Origin: Candidatus Nanoarchaeia archaeon | Lineage (GTDB): Archaea; Nanobdellota; Nanobdellia; JAQUSD01 | Reading direction: 5' to 3' | Length of the DNA stretch: 52,378 nucleotides | NCBI GenBank assembly: GCA_028715295.1 | Contig: JAQUSD010000003.1 | Location: 1-52,378 of the forward strand | Shown here: piece after piece, positions 1 to 52,378 of the stretch | Layout: each line of letters starts with the position of its first letter | Numbering within the stretch: the first letter of the stretch is position 1 | Notes under the pieces: generated by a model | Told to the model about the DNA's origin: nothing | The model's input: the letters and a program-made list of their open reading frames with translations, nothing else | Databases searched by the model: none | Translations under genes and position numbers: made by a program

Positions 1-751
1 GAGTTTTATTTTTTGAAATACTTGTAGATATATAACTCGCCTGTGAAGGGCCTAAACCAGGAACAAAACCAAGTATAACAGACGCAAGAACACCCGAAAA
101 AAGACTTTTTACAACCACACTTCTTTTAATATCCACAGCAACATTTTTCATCTGCTTTGGAAAATCAACTTTTTTACTTATGTTTGATATCACTGAACTC
201 AACCCAAAGAGTCCTGTAAGTAGGGCAAGCAGAGGCTGCTTCAATAAATCATTTGTTAGAACAGCAAAACCAAGAACTCCCGAAAGCATAAAAACAAAAA
301 AACTTTGTTTCGGCCTGTCAGCAAAAATCATATTCGCCGATATAAATATTAAAAACATCTTTACAAACTGTTTAAGATTTAATTGAAGAAATTTTATAGT
401 TTCTGAAAGAAAAAACAAAGCAACCATGCACAGAAGCAGAGCACCAAGGCTTCCAATACTTGTAAGCTTTAATGCTTCTATAATCCTGCCTTCATAAAGA
501 AAACTCGACGTTTTTGCAGAAGCAAGTTCACTTCCATCTTCAGGTATATTTAATAAAAGTGCAGGTATAAACTCAAAAAAATTATGCGAAACAGCCATAG
601 CAGTTATAAAACAAATCCAAAAAAGACTGTTTTCTGAAAAAGCAAAAAAAATCAGAAAAGAAGCAACTAAATTTATATGTATTCCAGGGATAACCCCCGT
701 AACAATACCAGAAAAACATCCTAAGATAATCCCTATCAGGACACTAATCAT
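1..751 (-). CDS. TctA/DUF112-family archaeal multi-pass membrane protein, 3' end runs off the window
   Basis: Not in the ORF track. ATG at 751 (plus-strand CAT 749-751) reads MISVLIGIILGCFSGIVTGVIPGIHINLVAS...SHNFFEFIPALLLNIPE; GxxTGxxPGIHxN is typical of this family. Confidence 0.75.
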   Translation of the reverse strand, partial: MISVLIGIILGCFSGIVTGVIPGIHINLVASFLIFFAFSENSLFWICFITAMAVSHNFFEFIPALLLNIPEDGSELASAKTSSFLYEGRIIEALKLTSIGSLGALLLCMVALFFLSETIKFLQLNLKQFVKMFLIFISANMIFADRPKQSFFVFMLSGVLGFAVLTNDLLKQPLLALLTGLFGLSSVISNISKKVDFPKQMKNVAVDIKRSVVVKSLFSGVLASVILGFVPGLGPSQASYISTSISKNKT

Positions 752-785
752 ATTTTTATATAAAATAACTAAAAGTTAATAAAAA

Positions 786-1334
786 CTAGTTAAAATAGGT
801 AAACCTTATTTTTGTTTTATAAGATACATACCCTCTTAAGAAGAAATAAAGCACAGACATGGTAATAAACGCAAACATATTAGACATTAATCCTTCCTGA
901 ACCAAAATTCCAAGAGTTGAAAGAACAACACACATTATAATATCATTTGTAACCCACATTTTTTTCCATATCCTCCATACATCCTCTTTCATGACTTTAT
1001 ACTCAATATACGTTGAAACAGCATCTATTAAAAAGAAAAAGGCAAAAGCTATGTAAAAAGCATAAGATTCAAGAACAGCAAAGTAAACCGTTGAAAAAAT
1101 AAGAACAATAACACCAAAATCAATGAAAAGTTCATAATCATCATGCTTTTCCTTACCTTTTGAGCTGTTTGTTTCAAACCAGTAGTCAATAAAAATCAAA
1201 TAAATAACAGCAAACTGTACATAACCCCAAAAACTGCTGGAATTTGCTATGAATTGTATGCTCAAAGCAAGTATAATTATGAAAACAACATCAATAAATC
1301 TGATTTTGAACTTATTTTTTTCAGGCGTTTTCAT
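786..1334 (-). CDS. Multi-pass membrane protein, weak TMEM175/DUF1211-like N-terminus
   Basis: About 5-6 hydrophobic segments; RFIDVVFIIILAL and IFIDYW. ATG 1334 preferred over GTG 1349. Confidence 0.6.
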   Translation of the reverse strand: MKTPEKNKFKIRFIDVVFIIILALSIQFIANSSSFWGYVQFAVIYLIFIDYWFETNSSKGKEKHDDYELFIDFGVIVLIFSTVYFAVLESYAFYIAFAFFFLIDAVSTYIEYKVMKEDVWRIWKKMWVTNDIIMCVVLSTLGILVQEGLMSNMFAFITMSVLYFFLRGYVSYKTKIRFTYFN

Positions 1335-1357
1335 AGTTAATAATAGCACTTGTTTGG

Positions 1358-1669
1358 TTAAATAAGTTTATGTCCTTTTATTTCAATCTCACCTTTGTAA
1401 AAATCAACTCTACCGCAAACAGTAATGTCTGTAGATTTGTTAACAAAAATATCTCTAAAGAAAACAACCTTAACATTTGAAATATTATTCAATAAATTGA
1501 ATAAGACATAACCCTCCCCGTTGTATACATTTTTAGCATAACCATTAACACACACATTAGAACCAACATCATTTTTATTCAGAACATCCATTTCTTTGTA
1601 TTGGATATTATTCGAAAGAAAAAAGATTAGCAGAATGCCAGCAACAGAAAAAATAACTAATTTCTTCAT
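1358..1669 (-). CDS. Small OB-fold protein with N-terminal membrane anchor/signal
   Basis: Hydrophobic residues 4-19, then VCVNGYAKNV...VKVVFF...ITVCGRVDFYKGEIEI, the G-x-V-x-x-Y/F-x-G-x-x-E-I pattern of OB nucleic-acid-binding folds. Confidence 0.65.
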   Translation of the reverse strand: MKKLVIFSVAGILLIFFLSNNIQYKEMDVLNKNDVGSNVCVNGYAKNVYNGEGYVLFNLLNNISNVKVVFFRDIFVNKSTDITVCGRVDFYKGEIEIKGHKLI

Positions 1670-1672
1670 GTG

Positions 1673-2824
1673 TTATAACCTTTTTTCAAGAGCAATAAGA
1701 TTATGTAATTTGTTATTTTTAATAAGCAGGGTATCTTCAACCCGGATTCCATATCTGTTTGGGAAATATAATCCCGGCTCAACAGCAAAAATCATGTTAT
1801 TTTTAAAAGTTTCATTATTGAACATTCCAATACTTGGGTTTTCATGTATGTCCAAGCCAACACCATGTCCAAGCTGATGTATAAACCCCTCTTTAGTTTT
1901 CTCATCCTTCCTGTAAGTCATATGTCCTTTTGATTCAAAAAATGAACACGCCCCATCAAAAACGTCCTTTATCTGTACATCTTCAAGTATCTTATCGGCA
2001 ACATAATCGTATGTGTTTATAACATCACTGTAGACTTTTCTGACTTCTTTATCAACATTACCTATTACAATTGTGCGGGTCATGTCTGTAAAATAAAGGC
2101 TTTCATGACAACGAGGATATAAATCAATAACTATTGGTGAATGAGATTTAATAGGAACACAATCATCTCCTTTATAGTGCATATTCGAAGATTTTGGGCC
2201 TGAAGCAACAATCATATCGTCCGTATTTTCAAGCCCTTCAATAACCATGTTAATCTTGATGTATTTTTTGACATCGCCAACAGTAACCTTTTCATTGTTT
2301 TTATAAACAAAATTAGAATCTGTCTTAGAGTCTTTGAAGTAGTCAATTGTTTTCTGCATAACTTTTGAAGTTCTTTTTGCTGTATCCTTCATAAATGATA
2401 TCTCCTCATCATCTTTTGTAGCCCTCGCAATAGAGACGGGATTTATTTCAGGATAATCAATACCTATCCCATTAGACTTCATCCTGTCAAATAATTTTCC
2501 TGGAACAGAACCAAACGCAGAAAATTTTTCAATGCCCTCCTCTTCCATTATTCTTTTAATACAATTCATATAAGCGTCTATTCTGCCAAACTCCCTTGTT
2601 TTTGAAATTATATCATAATCAGTATAGTATCTTACATCACCGGAGTACTCTTTTTCAGGCCATGTAAGAAGCACAGGTTTTTTACCAATAGTTTTTATAA
2701 CAAATGAAGAAGAAGTTACCTTGTTCTTTGTGAGGTAATATATATTTGTATCATTGAACTTTCCATGGAGGATAATAGCTTCAACACCCATCTGCCCCAT
2801 AAACTCATCAAGTTCTTTTAACAT
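1673..2824 (-). CDS. Xaa-Pro peptidase, M24B family
   Basis: Metal ligands in DLYPR, TDMTRT, HQLGHGVGLDIHE, EPGLY, RVED. Confidence 0.92.
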   Translation of the reverse strand: MLKELDEFMGQMGVEAIILHGKFNDTNIYYLTKNKVTSSSFVIKTIGKKPVLLTWPEKEYSGDVRYYTDYDIISKTREFGRIDAYMNCIKRIMEEEGIEKFSAFGSVPGKLFDRMKSNGIGIDYPEINPVSIARATKDDEEISFMKDTAKRTSKVMQKTIDYFKDSKTDSNFVYKNNEKVTVGDVKKYIKINMVIEGLENTDDMIVASGPKSSNMHYKGDDCVPIKSHSPIVIDLYPRCHESLYFTDMTRTIVIGNVDKEVRKVYSDVINTYDYVADKILEDVQIKDVFDGACSFFESKGHMTYRKDEKTKEGFIHQLGHGVGLDIHENPSIGMFNNETFKNNMIFAVEPGLYFPNRYGIRVEDTLLIKNNKLHNLIALEKRL

Positions 2825-2876
2825 ACAGATAAAAGTGATAATAAACTTAATAAAACTATGTTACACACAAAGTAAC

Positions 2877-3686
2877 ATGAATAGAATAATTGACTTTCAC
2901 ACTCATTTAGCATTGCAAGCTGAAACATACTCCAAAGTTCTGAAAAAATATAATATAGAAACAGCAGTATGCATACCTTATGACTTTGGAGAGTTTACAT
3001 TCGAACAACTCCTTCATGAATTAAATAATAAACCTGAAGAGTGGGCAAATGGAGTACTCCCAAAATCAGGAAATTACATCAAAAATGTTCTGCAAAGACT
3101 CATCAATATAAATCTTAGATTTCTTGGAGAGATAAAATCCAAAAAAAATATTATCCCAGCGCCATGGATTAGCCCTGAATGTGATGGGCTTGAAGATTTT
3201 ATTGAAAATCCAGAAATCAAAATAATAAAATTTATTCCTGTGCTGGATAATGCAACAAAAGATTATTACACACAAAAAATAATTCCTTATGTTAAACATG
3301 CGGTTGATAATGATAAACTAATAATGATACACACGGGATGGAGGGCAAAAGTAAAACCAATAAGCAAACTGGCCGAACAGTTCCCCCAAGGAAAATTTGT
3401 AATAGCACATATGAAAGAAGACGATGACTTTATGGGACACGATAGGTTCGCTGTTTTAAAGGATAATAAAAATGTATATGTTGAAACATCTTATGGACAA
3501 GGGCCTCATAGAATAGAAACGTATGTTAAGGAGGGTTTTGGTAAAAGAATATTATTCGGTTCAGATTTCAGAACATCAACATCTTCTCTTGAATGGCAGA
3601 TTGGGATGATTAACCTTTCAGAAATAAGTGAAGAGGAAAAACAAGACATATTATACAACAACGCAAAGAAACTTCTAAAAATCTAA
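2877..3686 (+). CDS. Amidohydrolase-family (TIM-barrel) metallohydrolase
   Basis: IDFHTH, IHTG, AHM, ILFGSDF. Start moved to ATG 2877. Confidence 0.85.
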   Translation: MNRIIDFHTHLALQAETYSKVLKKYNIETAVCIPYDFGEFTFEQLLHELNNKPEEWANGVLPKSGNYIKNVLQRLININLRFLGEIKSKKNIIPAPWISPECDGLEDFIENPEIKIIKFIPVLDNATKDYYTQKIIPYVKHAVDNDKLIMIHTGWRAKVKPISKLAEQFPQGKFVIAHMKEDDDFMGHDRFAVLKDNKNVYVETSYGQGPHRIETYVKEGFGKRILFGSDFRTSTSSLEWQIGMINLSEISEEEKQDILYNNAKKLLKI

Positions 3687-4210
3687 ATCTTTCCTATCCA
3701 GTCAACAAAGCCGTATTTAGGACTCTTTAAACCTTTTAACGCTTTTTCAAGAGTTTCTTTTTGTGTCCCCGTTGTTATAATTTCACACGCACGGTGTTTT
3801 TTTTCAAGAGCTTCTATTAAACAAACATCAACAGCCTCAGCCTCAACATTCACTTTTATTTTTGCAGAAGAATAACCCCTCTTAAATAATCTTTTTCTCA
3901 ATATATCAGGAGAACATCTTGTTACAAAACAAATATCAACATATTTTTTATTTATATTGTGAATCAAATGAGAAGAAACCACCAGTTTGTTTTTTGATTT
4001 TTTAATTAAATCCTCAACCTTTTTTTTGAATTTATTAATATCAATAACATCACAATCCCCCAAAAAATCCCTTTTTATAATTAATACTTTATTCTTTTTG
4101 ATAAAATCGTGGATATCAATAAAATCATATTTTAATTTTTTAGCAAGATTTTTTCCAAGAGTTTTCTTTCCTGTGCCCGGGGTTCCTGTTATTATAATCG
4201 CTTTCATCAT
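3683..4210 (-). CDS. Archaeal adenylate kinase, AK6/Fap7 family
   Basis: ITGTPGTGKKT P-loop, SSHLIH, LRKRLFKRGY, NVEAE. Confidence 0.85.
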   Translation of the reverse strand: MMKAIIITGTPGTGKKTLGKNLAKKLKYDFIDIHDFIKKNKVLIIKRDFLGDCDVIDINKFKKKVEDLIKKSKNKLVVSSHLIHNINKKYVDICFVTRCSPDILRKRLFKRGYSSAKIKVNVEAEAVDVCLIEALEKKHRACEIITTGTQKETLEKALKGLKSPKYGFVDWIGKI

Positions 4211-4815
4211 ATATCTATAATAACCCCATTCTTACCTACATTTATTATTTTTGTTCTTCCTATCCTATCTGTAAGTCCGGCGGTTTCGTGTATGTGTCCG
4301 CATAAGCATAAATCAGGCTGAAGTTCTTCAATGGCCTCTCTAACACCTTCACTCCCAGCAGGAACTCCCAAATCATCAACCTTTGTATCAAAAGGAGGAG
4401 CATGAGTCACCATTATTTTTTTATTAAGATTTTTTATTATTTCATGGCTGTATTTTAATTTATTTTTTGTATATGCATCATCAAGCTGGAACAAACCAAT
4501 ATTCGCCCCTCCGCACCCAAAAAAACCAACATCATTTTTTACATGTGTTTTGCAGTGAATGTTTTTGATTAAAGGTTTGTATAATGCTGAAAGAAATTCA
4601 ACAGTAGCGTCAGTTTCATGATTTCCTGGAATGATAAGGGTTTCAATACCATTGTCAGCAAGAAGTCCAACCATGTTGTCAGCATCAAAATCACTCAAAA
4701 GAATATCACCGCAGAGAACTACTACATCAACTTTATTCTCCCCGGCTCTTTTTACAATCCGCTCTATTGCTTTTCTATCTCCATGAATGTCGCTTGCAGC
4801 TAATATCTTTGTCAT
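4207..4815 (-). CDS. Metallophosphoesterase (Icc/calcineurin-like)
   Basis: SDIHG, CGD, GNHE, THAPP, GHIHE. Confidence 0.9.
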   Translation of the reverse strand: MTKILAASDIHGDRKAIERIVKRAGENKVDVVVLCGDILLSDFDADNMVGLLADNGIETLIIPGNHETDATVEFLSALYKPLIKNIHCKTHVKNDVGFFGCGGANIGLFQLDDAYTKNKLKYSHEIIKNLNKKIMVTHAPPFDTKVDDLGVPAGSEGVREAIEELQPDLCLCGHIHETAGLTDRIGRTKIINVGKNGVIIDI

Positions 4816-4840
4816 TTTAAAAGCACCTTCTGTTATGTTT

Positions 4841-6130
4841 TTAAGCTTTTTGTTTATTTTTTAATTTGACTTCTTTAATACCCAACATATATTCCTGAAG
4901 AACTTTTGGTATTCTAAAACCCTCATTTGTTTGATAATTTTCAATAATACAGCATATTGTTCTTTGTATTGCAACAGCAGTAGCATTAAGTGTGTGTATA
5001 TATTCAGATTTTAAATGAGGCTCGGGGCGGTACTTTATACCTGCTCTTCTAGACTGATAATCAGTGCAGTTGCTACATGAACAAAGTTCTCTATATTTCC
5101 CCTGCCCAGGAAACCATCCCTCTAAGTCATATTTTTTAGAAGCAACAACACCCAAATCCCCAGTACATATATTCACAATCCTGTAAGGTATTTTAAGGGC
5201 TTTGTAAAGTTCCTCGGCATTGTTTATCAATTCTTCATGAAACGTCCAGGAATCTTCTGGTTTTGAGAAAATAAACTGTTCGATTTTATCAAACTGGTGA
5301 ACCCTGAATATCCCTTTTGTATCCTTCCCATGAGAGCCAGCTTCTTTTCTAAAACAGGGACTCACACCCGCGTATTTAAGAGGAAGCTTTTCTTTTTCAA
5401 TTATTTCATCCATATGCATTGAACCAAGTGGATGTTCAGCAGTTGCAATAAGATGCAAATCCTCTCCTTCTACTTTGTATATTACATCTTCAAAATCAGA
5501 CAGCGGAACCATACCCTCCATAGCTTTTCTTTTAATCATGAAAGGAGGCTCAATAAGTTCATAGCCCTTTTTGAATAAATGTTCAAGAGCAAATCTCTGC
5601 AGAGCCAAATTGAGAAGCACAAGTTCATTTTTAAGATAATAAAATCTTGAACCGGAAACCTTTGCAGCCCTTTCAATATCAGCAATCCCCAGACCTTCAA
5701 GTATTTCAGTACTGCTTTTTGGATTAAAATCAAATTCAGGAAATTTACCCCATTTTCTTATTTCAACATTTTCACTGTCATCAGAACCATAAGGAACACT
5801 TTCATGGATCAGATTTGGAAGAAGCTTTCTAAGTTCATTTACCCTCTCCTCAAATTTTACAACCTTAATCTCTATTTTATTTATTTTATCTGTAATCTCC
5901 CTTGTTTCCTTTATTTTTGCTTCTTTATCTTTTTGGGAAACACCTCCAAGACTTCTTGAAATAGCATTTCTTTTTGCTTTGAGTTTTTCAGCTTCCTGCA
6001 AGGCGACTCTCCACTTTTTATCATAATCAAGCAAATCATCAAGCATTTTTATTATTGAAGGATTTTTTCTTCTTTCAAAATTAGCTCTCACAAAATCTGT
6101 TTTATCTCTTATTAAGTTCATGTCCAGCAT
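4841..6130 (-). CDS. serS: Seryl-tRNA synthetase
   Basis: N-terminal coiled coil; LIATAEHPL, FRKEAG, GIFRVHQFDKIE, ELCSCSNCTDYQSRR, HTLNAT. Confidence 0.98.
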   Translation of the reverse strand: MLDMNLIRDKTDFVRANFERRKNPSIIKMLDDLLDYDKKWRVALQEAEKLKAKRNAISRSLGGVSQKDKEAKIKETREITDKINKIEIKVVKFEERVNELRKLLPNLIHESVPYGSDDSENVEIRKWGKFPEFDFNPKSSTEILEGLGIADIERAAKVSGSRFYYLKNELVLLNLALQRFALEHLFKKGYELIEPPFMIKRKAMEGMVPLSDFEDVIYKVEGEDLHLIATAEHPLGSMHMDEIIEKEKLPLKYAGVSPCFRKEAGSHGKDTKGIFRVHQFDKIEQFIFSKPEDSWTFHEELINNAEELYKALKIPYRIVNICTGDLGVVASKKYDLEGWFPGQGKYRELCSCSNCTDYQSRRAGIKYRPEPHLKSEYIHTLNATAVAIQRTICCIIENYQTNEGFRIPKVLQEYMLGIKEVKLKNKQKA

Positions 6131-6278
6131 ATTAAAGAAATAACAGACATCAAGATTTATATGTTTTCACATTAAGCCTTTGAAATTGTTCCTGTAAATA
6201 TATCTGTTAGTAGATAAACCAATTAGTTTATCTTCAAATTAACCTATTCTTAATAAGTTCTTAAAATAGAATAATTGT

Positions 6279-7145
6279 ATGCTGAAAGAAAACCGTTTAA
6301 ATTATAATCCAAACGTGTGGGTGGAGGTTCATGTGGCTCCGGTTAATACCCTTCAGGTTTTTATTACAAATAAATGCAATCTAAGATGCGAAGGGTGTTT
6401 TTATGAACATGGATTGGGAAAAGAAGAAATGTCTGTTGAGGAATATAAAGGAGTTATACTTAATTATAAAAATTTTATCCAGAAGGTTACTTTGCTTGGC
6501 GGAGAACCAACTCTGCATGAAAACCTTGAAGAACTAATTGATTTTAACAACAAAAAAAATCTCAGAACCACAATATACACAAATGGGGCAGGGATTAAAC
6601 GTCTTGAAAAAGTTAATTTATTAAACACAAGTGTAAGGATCGGTGTTTATGGTTCTTATTCAAGTGAAAAACCCCTTTCAAAAGTCAAAAAAGTCAATTT
6701 CCCACTAACAGTGCTTTATATGCTAAGAAAAGATAATATTGACGAACTTATGGAAACTGCCCTAATGGCTGAGAATTACAGCTGCGAAAAGTTCTTTATA
6801 TCCAGCATCAGAGATGTTGCTGACACTGGAAGTTATTGGAAAGACAATGATTCAACAATTCCTTTGGAAGAATACGCAAGTGTTATTCAGGATTTTGTTA
6901 ATAATTATAACGGAAATATAAAAGAATTGCATATCTCAAACAGAGGGGTGATATACGGAAAAAACAAGGAACAAATACCTGAATGCAGGTTTCTCAGTAT
7001 TTTTCCAAATAAAAAAGAAATTATCTGTCCCTTTGATATATCTCTTGAAAAATATTCAAAAGGGTTTGCTTTTGATTACACTCCAAGAAAATGTGATAAA
7101 CATACTTCCTGTTTGCTTTCAAAAATGGTTTTGAGAAGGAGATAA
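6279..7145 (+). CDS. Radical SAM protein with Cys-containing C-terminal domain
   Basis: CNLRCEGC (CX3CX2C), GGEPTLH, YTNG; C-terminal CRF...CPF...CDKHTSC. Confidence 0.88.
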   Translation: MLKENRLNYNPNVWVEVHVAPVNTLQVFITNKCNLRCEGCFYEHGLGKEEMSVEEYKGVILNYKNFIQKVTLLGGEPTLHENLEELIDFNNKKNLRTTIYTNGAGIKRLEKVNLLNTSVRIGVYGSYSSEKPLSKVKKVNFPLTVLYMLRKDNIDELMETALMAENYSCEKFFISSIRDVADTGSYWKDNDSTIPLEEYASVIQDFVNNYNGNIKELHISNRGVIYGKNKEQIPECRFLSIFPNKKEIICPFDISLEKYSKGFAFDYTPRKCDKHTSCLLSKMVLRRR

Positions 7146-7176
7146 TCTTTTATTGTTTCATATGCTTATACTACTC

Positions 7177-7527
7177 GTGTCATTAAAAGAAGTTCAGGAT
7201 AGGGTTGATAACTGGGTTAGACAATATGAGGTGGGCTATTTTAAGCCGTTTGAATGCATTGCATGCTTAACAGAAGAAGTTGGCGAGTTATCAAGGGAAA
7301 TCAGCCATCTTCACGGTTCAAAAAAGAAAAAACCAACAGAGGATAAAAAGGAATTAAGTTCAGAAGTAAGCGACGTTCTTTTCGCTTTAATATGTATAGC
7401 TAATTCAATGGGTATTGATATGGATGAAGCGTTTAATGAAACAATGAATAAGCTTGAAACAAGGGACAAGAATAGATGGGAGAAGAAAAATGAGAGCGTT
7501 CATAGCAGTGGATGTTCCTGTAAATAA
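7177..7527 (+). CDS. MazG-like nucleotide pyrophosphohydrolase (YpjD type)
   Basis: LTEEVGELSRE and EVSDVLFALICIAN. Start uncertain (TTG 7153, ATG 7162 or GTG 7177). Confidence 0.88.
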   Translation: MSLKEVQDRVDNWVRQYEVGYFKPFECIACLTEEVGELSREISHLHGSKKKKPTEDKKELSSEVSDVLFALICIANSMGIDMDEAFNETMNKLETRDKNRWEKKNESVHSSGCSCK

Positions 7528-8008
7528 TGAAATTAAGTCTGTAATTGAAAATCTCAGAAATATTGATACTTCACTTAAACTAGTTGCAGAAGGGAGTTTA
7601 CATATTACTCTTGCATTTCTCGGAGAAATCTCAGAGTCTCAGAAAGATGAGATTTTGCAGTTATTAAACGAAATCAACCACAACACCCTTTTTCAGGCAG
7701 AAATGAAAGGTTTGGAAGCAATAAGTCCTCAGTTTTTAAGAGTAATCTCTGTAGCTATAAATTCAGAAGAACTTGAAAAAACAAGAACAGAACTCGTTGA
7801 AAAGTTAAATAATTTAAAAATTAAAGCAGATAGTCATCCAGCACATTTAACATTAGCAAGAACGAGAACGCAGTTAAAGAAAAAAGAACTATTGCAATAT
7901 ATCAACGACAACAGGAACAAGTCATTCGGAACATTTCAGATAAGTAAATTAAGTTTAAAGAAATCAACATTAACACCTAAAGGCGCAATATACAAAGATT
8001 TGAATTAA
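7490..8008 (+). CDS. thpR: RNA 2',3'-cyclic phosphodiesterase (2H phosphoesterase)
   Basis: MRAFIAVD, HITLAFLG, HLTLAR, STLTPKGAIY. Start at ATG 7490; overlaps the MazG gene by 38 nt. Confidence 0.92.
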   Translation: MRAFIAVDVPVNNEIKSVIENLRNIDTSLKLVAEGSLHITLAFLGEISESQKDEILQLLNEINHNTLFQAEMKGLEAISPQFLRVISVAINSEELEKTRTELVEKLNNLKIKADSHPAHLTLARTRTQLKKKELLQYINDNRNKSFGTFQISKLSLKKSTLTPKGAIYKDLN

Positions 8009-8069
8009 AGATATATACAGCATTTCTGTCAAAACATTTAAAAATACGATTAAAATCAATAGATTATCT

Positions 8070-10160
8070 ATGAAACTTATTGTGTCAGAAAAAGTTATGG
8101 CCGGAGAAAAACTGTCAGAGTTCTTAAGCCAGAATAAGGCAAAAAAAACAAAAGAAAAAGAGGTTCCTGTCTGGACCCATAAGGATTGGGTTATAGTTCC
8201 TATGAGCGGACACATACTAAATTATGATTTTTCAGAAGATTTTTCAGACTGGTCAAAAACAGATATGGAAGAGTTGGTTAACTCTGAAAAAATAATAACA
8301 AAAACCCTCCCAAACGTCTGTGACTTAATTGCAAAATACGCAAAGAAAGCTGATGAACTCATAATAGCAACAGACTATGACCGGGAAGGAGAAGCTATTG
8401 GGTATGAGGCTGTTGATATTGCTGTTGAAAAAAACCCAAAAATAAAATTAAAAAGAGCAAGGTTTTCAGCATTAACGAAAGACGAGATAATCGCATCTTT
8501 TGAAGATAAAAATCTTGTAATCCCTGATAAAAACTTGAGCGACGCAGCAAATGCAAGAAGGGAAATAGATTTGTATTGGGGGGCCGCACTTACCAGATTG
8601 ATTTCAGTCATAGCTCAGCGATTAGGGAGGATGTACCTCTCTGTTGGAAGGGTTCAGTCTCCAACACTGGCAATAATAACTGACAGGGAAAAGGAAAGAA
8701 TGGTATTCAAACCAGAAAGATACTGGGAAATATCAGCAAATCTGGGATTTAGTAAAAATAAATTTACTGCAAAACATAACCCTTTTAAAATCAAGAAAAA
8801 AGAAGAAGCACAAAGAATACAGAATCTTAAAGAAAAAACAGCAAAAGTCATTGAAATAGAAAAAAAACAGGAGCGGACAAAACCGCCAGCGCCATTTAAT
8901 ACAACCTCATTTTTAAGCGCTGCATCAAATATAGGTTTTTCAGTTGCAAATGCAATGAGGCTTGCAGAATCACTTTATCTAAAAGGACTTATTTCATATC
9001 CAAGAACCTCAAATACTGTTTACCCAGAAGCAATAAAATTAAGAGAACTACTTCAGGAACTCTCAAAACAAAGTACATTAGGAAAGTTTGCAAAAGAAAT
9101 TCTTGAGAAAAAGGAAATTATACCTACAAGAGGCAAGAAAAAAACGACAGACCACCCTCCAATTTATCCAGTGGCGCCAGCAGATAAGTCAAAACTTTCA
9201 CAGCAGGAGTGGAAGTTGTACCAACTGGTTTTCAGAAGATTTATAGCAACACTTTCAGACACATCTCTTGAGGAAAAAGCAAGGATGCTTTTTGAAGCAG
9301 GAAAGGAAATATTCTCAATTAATGGATTCAGGGTAATTGAACCAGGATGGAGAAAATATTACAAATACAGTTCCAAAGAAGAAGTTGAAATTCCTAACTT
9401 AAAGAAAGGAGACCTTGTTGAAATTTTGAAAATTAACAGCAATGAAAAAGAAACACAGCCACCTAGAAGATATGGACAAGGTTCATTGATTAAATTAATG
9501 GACGATTTAAACTTAGGGACAAAAGCAACAAGGCACGATATTCTTAAGAAACTTATTTACAGAGGTTATGTTCTTGCAACAAATATGGAACCGACAAATA
9601 TAGCAATGGCGTTAACAGAAGTTATGAAAGAATACGCACCAAAAATAACAAAGCCGGAAATGACAGCACAGCTGGAAGAGTATATGGATGATATTGAACA
9701 GGGAAAGAAAACCCTAAGTGAAGTTGTTAAAACCTCAAAGGAACTTCTTTTAGAAGTTATAAAAACAATTGAAAATCAAAAGGAAGCAGTAGGTGAAAAA
9801 TTAAGAGAAGCCCTTATTCAGGACAGGATAGTTGGCCCATGCAATAAATGCGGGGAAGAAATGATTATCGTGCGTTCAAAAGGAAGTAGAAAGAGGTTTA
9901 TAGCATGCAAAGGATATCCAAAATGTGAGAACAGCTATCCTCTGCCACAAACAGGAAAGCTCCTTGTTTTATCCTCAAAATGCGAAGGATGCAATACAAA
10001 CTACATATCTGTTATTATGTTTGGAAAGCGTCCATGGAAATTCTGCCCTAATATTGACTGTCCAAAAAGACAGGAAGAAGAATATATTATTGAGCTTAAA
10101 AAGAAAAAAGCTGAAGAAGAGAAACTAAAAACACTCAAAGAAGAAAAAACTATTAACTAA
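8070..10160 (+). CDS. topA: DNA topoisomerase I (type IA)
   Basis: Toprim LIVSEK and ATDYDREGE; SVGRVQSPTL; catalytic ISYPRT; HPPIYP; C-terminal zinc ribbons. Confidence 0.97.
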   Translation: MKLIVSEKVMAGEKLSEFLSQNKAKKTKEKEVPVWTHKDWVIVPMSGHILNYDFSEDFSDWSKTDMEELVNSEKIITKTLPNVCDLIAKYAKKADELIIATDYDREGEAIGYEAVDIAVEKNPKIKLKRARFSALTKDEIIASFEDKNLVIPDKNLSDAANARREIDLYWGAALTRLISVIAQRLGRMYLSVGRVQSPTLAIITDREKERMVFKPERYWEISANLGFSKNKFTAKHNPFKIKKKEEAQRIQNLKEKTAKVIEIEKKQERTKPPAPFNTTSFLSAASNIGFSVANAMRLAESLYLKGLISYPRTSNTVYPEAIKLRELLQELSKQSTLGKFAKEILEKKEIIPTRGKKKTTDHPPIYPVAPADKSKLSQQEWKLYQLVFRRFIATLSDTSLEEKARMLFEAGKEIFSINGFRVIEPGWRKYYKYSSKEEVEIPNLKKGDLVEILKINSNEKETQPPRRYGQGSLIKLMDDLNLGTKATRHDILKKLIYRGYVLATNMEPTNIAMALTEVMKEYAPKITKPEMTAQLEEYMDDIEQGKKTLSEVVKTSKELLLEVIKTIENQKEAVGEKLREALIQDRIVGPCNKCGEEMIIVRSKGSRKRFIACKGYPKCENSYPLPQTGKLLVLSSKCEGCNTNYISVIMFGKRPWKFCPNIDCPKRQEEEYIIELKKKKAEEEKLKTLKEEKTIN

Positions 10161-10729
10161 CCCAATACACTGTTAATTTCATAGACAAGAACAGTTGCAA
10201 TTGTAAAAAAATTGAATTTCTCCTCAGAATTATAATTTAGCAAATCAACTTCTTCACCCTCCAAAGCTTTTAAAAAATCAATATAAACTTTAAGAAGATA
10301 ACCTGAATCCGTAAAATTTCTTTTTGGGTTTATAAAATGAATTCTTGGAGAACCCTTGTATATACTTAAAATTAGTTTAGGGGCGTAATCATCGTCTAAA
10401 GTGGCCATGTCCTGTTCTAAATTTAATCTTGAATTTAATTTTTCTTCAAGAGAACCATTAAGCAAATCTTCCTCAGCTATTGATTTCATGTTAAAAAGCT
10501 TTTCAAATAAATTTTCAGGCTCTCCTAATGCTTTTATTTTCTCAAGCAAATTTTCCGTTTTAAGCATTTCAATGTACGCTTTGTAACCCACTTTTATAAA
10601 CTCAGAAACAAAATTATTAGAATAAGATTTAAACTCTTCATCGTTCATTCCGTTCAGCTCTTCATTAGAAACACCATAATATTTACTAAGCGTTGCTGTC
10701 AATCCCCCTCTAAAAAGGTTTATGTTCAT
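10157..10729 (-). CDS. Hypothetical protein
   Basis: 190-aa acidic ORF filling the gap between topA and map; no recognised motif. Confidence 0.65.
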   Translation of the reverse strand: MNINLFRGGLTATLSKYYGVSNEELNGMNDEEFKSYSNNFVSEFIKVGYKAYIEMLKTENLLEKIKALGEPENLFEKLFNMKSIAEEDLLNGSLEEKLNSRLNLEQDMATLDDDYAPKLILSIYKGSPRIHFINPKRNFTDSGYLLKVYIDFLKALEGEEVDLLNYNSEEKFNFFTIATVLVYEINSVLG

Positions 10730-10759
10730 AGAATTAATTTCAACATAAAAACTTTAAAA

Positions 10760-11647
10760 TCATTCTGTTGTAATCTCAACACCCTCTTTTTTAACAATCA
10801 TGGTGTTTTCAGCCTGACTTATAAAACCCCCCATTCTGTCTTTGAGAACAGCATAGTTGTGAAGTATCTCGGCTTTCTCAAGGTAATTCATAATAAAATC
10901 AATATTCCCAAATTTTTTATAAAGCCAGGTTTTTGAAAAAGGAAGTGTAGAGTAGTTTTTTTCAATGTAATCTAAAATCTGTCTGGCTTTTGCTACTCTT
11001 ATCGGTTTTCTTTGGAGTAATTTATATATGGCACCTTTTCTTGTATCAATAACAAAGCCCGCCCCTGTGCTTGCAAAGGGTTCTACAGCAACCACGCTGT
11101 TTTCCTCAAAAATCGTTTTTGAACCATTTGCGTAATTAGGTATGTTTTCTGCATAACCATGGAGTTCATTTTGGCTTAATACGTGTCCGCTTAAATTTTT
11201 AACCGGAACAAAACCATATTTTCTAATAGATTCCTGTATAACAGAACCAACGCCCCCATACGTTGCCCCCAGCTTTATCATTTTTTGGGATTTTTCAAGA
11301 GCCTCTCTGCTGGATTCAATAAGTTTTGAATGTTCATTTGAACCAACCTCAATAGTATAAGCTGTATCAGCAATATACCCTTTAACATGAACACCAATAT
11401 CTATTTTCACAACATCTCCTTTAATTAGTGTTCTTTTGTCTTCTGGATAGGCAGTATCATGAGCAGCAATTTCATTTACAGATATATTAACAGGAAATCC
11501 AATCTCGCCTCCCAAGAATTTTATTTTAGATTCAATTTTTTCAGCGAGTTCAGAATAAGAAACATTGTTCTTAACCAGAAGTTTAGAATATTCTTTTGCT
11601 TCTTTTGCTATTTTGCCGGCTTTTCTGTAATAATCAAAACTGTCCAT
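10760..11647 (-). CDS. map: Methionine aminopeptidase, type II
   Basis: FPVNISVNEIAAHDT, DIGVHVKGYIADTA, NLSGH, AVEPFAS, type II helical insert. Confidence 0.96.
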   Translation of the reverse strand: MDSFDYYRKAGKIAKEAKEYSKLLVKNNVSYSELAEKIESKIKFLGGEIGFPVNISVNEIAAHDTAYPEDKRTLIKGDVVKIDIGVHVKGYIADTAYTIEVGSNEHSKLIESSREALEKSQKMIKLGATYGGVGSVIQESIRKYGFVPVKNLSGHVLSQNELHGYAENIPNYANGSKTIFEENSVVAVEPFASTGAGFVIDTRKGAIYKLLQRKPIRVAKARQILDYIEKNYSTLPFSKTWLYKKFGNIDFIMNYLEKAEILHNYAVLKDRMGGFISQAENTMIVKKEGVEITTE

Positions 11648-11713
11648 GTTATAATCACATCAAAATAACCAATATAAAACTATTCATCAAAAAAAAATGA
11701 TAAGTTAATACAA

Positions 11714-12178
11714 CTAATTTAGAGCAGTACAGAAGGATGAGCCAGCAACACTTCCTGGAAGAGTAATTTCCATTGAATATGTCCTACCATGTTCTAAATT
11801 AGCTGCTGTTGTGAAGTTGTATTGATATAAGGCTGAAACGGAAAGTTCAGGCCAGCTTGTTTCAATAACAGAATCCAGAACTTCTCCGCCCCTTTTTATT
11901 ACAATTACTGCATTTCCAGCGAGAATTCTTGAGTTTCCATCATTAAAAAATGTAAGCTCTACACCCTCTGATGTTGAATTGCATTCTGCTTTTAGAACAC
12001 TAAATCTCGAGCCAGTCTGCCTCTCTAAGTCAGTAATATCCCCTTCTGCTCCTCCACGGCCTCTTTCACTCAATGAAGATATCCATATAAAAGCTGTGCC
12101 AGCAAGAGCAATTGTTATCATAAGCATAAGTATTATGCTTACAATAGGAGTTACTCCCTTTTTAGAGAATTCGATCAT
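11714..12178 (-). CDS. Archaeal type IV pilin-like protein (class III signal peptide)
   Basis: SKKG|VTPIVSIILMLMITIALAG prepilin cleavage motif plus hydrophobic helix. Start ATG 12178 or 12217. Confidence 0.88.
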   Translation of the reverse strand: MIEFSKKGVTPIVSIILMLMITIALAGTAFIWISSLSERGRGGAEGDITDLERQTGSRFSVLKAECNSTSEGVELTFFNDGNSRILAGNAVIVIKRGGEVLDSVIETSWPELSVSALYQYNFTTAANLEHGRTYSMEITLPGSVAGSSFCTALN

Positions 12179-12256
12179 ACAGCTGTAAAGGACTTTTTTA
12201 TTTATAACTGTTTCCATAGGTTAAATTATTAAGTTAATCTGCTTAAGTAAGATATA

Positions 12257-14257
12257 ATGAAAAAAGGAGAAATGTCATCTTTAGATTTAATGGCTGTAAT
12301 AAATGAAATTAAAGAACTGCTTACAGGAGCAAAGCTCCAAAAGGTATATCAGTCTGAAAAAGGAGAATTTTATTTTTACTTTTATAAACAAAGAGAATAT
12401 GTTCTGCATATAATATCAGGAGAGATGATGCATTTAACCAATTATAAAAAAGAATTCCCGCAAGTACCCCCACATTTTTGCATGTTCTTAAGAAAATATC
12501 TAAAAAACGCAGTCCTTTTGAAAATAGTCCAGCCAAAATCCCAAAGAATTGCTGAACTTCATTTTAAGACCTCTAATGAAGAACCATACATCTTAATTTT
12601 TGAACTTTTTTCAAAAGGCAACATAGTTTTATGCGATTCTAATCACATAATAATACAACCTTTGTTATTCCAGAAATGGGCAAGCAGAACAATAAAGCCA
12701 AAGGAAAAATATATTTACCCTCCAACCACAACGCCTGATTTAAGAAGTCTTGACGAAGCAAAATTCATAGAACTTATGTCAAAATCAGAGAAAGCAGACG
12801 CAGTGCGTTTTTTAGCAATAGATATTGGGTTGGGAGGTGTTTATTCTGAATTTATTCTTTCAATTTCAGGAATTGACAAGTATGAATTACCAGATAAAAT
12901 TAACAAAAAAACAGCTTCAAAGCTTTACAATGAACTTATGAAACTTGTTGTAAAAATCGCAACAGGAGATACTGAACCAAACATAATACACTCAAATGGG
13001 TTGCCGTTGTTCGCATCACCAGTTTATCTTGGAAAAACAAATTTAACCGAGTTTAATTCATTTAATGATGCAGTAGACGAATTTTTTGCAAAAGATGAAA
13101 AAACAAAAGAAAATCTAGAAAAAACAAAAAAAACCAATTTAAGGGTAAACGAGTATGTTAAGAGATATGAAGAACAGAAAAAAACCGTTGAAGAATACGA
13201 AAAAAAATCAAAAGTGATGAAATCAGAAGCCGAACTTCTCATGAGAAACAAGTTTGTAATCCAGAATATAATAAGCAAGATACTTTCTTCAAGAAAAAGC
13301 GGATATTCATGGGAAGATATATTACTTAGAGTAAAACAGGAAAAAGAAGCGGGTGTTGATGAAGCCCAAATTATTAAACTAATTGAACCCCATCTCGGGA
13401 AAATAATTATTGATGTTGAAGGAAAAGACCATGAATTTGATTTGCACGATGATGTTGGGTATGTAATAAATGAAAAGTATGAAGATTCTAAAAAATTAGA
13501 AGCAAAAGTTGAAGGGGCCAAATCAGCAATGCTTGAAACTAAAACAAAAATAGAACAGATAAAAAAAGAAGAAGAATCTTCTCCAGTAAAAGAATCTTCG
13601 CTTAAAAAAATAGAGAAAAAAACACCAGCAAGATGGTATGAAAATTATAGGTGGTTTATTTCAACAGACAATTATTTGGTAGTTTCAGGAAAAGATGCTT
13701 CACAAAACGAAATTTTAATAAGAAAATATATGGAATTAAATGATAAAGTGTTCCATGCGGACATCCACGGTTCCCCATTTACAATTGTGAAATCAAAAGA
13801 AAAAAAAATACCTGAAAATACCCTAAAAGAAGCAGCAATACAGACTGCCTCTTATTCAAAAGCGTGGAAAGAGGGGCTAGGAAATGTTGATGTTTATTGC
13901 GTTGAGCCCATACAGGTTAAAAAAAGTGGACCTTCAGGGGAGTATCTTGCAAGAGGCTCTTTTATGATACATGGCAAGAAAAATTATTTTAATAATACTG
14001 TGCTTGAAATAGCTGTTGGTGTACTTATAAAAGACAGCAAATACCAGATTATCTCAGGTCCTTATGAAGCTATAAAAAAACATTCAAGATATTTTGTCAG
14101 GCTTTCTCCTGGACAACAAGACGCTAAAATCCTTGGTTCTGAGGTTTTAACTAAATTAAAGCTTAAGGTTTATGGGAATGATGCGGGCGTCTTAGAGATG
14201 ATTAAGCCTTCTGATATAGAGCCGTTTATTCCAGGAGGCTCAAGATTATTATCCTGA
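12257..14257 (+). CDS. rqcH: NFACT-family ribosome quality control protein (RqcH/Rqc2)
   Basis: SSLDL, FCMFLRKYL, ELFSKGNIVL, long coiled coil, WYENYRWF, GKDASQNE, FHADIHGSP, GEYLARGSFMIHG. Confidence 0.93.
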   Translation: MKKGEMSSLDLMAVINEIKELLTGAKLQKVYQSEKGEFYFYFYKQREYVLHIISGEMMHLTNYKKEFPQVPPHFCMFLRKYLKNAVLLKIVQPKSQRIAELHFKTSNEEPYILIFELFSKGNIVLCDSNHIIIQPLLFQKWASRTIKPKEKYIYPPTTTPDLRSLDEAKFIELMSKSEKADAVRFLAIDIGLGGVYSEFILSISGIDKYELPDKINKKTASKLYNELMKLVVKIATGDTEPNIIHSNGLPLFASPVYLGKTNLTEFNSFNDAVDEFFAKDEKTKENLEKTKKTNLRVNEYVKRYEEQKKTVEEYEKKSKVMKSEAELLMRNKFVIQNIISKILSSRKSGYSWEDILLRVKQEKEAGVDEAQIIKLIEPHLGKIIIDVEGKDHEFDLHDDVGYVINEKYEDSKKLEAKVEGAKSAMLETKTKIEQIKKEEESSPVKESSLKKIEKKTPARWYENYRWFISTDNYLVVSGKDASQNEILIRKYMELNDKVFHADIHGSPFTIVKSKEKKIPENTLKEAAIQTASYSKAWKEGLGNVDVYCVEPIQVKKSGPSGEYLARGSFMIHGKKNYFNNTVLEIAVGVLIKDSKYQIISGPYEAIKKHSRYFVRLSPGQQDAKILGSEVLTKLKLKVYGNDAGVLEMIKPSDIEPFIPGGSRLLS

Positions 14258-14355
14258 AAGTCTCAAAGTCTCACTAAAATTTGAGACTTTTGAGACTTTG
14301 ATAAAAAGAAAGTCTCAAAGTCTCACTAAAATTTGAGACTTTTGAGACTTTGATA
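14256..14355. repeat. Two identical 48-bp units (period 52 bp), each an imperfect palindrome of four AGTCTCA/TGAGACT motifs
   Basis: GAAAGTCTCAAAGTCTCACTAAAATTTGAGACTTTTGAGACTTTGATA at 14256-14303 and 14308-14355, separated by AAAA. Confidence 0.98.
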
Positions 14356-14363
14356 CCTTACAA

Positions 14364-14380
14364 CAGAAAGCAATATATAT
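14364..14380 (+). promoter_or_regulatory. Putative BRE/TATA promoter of the wHTH gene
   Basis: CAGAAAG-C-AATATATAT ending 22 nt before ATG 14402. Confidence 0.6.
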
Positions 14381-14401
14381 CCTTGATTCATTTATTTTTT
14401 T

Positions 14402-14887
14402 ATGAGTTATGAAGAAGCTGAAGAACAAAAACAAAAAAAGACTGAGATACACCTACACCAAAGTGATTTAGGAAGCCTTTTCTCGCACATATCAAAACAA
14501 CTAAGTCTTATGGATGAAAAGCAAAAAATGCTAATGGAAGGCCAGATAAATATGATTGAACATCAAATAATGACTATTTCTGCGCTTAAAAAACACGACG
14601 AAAAGATAAATACAAACGTTTCAAATGTCAATAAAAATGTTTTATCTGGGTTTGAAGCCTTGGAAAACCTTTCAAATCTTAAAAACAAAGTTGAAAAAGA
14701 ATTTAAGAGCGAATTGGGTAAGCAAATGCTTGAGATTTTAAATCAAAAAAAAGAAATGACAACCTCTGAAATAATTGAAGCCTTTAAAAAATATGCTTCA
14801 AGAGCAACAATATTCAGAACTTTAAGCGAATTAACAGAAAGAAACCTTGTGGAAAGAGTTCACGGAAAGATTTTAATCAAAAATTGA
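14402..14887 (+). CDS. Coiled-coil + C-terminal winged helix-turn-helix DNA-binding protein
   Basis: Helical heptad-like residues ~25-100; C-terminus MLEILNQKKEMTTSEIIEAFKKYASRATIFRTLSELTERNLVERVHGKILI fits the wHTH pattern. Confidence 0.8.
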   Translation: MSYEEAEEQKQKKTEIHLHQSDLGSLFSHISKQLSLMDEKQKMLMEGQINMIEHQIMTISALKKHDEKINTNVSNVNKNVLSGFEALENLSNLKNKVEKEFKSELGKQMLEILNQKKEMTTSEIIEAFKKYASRATIFRTLSELTERNLVERVHGKILIKN

Positions 14888-15327
14888 ACACACATAATGA
14901 TAAAAATAGACATTTTGAAATTTCTACAAACGAAAAATATAATTAATAGTTCACCCAAAAAATAAATCATATCTTTGAAAAATCATAATTAAAACATTTA
15001 ATTTTAAAAATATCTGCCCCAAAATAAAATCATGAATAATATCCCACTAAAATTAAAATTTATTTATTGGATATATTAAAAATAAAATAAAATATTTTTT
15101 TCATAATTATTCAGAATAAAACCATAATTTAATTGATAATAATGATTTTAAACACACCGCATAAGTTTTTTAAATAAAAATAAATAATCCAGTTAAAAAA
15201 TAATAAACTTTTAAAAGAAGAATATCAAAATATTTTATTATTTGAGTTTGATGGACAAAGAAAAAACATAAAAGTAATAATCACTATTACCTAAGAACGA
15301 CTTTTAAAATTTTTAAATTAAATTTAA
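14888..15327. other. 440-bp extremely AT-rich non-coding tract between convergent genes (candidate DNA-unwinding element)
   Basis: Hand count 73 G+C in 440 nt (~17%); 31-nt pure A/T run at 15071-15101; no ORF in the supplied track. Confidence 0.7.
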
Positions 15328-18015
15328 TTAATTTTTCCAAAATTCCCTCGTCCTCAAATAATTTTTCTCTCTCCTAATTATCTCTTTAATCAATTCGTCT
15401 TCATTTTCATAATCTCTGCATAGAATTCTATAAGCATTTGTCGCCCCAACACCCACACCAGCAAAAATTAAACAGGTTTTTTTGCCGTGTGATAAATATA
15501 AATGTGCTTTTTTTTCTAAATCTTTAGCTATTTTGATATCTTCACCAATAATTTTTTTATTTTTTACGATTTTTTTAACTATTTTTTCAAAATCTTTATA
15601 TTCAGGGAAGAAGGTTATCAATCCCGAATCACATTTTATACAGTTTATCTTATCTTTTGCAGAAATATAAGTATTTTTTCCAAGGTATTGTCCACATTTT
15701 ATACAATAAAACCTAAACACTTTATTTTTTAATCGGTTTTTTACATGTTCTACCACTTCCTTGTAAGCATTTTCAGGGTTTACAAATTCATTTAAATGGA
15801 ATTTTAATGAAAATTCACCAAATGGAGAGACATTACCATCATTTCTTTCAACCTTTATCAGCTTTTTCCTAATTTTTTCAAGTATTTTCTCAGAATTTTC
15901 AATATCCATATGCTTTTTTATTTCTTCATTGAAGCTTTCTTCATAAACTATGCTGTCTTTATAAATTTCTATCAGCTTTTTCACAATCCTCTTATTGATT
16001 TCAGCATTTTTTTTCAATACCCCGCAACGTTTTGCAACATTTACAAAAGTCCAGTTAAAATTTGAATTGTTTTTTAGAGACAGCTTCAAAATCTCTTTAA
16101 GCCACCCTTCACCTATGTTTAAAAGTGAGGCATTAATAGCATCAAAATTTCTGTCAGGGAGTCTGATTACAGCGCCGTAAGCATCAGATTTCAAAGCGAT
16201 AGAAATTCCGTATTTTGATGATAGAAGTGCTGTAAGAGCTGTATAGAGCGTTTTGTTGATTTTAGTTCCAAAAGATGAATGGACTACTAAATATTCCCCA
16301 TTTATCTCTAAAAAAATTCTATCAACGGAGTGAAGGAAATATTTTTTTTGTCTATCAATGAACTCGTCTTTAATTTTGCTTCTTAATTCATCTGCTGTTT
16401 TTGCTATCAAATATGGAACAGGAATATTTTCTCCATCCCACACAGGAATATTATTGCTTGTTGCACCAATTCTTATTACAAATATCCTATCTCCATCAAG
16501 CTTTGTGACTCTCCAAGGCTCCCCTCTACATACAAACTGCTTTCCAAGTTCAATATTCTCTGCTACAAACTCTTCGTCTAAAACACCTATTTTTGAGTTA
16601 TTCTGCTCATTTATAACAAAATATGTTTTTATTGAGGGAATCATGCTTAAATTGTCATAATAATACAACATGCCTTTTCTTGTTTTGCCAATAACATCCC
16701 CAAATTCTCCAATTAGATTAACCTGTTTCATGAAATCAAGAATTTTCCTAAATTCTTCTTTAGACAAATTCCTATAAACATGAGATTTTTTTACTGAGTT
16801 ATAAACAAACTCTATTTTTGGGTCTCTGAAATCCATACAATATCCTACAATCCCATGGATAAGCACATCATACGGCTTTTCAATAATCTCAAGAGTCTCA
16901 AGATTTTTGAGATTTTGGACAATTGAAACAGCTTCAAGGTAATCATGCGTATTGGTTGTTAATAAAATCCCTTTTGAAACCCTGTCTTTTGAATGTCCTG
17001 AACGTCCAACCCTTTGAATCAAACGCGTAACTTCTCTTGGTGAAGTAAACTGGACAACAGTTTCTATATCTCCCACATCAATACCTAATTCCATAGAAGA
17101 AGTGCAGACTATTGCTTTAATTTCTCCTTTTCTAAACCCGTCTTCTGTTGAAAGCCTACTCTCTTTACTCAGGCTTGAATGATGAACTTCTACTTTTTCA
17201 TTTATCCTTTTGAGTTTTGAACCTAAAAGCTCAGCAGTCTGCCTTGTATTTACAAATACAAGGGTTGATTTTGAGCAGTTTATTATTTCATTTATCTTTC
17301 TAACAGCCCACGCAACTTCTTTACCAACCCCTTGTTTTTCAGCATATTCTAAATCCTCTCCTTCAGGATTTGCTTTAAGAACTTCAATGTCATACTTCTT
17401 GTCAGCATCAAGTCTTACAGTCTCACAGTTTTGAGACAAATAATCCCTTACACCGGAAATATTGCTCACAGTTGCTGAAAGCCCTATTTTCTGGAAGTTT
17501 GGAGATAAAAGTCTCAATCTTTCCAATCCAATGCTTAATTGGGCCCCTCTTTTATCCCCAGCCAATTCGTGAATTTCATCTATAATAACATACTTCAGCT
17601 TTTTCAGATGTTCTCTAAGCCGTTTTCCAATCAATAATGCCTGTACAGTTTCAGGAGTTGTAATCATTATTGAGGGAGGATTTTTACTTTGTTTAACTCT
17701 CTCGCTTTGTTTTGTATCCCCATGCCTGACATCAATTTTAATACCCAATTTTACTCCCCATTGAACAATCCTGTCAAATATGTCTCTGTTGAGAGCTTTA
17801 AGTGGAGTAATATAAAGGCATTTTATACCTTCTTCCTTATCATTTATTAAGTCATTAAACACCCCAATCATACTGGCTTGTGTTTTTCCATAACCTGTCG
17901 GAGCAGTGATAAGAACATCCTTCCCTTCATGGACATGTTTAAATGAGACTTTCTGGTACTCAAATAAGTCCCCATATTCTTCTCCAATTATTTCTGTGAT
18001 TTTAGGATGTAACAT
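15328..18015 (-). CDS. lhr: Lhr-core ATP-dependent DEAH/DEIH helicase
   Basis: APTGYGKT, DEIH, GLSAT, HHSSLS, CTSSMELGID, QRVGRSGH; C-terminal CxxC...CxxC. Confidence 0.95.
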   Translation of the reverse strand: MLHPKITEIIGEEYGDLFEYQKVSFKHVHEGKDVLITAPTGYGKTQASMIGVFNDLINDKEEGIKCLYITPLKALNRDIFDRIVQWGVKLGIKIDVRHGDTKQSERVKQSKNPPSIMITTPETVQALLIGKRLREHLKKLKYVIIDEIHELAGDKRGAQLSIGLERLRLLSPNFQKIGLSATVSNISGVRDYLSQNCETVRLDADKKYDIEVLKANPEGEDLEYAEKQGVGKEVAWAVRKINEIINCSKSTLVFVNTRQTAELLGSKLKRINEKVEVHHSSLSKESRLSTEDGFRKGEIKAIVCTSSMELGIDVGDIETVVQFTSPREVTRLIQRVGRSGHSKDRVSKGILLTTNTHDYLEAVSIVQNLKNLETLEIIEKPYDVLIHGIVGYCMDFRDPKIEFVYNSVKKSHVYRNLSKEEFRKILDFMKQVNLIGEFGDVIGKTRKGMLYYYDNLSMIPSIKTYFVINEQNNSKIGVLDEEFVAENIELGKQFVCRGEPWRVTKLDGDRIFVIRIGATSNNIPVWDGENIPVPYLIAKTADELRSKIKDEFIDRQKKYFLHSVDRIFLEINGEYLVVHSSFGTKINKTLYTALTALLSSKYGISIALKSDAYGAVIRLPDRNFDAINASLLNIGEGWLKEILKLSLKNNSNFNWTFVNVAKRCGVLKKNAEINKRIVKKLIEIYKDSIVYEESFNEEIKKHMDIENSEKILEKIRKKLIKVERNDGNVSPFGEFSLKFHLNEFVNPENAYKEVVEHVKNRLKNKVFRFYCIKCGQYLGKNTYISAKDKINCIKCDSGLITFFPEYKDFEKIVKKIVKNKKIIGEDIKIAKDLEKKAHLYLSHGKKTCLIFAGVGVGATNAYRILCRDYENEDELIKEIIRREKNYLRTREFWKN

Positions 18016-18113
18016 AAGTTGTTTTAGATATATGCCTTTATTTATAAAGGTTATCCAAAATAAAAACCTCCAAAAACCTAATCTTTTTATTCAGCCAAGC
18101 TGAATAATATGTT

Positions 18114-19394
18114 ATGGAATATGATGAGGTTTTTAAAAGAGTTCTGAAAGAGATTAATCCAAAACAATCAGAGATAAAAAAAGCAAACCAGGTTAGCATA
18201 GAACTTAAAAAAATTCTTGAAAAATCCGCAAAAGAACTTAAGATTGATTGTGAGATTTTTCTTGGCGGTTCAATTGCAAAGGGAACCTGGCTTTCAGGAA
18301 AGCACGATATCGACTTTTTCATACGCCTTAACTCAAAATACAATGATTTATCACAATACGCAGGTATGGTGATTTCCAATGCATTATCAACCAAAAATTC
18401 AAAATTCATTATTTCAAAAGTCCATGGCTCAAGAGATTATTATAAGATGGATTACAGGGGTTTTGAAGTTGAATTTGTTCCTGTACTCAAAATCTCAAAA
18501 GTCTCAGACTTTTTAAATATAACAGACGCCTCGCCCTTCCATGTTAAATATGTTCAGAAAGAACTAAAAAAGAACCCTAAACTAAAAGAAGAAATACTTC
18601 TGCTCAAGCAGTTTTCAAAAGCAAACGGCTTTTATGGGGCTGAAACATGGATTTCCGGTTTTTCAGGTTATGTTACAGAACTTTTGATACTCCATTACGG
18701 TTCTTTTTTTAATCTTCTTAAATCAGCATTAGGATGGAAGGGAAAGATTTACATTGATACAAAGAAGTATTACAAAAGTCTTGGAGAAGCTATTAAGAAG
18801 CTGGACAAGTCAAAAACACGAGGGCCTTTAGTTTTAATTGATCCCGTACAAAAAGAAAGAAATGCAGGAGCGAGCATAAATCAAAAAGCACTTGATAAAT
18901 TCATAAACTCAGCTGAAAAATTCCTTGAAAAACCTTTGGAAAACATGTTCAAAAAGGAAAAGATAACAATAAAAGACTTAGAAAAAACAGCAGAAAGCAA
19001 TAACCATGAGCTGATATATTTAGTTTATAAAATTAAAAGCAAAGCAAAAAAAGATGTTTTCTTTGCAAAAATGCAGAGAAATTTAAGAAAATTCAGCGCA
19101 TTTATTGAAAAAGAGAATGTAAAAGTGTATAACAAAGGAATTCTGCCGTCTGAAACTAACCTTTATTTGTGGCTTGAAACAGAAAAAATAACCTCTCTTA
19201 AACCTTATGTTCAGATTGGGCCTTCAGAAACCCGCAAAGATGCGGTCAAAAACTTTAATTTAAAATGGAAAAACCATCCAAGAACAATCAAGGGACCGTA
19301 TATTAAAGACGGAAAAGTCTGCTTTGATGTAAAACCAAGATATAGAATCTTAGACACCTTAATAAAAGAAGCAAAAAAATTCTCTAATTTATAA
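18114..19394 (+). CDS. cca: CCA-adding enzyme, archaeal class I
   Basis: GSIAKGTWLSGKHDIDFF, SPFH, YGAE, GFSGYVTELL, LIDPVQKERNA. Confidence 0.96.
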   Translation: MEYDEVFKRVLKEINPKQSEIKKANQVSIELKKILEKSAKELKIDCEIFLGGSIAKGTWLSGKHDIDFFIRLNSKYNDLSQYAGMVISNALSTKNSKFIISKVHGSRDYYKMDYRGFEVEFVPVLKISKVSDFLNITDASPFHVKYVQKELKKNPKLKEEILLLKQFSKANGFYGAETWISGFSGYVTELLILHYGSFFNLLKSALGWKGKIYIDTKKYYKSLGEAIKKLDKSKTRGPLVLIDPVQKERNAGASINQKALDKFINSAEKFLEKPLENMFKKEKITIKDLEKTAESNNHELIYLVYKIKSKAKKDVFFAKMQRNLRKFSAFIEKENVKVYNKGILPSETNLYLWLETEKITSLKPYVQIGPSETRKDAVKNFNLKWKNHPRTIKGPYIKDGKVCFDVKPRYRILDTLIKEAKKFSNL

Positions 19395-20078
19395 TTAAAG
19401 CATTTTAGTTAAGTCAAGAAGCAGAACCTCTTTAATATCTACGTGCTTCATAAACTTTTCAGTTGATTCTCCCGCCCCCCCAACAAGTTCATTGAATGCT
19501 GGGACAAGAATAATCTTCTTCTTTACACCATGAAACTCGCACTCACCAATAAACCACGCTTTATTTGGGGTTATTGATTCAACCCGGTCCCTTAACTTGT
19601 ATTCCGGGTGCACATGTCCAGCAATTATAATCTTCACTTTACTCATCATTTCCTTGCTTGGGAATGCATGTCCATGTATAAATCCAAAGCCACCCAGAGC
19701 CTGCTCCTTGATTATTTTAACTTTGACTTTTTCTTTCCTTGCTAAGTCTTCAAGCCCGGCATCATGGTTGCCTCTTACAATAATTATTTCTTTGAAAACG
19801 CTTGAAAGCTTTTCAATGAAAAAGGGGATTTCATTCTGCTCCTGCCAGCTTATCAAGGGTATGCTGTGTTTAAAGTCTCCAAGTATCATGAGACTTTGAG
19901 ACTTTGTTCTTTTACCTATTTTAATGAGTTTTTCAAGCATTTTAGAGGTTTGAGACACAACCGTTATGCCTCTACGTCTTAATTCTTTCTCAACACCAAT
20001 ATGCATGTCAGCAACAATAAGGGTTTTTCCTATACAAAAGGAAGCAGTATTTTTGTTAAATCTTACCTTCATAATCAT
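19395..20078 (-). CDS. Metallophosphoesterase, COG1407-like (Lhr-associated MPE type)
   Basis: ADMHIG, LGDFKH, GNHD, HGH, GHVHP, PAFN. Confidence 0.9.
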   Translation of the reverse strand: MIMKVRFNKNTASFCIGKTLIVADMHIGVEKELRRRGITVVSQTSKMLEKLIKIGKRTKSQSLMILGDFKHSIPLISWQEQNEIPFFIEKLSSVFKEIIIVRGNHDAGLEDLARKEKVKVKIIKEQALGGFGFIHGHAFPSKEMMSKVKIIIAGHVHPEYKLRDRVESITPNKAWFIGECEFHGVKKKIILVPAFNELVGGAGESTEKFMKHVDIKEVLLLDLTKML

Positions 20079-20377
20079 ACATATCTCAGGACAAGTTTTC
20101 TTGAAAACTCACAGTCCTCTTTTGAAACCCTGCCCTTTTCAAGAACAATGTTTAGGATAACACCAATTCTTTTTATCTCGTCTTCTGTAAACTTATAACC
20201 GCTTGCTTCTGAAAGATGTTTAAAGTCTTCTAAATCAGAAATTACTCCTGTTTTCTCAGCCATCTTAATTTTTAATGTTTTTAAATACAGGAAACTCGCA
20301 GAAGTATATTTTTTAGCTTTAAAATATTCTTCAGCCATTGCAAAATAATCAACATTTTTATTTTCAATATCTTCCAT
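20075..20377 (-). CDS. Small helical hypothetical protein (TPR- or HEPN-like first helix pair)
   Basis: YFAMAEEYFKAKKYTSASFLYLKTL; ATGA overlap with the downstream phosphoesterase. Confidence 0.6.
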   Translation of the reverse strand: MEDIENKNVDYFAMAEEYFKAKKYTSASFLYLKTLKIKMAEKTGVISDLEDFKHLSEASGYKFTEDEIKRIGVILNIVLEKGRVSKEDCEFSRKLVLRYV

Positions 20378-20431
20378 ATCTTTTTCTAACCAAGCAATAT
20401 CTATTAAATCTTTTGTTATTATTTATTTTTT

Positions 20432-20935
20432 ATGGATTTAGAGCTGATGTGCACTTCAGGTAAATGTGGAATTTGCTGTTTTTATTATTACAAAAACAAA
20501 GGATACCATATTGCTTTTGAAAAAACAGCAAATACAGACAAAAAATTAAGTGAATTTATAGAAAAAAACAAAGACAAGATAATGGAAAACATTTCAGAAA
20601 TTGGGACCAAATCTTATTTTACAGCAATAAGAAAAGACGCTTATATTCTAACAAAACACGGGGAACGCTTTTATCCATGCTCTTTTTTAGACATAACTAG
20701 AAATGAAAACACAAAAACAATTGAAACCATCCTGTGTTCAATACATGAAAGTGATTACCGTCCGGATGTATGCAAAAACAAAGAAACTTCTAAAAACAGC
20801 CAAATTGAACCTTGCTGGGCTTTATTTTTCAAGGAGATTGCATGTATTGTTGTGAGTAAAAAACTATACAAATTAAATGACAATTTAATGGATTTATGCA
20901 GGTACTACGCGCATCTTTATGAAACATTTAAATAA
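20432..20935 (+). CDS. YkgJ-like CxxCxxCC Zn/Fe-chelating protein
   Basis: CTSGKCGICC ... PCSFL ... CSIH ... RPDVC. Confidence 0.72.
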   Translation: MDLELMCTSGKCGICCFYYYKNKGYHIAFEKTANTDKKLSEFIEKNKDKIMENISEIGTKSYFTAIRKDAYILTKHGERFYPCSFLDITRNENTKTIETILCSIHESDYRPDVCKNKETSKNSQIEPCWALFFKEIACIVVSKKLYKLNDNLMDLCRYYAHLYETFK

Positions 20936-20958
20936 ATCAGTATTATACCTTGTAATTT

Positions 20959-21507
20959 ATGACAGAAGAACAGCAGTGTCCATTTTGTGCAATAGCGTCG
21001 GGAAATATTCCCTCAAAAGTCCTTTACGAAGATGATGCTGTTGTGGCTTTTCTTGATATAAATCCCGCAAATGCAGGACACACAATTATTATCCCAAAGA
21101 AGCACTACGCTTTTCTTTATCAGGTTCCAACTGAAGAAATGGTTAAATTATTTGCAGTAGCAAAAGCTCTTTCAGTTGCTGTTGTTCAGGCGGGCGGTGC
21201 ACAGGGCATGAATATGATTTATTCAATGGGCCCTGCAGCAGGACAGAGGGCCCCCCACATGATGATTCATTTAATTCCTAGGTTTGAAAACGATAAAGTG
21301 GTTATTTCATGGGATTCTGCACCAGCAAGCGAGGAAAACCTGGTAAACATGGCTGATAAAATAAAGTCAACTTTAAGAAGCGGGGGAGTATCAACCCCAG
21401 AAACAATTGAAGCACCAAAACCAGAGCCCAAGCCTTCTGAACCTGAAAAACAAGATGAAGAAGAAAAGCCAAAAATCACATGGGTCCCTCCAAAAAGAGT
21501 CCCTTAA
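20959..21507 (+). CDS. HIT-family protein with degenerate triad and Pro/Glu-rich tail
   Basis: CPFCAI, FLDINP, GHTIIIPKKH, GQRAPHMMIHLIPR. Confidence 0.9.
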   Translation: MTEEQQCPFCAIASGNIPSKVLYEDDAVVAFLDINPANAGHTIIIPKKHYAFLYQVPTEEMVKLFAVAKALSVAVVQAGGAQGMNMIYSMGPAAGQRAPHMMIHLIPRFENDKVVISWDSAPASEENLVNMADKIKSTLRSGGVSTPETIEAPKPEPKPSEPEKQDEEEKPKITWVPPKRVP

Positions 21508-21598
21508 ACTAAAAAAAGTTTTAATATAATTGGATAATTTTTGACATTATGAATGGTACTAAAAAGCATTAAAAATCTTTCACACGTCTAAAATTATA

Positions 21599-22528
21599 AT
21601 GACAAATTACCTTGTAACTGGAGGAGCTGGATTTATTGGTTCTAACCTTGTTGACGAACTAATCAAAAGAGGTTATAATGTTATAACTATCGACAATTTT
21701 GATGATTACTATTCGGAGGATTACAAACTTAAAAATCTAAACCCAAAAGCTAAACTTTACAAAGGGGATATAACAAATTACGAATTTCTTAAAGTTGTTT
21801 TTGACGAAAACAAAATAGACGGGGTTTTTCATTTAGCAGCAAAAGCAGGAGTAAGGGCATCTGTTGAAAAACCAGGAGAATATTTTAATGCAAATGTTGT
21901 AGGAACAGCAAACCTTCTTAAGTTATGTTCTGAAAGAAAGATAAAAGTTGTATTTGCTTCATCAAGTTCAGTATATGGGGAGGTAGAATACATCCCTACT
22001 GATGAAAACCATCCTAAAAATCCAATATCTCCCTATGCGTTGTCAAAACTGCACGCAGAACAGCTTTGTGAATTTTATATGAACCAGTATGATTTTCCTG
22101 TTGCATGGACAAGATTTTATACAGTTTATGGGCCAAGAGGGCGTCCGGACATGGCCATTGCAAAATTTACAAAAGCAGTTCTTAAAGGGGAACCAATAGA
22201 AATATATGGGAATGGAGAACAGCTCAGGGATTTTACTTATGTCAGTGATATTGTTCAGGGACTTACAAAAGTCATGCAGCTTGGAGCAAGAGGGTGTTTT
22301 AATCTTGGAACAAGCCAAAAAGTAAGCGTTAATGACTTAGTAAAGTATATAGAAGAAATAGCAAACAGAAAAGCAAATGTTATTTACACTGATAAAAAAG
22401 AAGGGGATGTTTCAAGAACCATGGCAGATATAACAAAAGCAAGGGAACTAGTGGGTTATAATCCAGAATACACAATACAGTCAGGAATTAAGGAGTATAT
22501 GTCCTGGTTTGTAAAGAACAGTGATTAG
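21599..22528 (+). CDS. NAD-dependent sugar-nucleotide epimerase (UDP-glucuronate 4-epimerase-like)
   Basis: GGAGFIGS, HLAAKAGVR, SSSSVYG, YALSK, YGPRGRPDMA. Confidence 0.92.
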   Translation: MTNYLVTGGAGFIGSNLVDELIKRGYNVITIDNFDDYYSEDYKLKNLNPKAKLYKGDITNYEFLKVVFDENKIDGVFHLAAKAGVRASVEKPGEYFNANVVGTANLLKLCSERKIKVVFASSSSVYGEVEYIPTDENHPKNPISPYALSKLHAEQLCEFYMNQYDFPVAWTRFYTVYGPRGRPDMAIAKFTKAVLKGEPIEIYGNGEQLRDFTYVSDIVQGLTKVMQLGARGCFNLGTSQKVSVNDLVKYIEEIANRKANVIYTDKKEGDVSRTMADITKARELVGYNPEYTIQSGIKEYMSWFVKNSD

Positions 22529-22531
22529 ATT

Positions 22532-22741
22532 TTATTTTAGCCCTTCTAATACATTAAGAAGGTCTTCTTCAGTCAACATATCCTTTTTAGGATTCTTTTT
22601 TGATTTTTTGTATGCTTTTGAAACAATACCCTTAATCTCATTTTCTAAAACATCAATTTTTTCAGCAGTTACTTCTCCTTCTTGCTGTGCAACAAAATCG
22701 TAAATTTTTTTCCTTACATCCAGCCAGTTAATATAACTCAT
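22532..22741 (-). CDS. Probable histone-fold protein (short-alpha2 type), 69 aa
   Basis: MSYINWLDVRKKIYDF...EVTAEKIDVLENEIKGIVSKAYKKSKKNPKKDMLTEEDL; start at ATG 22741 supported by a promoter. Confidence 0.6.
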   Translation of the reverse strand: MSYINWLDVRKKIYDFVAQQEGEVTAEKIDVLENEIKGIVSKAYKKSKKNPKKDMLTEEDLLNVLEGLK

Positions 22742-22766
22742 ATAATTTTTATTTGTTAGGTATAAT

Positions 22767-22780
22767 ATTATAAATTTTTC
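22767..22780 (-). promoter_or_regulatory. BRE/TATA promoter of the histone-like gene
   Basis: Minus strand GAAAAA-TTTATAAT, 26 nt upstream of ATG 22741. Confidence 0.7.
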
Positions 22781-23967
22781 TAGAACACGCATCCGCTAAT
22801 CATAGTGTTGCATTCAGTTTTCATTCCAATTCCTATCTTGGAATCAGAAAGAATACGGCATTTTCCTGCAATAAATGCATTTTCACCAATAACAGAACAG
22901 GAACCTATCTCAGCATTTTCCATTATTTTTACATTGCTTGAAATTATGCTTGATTTTAACTCACAATCTTCTTTTATTTCACAGTTTTCAAATATTATTG
23001 AACTGTTTATTGTGCATTTATTGCCGATATTAACATTATCAAGTATCATTGAATAAGGAGTTATAAGGCAGTCATTTCCGATTTCCACATTTTTTCCAAT
23101 AACAACAGGAGCAAGGAGTTTTGTATTTTCTCCTATTTTAGTATTATCACCAATAATTATTCCTTCACCAACAAGAACACCACGATTCAGGAAGTTTTCT
23201 CCTATTTTTTTTATTTTTTTATTTTTAAGTTCATTCATAACACCTTTGTTGGCTTCAAGATATGTTTTTGGAGTGCCAATATCATACCACTCTTCTGAAA
23301 ACTCAAAACCATAAAGCCTGCATTTTCCAAGAAGATAAGTAAAAAAGTCACCAAGATTGTCAGCTTTTTTAACATCATTTATGAATTTAGGCAGAAGTTC
23401 GGTAATAACTCTTTTATTAAGAAAATAACATCCCGTGCTTGCAAGAGTTGAGGGGGGCTCTTTTGGTTTTTCAATAAAATGTATAATTTCTTTTTTATTA
23501 TTGATTTCAGCTATACCGTACAGTTTTGCTTTTTCTAAGTCTCCTAGATTATAAAGGGCGACAGTAGCTTCAGACTTGTTTTTTACATGGAATTCAGCAA
23601 ACTTTTTCGTGTCAAAGTTAATTATATTGTCCCCAAGCATTACAATACATTCTTCATTTATACCAGATTTTTTAACAGCGTAATCCATTGCTCTTACAGC
23701 ACCTAGTTTTTGATTGTTGTCCTCAGAACCCTCAATAACATATGTAAAATTAACATTATTATACATTTTATCAGTATAATTTTTTATTTCCTCATAAAAA
23801 ATCTTATTTGTGCATATCGCAATGTCTTTTAAGCCAATTTCAAGGATTTTATCAATACTATACGCAATAACCGGCTTTGAAGCGACAGGAAGCATATTTT
23901 TCGACTTTGTTTTTGTAAGCGGTTCAAGTCTTTTTGCAAATCCACCTGCCATTATTAAAGCCTTCAT
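22780..23967 (-). CDS. Sugar-phosphate nucleotidyltransferase with C-terminal hexapeptide (LbH) repeats
   Basis: MAGGFAKRLEPLT, LGDN, EKP, WYDIGT, then I/V-G-x-N/x hexapeptide repeats. Confidence 0.92.
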   Translation of the reverse strand: MKALIMAGGFAKRLEPLTKTKSKNMLPVASKPVIAYSIDKILEIGLKDIAICTNKIFYEEIKNYTDKMYNNVNFTYVIEGSEDNNQKLGAVRAMDYAVKKSGINEECIVMLGDNIINFDTKKFAEFHVKNKSEATVALYNLGDLEKAKLYGIAEINNKKEIIHFIEKPKEPPSTLASTGCYFLNKRVITELLPKFINDVKKADNLGDFFTYLLGKCRLYGFEFSEEWYDIGTPKTYLEANKGVMNELKNKKIKKIGENFLNRGVLVGEGIIIGDNTKIGENTKLLAPVVIGKNVEIGNDCLITPYSMILDNVNIGNKCTINSSIIFENCEIKEDCELKSSIISSNVKIMENAEIGSCSVIGENAFIAGKCRILSDSKIGIGMKTECNTMISGCVF

Positions 23968-25295
23968 TTTTCAATCTCCTCTTTAATTATTGCAGAATAC
24001 TTTTCTTTTAGTTCTTTTAGTCTTATATCATTTTCAGCTTCTATACAAAGACATATTTCTGGATTTGTGTTGCTTTTTCTAAGCATAACCCATTCAATAT
24101 CATTAAGGAAAAATTTTATTCCGTCTTCTTTTGAAGCTCTTGGTTCATTCTCAAATCTTTTAACAAGATGTTCTATTGCATTATTCTTATTTTCCTCATT
24201 TTTACAGTGAAAATATTCTTTATATGTTGGATGAAGTTCAAGAGAATCAACAATTTCCGAAAGTTTTTTATCAGCGTTGCTTAGAAATTCAGCCATTTTT
24301 AGTCCTGTTATAAGTCCGTCTGAAAATGGATACAAGCCAAACCCATAAAAATGAGAACTCTGCTCTCCGCCAAACACAGCATTGTTTTTGTAAACAGCGT
24401 CTTCTATAAAGCCATGTCCTACTTTTATCCATATTACCTTAGCACCCATTTTTTTAGCTTTAATTTCTATTTCACTTGCACAGTCAAGAGTGGCTACAAT
24501 GGGTTTCGTATCTTTTCCAAGAAAATGCTCCATTAAAACCATTATAGTAATACTTCCTAACATTTCACGTCCTTTGTCATCAACAAGAACTCCCCTGTCC
24601 GCATCACCATCAAAAGCAATACCAAAATCAGCGCCTTCTTTTATTACAGTTTCTTTAAGTAAGTTTAGTTCCTCTCCTTTTGGCTCAGGACGTACCCCCC
24701 CGAAATCACCAAGAGGGGTGTCTCTTAGAGAAACAACATTAATCCCACAGCGTTTATATAAATTTTCAGCAATAGTTCCTGCAGTTGCATTCATGCAGTC
24801 AATTACAACTTTGACAGGCATTCTTATAATTGTTTTTGATTTAACAAAATCAGAATAAAGTTTTAAGCCATCATCTTTTTCGAGAGTTCCATACCCTCTA
24901 AGAAATTCGCTGTTTTTTACAATTTGTTTTATCTCTGAGTATTCTTCAATGTAAGAAACCCCTGTGGGCCGGATTAGTTTAAATCCATTGTATTGCGGAG
25001 GATTGTGGGAAGCAGTAACCATGACACCGTTAATTTTTTTGTTAAAAGCATAAAAATAAGCAACAGGGCTTGGAACAGCACCAATGTCTATTACATCAAT
25101 TCCAGTTGAGAGCAAACCATTAATTAAAGCCTCACTTATTGGTTTTGAAGATGTTCTTGAATCATAACCTACAACAACTTTTCCAGCCTTTAGAAATGTG
25201 CCAAGCGCCTTTCCTATTATTTCTGCACCATTGTCATCAAGCTGTTCAGGATAAATACCCCTTATGTCATAGGCTTTGAATATTTCAAAGTCCAT
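23964..25295 (-). CDS. Phosphomannomutase/phosphoglucomutase
   Basis: FKAYDIRG, TASHNP, FDGDADR, GEQSSH, RKSNT. Confidence 0.95.
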   Translation of the reverse strand: MDFEIFKAYDIRGIYPEQLDDNGAEIIGKALGTFLKAGKVVVGYDSRTSSKPISEALINGLLSTGIDVIDIGAVPSPVAYFYAFNKKINGVMVTASHNPPQYNGFKLIRPTGVSYIEEYSEIKQIVKNSEFLRGYGTLEKDDGLKLYSDFVKSKTIIRMPVKVVIDCMNATAGTIAENLYKRCGINVVSLRDTPLGDFGGVRPEPKGEELNLLKETVIKEGADFGIAFDGDADRGVLVDDKGREMLGSITIMVLMEHFLGKDTKPIVATLDCASEIEIKAKKMGAKVIWIKVGHGFIEDAVYKNNAVFGGEQSSHFYGFGLYPFSDGLITGLKMAEFLSNADKKLSEIVDSLELHPTYKEYFHCKNEENKNNAIEHLVKRFENEPRASKEDGIKFFLNDIEWVMLRKSNTNPEICLCIEAENDIRLKELKEKYSAIIKEEIEK

Positions 25296-25296
25296 T

Positions 25297-26139
25297 TTAA
25301 TAACCTATTTTTCCACTGTCAAAATCTTTTAACGCTTCTTCATAAGACTCAAGTGTTCCCAAATCCTTCCAATAACCTTCAAAAGGATAACCGCACAGCT
25401 TATTTCTAGAAGCTATTACAGGGAAAACATCAGTTTCTATTTTTGAAAATCCTTCTGGTATTAAATCCAGAGCTTCAGGTTCAAGGATATAAACACCGGC
25501 ATTTATTAAGTTTGATTCCCATCTTTGAGGTTTTTCCAAAAATTCAATTATTTTTGCCCCATTCATCCTTGTAACCCCATACCTTGAAGGGTCCTCAACA
25601 GCTGTTAAAGCAATTGTAGCTGAGGCGTTCTCTTTTTTGTGGAATCTGTACATCTGCACCAAATCCAGATTAAAAACATTGTCTCCATTAAGCATAAGAA
25701 ATGTTGTATCAAGCATTTTTCTAGCAAGTTTTAATGGGCCTGCTGTCCCCATCGGTTCTTTTTCTTCAATGTAATGTATAGTAACCCCAAATTTTGAGCC
25801 GTTGCCAAAGTATTCCTTTATTTTTTCACCCAAATAACCTATTGAAATTATAATTTCCCTTATATCATACTTCCTTAACAGGTTTATTGTGTGTTCAAGA
25901 AGAGGACGCCCCTTTATTGGTATCATTGGTTTTGGAATTTCATATGTTATTGGACGAAGCCTTGTGCCCTGCCCCCCAGCAAGTATAAACGCTTTCTTAG
26001 GCATATTCGCCCTAATTGCTTTTGAAACTAAAAGTTCCATTGCATGCGAACGGTTTCTTACATTTATCCCGTCAATAGTAGAATCTATTTTTTTAATTAT
26101 ATCCTCATCAATTGTTAAGGAAAGCCTCATTTTACTCAT
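25297..26139 (-). CDS. Ribbon-helix-helix domain fused to nucleotidyltransferase
   Basis: MRLSLTIDEDIIKKID...NRSHAMELLV (RHH), then ILAGGQGTRLRPIT...PKPMIPI, NGDN, WKDLGT. Confidence 0.88.
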   Translation of the reverse strand: MSKMRLSLTIDEDIIKKIDSTIDGINVRNRSHAMELLVSKAIRANMPKKAFILAGGQGTRLRPITYEIPKPMIPIKGRPLLEHTINLLRKYDIREIIISIGYLGEKIKEYFGNGSKFGVTIHYIEEKEPMGTAGPLKLARKMLDTTFLMLNGDNVFNLDLVQMYRFHKKENASATIALTAVEDPSRYGVTRMNGAKIIEFLEKPQRWESNLINAGVYILEPEALDLIPEGFSKIETDVFPVIASRNKLCGYPFEGYWKDLGTLESYEEALKDFDSGKIGY

Positions 26140-26164
26140 AATACTACAAAGTAATACAAAAGAC

Positions 26165-26202
26165 TATTTAAATCCTTTGACACACCATGATTATTTTTAA
26201 AT
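26165..26202. promoter_or_regulatory. Divergent archaeal promoters of the two sugar-nucleotide operons
   Basis: Minus strand AAAGGA-TTTAAATA (26165-26178), 26 nt before 26139; plus strand TTTTAAAT (26195-26202), ~27 nt before 26229. Confidence 0.55.
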
Positions 26203-26228
26203 GTTTTATCATTATAGTTAAATTAGTA

Positions 26229-27500
26229 ATGAACATTGCTGTTTTTGGTTCAGGATATGTGGGGCTTGTTACTGGCAACTGTTTTGCAAAGCTTGGAAAT
26301 AAAATTGCCTTTGTAGATGTTGATGAGAATAAAATTAATATGATTAGGGAAGGGGTTTGCCCCATTTATGAAACAGGGCTTCCTGATTTAATGGCTGATA
26401 ATCATGAAAACAAAAGAATATCAGCAACACTTGATTATGTTTCAGCTGTAAAAAACAGCGAAATAATATATATTTGTGTTGGAACCCCTTCAAATGAAGA
26501 CGGTTCTATAGATTTAAAATACATTTATTCAGCATCAAGGAATATTGGGCAAGCAATCAAGGAAAAAAATGATTATTGTGTTGTTGTTGTAAAAAGCACT
26601 GTTGTTCCAGGAACAACTGACGAAGTTGGAAAAATAATTGCAGAAACATCAGGAAAAAATTTAGGAAAGGATTTTGGTTTGTGCATGAATCCCGAGTTTC
26701 TTAGGGAAGGAAGCGCTATAAAAGATTTCATTAACCCTGACACAGTTGTGCTTGGTTGCGTGGATGACAGAACTTTTGAAAAAATGTCTGAACTTTACAA
26801 CCAGTTTAATGATAAGATATACAAAACAAACACAAGAACAGCTGAAATGATAAAATATGCAAAGAATTCATTTTTAGCAACTAAGATATCTTTTATAAAT
26901 GAAATAGCAAACATTTCTGAAAAACTTGGTGTTGATGTTGGCGCTGTTGCTGAAGTTATTGGAAGAGACCCAAGAATAAGCCCAAGTTTTCTTTTAGCAG
27001 GTGCTGGTTTTGGGGGCTCATGCTTTCCAAAAGATGTCAAGGCATTGATTGCAAAGGCAAAAGAAAACAATTACACTCCTGTTGTTCTTGATTCTGTTAT
27101 AAAATTAAATGAAAAACAGCCATTAAGACTTTTAGAGCTTGCAGAAGAATTTGAATATAAAAAAGCGGGAATTCTTGGTATTGCATTTAAGCCGAATACA
27201 GATGATATAAGAGAAGCACCAGCATTAAAATTAATCGACGCCTTAATAAAAAATGAAAAAGAGATTTTTGCTTATGACCCAAAAGCAATGGAGAATGCAA
27301 AACAAATTTTCCCTAACATAAATTACTGTTCAAATATGGACGAGGTTGTTAAAAATTCAGACATTATATTTGTTTTAACAGACTGGGATGAATTTAAAAA
27401 GCTTGAGAATTATACTATTGAAAAGCCGATTATATTTGGGAGAAAAATGTTTAATCCAAGGCCAAATATGAAGCTGATTGGATATGGAGTGAAAAAATGA
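26229..27500 (+). CDS. ugd: UDP-glucose 6-dehydrogenase
   Basis: GSGYVG, CVGTP, KSTVVPGT, NPEFLREG, catalytic FGGSCFPKD, FKPNTDDIREAP. Start ATG 26229. Confidence 0.95.
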   Translation: MNIAVFGSGYVGLVTGNCFAKLGNKIAFVDVDENKINMIREGVCPIYETGLPDLMADNHENKRISATLDYVSAVKNSEIIYICVGTPSNEDGSIDLKYIYSASRNIGQAIKEKNDYCVVVVKSTVVPGTTDEVGKIIAETSGKNLGKDFGLCMNPEFLREGSAIKDFINPDTVVLGCVDDRTFEKMSELYNQFNDKIYKTNTRTAEMIKYAKNSFLATKISFINEIANISEKLGVDVGAVAEVIGRDPRISPSFLLAGAGFGGSCFPKDVKALIAKAKENNYTPVVLDSVIKLNEKQPLRLLELAEEFEYKKAGILGIAFKPNTDDIREAPALKLIDALIKNEKEIFAYDPKAMENAKQIFPNINYCSNMDEVVKNSDIIFVLTDWDEFKKLENYTIEKPIIFGRKMFNPRPNMKLIGYGVKK

Positions 27501-28336
27501 TAGGAGTTATACCTGCTGCTGGAGAAGGAACCAGAATGTATCCCTGGATAAGGGCAGCGCCTAAAGAGATGATTTTATACGGACATAAACCCGTTTTAGT
27601 TCATTGTTTAGACATACTCAAGGACTGTGGCGTAAATGAGGTTTGTATAATTACTGGACACCAGAAAGGCGCTCTTATGGACTATATTGGAAACGGAGAA
27701 AACTGCGGACTGCATGTTGATTACACCTTTCAGGTTGAAAGAAAAGGACTCGGACATGCGATATTGTGTTCTGAAAAAAGAGTCATGGGAAGCAGTTCAG
27801 ATTCCTTTATTGTTTTTTTAGGTGATACTTTTGTTGAACCTGATAATGATATTAAAAAACTTATCCAAAACCACAATGATAAAAAACCAATCGCATCAAT
27901 AATTGTTGAGCCGGTAAGTGATCCATCCAAATATGGCATTGTTAAATTAGAGAATATCAATAATGGAATTGCGGATATTGTTGATTTGTTTGAAAAGCCT
28001 AATGAAGAAGAAAGAAAGCCTTTTGAAATAGAGGGTAAGTATTATGTTATTGCAGGTGTTTATGTTCTTAATAAAAAAATGTTTGATTATCTTAAAAGTA
28101 CAAAACCCGGTTATGGAGGAGAAATACAGCTTACAGACGCTTTAAAACTTGCGCTTTCAAACAACGAAAAAATGAACGCTGTTATTTTGTCAGGTAGAAG
28201 GCTTGATTTTGGAAATTGGCAGAATTATCTTAAGATGCAGAAAGAATTCTTTACAAGAATATCTGAAGAAGAACTTAAAAAAATATCAGAAGAACTTAAT
28301 TCTCTCGCAGAAAAATACAGGAGCAATGGAAAATGA
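27497..28336 (+). CDS. Sugar-phosphate nucleotidyltransferase (GalU/RfbA-like)
   Basis: IPAAGEGTRMYP, PKEM, GLGHAIL, LGD, EKP, GEIQLTDA. Confidence 0.92.
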   Translation: MIGVIPAAGEGTRMYPWIRAAPKEMILYGHKPVLVHCLDILKDCGVNEVCIITGHQKGALMDYIGNGENCGLHVDYTFQVERKGLGHAILCSEKRVMGSSSDSFIVFLGDTFVEPDNDIKKLIQNHNDKKPIASIIVEPVSDPSKYGIVKLENINNGIADIVDLFEKPNEEERKPFEIEGKYYVIAGVYVLNKKMFDYLKSTKPGYGGEIQLTDALKLALSNNEKMNAVILSGRRLDFGNWQNYLKMQKEFFTRISEEELKKISEELNSLAEKYRSNGK

Positions 28337-29271
28337 ATGTTTTAGTTACGGGAGGCGCTGGTTTTTTAGGAAGCTGGCTATGTGAAAAGCTTGTACAAAA
28401 AAAATACAATGTTTACTGTCTTGATAATTTATCATCTGGAAAAACAACAAATATAGACTCATTAAGGAAAGAAAAAAACTTTGAGTTTATAAGACATGAT
28501 ATAATATCTCCTTTTGGAACCGAGGAAAAATTTGACATAATTTATCATTTAGCATGTCCGGCAGCACCTTTCCAGTACCAAAAAACACCAGTCAATACTC
28601 TTTTAACTAATTCAGCAGGCTCGCTTAATGTTCTTGAACTCGCAAGAAAAAATGACTGTCCTGTGTTTATATCATCAACCTCAGAGGTTTATGGTGACCC
28701 TGATATTGTACCAACTCCGGAAACGCATAGAGGGTATGTTTCTCCAATTGGAATACGCTCCTGTTATGATGAGGGAAAAAGATATTCTGAAGCATTGTTC
28801 AAAGCTTATGAAAGACAGTATGGGATTGATACAAGAATTGTAAGAATATTCAATACTTATGGACCAAAAATAAGGGGGGATGGCATGTATGGAAGAGTTA
28901 TACCTAATTTCATAAGACAGGTTCTGAAAAATGAAGATATAACTATTTATGGGGATGGAAACCAAACAAGAAGCTTTTGTTATGTTGAAGACTTAATAAG
29001 AGCGTTTATCCTTGTTGGTGAATCAGAGATTGCAAGAGGCGAAATTTTTAACATTGGAAACCCTCACGAAATCACGGTAAACGAACTAGCAGACACCATG
29101 ATTGAGATTACAGGAGCGAAATCAAAGAAAATCCATCTCCCTCTGCCTGAAGATGACCCTAAAAGAAGATGTCCTGACATTAATAAGATAACACAGACAT
29201 TCGGATGGAAACCCGAAGTTAGTCTAAAAGAAGGGTTACAAAGAACAATTGAGTGGATTAAGACAAATTGA
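28333..29271 (+). CDS. uxs: UDP-glucuronate decarboxylase (UDP-xylose synthase-like)
   Basis: GGAGFLGS, HLACPAAP, STSEVYGDP, RSCYDEGKR, QTRSFCYVEDL, DDPKRRCPDI. Confidence 0.9.
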   Translation: MNVLVTGGAGFLGSWLCEKLVQKKYNVYCLDNLSSGKTTNIDSLRKEKNFEFIRHDIISPFGTEEKFDIIYHLACPAAPFQYQKTPVNTLLTNSAGSLNVLELARKNDCPVFISSTSEVYGDPDIVPTPETHRGYVSPIGIRSCYDEGKRYSEALFKAYERQYGIDTRIVRIFNTYGPKIRGDGMYGRVIPNFIRQVLKNEDITIYGDGNQTRSFCYVEDLIRAFILVGESEIARGEIFNIGNPHEITVNELADTMIEITGAKSKKIHLPLPEDDPKRRCPDINKITQTFGWKPEVSLKEGLQRTIEWIKTN

Positions 29272-29306
29272 TAATAAATATAAATGTGGTTGTTTTTTTA
29301 CAAGAT

Positions 29307-30749
29307 ATGACTGATGTTATTCTAATACAGCCGGGGAATATATTCCCAAACGAAGGTTTTGAATTTAAACGAGCAGGAGGATTGTGGACTGGAACCCCTC
29401 CACTTGGTTTGGCTTATATGGCCGCGTATATAAGAAAATCAGGACATAGCGTTAAGATAATAGATTTAAACAAGGAGTATAAGACTGTCGAGTTATTTTT
29501 AAAATTTATATCCATAGAATCTCCTATTGCAGTGGGCATCACATGTGTAACTGCAACAGCACCGTATGTTAAGAAAATTGCTGAAATATTAAAGGAAAAT
29601 TTTCCAAAAATTAAAATAATAATTGGGGGGCCACATGTGAATGCAGTTAAGCATAATATTTTTGATGAGATAAAAGATTCAGATTTTTTTGTTTTGGGTG
29701 AAGGGGAGCACACGTTAAACGAAATTATTTTAAATATTAAAAACAAAAAACCTCTTGACAAGATAAAAGGAACTATCTATAAAAAAGGCAAAAAAATAAT
29801 AATAAATGAATTAAGAGAAACCATCAAAAATCTTGATGAACTTCCCTTCCCTGCAAGAGATTTGCTCAATCTAGATTATTATATTAATCCACTTAACATA
29901 TTGACAAGCAGGGGTTGCCCTTATGGATGCATTTATTGTGACCAAAGCACATTTGGATTAAAGTGGCGCCCAAGGAGCGCCGAAAATGTTTACGAAGAAA
30001 TTAAGCATATTTCTGAAAATTATACAAAATATTTGCCACGCGGAATTGATATCGCCGACGACAGCTTTAATATAGATATAAACAGGGCTAAAAAAATTCT
30101 TGATTTAGTTTACGAAAATAATCTGGGGGTAAAACTAAATTTTGGGAATGGTTTGAGGATGAATACAATAGATGAGGAGTTTCTAACAAAACTTAAAAGA
30201 AACGGTTCGGAAACAGTTTTCTATGGGATTGAATCTCTTGATGACGATGTTCTGCTAAAGGCACACAAGGGACAGAATTTTTCAATAATTAAAAGAGTTA
30301 TTGAACTTACCAAAAAATCAAAAATAAAGGTTGGCGGGTTTTTTATAGTGGACTTGCCTGGGATGAATGATGAAAAAGCCAAAATCACAATAAAAAGATT
30401 GAGTGGGCTTAATCTAGATTACTATGGGTTTTCATTTGCAACCCCTTACCCAGGAACAGAACTCCATAGGTTAATAAATACTGAGGAAAATTATAACGTC
30501 CTTCATGAAGACCTTTCAATAGATAAGGACCAGCCATTTTACGAATCAAAAGATTTCACAAAAGAAGAAAAGATAGCGTTATACAATAAGATGTGTTCTG
30601 TTAGAAATAAGCTAATACTTAAGAGATATTTAACTCCAAAAGCAATATCACAAAAATTGGTTAGCATAAGGTCTTTAAAGGATGTTAAGAGGATATGGAG
30701 ACATTTTTATAACCTTGTTTCTAACACGAAAAAAAGGTATATAAATTAA
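29307..30749 (+). CDS. B12-binding domain radical SAM protein
   Basis: PPLGLAYMAA, IGGPHV, GEGE, SRGCPYGCIYC, GIES, TPYPGT. Start ATG 29307. Confidence 0.92.
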   Translation: MTDVILIQPGNIFPNEGFEFKRAGGLWTGTPPLGLAYMAAYIRKSGHSVKIIDLNKEYKTVELFLKFISIESPIAVGITCVTATAPYVKKIAEILKENFPKIKIIIGGPHVNAVKHNIFDEIKDSDFFVLGEGEHTLNEIILNIKNKKPLDKIKGTIYKKGKKIIINELRETIKNLDELPFPARDLLNLDYYINPLNILTSRGCPYGCIYCDQSTFGLKWRPRSAENVYEEIKHISENYTKYLPRGIDIADDSFNIDINRAKKILDLVYENNLGVKLNFGNGLRMNTIDEEFLTKLKRNGSETVFYGIESLDDDVLLKAHKGQNFSIIKRVIELTKKSKIKVGGFFIVDLPGMNDEKAKITIKRLSGLNLDYYGFSFATPYPGTELHRLINTEENYNVLHEDLSIDKDQPFYESKDFTKEEKIALYNKMCSVRNKLILKRYLTPKAISQKLVSIRSLKDVKRIWRHFYNLVSNTKKRYIN

Positions 30750-31855
30750 TCATTCGCCTTCCCACCTAGATTTTTTATGTGCTTTAAATAAAAGATGAAT
30801 GCAATAGCCCCAAATAAGAAAGTGTTGTAAAATAAACCAAGCATTCTTACTGTAATTATGTCGGAAGCAGCAACACCAACAAGAGAGAAAAGCAGGATAT
30901 TTACAGCATCTCCAGTACCTAGCCCTTGTATTGATATTGGTATAAGTGAAACTAAAACAGCCAATGATGAAAACGCAATAACATGGAGAGGAGAAATACT
31001 TATTCCAATAGCCATAAATAAAACCCAGCTACTAAAAAAACTTATCAACCATAAAAAAATACTGAAAATAAAAAGCCAGCTTAATTTTTTAATGTTCTTT
31101 TTTAGCAGGGAAACAGCTTCAAAAGCATTGTGGGTTATCTCTCCAACCCGGGGCTTGTATTTTTTAGGCAGTAACTTAAGCATAAAGGATATTGAACGCC
31201 TCGCAAATTTTTCACTGTATAGAACAAAAAATGAAAGTAAAAGAATTACACCGGAAAAAATAGAAAAGATGTACATCTCCGGAAGAAAATTAATTCCAAT
31301 CCATATTGAAGAAAAAAAACTGATTAAAATCATTGAAATAAAATCAAAAAGCCTGTCAGTAAATTGAAGAACCATGCCCTTGCTTTTAGGTATGTTAAGT
31401 TCTTTTTTAAAAGAAATAACCTTCATAAAATCGCCTAATCTTCCGGGTGTTGTTGATGCTAAAAAAAAACCAAACATCCAAACCTCAATAGCTTTTTTAA
31501 TTGAATAAGCTTTACCCTGTGTTTTAAGCAGAAAGTTCATCCTTACTGCTTTTGGAATACTTGTTAAAACAACCAGCCCAGTATATGAAAGACATAACCC
31601 AATATTCGCCTTTAGAACCCCTTGTATTATTGAATCAATGCCAATATGATATATAAGGTAAGCAAAAAGAAATATCCCTATAAAAATGAACACCGATTTT
31701 TTAATAAAAGACATAACTGATTTTAATCTAAAAAGCAAGTAAACACCACTTACCAGGGTTAAAATAAGGTATATATGAGAATAATCAACAAAAATACCAA
31801 ACAATGAAATAATGAATATAATTATTGAAATAGTGTCAAGTATTTTTAAACCCAT
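30746..31855 (-). CDS. Lysylphosphatidylglycerol-synthase-TM (UPF0104) flippase-like membrane protein
   Basis: TPGRLGDFMK, DRLFD, LIPISIQGLGTGD; multiple TM segments. Confidence 0.85.
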   Translation of the reverse strand: MGLKILDTISIIIFIISLFGIFVDYSHIYLILTLVSGVYLLFRLKSVMSFIKKSVFIFIGIFLFAYLIYHIGIDSIIQGVLKANIGLCLSYTGLVVLTSIPKAVRMNFLLKTQGKAYSIKKAIEVWMFGFFLASTTPGRLGDFMKVISFKKELNIPKSKGMVLQFTDRLFDFISMILISFFSSIWIGINFLPEMYIFSIFSGVILLLSFFVLYSEKFARRSISFMLKLLPKKYKPRVGEITHNAFEAVSLLKKNIKKLSWLFIFSIFLWLISFFSSWVLFMAIGISISPLHVIAFSSLAVLVSLIPISIQGLGTGDAVNILLFSLVGVAASDIITVRMLGLFYNTFLFGAIAFIFYLKHIKNLGGKAND

Positions 31856-31892
31856 AAGTGAATACTACCTCACATTAATATATAAATCTAAT

Positions 31893-32528
31893 TTATTTTT
31901 GAACAATAACAGAAATGTGACTATAACATCTGTCCTTGCCAAAGTCTAATTTTTTTGATGTTCTAAGCATTGTTTTAAGTATTGTTTTATTAATATTCTT
32001 TAGCAGTTTTGGTTGGTTGTGTGTAATTGGAACCAACCATGAAATAAAAGTTGAAAAAACACCTGGACAAACTTTTTCAGTTTTCAGTATCTTAAATTTT
32101 TTATTTTTAAGCAGATTTTCAATGCCCTGGATTGTATATCTAGTGTAATCCGCCCAGTCGTGCCTGAAATAAACAAAAGGAACTACAACCACAGCAATGC
32201 CACCTGTTTTTATAACTCTATACATCTCCTCAACAGCTTTTTCAGGATTATCAACATGTTCAAGTAAGGAAAGGCATAGAACTGTATTGAAGCTTCCATT
32301 TTTAAACGGCAGTAATTTTGCATCCCCAACAACTGAAGGATTACAGTCTGGATTAAAATCAAGCGAATAATATTTTTTATTAGGGAACTGGTGTTTTCTT
32401 GAAAAATAGCTTGAGCCAACATCCAGTATTGGGGAATGTATCATGTCAAATGGGAGCTTATCATCTTCAAAAGCATCCCGTTCTATGATTTTTATTTTTA
32501 ATTTTTCTGAAGGTTTCATTTTATGCAC
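31893..32528 (-). CDS. Class I SAM-dependent methyltransferase
   Basis: ILDVGS, GDAKLLPF, LEHVDNP, LIKTGG-like EMYRVIKTGG, DYTRYT. Confidence 0.88.
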   Translation of the reverse strand: MHKMKPSEKLKIKIIERDAFEDDKLPFDMIHSPILDVGSSYFSRKHQFPNKKYYSLDFNPDCNPSVVGDAKLLPFKNGSFNTVLCLSLLEHVDNPEKAVEEMYRVIKTGGIAVVVVPFVYFRHDWADYTRYTIQGIENLLKNKKFKILKTEKVCPGVFSTFISWLVPITHNQPKLLKNINKTILKTMLRTSKKLDFGKDRCYSHISVIVQK

Positions 32529-33697
32529 CTGTAAAGTTTTTCTATCTTGTCAACCACAACACCGATAGAATTATTTTTTAATATACTTTTCACAGCATTA
32601 TTACCTAACCTGCCAGACTTTTTATTGTTAATTAAGAAACCTATTTTATTCTTAAGTTCGTCAGAATTACCAGCACTGAAAAGCAGACCGTTCCAGTTAT
32701 CCTTTACAAACTCCTTTATTGTAGTTATATTAGCAGATATGCAAGGCTTTCCGCAAGACATTGCTTCAAGAAGACTATTTGGATTTGGATCAAAATAGCT
32801 AGGGTGGATATAAATATCACAAGAATTTATGTAATCATTTATTTTTTCATGTGGTATAGAATTAACAAAAGCAATGTTTTTATCAGCCATTGACTTAAGG
32901 CGTTCTTTATAAACCCCATCACCAATAACAATAAGATATACTTTTCCATTAAGTTTTTTTACAGCGTCAATGGCAGTTTCTATGCCTTTCCAAGGAACAA
33001 GCCTTGATATTGTAATTGCAACAATCTTATTGTAATCTTTAAAAAGAAATTTTCTCATAGGTTTAAATTTTTGAGTATCAATGGGGTTTCTGACAATTTT
33101 TATTTTTTTGTTAACCTTCATTTCATTTTCAAGAAGCCACTTCCCATATTCACTATTCGAATAAACAAGAGCATAGTGGTTTATCATTTTTTTCTCAAGA
33201 ATAAAGAATATTCTGCTTAAAATGTGGCTAAATTTCCAGCTCGCAAGATATCCTTTTTCAGGAAGCCATCCTTTTGGTTTTATTGTACCAAGAACCTCAT
33301 AAACCAAGTCTCCCCCATATTTTAAAACCGTTTTTCTTCTTTTGTTTTCTTTTCCATAAGTATACATAAAAACAGCAGAGTTTCCTATTGTCACTTCATG
33401 TGAATGTATAATGTCATAATTCTCATTTTTATCCAATTCTTTAATCTTATCAGAAATTTTCTTCGCAGTCTTATAAAAATTAATTAATCCCGTTTTACCT
33501 GAACTAAAGGGGGTTTTAACTCTGAATATTTTTAAACCCGTTTTCTCCTCAAAGTCCTTTTCTTCATTATTGAATTTTTGTGTAATTATGTGGACTTCAT
33601 GCCCCCTTTTAATAAGTTCCATTGATATTATTTCACAGGAAGAACCAGCGCCTCCAGAAATAGGGGGGAATGTACTCAAAACCATAGCAATTTTCAT
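32516..33697 (-). CDS. Glycosyltransferase family 4
   Basis: FPPISGG, SRLVPWKG, LLEAMSCGKPCI. Confidence 0.92.
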   Translation of the reverse strand: MKIAMVLSTFPPISGGAGSSCEIISMELIKRGHEVHIITQKFNNEEKDFEEKTGLKIFRVKTPFSSGKTGLINFYKTAKKISDKIKELDKNENYDIIHSHEVTIGNSAVFMYTYGKENKRRKTVLKYGGDLVYEVLGTIKPKGWLPEKGYLASWKFSHILSRIFFILEKKMINHYALVYSNSEYGKWLLENEMKVNKKIKIVRNPIDTQKFKPMRKFLFKDYNKIVAITISRLVPWKGIETAIDAVKKLNGKVYLIVIGDGVYKERLKSMADKNIAFVNSIPHEKINDYINSCDIYIHPSYFDPNPNSLLEAMSCGKPCISANITTIKEFVKDNWNGLLFSAGNSDELKNKIGFLINNKKSGRLGNNAVKSILKNNSIGVVVDKIEKLYRCIK

Positions 33698-33699
33698 TT

Positions 33700-34377
33700 T
33701 TAATCCGATTTCATTTTTATTATTGTGTCCAATATCCTATACCCCACCCTAAGGGGGCTTAGTTTTGTTTCCCCGCCCCTTTTGCTGTATTTTATTGGGC
33801 AATCTTTTATTTTCCCTATCCTCGAAAGAAGAATTGTCATTTCAGTTTCAGTGCTGAACCCCTCAGCTTTCATATAAGGGAGAATTTTTTTTACAGCATA
33901 AACATCAAATATTTTTAACCCCGAAAGAATGTCCTGAGTACCTGTTTTATGAAGCAAGTTTGCAAAACCATTTAGAAATTTATTTCCAATAAAATTCAAT
34001 TTTGTCATGGCGCCCTTTTCCATCATTTTATTTAATCTTGAGCCATTTACCATCACAACGCCTTCTGAAAATGAATTGACAAGCGAAGGTATATCATGCA
34101 CGGGGTAAGTTAAATCTCCATCAATCATAGCTATATACTTATATTTTGGATATTTTTTGATTATATACTTAAATGCCTGAATAACAGCACTGCCCTTTCC
34201 CTTTCCATTCTGAATAATAACCTCAGCACCGCCACGCTTTGCAAATTCAACAGTTCTATCCTTTGAATTTCCATCAATAACAATAGATTTTATTTTTATT
34301 TTTTTTGCTTCCTGAAGTATTGTGCTTATGTTCATTTCTTCATTTAGTGTGGGGATTAAAAGTATTGTATCTTCCAT
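33700..34377 (-). CDS. GT2 polyprenol-phosphate sugar synthase-like
   Basis: IPTLNEE, DGNSKDRT, GKG, IDGDLTYP, ETEMT, YSKRGGETKL. Confidence 0.9.
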   Translation of the reverse strand: MEDTILLIPTLNEEMNISTILQEAKKIKIKSIVIDGNSKDRTVEFAKRGGAEVIIQNGKGKGSAVIQAFKYIIKKYPKYKYIAMIDGDLTYPVHDIPSLVNSFSEGVVMVNGSRLNKMMEKGAMTKLNFIGNKFLNGFANLLHKTGTQDILSGLKIFDVYAVKKILPYMKAEGFSTETEMTILLSRIGKIKDCPIKYSKRGGETKLSPLRVGYRILDTIIKMKSD

Positions 34378-34413
34378 GTTATAATTATTGTTCAGATAGA
34401 TTTTAAAACGTTT

Positions 34414-35112
34414 TTAAAGAAATCTTATTTTAAAGACATCAAAAAATATCTTTATTGGGTCAGTTATTCTCATTTTTGAGTCGTCTTTATGCGCCCATTC
34501 AATAGGAAGTTCAAATATGGTGTAATTGTTCTTTTTAGAATTATTTAATATCTCAACATCAAATGTCCAGCGTTTAGTTTTTATATTGGAAAATACCTTC
34601 TTTGCTACGTCTTTTCTGAAACCCTTAAATCCGCATAGAAAGTCCTGCACCTTAACCCCCAACAGTATGCTGACATATTTATTAAAACACCAGCTCGCAA
34701 ATCTTCTTGATAAAGGCTGTGGGTTATCTATCTTTGAAGAAGCGGTTTTTCGGTTCCCGATAACAACATCATATTTTTTAAGATATTTAACCATAACGCC
34801 AATCTCCTCCGGTTTTATTGAACCGTCAGCGTCAATAAAAACAACCACATCGCCATTTGCATCATTAACCCCTGTTTTTACAGCATGCCCTTTTCCTTTG
34901 TTTGGGGAATAATCTATTATTTTTGCTTTCAGCGCTTTACTCTTTTTTATAACCTCATTTACAACATCGACAGTTTTATCCTTGCTACCGTCATTCACGA
35001 TTAATATTTCAAAATCATCAAGATTTTTTTTAGAATAATTAATAAGTTCCTCTAAAAAAACAGGTATTCTTTTTTCTTCATTATACGCTGGAACTATAAT
35101 GCTTGTCTTCAT
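34414..35112 (-). CDS. GT2 dolichyl-phosphate glucosyltransferase-like
   Basis: VPAYNEEKRI, DGSKDKT, NKGKGHAV, DADGS, DFLCGFKGF, WTFDVE. Start ATG 35112. Confidence 0.92.
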   Translation of the reverse strand: MKTSIIVPAYNEEKRIPVFLEELINYSKKNLDDFEILIVNDGSKDKTVDVVNEVIKKSKALKAKIIDYSPNKGKGHAVKTGVNDANGDVVVFIDADGSIKPEEIGVMVKYLKKYDVVIGNRKTASSKIDNPQPLSRRFASWCFNKYVSILLGVKVQDFLCGFKGFRKDVAKKVFSNIKTKRWTFDVEILNNSKKNNYTIFELPIEWAHKDDSKMRITDPIKIFFDVFKIRFL

Positions 35113-35143
35113 TTTTAATTTTAACAAGGTTTATTTTAAAAAC

Positions 35144-36910
35144 CTATGTAATTTTTATGATTTCTGTTTTGTTACTATATACAATTTCACACGAGTTATT
35201 TGTGTGGCAGTAATTAATGACACTGCTATACTCATCAATGTTGTCGGAAGAAATGAAGATATAATCAATGCCTTCCAAACCAGATATTTTTTCAGGATTT
35301 TCTTTTAAAGATTCAATAGTTTCAACATACCCAGAATAATCATATCCCTGGGTTATAGCAATCATCTTTGAACAGTAATACATATTGTTTTTTGTAAGCG
35401 CTGATAAAGGACAAAAAACAAAATTTTTGTAATAACTTACAATAAAGGTTTTTGATTCAATTTGATTATTATTAATCCAGTTATAAGCGTCTATGTCATA
35501 TTTAGAAACTTTGTCCTCTGTGAAATCCATTTTTACAAAAGCGTTTGCACTTTCTTTTAGAACACCGTAGAGATGATATGAGCCTAAAACAATAAACATT
35601 GATATTACAAAAACAGAAATTTTCTTTTTATTATGTTCTTTAAAAAGCTCTGAAAGTCCAAATACAAGCACAAACGCATACATTCTCTCAAGCTTTACAG
35701 CGTAAAACATCTTTGTTCCAAAAGCCATGTAAATAACTTCAAGAAGAACACAAAGCATCCCAATTTCCGCCCATTTTGATTTTTTAAAAGCCAGAAGAAT
35801 TAAGTTTCCGCTTATAAGCAAAAGCAGGGATATAGAAATCCAGTGTACTTTAAAAAGGCTTAAAATTCCCCATAAAGCGAAAATGATTAAATAGTGTAGG
35901 TTGTTCTTCAGCATACGCTTTCTATAAAATAGGATAGTTATAACCAATACCCAAAAGATAAAAAATCCAAACCTGTACATTGTCTGGAGATTTACCGGAT
36001 TAACTTCACTTATGTAATTATCATAATTGGATAAAATTAACAGTAGCCAAGGAAGTGAAAGTGACAAGGTAATTGCTGTAAAAATTAACGCGTTTTTTGT
36101 ATTCTTATTTTTAAGAAGGTAAATAAAGTAAGCAAAGCTGAAAAGTATTGTAAGGGGCAGGTACTGGAATGCCATAACCCCATTTAGGAAACCGATTTTT
36201 TTTACATCCACATCATCTTTCTGTATGAGCATGTTGAGGATAATCAAAAATGTAATATGTCCAATAGTCCACGAAACCCATCCGGCAAAAGAAGCCATAT
36301 GTGCCATTGTTCCTGAAAAAACCAAAAAAAGCAGGAAATTCTTTTTTGAAGTGCTTATTGATGAAAATGCGTTAAGAATCAGAATTATAAAAATAAATCT
36401 TGAAAACGGGAAAATAATCTTAAACACATCATAAGGTGAAGCACCCGTTACTTTTGAAAAGAAAGCAACAACAAGCTCTGGAGAAAGCGAATAAACAACT
36501 TTTTTATCTTGCATATAAGGGTCGTTAATAGGGATATTTTTTGAAACTAAAAGCTGATTTACATATGAAACGTGCTGTGTTCTATCAGATTCAGAATAAA
36601 AATTTCCTTCAGCATCCAGCCAGCCATTTTGAACATTCCAAAAAAGATTTGGGACTAAAAATAAAATAACAGCAACAGTAAGTTGCCAAATTTTAATTTT
36701 CCATTCAATTTGGGTATTGAATTTCTTTAAGATAAAGTATGTTGTTGCAAATGAAACCACTATTGAAAGTAGAAGGGGGTAAGAAACAGAGGTGAGGTAT
36801 TCAAAAACAAGGTAAGCAAGGGGGAATACGAAAAACAAACCAATTACAAATAGGTTAATTAGAGTGTTGAATCTCCTGCTTTGCATACCAGAAACAATTT
36901 TATTATACAT
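35144..36910 (-). CDS. Large multi-pass membrane protein, GT-C-like architecture
   Basis: More than 10 TM segments, external loop ESDRTQH...NDPY after the first TMs, soluble C-terminal domain. Confidence 0.6.
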   Translation of the reverse strand: MYNKIVSGMQSRRFNTLINLFVIGLFFVFPLAYLVFEYLTSVSYPLLLSIVVSFATTYFILKKFNTQIEWKIKIWQLTVAVILFLVPNLFWNVQNGWLDAEGNFYSESDRTQHVSYVNQLLVSKNIPINDPYMQDKKVVYSLSPELVVAFFSKVTGASPYDVFKIIFPFSRFIFIILILNAFSSISTSKKNFLLFLVFSGTMAHMASFAGWVSWTIGHITFLIILNMLIQKDDVDVKKIGFLNGVMAFQYLPLTILFSFAYFIYLLKNKNTKNALIFTAITLSLSLPWLLLILSNYDNYISEVNPVNLQTMYRFGFFIFWVLVITILFYRKRMLKNNLHYLIIFALWGILSLFKVHWISISLLLLISGNLILLAFKKSKWAEIGMLCVLLEVIYMAFGTKMFYAVKLERMYAFVLVFGLSELFKEHNKKKISVFVISMFIVLGSYHLYGVLKESANAFVKMDFTEDKVSKYDIDAYNWINNNQIESKTFIVSYYKNFVFCPLSALTKNNMYYCSKMIAITQGYDYSGYVETIESLKENPEKISGLEGIDYIFISSDNIDEYSSVINYCHTNNSCEIVYSNKTEIIKIT

Positions 36911-37463
36911 TTTTAAATTGTTTTCTTTCTGCTAAGTATTTTGATTGTAGTATATAATAACTGTGGAGATCTTTCGGGTCCCCATATTTTAGTTCTTCTT
37001 TGATCTTTATCCCCTCAAAACAAAAACCATTTTTTTCAAGAACCTTTTTTGAACCAATATTTTCCTCAAAAACAGTCGCGTATATTTTATGGAGTCCCAT
37101 ATTTTCAAAACCATATTTAAGAACAAGTTTTATTGCTTCTGTGGCATAACCCTTGCCCCAGTGTTCTTTTCCAATCCAATACCCTATCTGAGCGTTTTTA
37201 TTGATCCAGTCTATTGAAGAAAGATTAATAACCCCAACAGCTTTTTTAACATTGATAGGGGCTATTACAAAATATTTTCGTCTTCCTGATAAAAAATCAG
37301 CTAAAAAATCAATTGTTCTTCTAAATCCCTCAGAATCCGCGTTTGGGTGCTTGAATATACTAACTGATTTAAGTATATCATCACTTCTTATGTCTTTTTG
37401 AAGGTTTTTATAGTCAAATATACTTGGACTTTTTAGTGTTATTTTTTCTCCTTTCAGCTTCAT
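36903..37463 (-). CDS. GNAT N-acetyltransferase (RimJ/RimL type)
   Basis: IGYWIGKEHWGKGYATEA, NIGSKKVLEKNGF. Start moved to ATG 37463. Confidence 0.9.
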   Translation of the reverse strand: MKLKGEKITLKSPSIFDYKNLQKDIRSDDILKSVSIFKHPNADSEGFRRTIDFLADFLSGRRKYFVIAPINVKKAVGVINLSSIDWINKNAQIGYWIGKEHWGKGYATEAIKLVLKYGFENMGLHKIYATVFEENIGSKKVLEKNGFCFEGIKIKEELKYGDPKDLHSYYILQSKYLAERKQFKNV

Positions 37464-37524
37464 TTTAATGAAATTTAACTGTACCTTAAGATTTATATGC
37501 TTTGATATCGGCATGGAAATTGCA

Positions 37525-38436
37525 ATGGAATTAACCGCGGTTGTAATTGCAAGGAACGAAGAGAAAAACATCGAGTCGTGTATAAAGTCTCTTTTTAAAT
37601 GCGGACTAAATAAAAAACAGTTGCAGATAATTCTTGTTGACAGCAATTCAAGCGACAGAACAATAGAAATAGCGTCTAAATACCCTATAGAGATTTACAG
37701 GCTTGACAAGCCTTCAATTGGTTCAGCACTTAATATAGGCATTGATTTTTCAAAAGCAAAGCACATATTAAAGGTAGATGGGGATTCAACAGTACCCAAT
37801 AATTTTGTTAAAATTGCTTTGAAAATGTTTGAAAAAAACAAAAAAGTTGGGTTGGTAACAGGGATAAGAAAAGAAAAAAACCCGAATACTAAAATAGGTT
37901 CAATTTATTCAAGAAGGTTCCAGGAATCAGACAAGCCAGGATACATAACTAATCTTGGGGGGAACTTCATATTTGATAAAGAGGCTGTTAAAAAAACGTT
38001 AATTAAGTTTCCTGATGATCACTGCAGGGAAGAAACCTTACTGTGCAAAGCACTCAATAAACATGGGTATAAATGTTTGAGATTGAACACGGTTTCAATG
38101 GTGCATGACAGCACCTTTGATTCCTGTGAAAAGCCGAATTATCTTAAAAAAAACAAATTCTACGCCTACGAAAATGCTGTTTATCTTAAAAGAATGGGGA
38201 TTTCAACAGCATTAAAAGAGCCACACATAATTCTTTTGTTTTATCTTTTTGGAACAACCGCCTTATCCTTTTTAAATCCATTGTTTTTTTTAGGAATGTT
38301 ATTGCCATTTTTCGGCGTTATGCTAATTAAAAAATCGGCTTCAGAAGCGGTTTATTTTTATTATAGGGCTTTTCATTTGATGTACTATCTTTTTTCTTCA
38401 GGAAAAAAGAAAGTCGGTTTCAAAAAAATAAAGTAA
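37525..38436 (+). CDS. Glycosyltransferase family 2 with C-terminal TM segments
   Basis: VIARNEE, DSNSSDRT, VDGD. Start ATG 37525 (or 37513). Confidence 0.88.
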   Translation: MELTAVVIARNEEKNIESCIKSLFKCGLNKKQLQIILVDSNSSDRTIEIASKYPIEIYRLDKPSIGSALNIGIDFSKAKHILKVDGDSTVPNNFVKIALKMFEKNKKVGLVTGIRKEKNPNTKIGSIYSRRFQESDKPGYITNLGGNFIFDKEAVKKTLIKFPDDHCREETLLCKALNKHGYKCLRLNTVSMVHDSTFDSCEKPNYLKKNKFYAYENAVYLKRMGISTALKEPHIILLFYLFGTTALSFLNPLFFLGMLLPFFGVMLIKKSASEAVYFYYRAFHLMYYLFSSGKKKVGFKKIK

Positions 38437-38477
38437 TTACAAACATTTTATAAAATTAACATATATTTTGATATAAG

Positions 38478-39596
38478 ATGAAAGTTCCTCCAGTTAAAAT
38501 CTGTTTTTCAGAACAAGACAAAGCAAATATTAAAAATGAAATAGACGAAGTTCTCTCAAGTGGAATGCTCACCCTCGGGAAGCATAATAAAAGATTTGAA
38601 GAAGAATTTTCAAAATATACTGGTTCAAAGCATGCAATTGCAGTAAACAGCGGAACATCATCACTTGAAATACCTTTGAGAATAACAGGTGTAAAAGGTA
38701 AAAACGTAATTGTTCCTACAAATACATTTTTTGCAACACCCGCGTCTGTTGTTCATGCAGGTGGAAATGTAAAATTTGCAGATGTGGATGTAGAAACATT
38801 ATCAATTAATGCTGAAACTGTAAAAGAGCTTGCTGATGAAAACACAACAGCCATGATGATGGTTCATATAGGTGGGATAATTTCTCCTGAAGTTGAAAAA
38901 ATTCAGAAATTTTGCAGAGAAAATAATATCACCCTTATAGAAGATGCGGCTCATGCACACGGATGTTCAATAAACGGAAAAAATGCAGGAACTTTCGGTA
39001 AGGCGTCATCATTTTCATTCTATCCTACAAAAGTTATAACAAGCGGAGAGGGGGGCATGATAATAACAGATGACGATGAAATTGACAGAAGAGCAAGAAT
39101 ATTCAGAGACCAGGGAAAAGCCAGTTTTACAACAAACGATGCTGTAGAAATGGGCTATAACTGGAGAATGAGCGAAGTTCACGCTATAATCGGATACCAC
39201 CAGCTCAAAAGACTTGATGAGTTTATAGAAAATCGGAACAAAATAGCACAAATTTACAATAAGGAACTTAATGATGTTGATAAAATACAACCATTAAAAT
39301 TGCCTGAAAACAGCAGGTGCAATTATTACAAATATATTGCTGTTTTGGACAGTTCGGTTAACAGAGATGTGTTTAAAAAAACACTAAAAGAAAATTATGA
39401 GGTTTCATGCAGTGGCGAGGTTTATGATAAACCATGTCATCTCCAGCCGGTTTTTTCATATTTAGGCTATAAAAAAGGAGATTTACCGGTTTCAGAGGAT
39501 TTGTGTTCAAAACATGTGTGTCTCCCAATATTCCCTGAAATGACAGATGAACAGGCAGTCTATGTTGCTGACAGTATAAGGAAGGTGCTTAAATGA
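38478..39596 (+). CDS. DegT/DnrJ/EryC1/StrS sugar aminotransferase
   Basis: NSGTSSL, EDAAHAHG, SFYPTKVITSGEGGM (PLP lysine), GYNWRMSE. Confidence 0.95.
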   Translation: MKVPPVKICFSEQDKANIKNEIDEVLSSGMLTLGKHNKRFEEEFSKYTGSKHAIAVNSGTSSLEIPLRITGVKGKNVIVPTNTFFATPASVVHAGGNVKFADVDVETLSINAETVKELADENTTAMMMVHIGGIISPEVEKIQKFCRENNITLIEDAAHAHGCSINGKNAGTFGKASSFSFYPTKVITSGEGGMIITDDDEIDRRARIFRDQGKASFTTNDAVEMGYNWRMSEVHAIIGYHQLKRLDEFIENRNKIAQIYNKELNDVDKIQPLKLPENSRCNYYKYIAVLDSSVNRDVFKKTLKENYEVSCSGEVYDKPCHLQPVFSYLGYKKGDLPVSEDLCSKHVCLPIFPEMTDEQAVYVADSIRKVLK

Positions 39597-40495
39597 TTGT
39601 TGTTACTGGAGGTTCTGGATTTATAGGAAGCCATGTTGTTGACAAATTAAAAGAAGCAGGACACGAAGTAAGAGTTTTTGATGTTACGCCCCCAAAACAA
39701 AGTGATGTCGAATTTGTAAAAGGGGACATAACAAATATTGATGATTTAAAATCAGCACTTAAGGATGTTGAAGCAGTATACCACCTTGCAGCAGTTTCAA
39801 ATGTTAATTCTGCTTTTGAAAACCCCTTAATGAATAACAACTTAAATATTATGGGAACGGCAAATGTTCTTGAAGCAGTAAGACAGACTAATGTAAAAAG
39901 AATGCTTTTTGCAAGCACAGTCTGGGTTTATGGTGCTTGCAGAGATGAGCAGGTTTATGAGGGGAGCCCATTTTATATGCCTGGAGCAGGGCATGTTTAC
40001 ACTTCAAGCAAGATAGCAGGTGAACTTCTTTGTCATGATTATCAGAAACTTTATGGAACAGATTTTACAGTTTTTAGATACGGAATCCCTTATGGGCCAA
40101 GAGCAAGAGGAGCAACAGTTCTCCCTATTTTTGTTGAAAAAGCCATGAAAGGGGAACCTCTTACAATCCAAGGAGATGGTTTACAGCACAGAGAGTTTAT
40201 TTATGTTGAAGATTTGGCTGATGGAAATGTTGCAGGACTAAAAGACGCTGGAAAAAACCAAACTTATAACCTGTGCGGAGACGAGCCAGTTACAATAAAA
40301 GAAATGGCTGAAACTGTAAGAAAACTTTTTGACAATAAAGTAGACATAATCTATCAAGAAGCACGTCCAGGCGACTTTAAGGGAAAGCTTATTTCAAACA
40401 GGAAAGCAAAAGCTGAACTTGGATGGAAACCAAAAGTTTCTTTTGAAGAAGGAGTCAGGAGATACATACAATGGCTGAAAGAGAACAAGACTTAA
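39593..40495 (+). CDS. NAD-dependent epimerase/dehydratase
   Basis: GGSGFIGS, ASTVWVYG, YTSSK, YGP. Confidence 0.92.
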   Translation: MIVVTGGSGFIGSHVVDKLKEAGHEVRVFDVTPPKQSDVEFVKGDITNIDDLKSALKDVEAVYHLAAVSNVNSAFENPLMNNNLNIMGTANVLEAVRQTNVKRMLFASTVWVYGACRDEQVYEGSPFYMPGAGHVYTSSKIAGELLCHDYQKLYGTDFTVFRYGIPYGPRARGATVLPIFVEKAMKGEPLTIQGDGLQHREFIYVEDLADGNVAGLKDAGKNQTYNLCGDEPVTIKEMAETVRKLFDNKVDIIYQEARPGDFKGKLISNRKAKAELGWKPKVSFEEGVRRYIQWLKENKT

Positions 40496-41439
40496 TTAAA
40501 AATCAAAATGTCTGTGTAATAGGCGGATGCGGTTTTATTGGTTCAAACATAGCCGAGGAATTATGCATAAATAATAAGGTAAGAGTAATAGATAATCTTT
40601 ATTCAGGAAATACAAAAAATATAGAACATTTTAAGGATAAGGTGGAATACATTCAGAAAGACATAAGAGAAAAAGACGTTGATTCTGTTCTAAAGGACAC
40701 AGATATTATTTTTCATACAGGAGCAAATGCATTTATAGATAAATCAATCGAAAATCCTGGTTATGATGCTGAAGTCAATATAATAGGAACAATAAATCTT
40801 CTTGAAGCGTGCAGAAAAAATGATATTAAAAAAATAGTGCTATCTTCAACTTCAGCTGTTTACGGAGAACCTGTTTACCAGCCAATTGACGAAAAGCATC
40901 CCGTTAACCCAGACTCTCCTTATGCAATATCCAAGCGTTCATGCGAACTTTATATGCAGCTTTACAAAGAACTTTACGGAATCAAGGCTGTTAATCTAAG
41001 ATACTTTAATATATATGGAAACCGGCAGGCGACAAACGCAGGCGTTATATCAATATTTATAGATAGAATTTTGAGAAACCAGATGCTATGTATTTTTGGA
41101 AATGGAACTCAGACAAGAGATTATGTTCATGTGAGCGATGCTGTAAAAGCAAATATTCTTGCTGTAACTCAGCATGGGGTTGCGGGAAAAATCTTCAATA
41201 TTGGAACAGGGAAATGCTATAGTATAAATGACTTGATTGAAATACTTAAAAAAATAAACCCAAATGTGAAAGCAGTGTATAAAGAAAAAAGACTTGGCGA
41301 TCCTCTTGACAGTGTTGCTGACACATCTCTATCTGAAAAAGAACTTGGTTTTAAATACAGTGTTGAATTTGAAACAGGGGTTAAAGACACTTATGGATAT
41401 ATGAAAAAGTATTATAACTACCCTTCCCAACATATTTAA
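40471..41439 (+). CDS. NAD-dependent epimerase (UDP-glucose 4-epimerase-like)
   Basis: GGCGFIGS, STSAVYG, YAISK, RYFNIYG, QTRDYVHV. Confidence 0.92.
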   Translation: MAEREQDLIKNQNVCVIGGCGFIGSNIAEELCINNKVRVIDNLYSGNTKNIEHFKDKVEYIQKDIREKDVDSVLKDTDIIFHTGANAFIDKSIENPGYDAEVNIIGTINLLEACRKNDIKKIVLSSTSAVYGEPVYQPIDEKHPVNPDSPYAISKRSCELYMQLYKELYGIKAVNLRYFNIYGNRQATNAGVISIFIDRILRNQMLCIFGNGTQTRDYVHVSDAVKANILAVTQHGVAGKIFNIGTGKCYSINDLIEILKKINPNVKAVYKEKRLGDPLDSVADTSLSEKELGFKYSVEFETGVKDTYGYMKKYYNYPSQHI

Positions 41440-41464
41440 AAAACAGACATTTTTCTTAATTATC

Positions 41465-42241
41465 ATGACTGTAACAGTATGTATTACATGTGATATTGAC
41501 ACTGAATTAAGAGACAAAAACTATCTAAAGAAATATCTGATGCTTCTTGATAAAAAGAAAGTAAAAGCTACCTTTTTCGTTAATAATGAAATTATAGAAA
41601 AAAACCCAGGGCAAGCCTCTTTACTTAAAAAAACAAAACATGAAATTGGAGCACACGGTGACACACACACCCCTTTTTATGGCAGTTACAGTGAACTTTG
41701 TAAAAGGCTTAAAAAAAATAAATTAACTCTCGAAGAATTTTATAAAACAAAAATAATGGGATTTAGAGCGCCCATGCTTAAATATAGCAAGGAGTTATAT
41801 GAAGCACTGCGGGAAAATGGTTTTAGGTATAGCAGTAATTTCCATAGGAGGGAATTAATTTCTTGGGTCCCTTTTTTTGGTTTTACATATGAATTAAGTT
41901 TTTTCAGTAAAATAAAACCCTTGCTTAAATCATTGGCAGATTTGGTTTATGTTAAAAAACCTAAACCTTACAAAATCAAAGGTGTGCTTGAGATACCTGT
42001 TACAACCCCCTGTGATTGGTTTTTAGTTGACTTTGTGAAAACAAAAAGAATTTATGAAACATGGAAAGACATTTTTGATGACATGGCTAAAAAAAATGGT
42101 GATTTTGTTTTTGTTGTCCTCACCCACCCGCAGTATATCTCCAATGGGCACTTGGTTGAGTTATCAAGATTTATTGATTATGTAAAGATGAAAAATGCAG
42201 AATTAAAAACCTTAAATGAAATTACCTCTTCGTATAGTTAG
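41465..42241 (+). CDS. Polysaccharide deacetylase family protein
   Basis: TCDID, HEIGAHGDTH, GFRAP, EIPVT, LTHP. Confidence 0.88.
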   Translation: MTVTVCITCDIDTELRDKNYLKKYLMLLDKKKVKATFFVNNEIIEKNPGQASLLKKTKHEIGAHGDTHTPFYGSYSELCKRLKKNKLTLEEFYKTKIMGFRAPMLKYSKELYEALRENGFRYSSNFHRRELISWVPFFGFTYELSFFSKIKPLLKSLADLVYVKKPKPYKIKGVLEIPVTTPCDWFLVDFVKTKRIYETWKDIFDDMAKKNGDFVFVVLTHPQYISNGHLVELSRFIDYVKMKNAELKTLNEITSSYS

Positions 42242-42273
42242 ATTTAATAATTATTTGAATTTAAGGTGTATGT

Positions 42274-43557
42274 ATGGACGTGCTATTGCTGTTTCCACCG
42301 AAGTATGACGATTCAAATTATGTGTTGAGAGAGGTTGGATGCGACCAACTAGATCCTTATCTCAGAAATTCAACGCTTTTAGCATCCTTAATTGGTGTTA
42401 TAAAACCAACTAAAGTTATAGACTGCCAGATTGAAGGAAAAACATACGAAGAATTAAAAGGTATAAAAACAGACATTCTGGTTTCAATGAATAATCTTTC
42501 TGATTATAAGAAATCATCAAAAGTGTTTGAATTAATTGAGGCAAAAAAGAAAATCTGCATTTTTTTGCCGTTTATACCAGATAAAAAAATTATGGAAGAA
42601 GTCAAGAAATCATACGCTAAAGACATTATTTTTGTTAATGATAGAGATGTTCCTGAGGTAAAAGCAAGCAATATTATTTATGGGAAAAAAGAAGAGTTAA
42701 CTTTTTCAGAACTTCCGGCTCCGGTTCATTCAATTCTTTCTGTAAAAAAATCAAAAATCCCTTCAATTGAGATTGGGAGGGGTTGCCCATTTAATTGCAG
42801 TTTCTGTACAATGGCAAGAGCAAAAGTCGGGTTTAAGCCAATAGATATAATAATAGAAGAAATGAAATTTTTTAGTGATAATGGAGTAAAACATGTGGAT
42901 TTAGTTGATAATAATTTTACACTAAACAAAAAGAGGGCTCTTGAACTCTGTGAGAAAATAAAAAAACAGAATTTTAAAATGACTTGGGAAACCTCAACAA
43001 GATTTGAACTAGTTGATGGAGAACTACTTAAGGCGATGAAAGAAGCGGGTTGTGAGCAGATAAAATACGGAGTTGAAAGTCTTTCTGATAAAAGTATGGA
43101 AAAAAACTGGAAAAACTGCAACTTAAATGAAATGATTGAGAAAACAAAGCTAACTCATGACATGGGCATAAAATCAGTTCTTTATTTGATAATAGGTTTG
43201 CCTGGAGAAGATGGGGAGTCAATAAAAAAGATTTGCAGAATGATCGAAGAAGTTAAACCATATAGGATCATGGTTGCAAGCTTCAAGCCGTTTCCAGGAA
43301 CACTTTACTCAAAAGAAATTTTTAATGAAAACGAATCTCCAGAAAATATGATAAATTTCTACCAAAAAAGTCTTTTAGAACCTGTAGATTTTAATTACAT
43401 AAATTCAGAACAGATTAAAAATTATAGGGATGCCATCATGAAATCTTTTATAAAAATGAAGCTTAAAACAAGGGATTTAAAATTTATACTTTTTGCCGTT
43501 AAAAAAGAAGGTTTTAAAGAATCCCTAAAACACATAAAATATCTCTTTAGTTTTTAA
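42274..43557 (+). CDS. Radical SAM protein with degenerate B12-binding-like N-terminus
   Basis: GRGCPFNCSFC, DNNF, GVES, IGLPGE, PFPGT. Confidence 0.9.
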   Translation: MDVLLLFPPKYDDSNYVLREVGCDQLDPYLRNSTLLASLIGVIKPTKVIDCQIEGKTYEELKGIKTDILVSMNNLSDYKKSSKVFELIEAKKKICIFLPFIPDKKIMEEVKKSYAKDIIFVNDRDVPEVKASNIIYGKKEELTFSELPAPVHSILSVKKSKIPSIEIGRGCPFNCSFCTMARAKVGFKPIDIIIEEMKFFSDNGVKHVDLVDNNFTLNKKRALELCEKIKKQNFKMTWETSTRFELVDGELLKAMKEAGCEQIKYGVESLSDKSMEKNWKNCNLNEMIEKTKLTHDMGIKSVLYLIIGLPGEDGESIKKICRMIEEVKPYRIMVASFKPFPGTLYSKEIFNENESPENMINFYQKSLLEPVDFNYINSEQIKNYRDAIMKSFIKMKLKTRDLKFILFAVKKEGFKESLKHIKYLFSF

Positions 43558-45100
43558 CAAGTTTTATAGAATCACATGAATACAGGGTAAAATCTTTTGA
43601 ACTATCAACCCCAGGTGTTATGTTGTAATTTCTTCCATCTTCAGTCCTAAATAGTTTATATAAACGCTCCATTATGAGCTCGGTTTCGTTTATTTGTGAT
43701 GGAAGGTCAATAAGCGAAGAATACACAAACGGGGTTTTAGCCACTGTTTTTTCAAGAAGGCAGAACTCAACACCCAAAGAACTCTCACCAACAGCATTTC
43801 TAAAATCAGACACTTCTAAGTAAAATTCGCTTGGTAATACAGAACCCCGGGATATTGAAAATCCAACATAACCTAATCCAAAGAGCAGGTGATATAATAT
43901 CAATGAAGTGTAAACAAAAGCCCCAAATTTTTTATTTCTTAACAACTTTAATTTTCCAAAACCAAAAATACATACAATTGCAGCCGGTTGCATGAATGTG
44001 TAGAAAAATTTAACAACCATATAAAACCCCTTTAGGGAAACAGCAGAATCAGTTCTTAACTGTATAAATAAATTAATACACAACATAATCGTTATAAAAG
44101 CGAAAAAAATCAGGTAAGTGTAAACCCACTTTTTAAGAAAAATTAAATTGGCTTCTTTGAGCAAAGCCTTCAGTCCTAAAATTAACATAAAACCAATTAC
44201 AAATAGCATAAATGGATTTGGGTTTAGTATGCCCCCCATTAATATTGTATAGCCCGCCAAATTTGCGATATTGCCAGTCCTTTCAATAACACTTAAAACA
44301 TGTCCTATAAAAAGAGGGATTAATTCAAACAGGGAAAATAAAACCCCCAAAAAAAATGTTTTGTAATATTTTTTATTTTTCGACAAAAAAACAAAAATAA
44401 GTATCAGTAACCCAAAATGAGGGTATACTATAAATGTGCCAGCAGCGAAAAAGGAAGCAAGGATAAGAAGTTTGTTGTTTTTGAAATTTTCATACTCTTT
44501 TATTGCAAGCATAAATACAATGAAAAAAAAACTACCGAATAAGAATGGGAGATATCCCTGTTCAATTATCCAAAATGGAAAAATAGAAAGACCGTATAAA
44601 AAAAGCGGTTTTAAAGACGGCTTTTTTGTTATAGCAACTGTAATCTTATATAAGACAACATAGTTAAGATACATTAACACTATTGAAAAAATGAATACAA
44701 CAAAGACAAAATACTTCTGAAAAGGCTGTATCATAAAAGAAATAATTGCATCAACGCCTGCAGGATATTCATAACTCCTTGAAACTATCGCACTTTGTTC
44801 AGCCCATAATTTTCCTGCTGAAAACCTTGTATACCAGTCAAGCCCCATATCCGGAAGTACAAAATTAAGGGAAACAAATATTGTAATCACGGGCAATAAA
44901 AATAAAAAAGCAAAAAAATACGCCTTTTTTTCAGTTTCTCCTGTTATTATCTTACTGCTTAAAATGTAAGTTGTTGCAATAGATAGCCCCAAAATTAAAT
45001 AAAAGTTAAGCAAGCCAAAATAACCGAATATAATTGAGAAAGAGGTTACAAAAAATAAAAATAACGCAATTATATAAATAGTCCTCGAAATGTATGTCAT
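43547..45100 (-). CDS. Multi-pass membrane protein, GT-C-like architecture
   Basis: More than 10 TM segments, loop DMGLDWYTR...YEYPAG, soluble C-terminal tail. Confidence 0.55.
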   Translation of the reverse strand: MTYISRTIYIIALFLFFVTSFSIIFGYFGLLNFYLILGLSIATTYILSSKIITGETEKKAYFFAFLFLLPVITIFVSLNFVLPDMGLDWYTRFSAGKLWAEQSAIVSRSYEYPAGVDAIISFMIQPFQKYFVFVVFIFSIVLMYLNYVVLYKITVAITKKPSLKPLFLYGLSIFPFWIIEQGYLPFLFGSFFFIVFMLAIKEYENFKNNKLLILASFFAAGTFIVYPHFGLLILIFVFLSKNKKYYKTFFLGVLFSLFELIPLFIGHVLSVIERTGNIANLAGYTILMGGILNPNPFMLFVIGFMLILGLKALLKEANLIFLKKWVYTYLIFFAFITIMLCINLFIQLRTDSAVSLKGFYMVVKFFYTFMQPAAIVCIFGFGKLKLLRNKKFGAFVYTSLILYHLLFGLGYVGFSISRGSVLPSEFYLEVSDFRNAVGESSLGVEFCLLEKTVAKTPFVYSSLIDLPSQINETELIMERLYKLFRTEDGRNYNITPGVDSSKDFTLYSCDSIKLVKN

Positions 45101-45160
45101 TTAATCACACCTTATCTAAGTTACATAATATTTTTAAATATATATAACAAGTTTTACATT

Positions 45161-46078
45161 ATGGTTTATTTCAGTGCTATCATACCCACACTTAATGAAG
45201 AAAGAATAATTGAAGATTGTATTTTAAGTTTTAGAAAAAATAAAGATGTTGAAATAATAGTGATAGACTGCGGTTCATCAGACAAAACAGTTGAAATAGT
45301 TAAAAAATACCCTTATGTTAAACTTCTGCATACCGAGAGAAAGGGGCATTTCCACCAGAAAAATGTGGGTGTGAAGCATGCAAAAGGGAAAGTGCTTCTT
45401 TTCATGGATGCTGATATTATCCTTAGCCAAGATTTCTTCAAAAATATGAAGCAGGATTTTAAGGGTAAAAATGTAGGTATGGTAATGGCAAATGTTATTC
45501 ATGATTTTCCTGAAAAAGGTTTTAGTGCAATAAGAAAGAAAATCCATGATTATCAATACCGTCCAATTAAAAGTCCTGTTGTAAGGCAGACTAAAAATTG
45601 GAAGGATGTCGGCTCAGTTTGTTTGTGTGTCAAAAAAGAAATTTTCCAGCCGTTTGACGAACGTTCATATTATGGGTTTGGCGACTGGGAATTTTGCTCA
45701 AGAATGACAAAATACTGCAATGAAAATGATATAAAAATTCTTGTTGATGAAAGAGCAGACGCGGTTCATTTTCTTGATGATAGTATAAAGCAATATTTTA
45801 AAAAAATAAGAAGGGCCTGGTATTTTGATGGGGTTCTTGTTGTAAAGAACAAAATGTATAACAGATTCAGAGGCAGGATAATACGTTCTATTTTATCTCC
45901 CATTTTAGTTTTTCCAGCAATATTCAAATATTTTTATGAATCATCAAAAGCAAAACTAACTTTTAGAGAGACTGCTGTCTATGTTCCTGTGGCATGTTAT
46001 AGATACCTATATGGCTCATATTATTTTATAAAAGGAGTATTGAAAGAGAAATATGGAAATGCTTTTGATTTCAAATAA
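45161..46078 (+). CDS. Glycosyltransferase family 2
   Basis: IPTLNEE, DCGSSDKT, NVG, MDAD, GDWEF. Confidence 0.9.
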   Translation: MVYFSAIIPTLNEERIIEDCILSFRKNKDVEIIVIDCGSSDKTVEIVKKYPYVKLLHTERKGHFHQKNVGVKHAKGKVLLFMDADIILSQDFFKNMKQDFKGKNVGMVMANVIHDFPEKGFSAIRKKIHDYQYRPIKSPVVRQTKNWKDVGSVCLCVKKEIFQPFDERSYYGFGDWEFCSRMTKYCNENDIKILVDERADAVHFLDDSIKQYFKKIRRAWYFDGVLVVKNKMYNRFRGRIIRSILSPILVFPAIFKYFYESSKAKLTFRETAVYVPVACYRYLYGSYYFIKGVLKEKYGNAFDFK

Positions 46079-46080
46079 AA

Positions 46081-47184
46081 TTATTTTTTGAACTTAAGTT
46101 TCTTTTTTATGACTATTGCTTTTTTAGGACACATTTCATGACAGCAGTAGCAAAGAATGCATTTTTTATAATCAAAGTTGGGGTACTCATTCATTGTTAT
46201 TGCTTCAGCAGGACACTGAATAGCGCACTTGCCACATTTTATACAACTACTTTTATCAACATCAACATAACTTGAAAATATCGCGTTGAAAATCTTTTTT
46301 ATAATGCCCTCATTCTGCGAGTAAGTAATAGGTTTCTTGAAACTCATTTTTAAATCCTCAATGCTGCCACCCACAACTTCAATATCCGCGGGGATAAATT
46401 TACCTTTTTCAATACTTATCCTGATTGTTGGTATTTTCATAGGATCAAAACCCATTATTTTTGCAGCAACATAATCAAGAGCAAAAGCGTTAGTGCTTGC
46501 AAGCATAACATTGGCTTTGATAACCTCGCCTGCAGAAGGTCCGTTTCCTTCCATAGCAAGAATCCCATCCATTATATTTAATTGAGGGTTTATTTTTGAG
46601 TGTAAATCAACAAGAAACTCTGAAAAACCATCAACATTTTTTTTAGGTGATTTTGCATAACCATATCTTATATGTGCCATTTTTTTCTGACTTCCATAAA
46701 GGCACCCAAACGTGTTTTTAACAGCACCAGTCATTATTGTAAGAACGTGGGTTTTTAGTTTACATAAGTTAATTACTAAATCAGCCTCACTTATTTTTTT
46801 ACCTATAAGGATTTTTTTAATATCTTTATTATCAAGTCCAACCCTTTCGTAATCCTCATCAAAATTTGTAAATTCAGCTAAACCCTTAACAGCGTCTTTT
46901 ATACCTGTTTTTTCAAAAGTTGTAAGTGTTTTTTCAGGAGTCTTGCCTCCAGAGCCGTCACCGACATAAATTTTAACGCCTTTTTTAGAAAAATAATTCG
47001 CAACAGCCTTTACAATCTCAGGATGAGTTGTCACCGCCTTTTCAGGACCATATGGGTCAAGCATATTTGGTTTAAGAAGTATTTTTTTACCAGGAGTCTT
47101 AAAATCAAGAAGCTTAATTAATCTTTCAACACATTTCTTACTTTCAGAGTAGTCCTCTGCTTTAATCAATGCAACTTTAATCAT
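46081..47184 (-). CDS. DUF362-domain protein with C-terminal 2x[4Fe-4S] ferredoxin
   Basis: LLKPN, TTHPE, KLKTH, TGAVKNTFGC, MEGNGP; CIKCGKCAIQCP and CILCYCCHEMCP. Confidence 0.92.
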   Translation of the reverse strand: MIKVALIKAEDYSESKKCVERLIKLLDFKTPGKKILLKPNMLDPYGPEKAVTTHPEIVKAVANYFSKKGVKIYVGDGSGGKTPEKTLTTFEKTGIKDAVKGLAEFTNFDEDYERVGLDNKDIKKILIGKKISEADLVINLCKLKTHVLTIMTGAVKNTFGCLYGSQKKMAHIRYGYAKSPKKNVDGFSEFLVDLHSKINPQLNIMDGILAMEGNGPSAGEVIKANVMLASTNAFALDYVAAKIMGFDPMKIPTIRISIEKGKFIPADIEVVGGSIEDLKMSFKKPITYSQNEGIIKKIFNAIFSSYVDVDKSSCIKCGKCAIQCPAEAITMNEYPNFDYKKCILCYCCHEMCPKKAIVIKKKLKFKK

Positions 47185-48334
47185 GTTTTATCATAACTTT
47201 TGAGCATCTTACGCATGCAGGGAACATTTTTTGTTTTCTAAGCTGTTTTCTGAAGTATTTCATGTTTTTGTTGTTCCATATATCCATAAAGCTTTTTTCT
47301 TTTAAATTCCCAATGTGGTAATTAACTCTGGGGCAGGATACAACATCACCATTAGGCTTCACCCTTGCTGAGAAATATGGTTGAACACATTTCCCAATTG
47401 ATATGTCATCTGCACCAGAATACCACCTTTGTAAATCATTTAGTTCGCATAGCCCATAAGGGTAATAGGATACATTTACCCCCTTTTCTTTTGCTTTCTG
47501 TTTTACTAAAGTCATTTTTTTAGTAAGCATTTCAACATCAGGAAGCTCTTTATGCTGGATTAAATAACCTCTCCAATGAGGAGTTTGTATGTTGAATGTT
47601 TTTAAAAGCTCTTTCTCGTGTTTTTCAAGAACTTCCGGGAGCACAAAAATAAGATTTTGGTATATTAAGTTTGTTTTAAGCTCGTGTGCAATATCAACAA
47701 CCTTATCAAGACAATGTATATTTTGTTTAGAGATTGTACATCCTATAGTTATCTTTGGGGGTTTTGAATATTCTCTAGCTTTTTGAAGTAATTTTATATT
47801 TTTTATTACTTTTTTAAAATTACCCTCGCCTCTTATTTTGTCATAAGTCTTTTCATCACCATCAATGGAGATGTCTATTGAATCAAGTCCTGTTTCAACA
47901 ACTTTTTCAGGATCAAATGGGATACCATTCGTTATAACCTCGCAGTACATTCCTTTGCTTTTTATATATTTGATTATGTCGTATATGTCCTTCCTTACAA
48001 ATGGTTCCCCGCCAGTGATTACAAATCTAGGATTATATTTTGAAACACCATCAACGAAGTTTTTGATTTCTTCAAAAGTCATTTCTTCATTAAGGAATTT
48101 CTCACTTTTTGTACCCTCTTTTCTCCACCACCAGCATGTTGAACATCTCAGATTGCACCGGTGGGTTATTTCAAACATTATATTTTTAGGAGCAAAATTA
48201 TAGCCATTTGCAAAAAAATGGTATGCTATTGAATTTTTTGAAGGTAAATTTACTTTACTTAGACTTTTCAAAGTTTTTTTTATAGCCATAGTCATTTCTA
48301 AAACCATATTATTATTTAAGGGTTGCTTCATCAT
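47177..48334 (-). CDS. Radical SAM protein with SPASM/Twitch domain
   Basis: CNLRCSTC, TGGEP, TNG, SIDG; C-terminal CVQPY...GDVVSCP...IGNL...CVRC. Start uncertain. Confidence 0.92.
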   Translation of the reverse strand: MMKQPLNNNMVLEMTMAIKKTLKSLSKVNLPSKNSIAYHFFANGYNFAPKNIMFEITHRCNLRCSTCWWWRKEGTKSEKFLNEEMTFEEIKNFVDGVSKYNPRFVITGGEPFVRKDIYDIIKYIKSKGMYCEVITNGIPFDPEKVVETGLDSIDISIDGDEKTYDKIRGEGNFKKVIKNIKLLQKAREYSKPPKITIGCTISKQNIHCLDKVVDIAHELKTNLIYQNLIFVLPEVLEKHEKELLKTFNIQTPHWRGYLIQHKELPDVEMLTKKMTLVKQKAKEKGVNVSYYPYGLCELNDLQRWYSGADDISIGKCVQPYFSARVKPNGDVVSCPRVNYHIGNLKEKSFMDIWNNKNMKYFRKQLRKQKMFPACVRCSKVMIKHD

Positions 48335-49643
48335 CTCTTTTTCTTAAAGCCCTTCTAATCAAAAAATAGCTTTCTTTTATATCCCTCAACCTAATTACAT
48401 AATCAATATTAAATCCTTGTTTTTTTGCAATTAAAGCAAGAACCAAAGCAGACGAAAAAGAAACAAGAAGTATTGTAAGTCCATAACCTATTGTACCAAA
48501 ATTTAAAATAAGCAACCAACCGCCAATAAGATAAGACATAAAGGTGATGATTCTGTTAAGTATACACAAATCCATCCTTTCCTTTGCAGTAAAAAGTATT
48601 ATTATTGCTCTAAAATCAAAAATAGAGGCTATTGTTATCAAAAGAGCAATAGGATAAGTCTGTGAAAATCCTTCAAAGAGAATATCTATTACCATTTGCC
48701 CAAAAATAATAACAATAACTGTTGTTAGTATGGCAGTTAATATAGTCATTTTTATTGAAGCACTCACATATCTTTCAACTCTTTTTTTATCGTCTGCAAA
48801 TTCAGAAATTACTGGGTAAAGGGTTTGTGAAACCGAATCACGAATATTACCTAATATTATTGTTGCTTTATCAGCAAGCATAGCATACCCAAGCTCAAAT
48901 GGAGAAAGAAAAGCACCATATATGAACATAAAAATCCAAGAGCCAAACTGTTTTAGCGTATTATTTATGTATGAAAGGGTTATGAACTTACCGGCCCTCT
49001 TTTTTCCAACGCCTTCAGAATAATCTTTAAAAGGTAGCTTTTTCACATTGATTAACATAATCACCACAATCGCCGAATATGAAATAAGAGTCGTGATAAT
49101 AAGTCCCTCAATCCCCATATTAAAGCCAAAAAATAAAATCATTACAAGTCCGAGAGAAATTAATTTTTGTAATATGTGGTATGTGGCCATATTTTTGAAT
49201 CGTTTAAAGCTCCCCAAAACCGCATGCAGGATGTCATGGAGGGGTACAAAAACAACAACAGGGGAAATAACCTGGATAAGGAAAGTTATGTTTTTACCTA
49301 TTGTTAATGAAATTAAATCACTTAAAAATAAAAGAAAAAACATAACCGGGAATACAATCGCAAGTGATATTAAAAGAAGACGTTTAAAAACAGCCCGGCT
49401 TCTTTTTTCAGAAAGAAATCTTGTCATTGCACTTGTTATTGAGTCAATGCCCATAAATCCAGGGATGGTTATTATCAAACCCAGAGTATAATTAAACACA
49501 CCATATCTGTCTGGGCCGAGATAATTTGCACATACATAAGTGAATAAAAATGAAAGAATCACAAGGATTATTTTTGAAAAAGTAAGGTATCCTATCCCCT
49601 TTAGAAAAATAAGCTTGTTCTGGTCTGATTTGATTACATCCAT
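48312..49643 (-). CDS. Oligosaccharide flippase (Wzx/MOP family)
   Basis: About 12 TM segments; YLGPDRYGVFNY, YPVISE. Start moved to ATG 49643. Confidence 0.88.
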   Translation of the reverse strand: MDVIKSDQNKLIFLKGIGYLTFSKIILVILSFLFTYVCANYLGPDRYGVFNYTLGLIITIPGFMGIDSITSAMTRFLSEKRSRAVFKRLLLISLAIVFPVMFFLLFLSDLISLTIGKNITFLIQVISPVVVFVPLHDILHAVLGSFKRFKNMATYHILQKLISLGLVMILFFGFNMGIEGLIITTLISYSAIVVIMLINVKKLPFKDYSEGVGKKRAGKFITLSYINNTLKQFGSWIFMFIYGAFLSPFELGYAMLADKATIILGNIRDSVSQTLYPVISEFADDKKRVERYVSASIKMTILTAILTTVIVIIFGQMVIDILFEGFSQTYPIALLITIASIFDFRAIIILFTAKERMDLCILNRIITFMSYLIGGWLLILNFGTIGYGLTILLVSFSSALVLALIAKKQGFNIDYVIRLRDIKESYFLIRRALRKRDDEATLK

Positions 49644-49728
49644 TTTTAAATCAAAAACGTATGCATATATAATGTTTTTTAACTCTCGCCAAAAATCTTT
49701 TAAAACCTGTTCAGTAAACCTATAAGCA

Positions 49729-50853
49729 ATGAGATTGAAGATATTGATGGTATGTTGGGATTTAAGTGCAAATTCTCTTGTAAGAACGTATCCTTTTGCA
49801 AAGTTTCTTTCAAAGGAACATGACGTAAAGGTTATTGGATATTGTAGCAAAGATATTTTTTCATACTACAAAGATGATAAAGATATAAAGTATATCCCAA
49901 TCAAAAATAAGAAAAAAGTTATACCAGAGGTCATAAAACATGCAAGGGATAGTGATATTATCCATTGTTTTAAATTTGTGCCCGGAAGCTTTATGCCCTC
50001 GGTTATTGCTAAATTGTTGACTCGTAAGAAATTGGTTCTTGACATTGAGGATTATGAGTCCGCATGGAATAAATCTCTATGGATGAAATTTTGGGAGAAA
50101 ATGACATTTATAGCTGACAGAAAAATAGTTTCCACAAGTTTTCTTAAAAATAAATTTGGAGGAACTTATATCCCAACGGGCATAAATACGGAATTATTTA
50201 ATTCAACCAAGTATAATCCTAATGGGTTTAGGAAAAAGAATAATATTAAGCCGGACGAAACCGTTGTAATGTTTACAGGGACTTTTAAATTTTACAAGGG
50301 TTGTGGTGAATTAATTGCGGCATGTGAAGAACTTGTATCAGAAGGTGAGAAGATAAAATGTATCTTTGTTGGGAATATAGAAGAACGTCATAAGGATGTT
50401 GTTAGTTCAATTTATCCACAGCTTAAATCTGTTGTTTTTATGAAATCAGTAATGTTTGATGAACTCCCCAAAGTAATCTCAGGAGCAGACATTATTGCAG
50501 TTCCACAGACACAGGGCGTGGGAGAGCAGGCACAAATTCCCGCAAAAATTTTTGATGCAATGGCTATGGCAAAACCAATAATTGCAACAAAAGTGGGAGA
50601 CATACCTAATGTGGTAGCAGACGCCGGTATAATAGTTGATGATTTTACTCATGAAAACAAATCTGAATGGGTTAAAAAAGAAACACTTAGCAGAAAAGGA
50701 ATTGATGGAATAAAAGAAGCAATTAAAAAATTAGCATATTCCCAAAAATTAAGAAAAGAACTTGGTAAAAAAGCAAGGATAAGATGCGTTGAGAATTATA
50801 GCTGGGAAATTATGAAAAATAAAACACTAGAAATTTATAATTCACTCTTTTAA
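49729..50853 (+). CDS. Glycosyltransferase family 4
   Basis: TGTFKFYKG, PAKIFDAMAMAKPIIATKVGD, YSWE. Confidence 0.92.
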   Translation: MRLKILMVCWDLSANSLVRTYPFAKFLSKEHDVKVIGYCSKDIFSYYKDDKDIKYIPIKNKKKVIPEVIKHARDSDIIHCFKFVPGSFMPSVIAKLLTRKKLVLDIEDYESAWNKSLWMKFWEKMTFIADRKIVSTSFLKNKFGGTYIPTGINTELFNSTKYNPNGFRKKNNIKPDETVVMFTGTFKFYKGCGELIAACEELVSEGEKIKCIFVGNIEERHKDVVSSIYPQLKSVVFMKSVMFDELPKVISGADIIAVPQTQGVGEQAQIPAKIFDAMAMAKPIIATKVGDIPNVVADAGIIVDDFTHENKSEWVKKETLSRKGIDGIKEAIKKLAYSQKLRKELGKKARIRCVENYSWEIMKNKTLEIYNSLF

Positions 50854-51902
50854 ATACTTGAAAGACATTCAAATATTTGTGAAGTATAATACAAATCTTT
50901 AACAATTTTATTCCTTTCAATAAAATTTCTTTTAAACTTTCTTTTCATCCTAACCAATTTCTGTCTAAAAGTAAATTCATCATTTGTTATTTCAGATAAG
51001 ATATTTTTGGTAGATTGACTAAAACTTCCTTTATGGAACCGATTAAAAGAACCATCATCATTCTGAATTTTTCTAAGTATTCTTATACAGGTTTCAAATT
51101 CATTTCGAAATTTCATTTTATTAAAACAATAAGCAGCATAACCATAGGCGCCAGTTACACCGATTGAGAATATTAGATTTGATTTTTCCCATTTAAAAGA
51201 ATCTTTACTAAGTGATTCAGCAAGCCACTTAACAGCTTTTTCAGCACTTATTTTTAGATATCTATTCTTAAGTTCTGGATCAGATTTCAATAAAAAATAT
51301 AGTGTTAAGGCATGATAGTGTATATCTTTAACATCAAGCCCCCACTCATAAGGAAATGTTCTTGTCTCAGAAGAATAAGGATACGCCCCATCCTTGAACT
51401 GATATCTTACAACATTAAATATTGCCCTGTCCCTTGCTTCAAGGTATTTTTTATTTTTTGTAATAAGGTAAAGTTTATACAAAAAGGAAGCACAAGTTGC
51501 ATTTACATTAAGAACATCAGCATAATGTCTATATGATTTAATAAAATACCCCGGACTGAATTCTTTTGATAGAATATAATTGCCTGCTTTAAGTATATTT
51601 GTTCTTAACAAATTACTTTTTATTTTAAAATAAAGTTCAGAAATCATATCCCCAACAACAGCGGTTTCAACACAGCTTTCTTCGTCTAAATCTGGGTGAA
51701 TCTCGTTCCAGCTCCCATTTGGGTTTTGGGATTTTAAAATCCATTTCATTGTTTTTTCAGTTTTTTTAGGGAAATCAAGAGATTTTATTATCTCACAAGC
51801 AGAACGCGGTCTAAATAGGCCAGTATTAGGGTCTTTATATCTGCCCTCTTTGTCCGTCATTGTTAAAAAATACTCTTTTAGTTTTTTAGTTATGTCGTTC
51901 AT
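50850..51902 (-). CDS. Alpha/alpha-toroid (prenyltransferase/six-hairpin-like repeat) protein
   Basis: Repeats SQNPNGSW, YQFKDGAY, IQNDDGSF spaced by helices. Confidence 0.65.
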   Translation of the reverse strand: MNDITKKLKEYFLTMTDKEGRYKDPNTGLFRPRSACEIIKSLDFPKKTEKTMKWILKSQNPNGSWNEIHPDLDEESCVETAVVGDMISELYFKIKSNLLRTNILKAGNYILSKEFSPGYFIKSYRHYADVLNVNATCASFLYKLYLITKNKKYLEARDRAIFNVVRYQFKDGAYPYSSETRTFPYEWGLDVKDIHYHALTLYFLLKSDPELKNRYLKISAEKAVKWLAESLSKDSFKWEKSNLIFSIGVTGAYGYAAYCFNKMKFRNEFETCIRILRKIQNDDGSFNRFHKGSFSQSTKNILSEITNDEFTFRQKLVRMKRKFKRNFIERNKIVKDLYYTSQIFECLSSI

Positions 51903-52378
51903 TTTTAATTAAACTCCATCCTCCAACTTTAATAATCTGTTTTTCCATATCTTTTTTAATTTTGCCTAAAACCCTTAATAGCGGGTATTCGTTTATTTTA
52001 GCTTTAACTCTTTTTTCCCATTCTGAACATAGTTCACCCATTGTTGCTTTCCACAATCCCTCTTTATTACAGTTTCTTAGAAATTCAACTAACCCAATGG
52101 CATTAACATTTGGGTGGTACAAACCCACAATACAGCAATTAAGATTTATCAGTTCTTTTACGCTTTGTTTTATCTCCATTTTAGAAAAACATTCAAAGTG
52201 GGTTACAGGGATTTCAATTATGTCTTTATTAAGTGGTTTAAAAGGAACTGAGATATTGTTAATGCTTAACCACTTTTTCCCATATTTTCTTTTTTCTCCA
52301 TTTATGGATAATTCCGGTTATAATTAAGAATCACAACAAATACCAGATTTTTTAATCTCGTCAAAAGTGTCCGGTATA
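51886..52378 (-). pseudogene. C-terminal part of a polysaccharide deacetylase-like gene with two in-frame TAA stops (pseudogene or sequence error)
   Basis: One frame reads IPDTFDEIKKSGICCDS*L*PELS...PFKP...EIPVT...GLYHP...WKATMGEL; stops at 52324-52326 and 52318-52320. Confidence 0.55.

What the first reader, a model, noticed from the sequence alone, without database searches (positions are those of the whole stretch)
22532..22741. Probable divergent histone hidden in the sugar cluster
The 69-aa product has its own textbook BRE/TATA at -26. The segment EVTAEKIDVLENEIKGIVSKA...KN.KK...EDL fits the L1-alpha2-L2-alpha3 spacing of histones whose alpha2 is about one turn shorter (DUF1931/Bd0055/face-to-face type; Bd0055 recalled from memory as SAETIDVL here). 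The DNA-contacting RKT of L2 is replaced by KKDM with a one-residue insertion, so DNA binding or oligomerisation may be non-canonical.
Basis: partly seen in the sequence, partly recalled or inferred. Interest (0 to 1): 0.62.

Follow-up and report, generated by a model that had tools for sequence, protein, structure and literature searches.

The report
Divergent orphan mini-histone in DPANN archaeon
A real 69-codon gene with its own promoter in a tiny (DPANN-type) archaeal genome encodes a one-off, very divergent relative of the small "face-to-face" archaeal histones; it has lost two key DNA-contact residues and the short C-terminal end those histones need to close into a ring, so it probably works differently from them.

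Summary
The ORF at 22532-22741 (minus strand, 69 aa) has strong coding statistics. Its BRE/TATA lies where this genome's leaderless promoters normally put it.

The histone reading is supported by sequence, but not proven by structure:
- The best PDB match is the face-to-face (FtF) histone HTkC (E=0.006).
- An FtF profile built from class relatives ranks this ORF third of 11,459 six-frame ORFs in the genome (E=1e-3). The two above it are genuine tandem FtF histones on another contig.
- None of 5,000 shuffles reaches its score.
- hhalign gives 76% probability.
- 7 of its 21 best weak matches across 400 related genomes are genuine FtF histones.

It has no orthologue anywhere searched.

It departs from the family in four ways. 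RxT becomes K-K-D with a one-residue insertion. The L1 arginine that enters the minor groove becomes Glu. The pI is 6.3. Helix alpha3 is full length (about 10 residues), not truncated, so the C-terminal carboxylate that closes the HTkC ring is displaced.

It most likely forms a histone-fold dimer that cannot form the FtF torus and binds DNA weakly or differently. This is inferred. No dimer model or expression data could be obtained.

The scan has noted a similar divergent mini-histone in another DPANN genome.

Novelty: new variant of a known kind. Interest is moderate.

The parts
22532..22741 (-). Coding sequence of the 69-aa protein (P0001), stop codon TAA included
   Evidence: Codon score is +0.54 bits per codon, and the other five frames are negative.
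22767..22774 (-). TATA box TTTATAAT, at -33 to -26 from the ATG. This implies a leaderless or near-leaderless mRNA.
   Evidence: Genome-wide TTTAWAW positions peak at -30/-31, and 13 genes have the box at -33 against a background of about 2.5 per position.
22775..22781 (-). BRE-like purine/A-rich element AGAAAAA directly upstream of the TATA box. It overlaps the TAG stop codon of the upstream NTP-transferase gene.
   Evidence: The logo of 116 promoters in this genome shows RRAAA at -7 to -3 from the TATA box; this gene has AGAAA.
22679..22726 (-). Predicted helix alpha1 (residues 6-21). It begins with the basic triad R10-K11-K12, which aligns with the HTkC DNA contacts K7-S8-K9.
   Evidence: AlphaFold without an alignment and with one. 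Alignment to HTkC. HTkC contact residues from bioRxiv 10.64898/2025.12.06.692711.
22667..22678 (-). Loop L1 (residues 22-25, G-E-V-T). E23 occupies the position of HTkC R22, the arginine that enters the DNA minor groove.
22595..22666 (-). Helix alpha2 (residues 26-49). It aligns with FtF alpha2 without gaps. It keeps the family-invariant L32 and A43, has K46 in place of the tetramer arginine (HTkC R45), and ends in a lysine-rich stretch K45-K49.
   Evidence: HMM alignment, MAFFT alignment A2, and the helix limits in the models (H26-44, H26-49).
22571..22594 (-). Loop L2 (residues 50-57, N-P-K-K-D-M-L-T). N50 is conserved. K52-K53-D54 replace R-K-T, and there is a one-residue insertion before the conserved Asp.
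22541..22570 (-). Full-length helix alpha3 (residues 58-67, containing the conserved D60). Nine residues follow the Asp, against one in FtF histones.
   Evidence: H58-67. All 53 FtF rows in alignment A2 end at D-L.
22790..22792 (-). Alternative upstream ATG. It would give an 86-aa product overlapping the end of the NTP-transferase gene by 13 nt. It is the less likely start.
   Evidence: The 17-codon extension is encoded by the promoter-like sequence itself and its codon score is uninformative. FtF relatives start a few residues before the V-K-S-K motif.

Best explanation
The ORF is a real, independently transcribed gene. Its product is a lineage-specific, fast-evolved paralogue of the alpha3-family (face-to-face type) prokaryotic histones. 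The same genome already has two ordinary copies in tandem on another contig.

The protein keeps the alpha1-L1-alpha2-L2-alpha3 layout with the short alpha2 of that family, and it keeps the most conserved scaffold positions (V9, L32, A43, N50, D60). It should therefore form a histone-fold handshake dimer. This step is inferred, not shown.

Two changes alter how it can work:
1. Its alpha3 helix is full length. The C-terminal carboxylate that pairs with the tetramer arginine (HTkC R45; here K46) to close the FtF ring lies nine residues further on. The closed toroidal tetramer that wraps DNA is therefore unlikely.
2. The paired L1-L2 DNA site is degraded. The L1 minor-groove Arg is now Glu23, and the L2 Thr is now Asp54, with a one-residue insertion. 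The basic alpha1 N-terminus (R10-K11-K12) and a lysine-rich alpha2 end/L2 (K45-K53) remain.

The most likely mode of action is a dimer-level, weak or altered DNA binder that bends rather than wraps, like the bacterial dimer histone HBb. A second possibility is a partner that pairs with the canonical FtF histones and prevents ring closure.

What is shown: the gene is real, the promoter placement fits the genome, and the sequence relationship to FtF histones holds. What is inferred: dimerisation, loss of the torus, and the mode of DNA binding.
For: Gene and promoter: (codon score at the 89th percentile of real genes; TATA at -33 within the genome's -34 to -30 promoter window; BRE-like AGAAA).

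Relationship to FtF histones:
- The top hit among 177,635 PDB sequences is the FtF histone HTkC 9F2C, E=0.006, covering residues 9-55.
- A 33-sequence FtF HMM from class relatives ranks the ORF third of 11,459 six-frame ORFs of the genome, at 18.8 bits and E=1e-3. The two ORFs above it are true FtF histones, and the next hit has E=0.07.
- A second HMM built from about 120 database FtF histones gives the same rank, E=0.006.
- 5,000 shuffles reach at most 11.9 bits against 19.7 for the real sequence. The reversed sequence scores 0.3.
- hhalign gives 76% probability, E=2e-5, over 49 columns.
- In single-sequence searches of 400 class genomes, 7 of the 21 best non-self hits, including the best one, are genuine FtF histones scoring 62-95 bits on the FtF HMM.
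- The FtF profile itself is anchored to solved histones: HTkC 3e-18, HBb 3e-13, HMfA 6e-4.

Structure:
- AlphaFold without any alignment places three helices at 6-21, 26-44 and 58-67 with a loop at 22-25. These are the positions the FtF alignment predicts.
- With an FtF alignment, alpha2 becomes 26-49, and the top Foldseek hits are HBb and HTkC with TM 0.57-0.66 and rmsd about 2.1-2.4 A. This second run is circular and serves only as a compatibility check.

Residue roles come from the HTkC study and from Schwab et al. 2024, PMC11390915.
Against: - All similarity scores are modest (17-20 bits).
- No Pfam, NCBIfam, PHROG or PADLOC family is matched.
- The alignment-free model found no histone in the PDB at any useful significance. 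Even the alignment-guided model has Foldseek E of about 0.4.
- The protein has no homologue in 1.84 billion representatives, 5.8 billion clusters, metagenome or genome contigs, or 400 class genomes. No conservation or covariation can support the fold.
- Net charge is 0 and pI is 6.3, against 9.9 for the genome's canonical FtF histone.
- Truncated alpha3 and RxT, both family hallmarks, are missing.
- A weaker resemblance to the C-terminal lid of a small AAA+ ATPase family also exists.
- Dimerisation, DNA binding and expression are untested.
Confidence: 0.62

Rival explanations
1. It is a histone-fold protein that no longer acts on DNA. In this reading it is a protein-protein adaptor (as TAFs, NC2 or the DUF1931 proteins are thought to be), or a dedicated partner that heterodimerises with the two canonical FtF histones and caps or blocks ring formation.
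For: The pI is 6.3 and net charge is 0. Acidic residues sit at both the L1 Arg and L2 Thr positions. The extended alpha3 sits at the surface used for dimer-dimer contact. The genome already has two FtF histones and two Alba proteins for bulk chromatin. Schwab et al. note that some prokaryotic histone-fold proteins probably have non-chromatin roles.
Against: The R10-K11-K12 triad at the alpha1 DNA-contact positions and the seven lysines between residues 45 and 53 look like a retained nucleic-acid-binding surface. No evidence for any partner exists.
Confidence: 0.2
2. It is a real small helical protein unrelated to histones. The similarity would then be chance or convergence between Lys/Glu-rich helix-loop-helix sequences, and the function would be unknown, possibly tied to the neighbouring sugar-nucleotide genes.
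For: Scores are only 17-20 bits. Pfam shows comparably weak noise hits (CEP76_N at E=0.005). Several best hits in other genomes are unrelated long proteins. The gene sits 38 nt downstream of the NTP-transferase gene on the same strand.
Against: None of 5,000 composition-matched shuffles reaches the score. Seven of 21 best hits being FtF histones, which are roughly 1-2 of about 10,000 ORFs per genome, cannot be explained by chance. Secondary-structure boundaries from an alignment-free model agree with the alignment. No small ORF accompanies the orthologous NTP-transferase genes in 29 relatives.
Confidence: 0.12
3. It is a stand-alone descendant of the C-terminal lid (helix-strand-helix) domain of an AAA+ ATPase of the archaeal ATPase_2 type. 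On this reading it folds as an unswapped monomer rather than as a histone dimer.
For: Single-sequence hits fall on the lid of a small AAA+ family in three genomes, with a shared K-S-K-x-N-P-(K/R) sensor-2 region. A 3-sequence HMM of that family gives 17.4 bits, the second-best hit in the genome. P0001 scores 8.4 bits on the lid-only HMM, whereas true FtF histones reach at most 4.8 bits; only 10 of 5,000 shuffles reach 8.4. The histone fold is proposed to derive from this lid by 3D domain swapping (Alva et al. 2007, PMC1847821).
Against: With a 30-sequence family profile the signal falls to 5.6 bits for the full-length model and 8.4 bits (E=1) for the lid-only model, against 17-20 bits for the FtF profiles. 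There is no pairwise similarity to the genome's own AAA+ copy at C33:1988-2656. In the lid register, the family's strand segment (s-i-e-P-F-t) would fall in the middle of a confidently predicted continuous helix of P0001.
Confidence: 0.04
4. It is not a gene, only a chance open frame in an intergenic gap.
For: It has no homologues anywhere.
Against: The codon statistics are at the 89th percentile of true genes and all other frames are negative. The chance of such an open frame at this GC content is about 0.001-0.005. The promoter is correctly placed. There is no Rfam hit.
Confidence: 0.02

Closest known systems
Face-to-face (FtF) alpha3-truncated histones, e.g. HTkC of Thermococcus kodakarensis (PDB 9F2C; Schwab et al. 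2024, PMC11390915; bioRxiv 10.64898/2025.12.06.692711)
   Same: It is the best PDB and profile match. It has the same alpha1-L1-alpha2-L2 spacing, with an ungapped alignment through the short alpha2. V9, L32, A43, N50 (the family's ring-contact Asn) and D60 are conserved. The basic alpha1 N-terminus aligns with the K7-S8-K9 DNA contacts, and K53 aligns with K52.
   Different: - alpha3 is about 10 residues instead of 3-4, so the C-terminal carboxylate that pairs with R45 is displaced.
- R45 is K46 here.
- R22 (minor groove) is E23.
- R51-K52-T53 is K52-K53-D54, with a one-residue insertion.
- The pI is 6.3 rather than about 10.
- It is a singleton with no family, and it is the third paralogue in a genome that already has two FtF histones.
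Bacterial dimer histones HBb/Bd0055 (PDB 8FVX, 8CMP, 9F0E)
   Same: It is the top Foldseek hit of the alignment-guided model (TM 0.57-0.61). The L1/alpha2 start is similar (SAETIDVL in HBb, TAEKIDVL here). HBb is expected to stop at the dimer and bend DNA rather than wrap it, which is the mode inferred here.
   Different: HBb keeps RKTxxxD and lacks the R48/N52 pair, whereas P0001 keeps K46/N50 and loses RxT. HBb is basic and abundant. The category is defined as bacterial. HBb did not appear in the direct phmmer search at E up to 10.
Nucleosomal archaeal histones (HMfA/HMfB, Pfam PF00808)
   Same: The alpha3 helix has the same length and a similar hydrophobic pattern after the conserved Glu-Asp (EDLLNVLEGLK here; recalled from memory as EDIELAVRRFKK in HMfB).
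   Different: There is no PF00808 match at E up to 10. alpha2 is 4-5 residues shorter. There is no RxT, and no evidence of the four-helix-bundle residues.
C-terminal lid domain of archaeal ATPase_2-type AAA+ proteins (PF01637), the proposed ancestor of the histone fold (Alva et al. 2007, PMC1847821)
   Same: It shares a helix-strand-helix type motif and a K-S-K-x-N-P-basic stretch with some members.
   Different: The family-wide profile gives only 5.6-8.4 bits. There is no ATPase domain. The lid's strand segment has no counterpart in P0001's continuous alpha2.

Membership tests
alpha3-truncated / face-to-face histones (Schwab et al. 2024) | Significant sequence similarity to the family profile | tested here: met
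   FtF HMMs give 17-20 bits, E=1e-3 to 6e-3 over 11,459 genome ORFs, rank 3 behind two true FtF histones. hhalign gives 76%. HTkC is the top PDB hit, E=0.006. 0 of 5,000 shuffles reach the score. 7 of 21 best hits in 400 genomes are FtF histones. The match is weak but consistent.
alpha3-truncated / face-to-face histones (Schwab et al. 2024) | Histone fold: alpha1-L1-alpha2-L2-alpha3 forming an interleaved handshake dimer | tested here: inconclusive
   Three helices lie at the expected positions in an alignment-free AlphaFold model, but the monomer gave no significant histone hit. The alignment-guided model matches HBb and HTkC (TM 0.57-0.66, E about 0.4), which is circular. No multimer prediction was available.
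alpha3-truncated / face-to-face histones (Schwab et al. 2024) | alpha2 is 4-5 residues shorter than in nucleosomal histones | tested here: met
   The alignment through alpha2 to FtF histones is ungapped. The helix spans 26-49 (24 residues) in the alignment-guided model.
alpha3-truncated / face-to-face histones (Schwab et al. 2024) | alpha3 truncated to 3-4 residues, with the protein ending just after the conserved Asp | tested here: not met
   Nine residues follow D60, and helix 58-67 is predicted in both models. All 53 FtF rows of A2 end at D-L.
alpha3-truncated / face-to-face histones (Schwab et al. 2024) | RxTxxxxD motif in L2/alpha3 | tested here: not met
   The motif here is K52-x-D54-x5-D60: Arg to Lys, Thr to Asp, a one-residue insertion, and only the Asp retained. 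R, T and D are invariant in the 27-sequence alignment A1.
alpha3-truncated / face-to-face histones (Schwab et al. 2024) | Tetramer residues R48 and N52 (HTkC R45), and ring closure through the C-terminal carboxylate | tested here: inconclusive
   N50 is conserved. The Arg is replaced by K46. The C-terminus is displaced by the alpha3 extension. The oligomeric state is not testable with these tools.
alpha3-truncated / face-to-face histones (Schwab et al. 2024) | Basic DNA-binding protein with L1 Arg and L2 Lys-Thr contacts | tested here: not met
   The pI is 6.3 and net charge is 0, against 9.9 for the genome's own FtF histone. HTkC R22 is E23 here and T53 is D54. K7/S8/K9 are R10/K11/K12 and K52 is K53, which are retained. 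DNA binding itself was not tested.
Bacterial dimer histones (HBb/Bd0055 type) | Sequence cluster with HBb, RKTxxxD present, R48/N52 absent, bacterial host | tested here: not met
   There was no direct phmmer hit to 8fvx/8cmp at E up to 10. RKT is absent, and K46/N50 are present. The host is an archaeon of a DPANN-type class, where FtF relatives are annotated as Woesearchaeota/Nanoarchaeota.
Nucleosomal archaeal histones (Pfam PF00808 CBFD_NFYB_HMF) | Match to the Pfam model | tested here: not met
   No hit at E up to 10.
DUF1931 (Pfam PF09123) | Match to the Pfam model | tested here: not met
   No hit at E up to 10. The genome-wide search with PF09123 does not find this ORF.
AAA+ lid (C-) domain of ATPase_2-type proteins (PF01637) | Match to the family-wide lid profile, including the strand segment and the sensor-2 GNPR motif | tested here: not met
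   The 30-sequence profile gives 5.6 bits and the lid-only profile 8.4 bits, E=1. Only a 3-sequence HMM gives 17.4 bits. P0001 has K-N-P-K where the family has G-N-P-R, and it has no P-F strand motif.

The most novel reading that the evidence does not exclude
P0001 is a naturally occurring modulator histone. It keeps the FtF dimerisation scaffold, but its full-length alpha3 and acidic L1/L2 make it a cap: it heterodimerises with, or docks onto, the two canonical FtF histones and stops the DNA-wrapping ring from closing. This would give a minimal-genome archaeon a way to tune chromatin compaction.

A still more exotic variant is that it is a living intermediate between the AAA+ lid domain and the domain-swapped histone fold. 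This rests on its weak but above-shuffle similarity to both.
Probability: 0.1. Interest if true: 0.7.

Novelty: new variant of a known kind. Interest (0 to 1): 0.42.

Why it matters
FtF histones were recognised only in 2024. Their ring-closing mechanism, an arginine paired with the C-terminal carboxylate of a truncated alpha3, was tested only in 2025.

This protein is a natural paralogue that keeps the scaffold but restores a long alpha3 and replaces two DNA-contact residues with acidic ones. It is therefore a ready-made test of which features make a short-alpha2 histone wrap, bend or ignore DNA.

It also suggests that DPANN archaea with very small genomes may run more than one kind of histone-fold protein. 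Together with a similar divergent mini-histone noted elsewhere in this scan, it hints that fast-evolving orphan histone paralogues may be recurrent in DPANN genomes and are missed by Pfam-based annotation.

If the similarity is only skin-deep, it is just one more orphan small protein.

Tried and rejected
- **Family libraries.** Pfam, NCBIfam, PHROGs and PADLOC scans of the protein gave only noise.
- **Homologue searches.** Nothing but the protein itself turned up in the 5.8-billion-cluster word search, the exhaustive phmmer over 1.84 billion representatives (two long repetitive proteins at E about 5e-4 were taken as spurious), metagenome contigs, genome contigs (one 19-residue pattern artefact in a Xanthobacteraceae MAG), or 400 genomes of the same class.
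- **Synteny.** Orthologues of the upstream NTP-transferase/LbH gene are at most 36-38% identical. None of 29 loci has a related small ORF or an FtF-like ORF next to it.
- **Structure.** Foldseek of the alignment-free AlphaFold model gave no significant hits; EF-hand and miscellaneous helical proteins led the list.
- **Bacterial motif scan.** The sigma-70 and intrinsic-terminator scan is not applicable to an archaeon and found nothing above shuffles.
- **RNA.** Rfam found nothing in 21000-24500.
- **Mobile element or foreign DNA.** There are no tRNA genes in the window, and the ORF's GC content matches its neighbours.
- **Recent duplication of the AAA+ lid.** Rejected: there is no pairwise similarity to the genome's own copy, and the family-wide profile does not support it.
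- **The 86-aa start.** Considered less likely.

Full report
**What is there**

The minus strand of 22532-22741 carries a 69-codon ORF. The product is MSYINWLDVRKKIYDFVAQQEGEVTAEKIDVLENEIKGIVSKAYKKSKKNPKKDMLTEEDLLNVLEGLK.

- It fills the gap between a nucleotidyltransferase/left-handed-beta-helix gene (22780-23967, same strand) and a convergent NAD-dependent epimerase gene (21599-22528).
- The wider neighbourhood is a sugar-nucleotide cluster: phosphomannomutase, a second NTP-transferase and UDP-glucose dehydrogenase.
- The window is contig 2 of a 777-kb genome with 33.5% GC, estimated 94% complete. All its available relatives are related only at class level.
- FtF-histone relatives of this class are annotated in public records as Woesearchaeota, Nanoarchaeota or Aenigmarchaeota. 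The organism is therefore a DPANN-type archaeon on a sparsely sampled branch.

**Is it a gene?**

I trained a codon model on 620 long ORFs of the same genome.
- The ORF scores +0.54 bits per codon in its own frame. This is the 89th percentile of 69-codon windows taken from real genes.
- All five other frames score negative.
- No wrong-frame window from real genes reaches this score.
- An open frame of this length has a chance probability of 0.001-0.005 at this GC content.
- There is no Rfam match.

**Does it have its own promoter?**

- Across 614 long genes, the motif TTTAWAW starts overwhelmingly 30-31 nt upstream of the ATG (45 and 35 genes). The shoulders are at -32 (16 genes), -33 (13) and -34 (7). 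The background elsewhere is 2-3 genes per position. The genome therefore uses mostly leaderless transcripts.
- This ORF has TTTATAAT starting at -33.
- The five positions before these boxes have the consensus RRAAA, and this gene has AGAAA.
- The box is thus in the right window, 2-3 nt upstream of the mode.
- This placement, plus the architecture of relatives, favours the ATG at 22741 over an upstream ATG at 22792 that would give 86 aa.

**Is it related to histones?**

Curated libraries say nothing, but they barely recognise even genuine FtF histones. The genome's own FtF histone scores below the cut-off on PF00808, PF00125 and PF09123.

Direct evidence:
1. Against all PDB sequences, the top hit is HTkC, the crystallised FtF histone of Thermococcus kodakarensis (E=0.006, residues 9-55).
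2. I collected 33 FtF histones from genomes of the same class and built an HMM. I searched it against all 11,459 six-frame ORFs of at least 30 aa in this genome.
   - The hits were two tandem FtF histones on contig 32 (E=1e-23 and 5e-10), then this ORF (18.8 bits, E=1e-3), then nothing better than E=0.07.
   - A second HMM from about 120 database FtF histones gives the same rank (E=0.006).
3. Of 5,000 shuffles of the protein, none exceeds 11.9 bits, against 19.7 for the real sequence. The reversed sequence scores 0.3.
4. hhalign of the single sequence against the FtF alignment gives 76% probability and E=2e-5 over 49 columns.
5. In single-sequence searches of 400 genomes of the class, 7 of the 21 best non-self matches, including the best, are bona fide FtF histones scoring 62-95 bits on the FtF HMM. 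Such genes are about one or two in ten thousand six-frame ORFs.
6. The FtF profile itself is firmly tied to solved histones: HTkC 3e-18, HBb/Bd0055 3e-13, HMfA 6e-4.

**Structure**

- AlphaFold2 on the single sequence uses no information from histones. It gives pLDDT 77 and helices at 6-21, 26-44 and 58-67 with a loop at 22-25. These are the boundaries the FtF alignment predicts.
- That compact monomer has no significant Foldseek match. This is expected for a fold that exists only as an interleaved dimer, and it leaves the question open.
- With an FtF alignment as input, the model has alpha2 at 26-49. Its best PDB matches are HBb and HTkC (TM 0.57-0.66, rmsd 2.1-2.4 A over 53 columns), followed by eukaryotic histones and NF-Y.
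- That second run is circular and shows only compatibility.

**How it differs from the family**

Residue roles come from Schwab et al. 2024 and the HTkC study.

| Feature in HTkC / FtF family | In P0001 | Status |
|---|---|---|
| V, L, A, N, D scaffold positions | V9, L32, A43, N50, D60 | retained |
| alpha1 DNA contacts K7/S8/K9 | R10/K11/K12 | retained |
| L2 contact K52 | K53 | retained |
| Ring arginine R45 | K46 | conservative change |
| Motif arginine R51 | K52 | conservative change |
| Minor-groove arginine R22 (L1) | E23 | lost, now acidic |
| L2 threonine T53 | D54 | lost, now acidic |
| alpha1 contact K11 | Y14 | lost |

- There is a one-residue insertion in L2.
- Nine residues follow the conserved Asp, where FtF histones have one. 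This gives a 10-residue alpha3 of nucleosomal length.
- In HTkC the ring closes through a salt bridge between R45 and the C-terminal carboxylate of the truncated alpha3, and the R45A mutant is a dimer. A protein whose C-terminus is nine residues further away is unlikely to close that ring.
- Net charge is 0 (pI 6.3), against pI 9.9 for the genome's canonical FtF histone. The positive charge is nonetheless concentrated at the alpha1 N-terminus and in K45-K53.

**A rival that turned up**

- Some of the best single-sequence hits fall on the C-terminal lid of a small AAA+ ATPase (Pfam ATPase_2). They share a K-S-K-x-N-P-basic stretch.
- A 3-sequence HMM of that family scores P0001 at 17.4 bits.
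- That family is present in 52 of 151 class genomes, including this one at C33:1988-2656.
- With 30 sequences, the full-length profile gives 5.6 bits and a lid-only profile gives 8.4 bits (E=1), against 17-20 bits for the FtF profiles.
- There is no pairwise similarity to the genome's own copy.
- The lid's strand segment would fall inside P0001's continuous alpha2.
- I therefore rank this rival low.
- Still, P0001 scores higher on the lid profile than any true FtF histone does (maximum 4.8 bits), and only 10 of 5,000 shuffles reach its score. This is a small oddity. It recalls the proposal that the histone fold arose from the AAA+ lid by domain swapping (Alva et al. 2007).

**Orphan status and context**

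- No homologue exists in any collection searched.
- No relative has a comparable ORF beside the orthologous sugar genes.
- Given that the lineage has no sequenced close relatives, this fits a fast-evolving lineage-specific paralogue.
- The position in the sugar cluster looks incidental.
- There are no tRNA genes in the window, and there is no compositional anomaly at the ORF.
- The genome also has two Alba genes, no HU, and no nucleosomal histone above the Pfam cut-off.

**Verdict**

This is very probably (about 0.8) a derived member of the short-alpha2 histone lineage. It fails two defining features of the alpha3/FtF family (truncated alpha3 and RxT), so it is best described as a new variant rather than a member.
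- The mechanism is inference: a histone-fold dimer that cannot form the FtF torus, with weakened L1-L2 DNA contacts.
I could not compare the two sequences.

Noticed in passing
Outside the window: G000 contig C32:38796-38957 and 39039-39206 (locus L023:1258-1422 and 1501-1671): There are two FtF-type histone genes in tandem. The downstream one is canonical (…RADGNKRNTLMEHDI). The upstream one (MDLIVKSKVKEYLKKKGKRTSLEAIEALNREVLLLCDKAAKRAKDVGTIKERHV) lacks the ring Asn and the R-K of the NGRKT motif, and it ends in R-H-V, much as HTkC does. Counting P0001, this 0.78-Mb genome has three different short-alpha2 histone-fold proteins.
   Followed up: partly
Outside the window: G000 contig C33:1988-2656 (locus L084): This is a 223-aa stand-alone AAA+ ATPase (Pfam ATPase_2, Walker A GGYGSGKT, lid with GNPR). 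It is conserved in 52 of 151 genomes of the class and its function is unknown. In three genomes its lid resembles P0001 more than expected (17 bits with a 3-sequence HMM).
   Followed up: partly
Whole genome G000; example in the window at 22767-22781: TTTAWAW boxes start at -30/-31 from the ATG in about 13% of long genes, and within -34 to -30 in 19%. They are preceded by an RRAAA BRE-like element. Most transcripts in this genome are therefore leaderless. This is useful for calling starts of small genes here.
   Followed up: yes
window 20075-20377 (-) and 20432-20935 (+): These are two divergently oriented ORFs of 100 aa and 167 aa with no Pfam match at E up to 1e-5. The 167-aa ORF is Cys-rich near both ends.
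   Followed up: no
window 22526-22540: The convergent epimerase gene and the mini-histone gene end only 3 nt apart. The T-rich stretch TTTTATTTTA that would terminate the epimerase transcript lies inside the last codons of the mini-histone gene, so the two transcripts probably overlap at their 3' ends.
   Followed up: no
Locus L011:1504-1680 (+) (genome G053, contig C2): This is an FtF-like histone with an RxT motif (R-I-T) but a roughly 5-residue longer alpha2 end (…EKLNNSYKYAKYNGRITLKKEDLK). It is another atypical DPANN variant.
   Followed up: no
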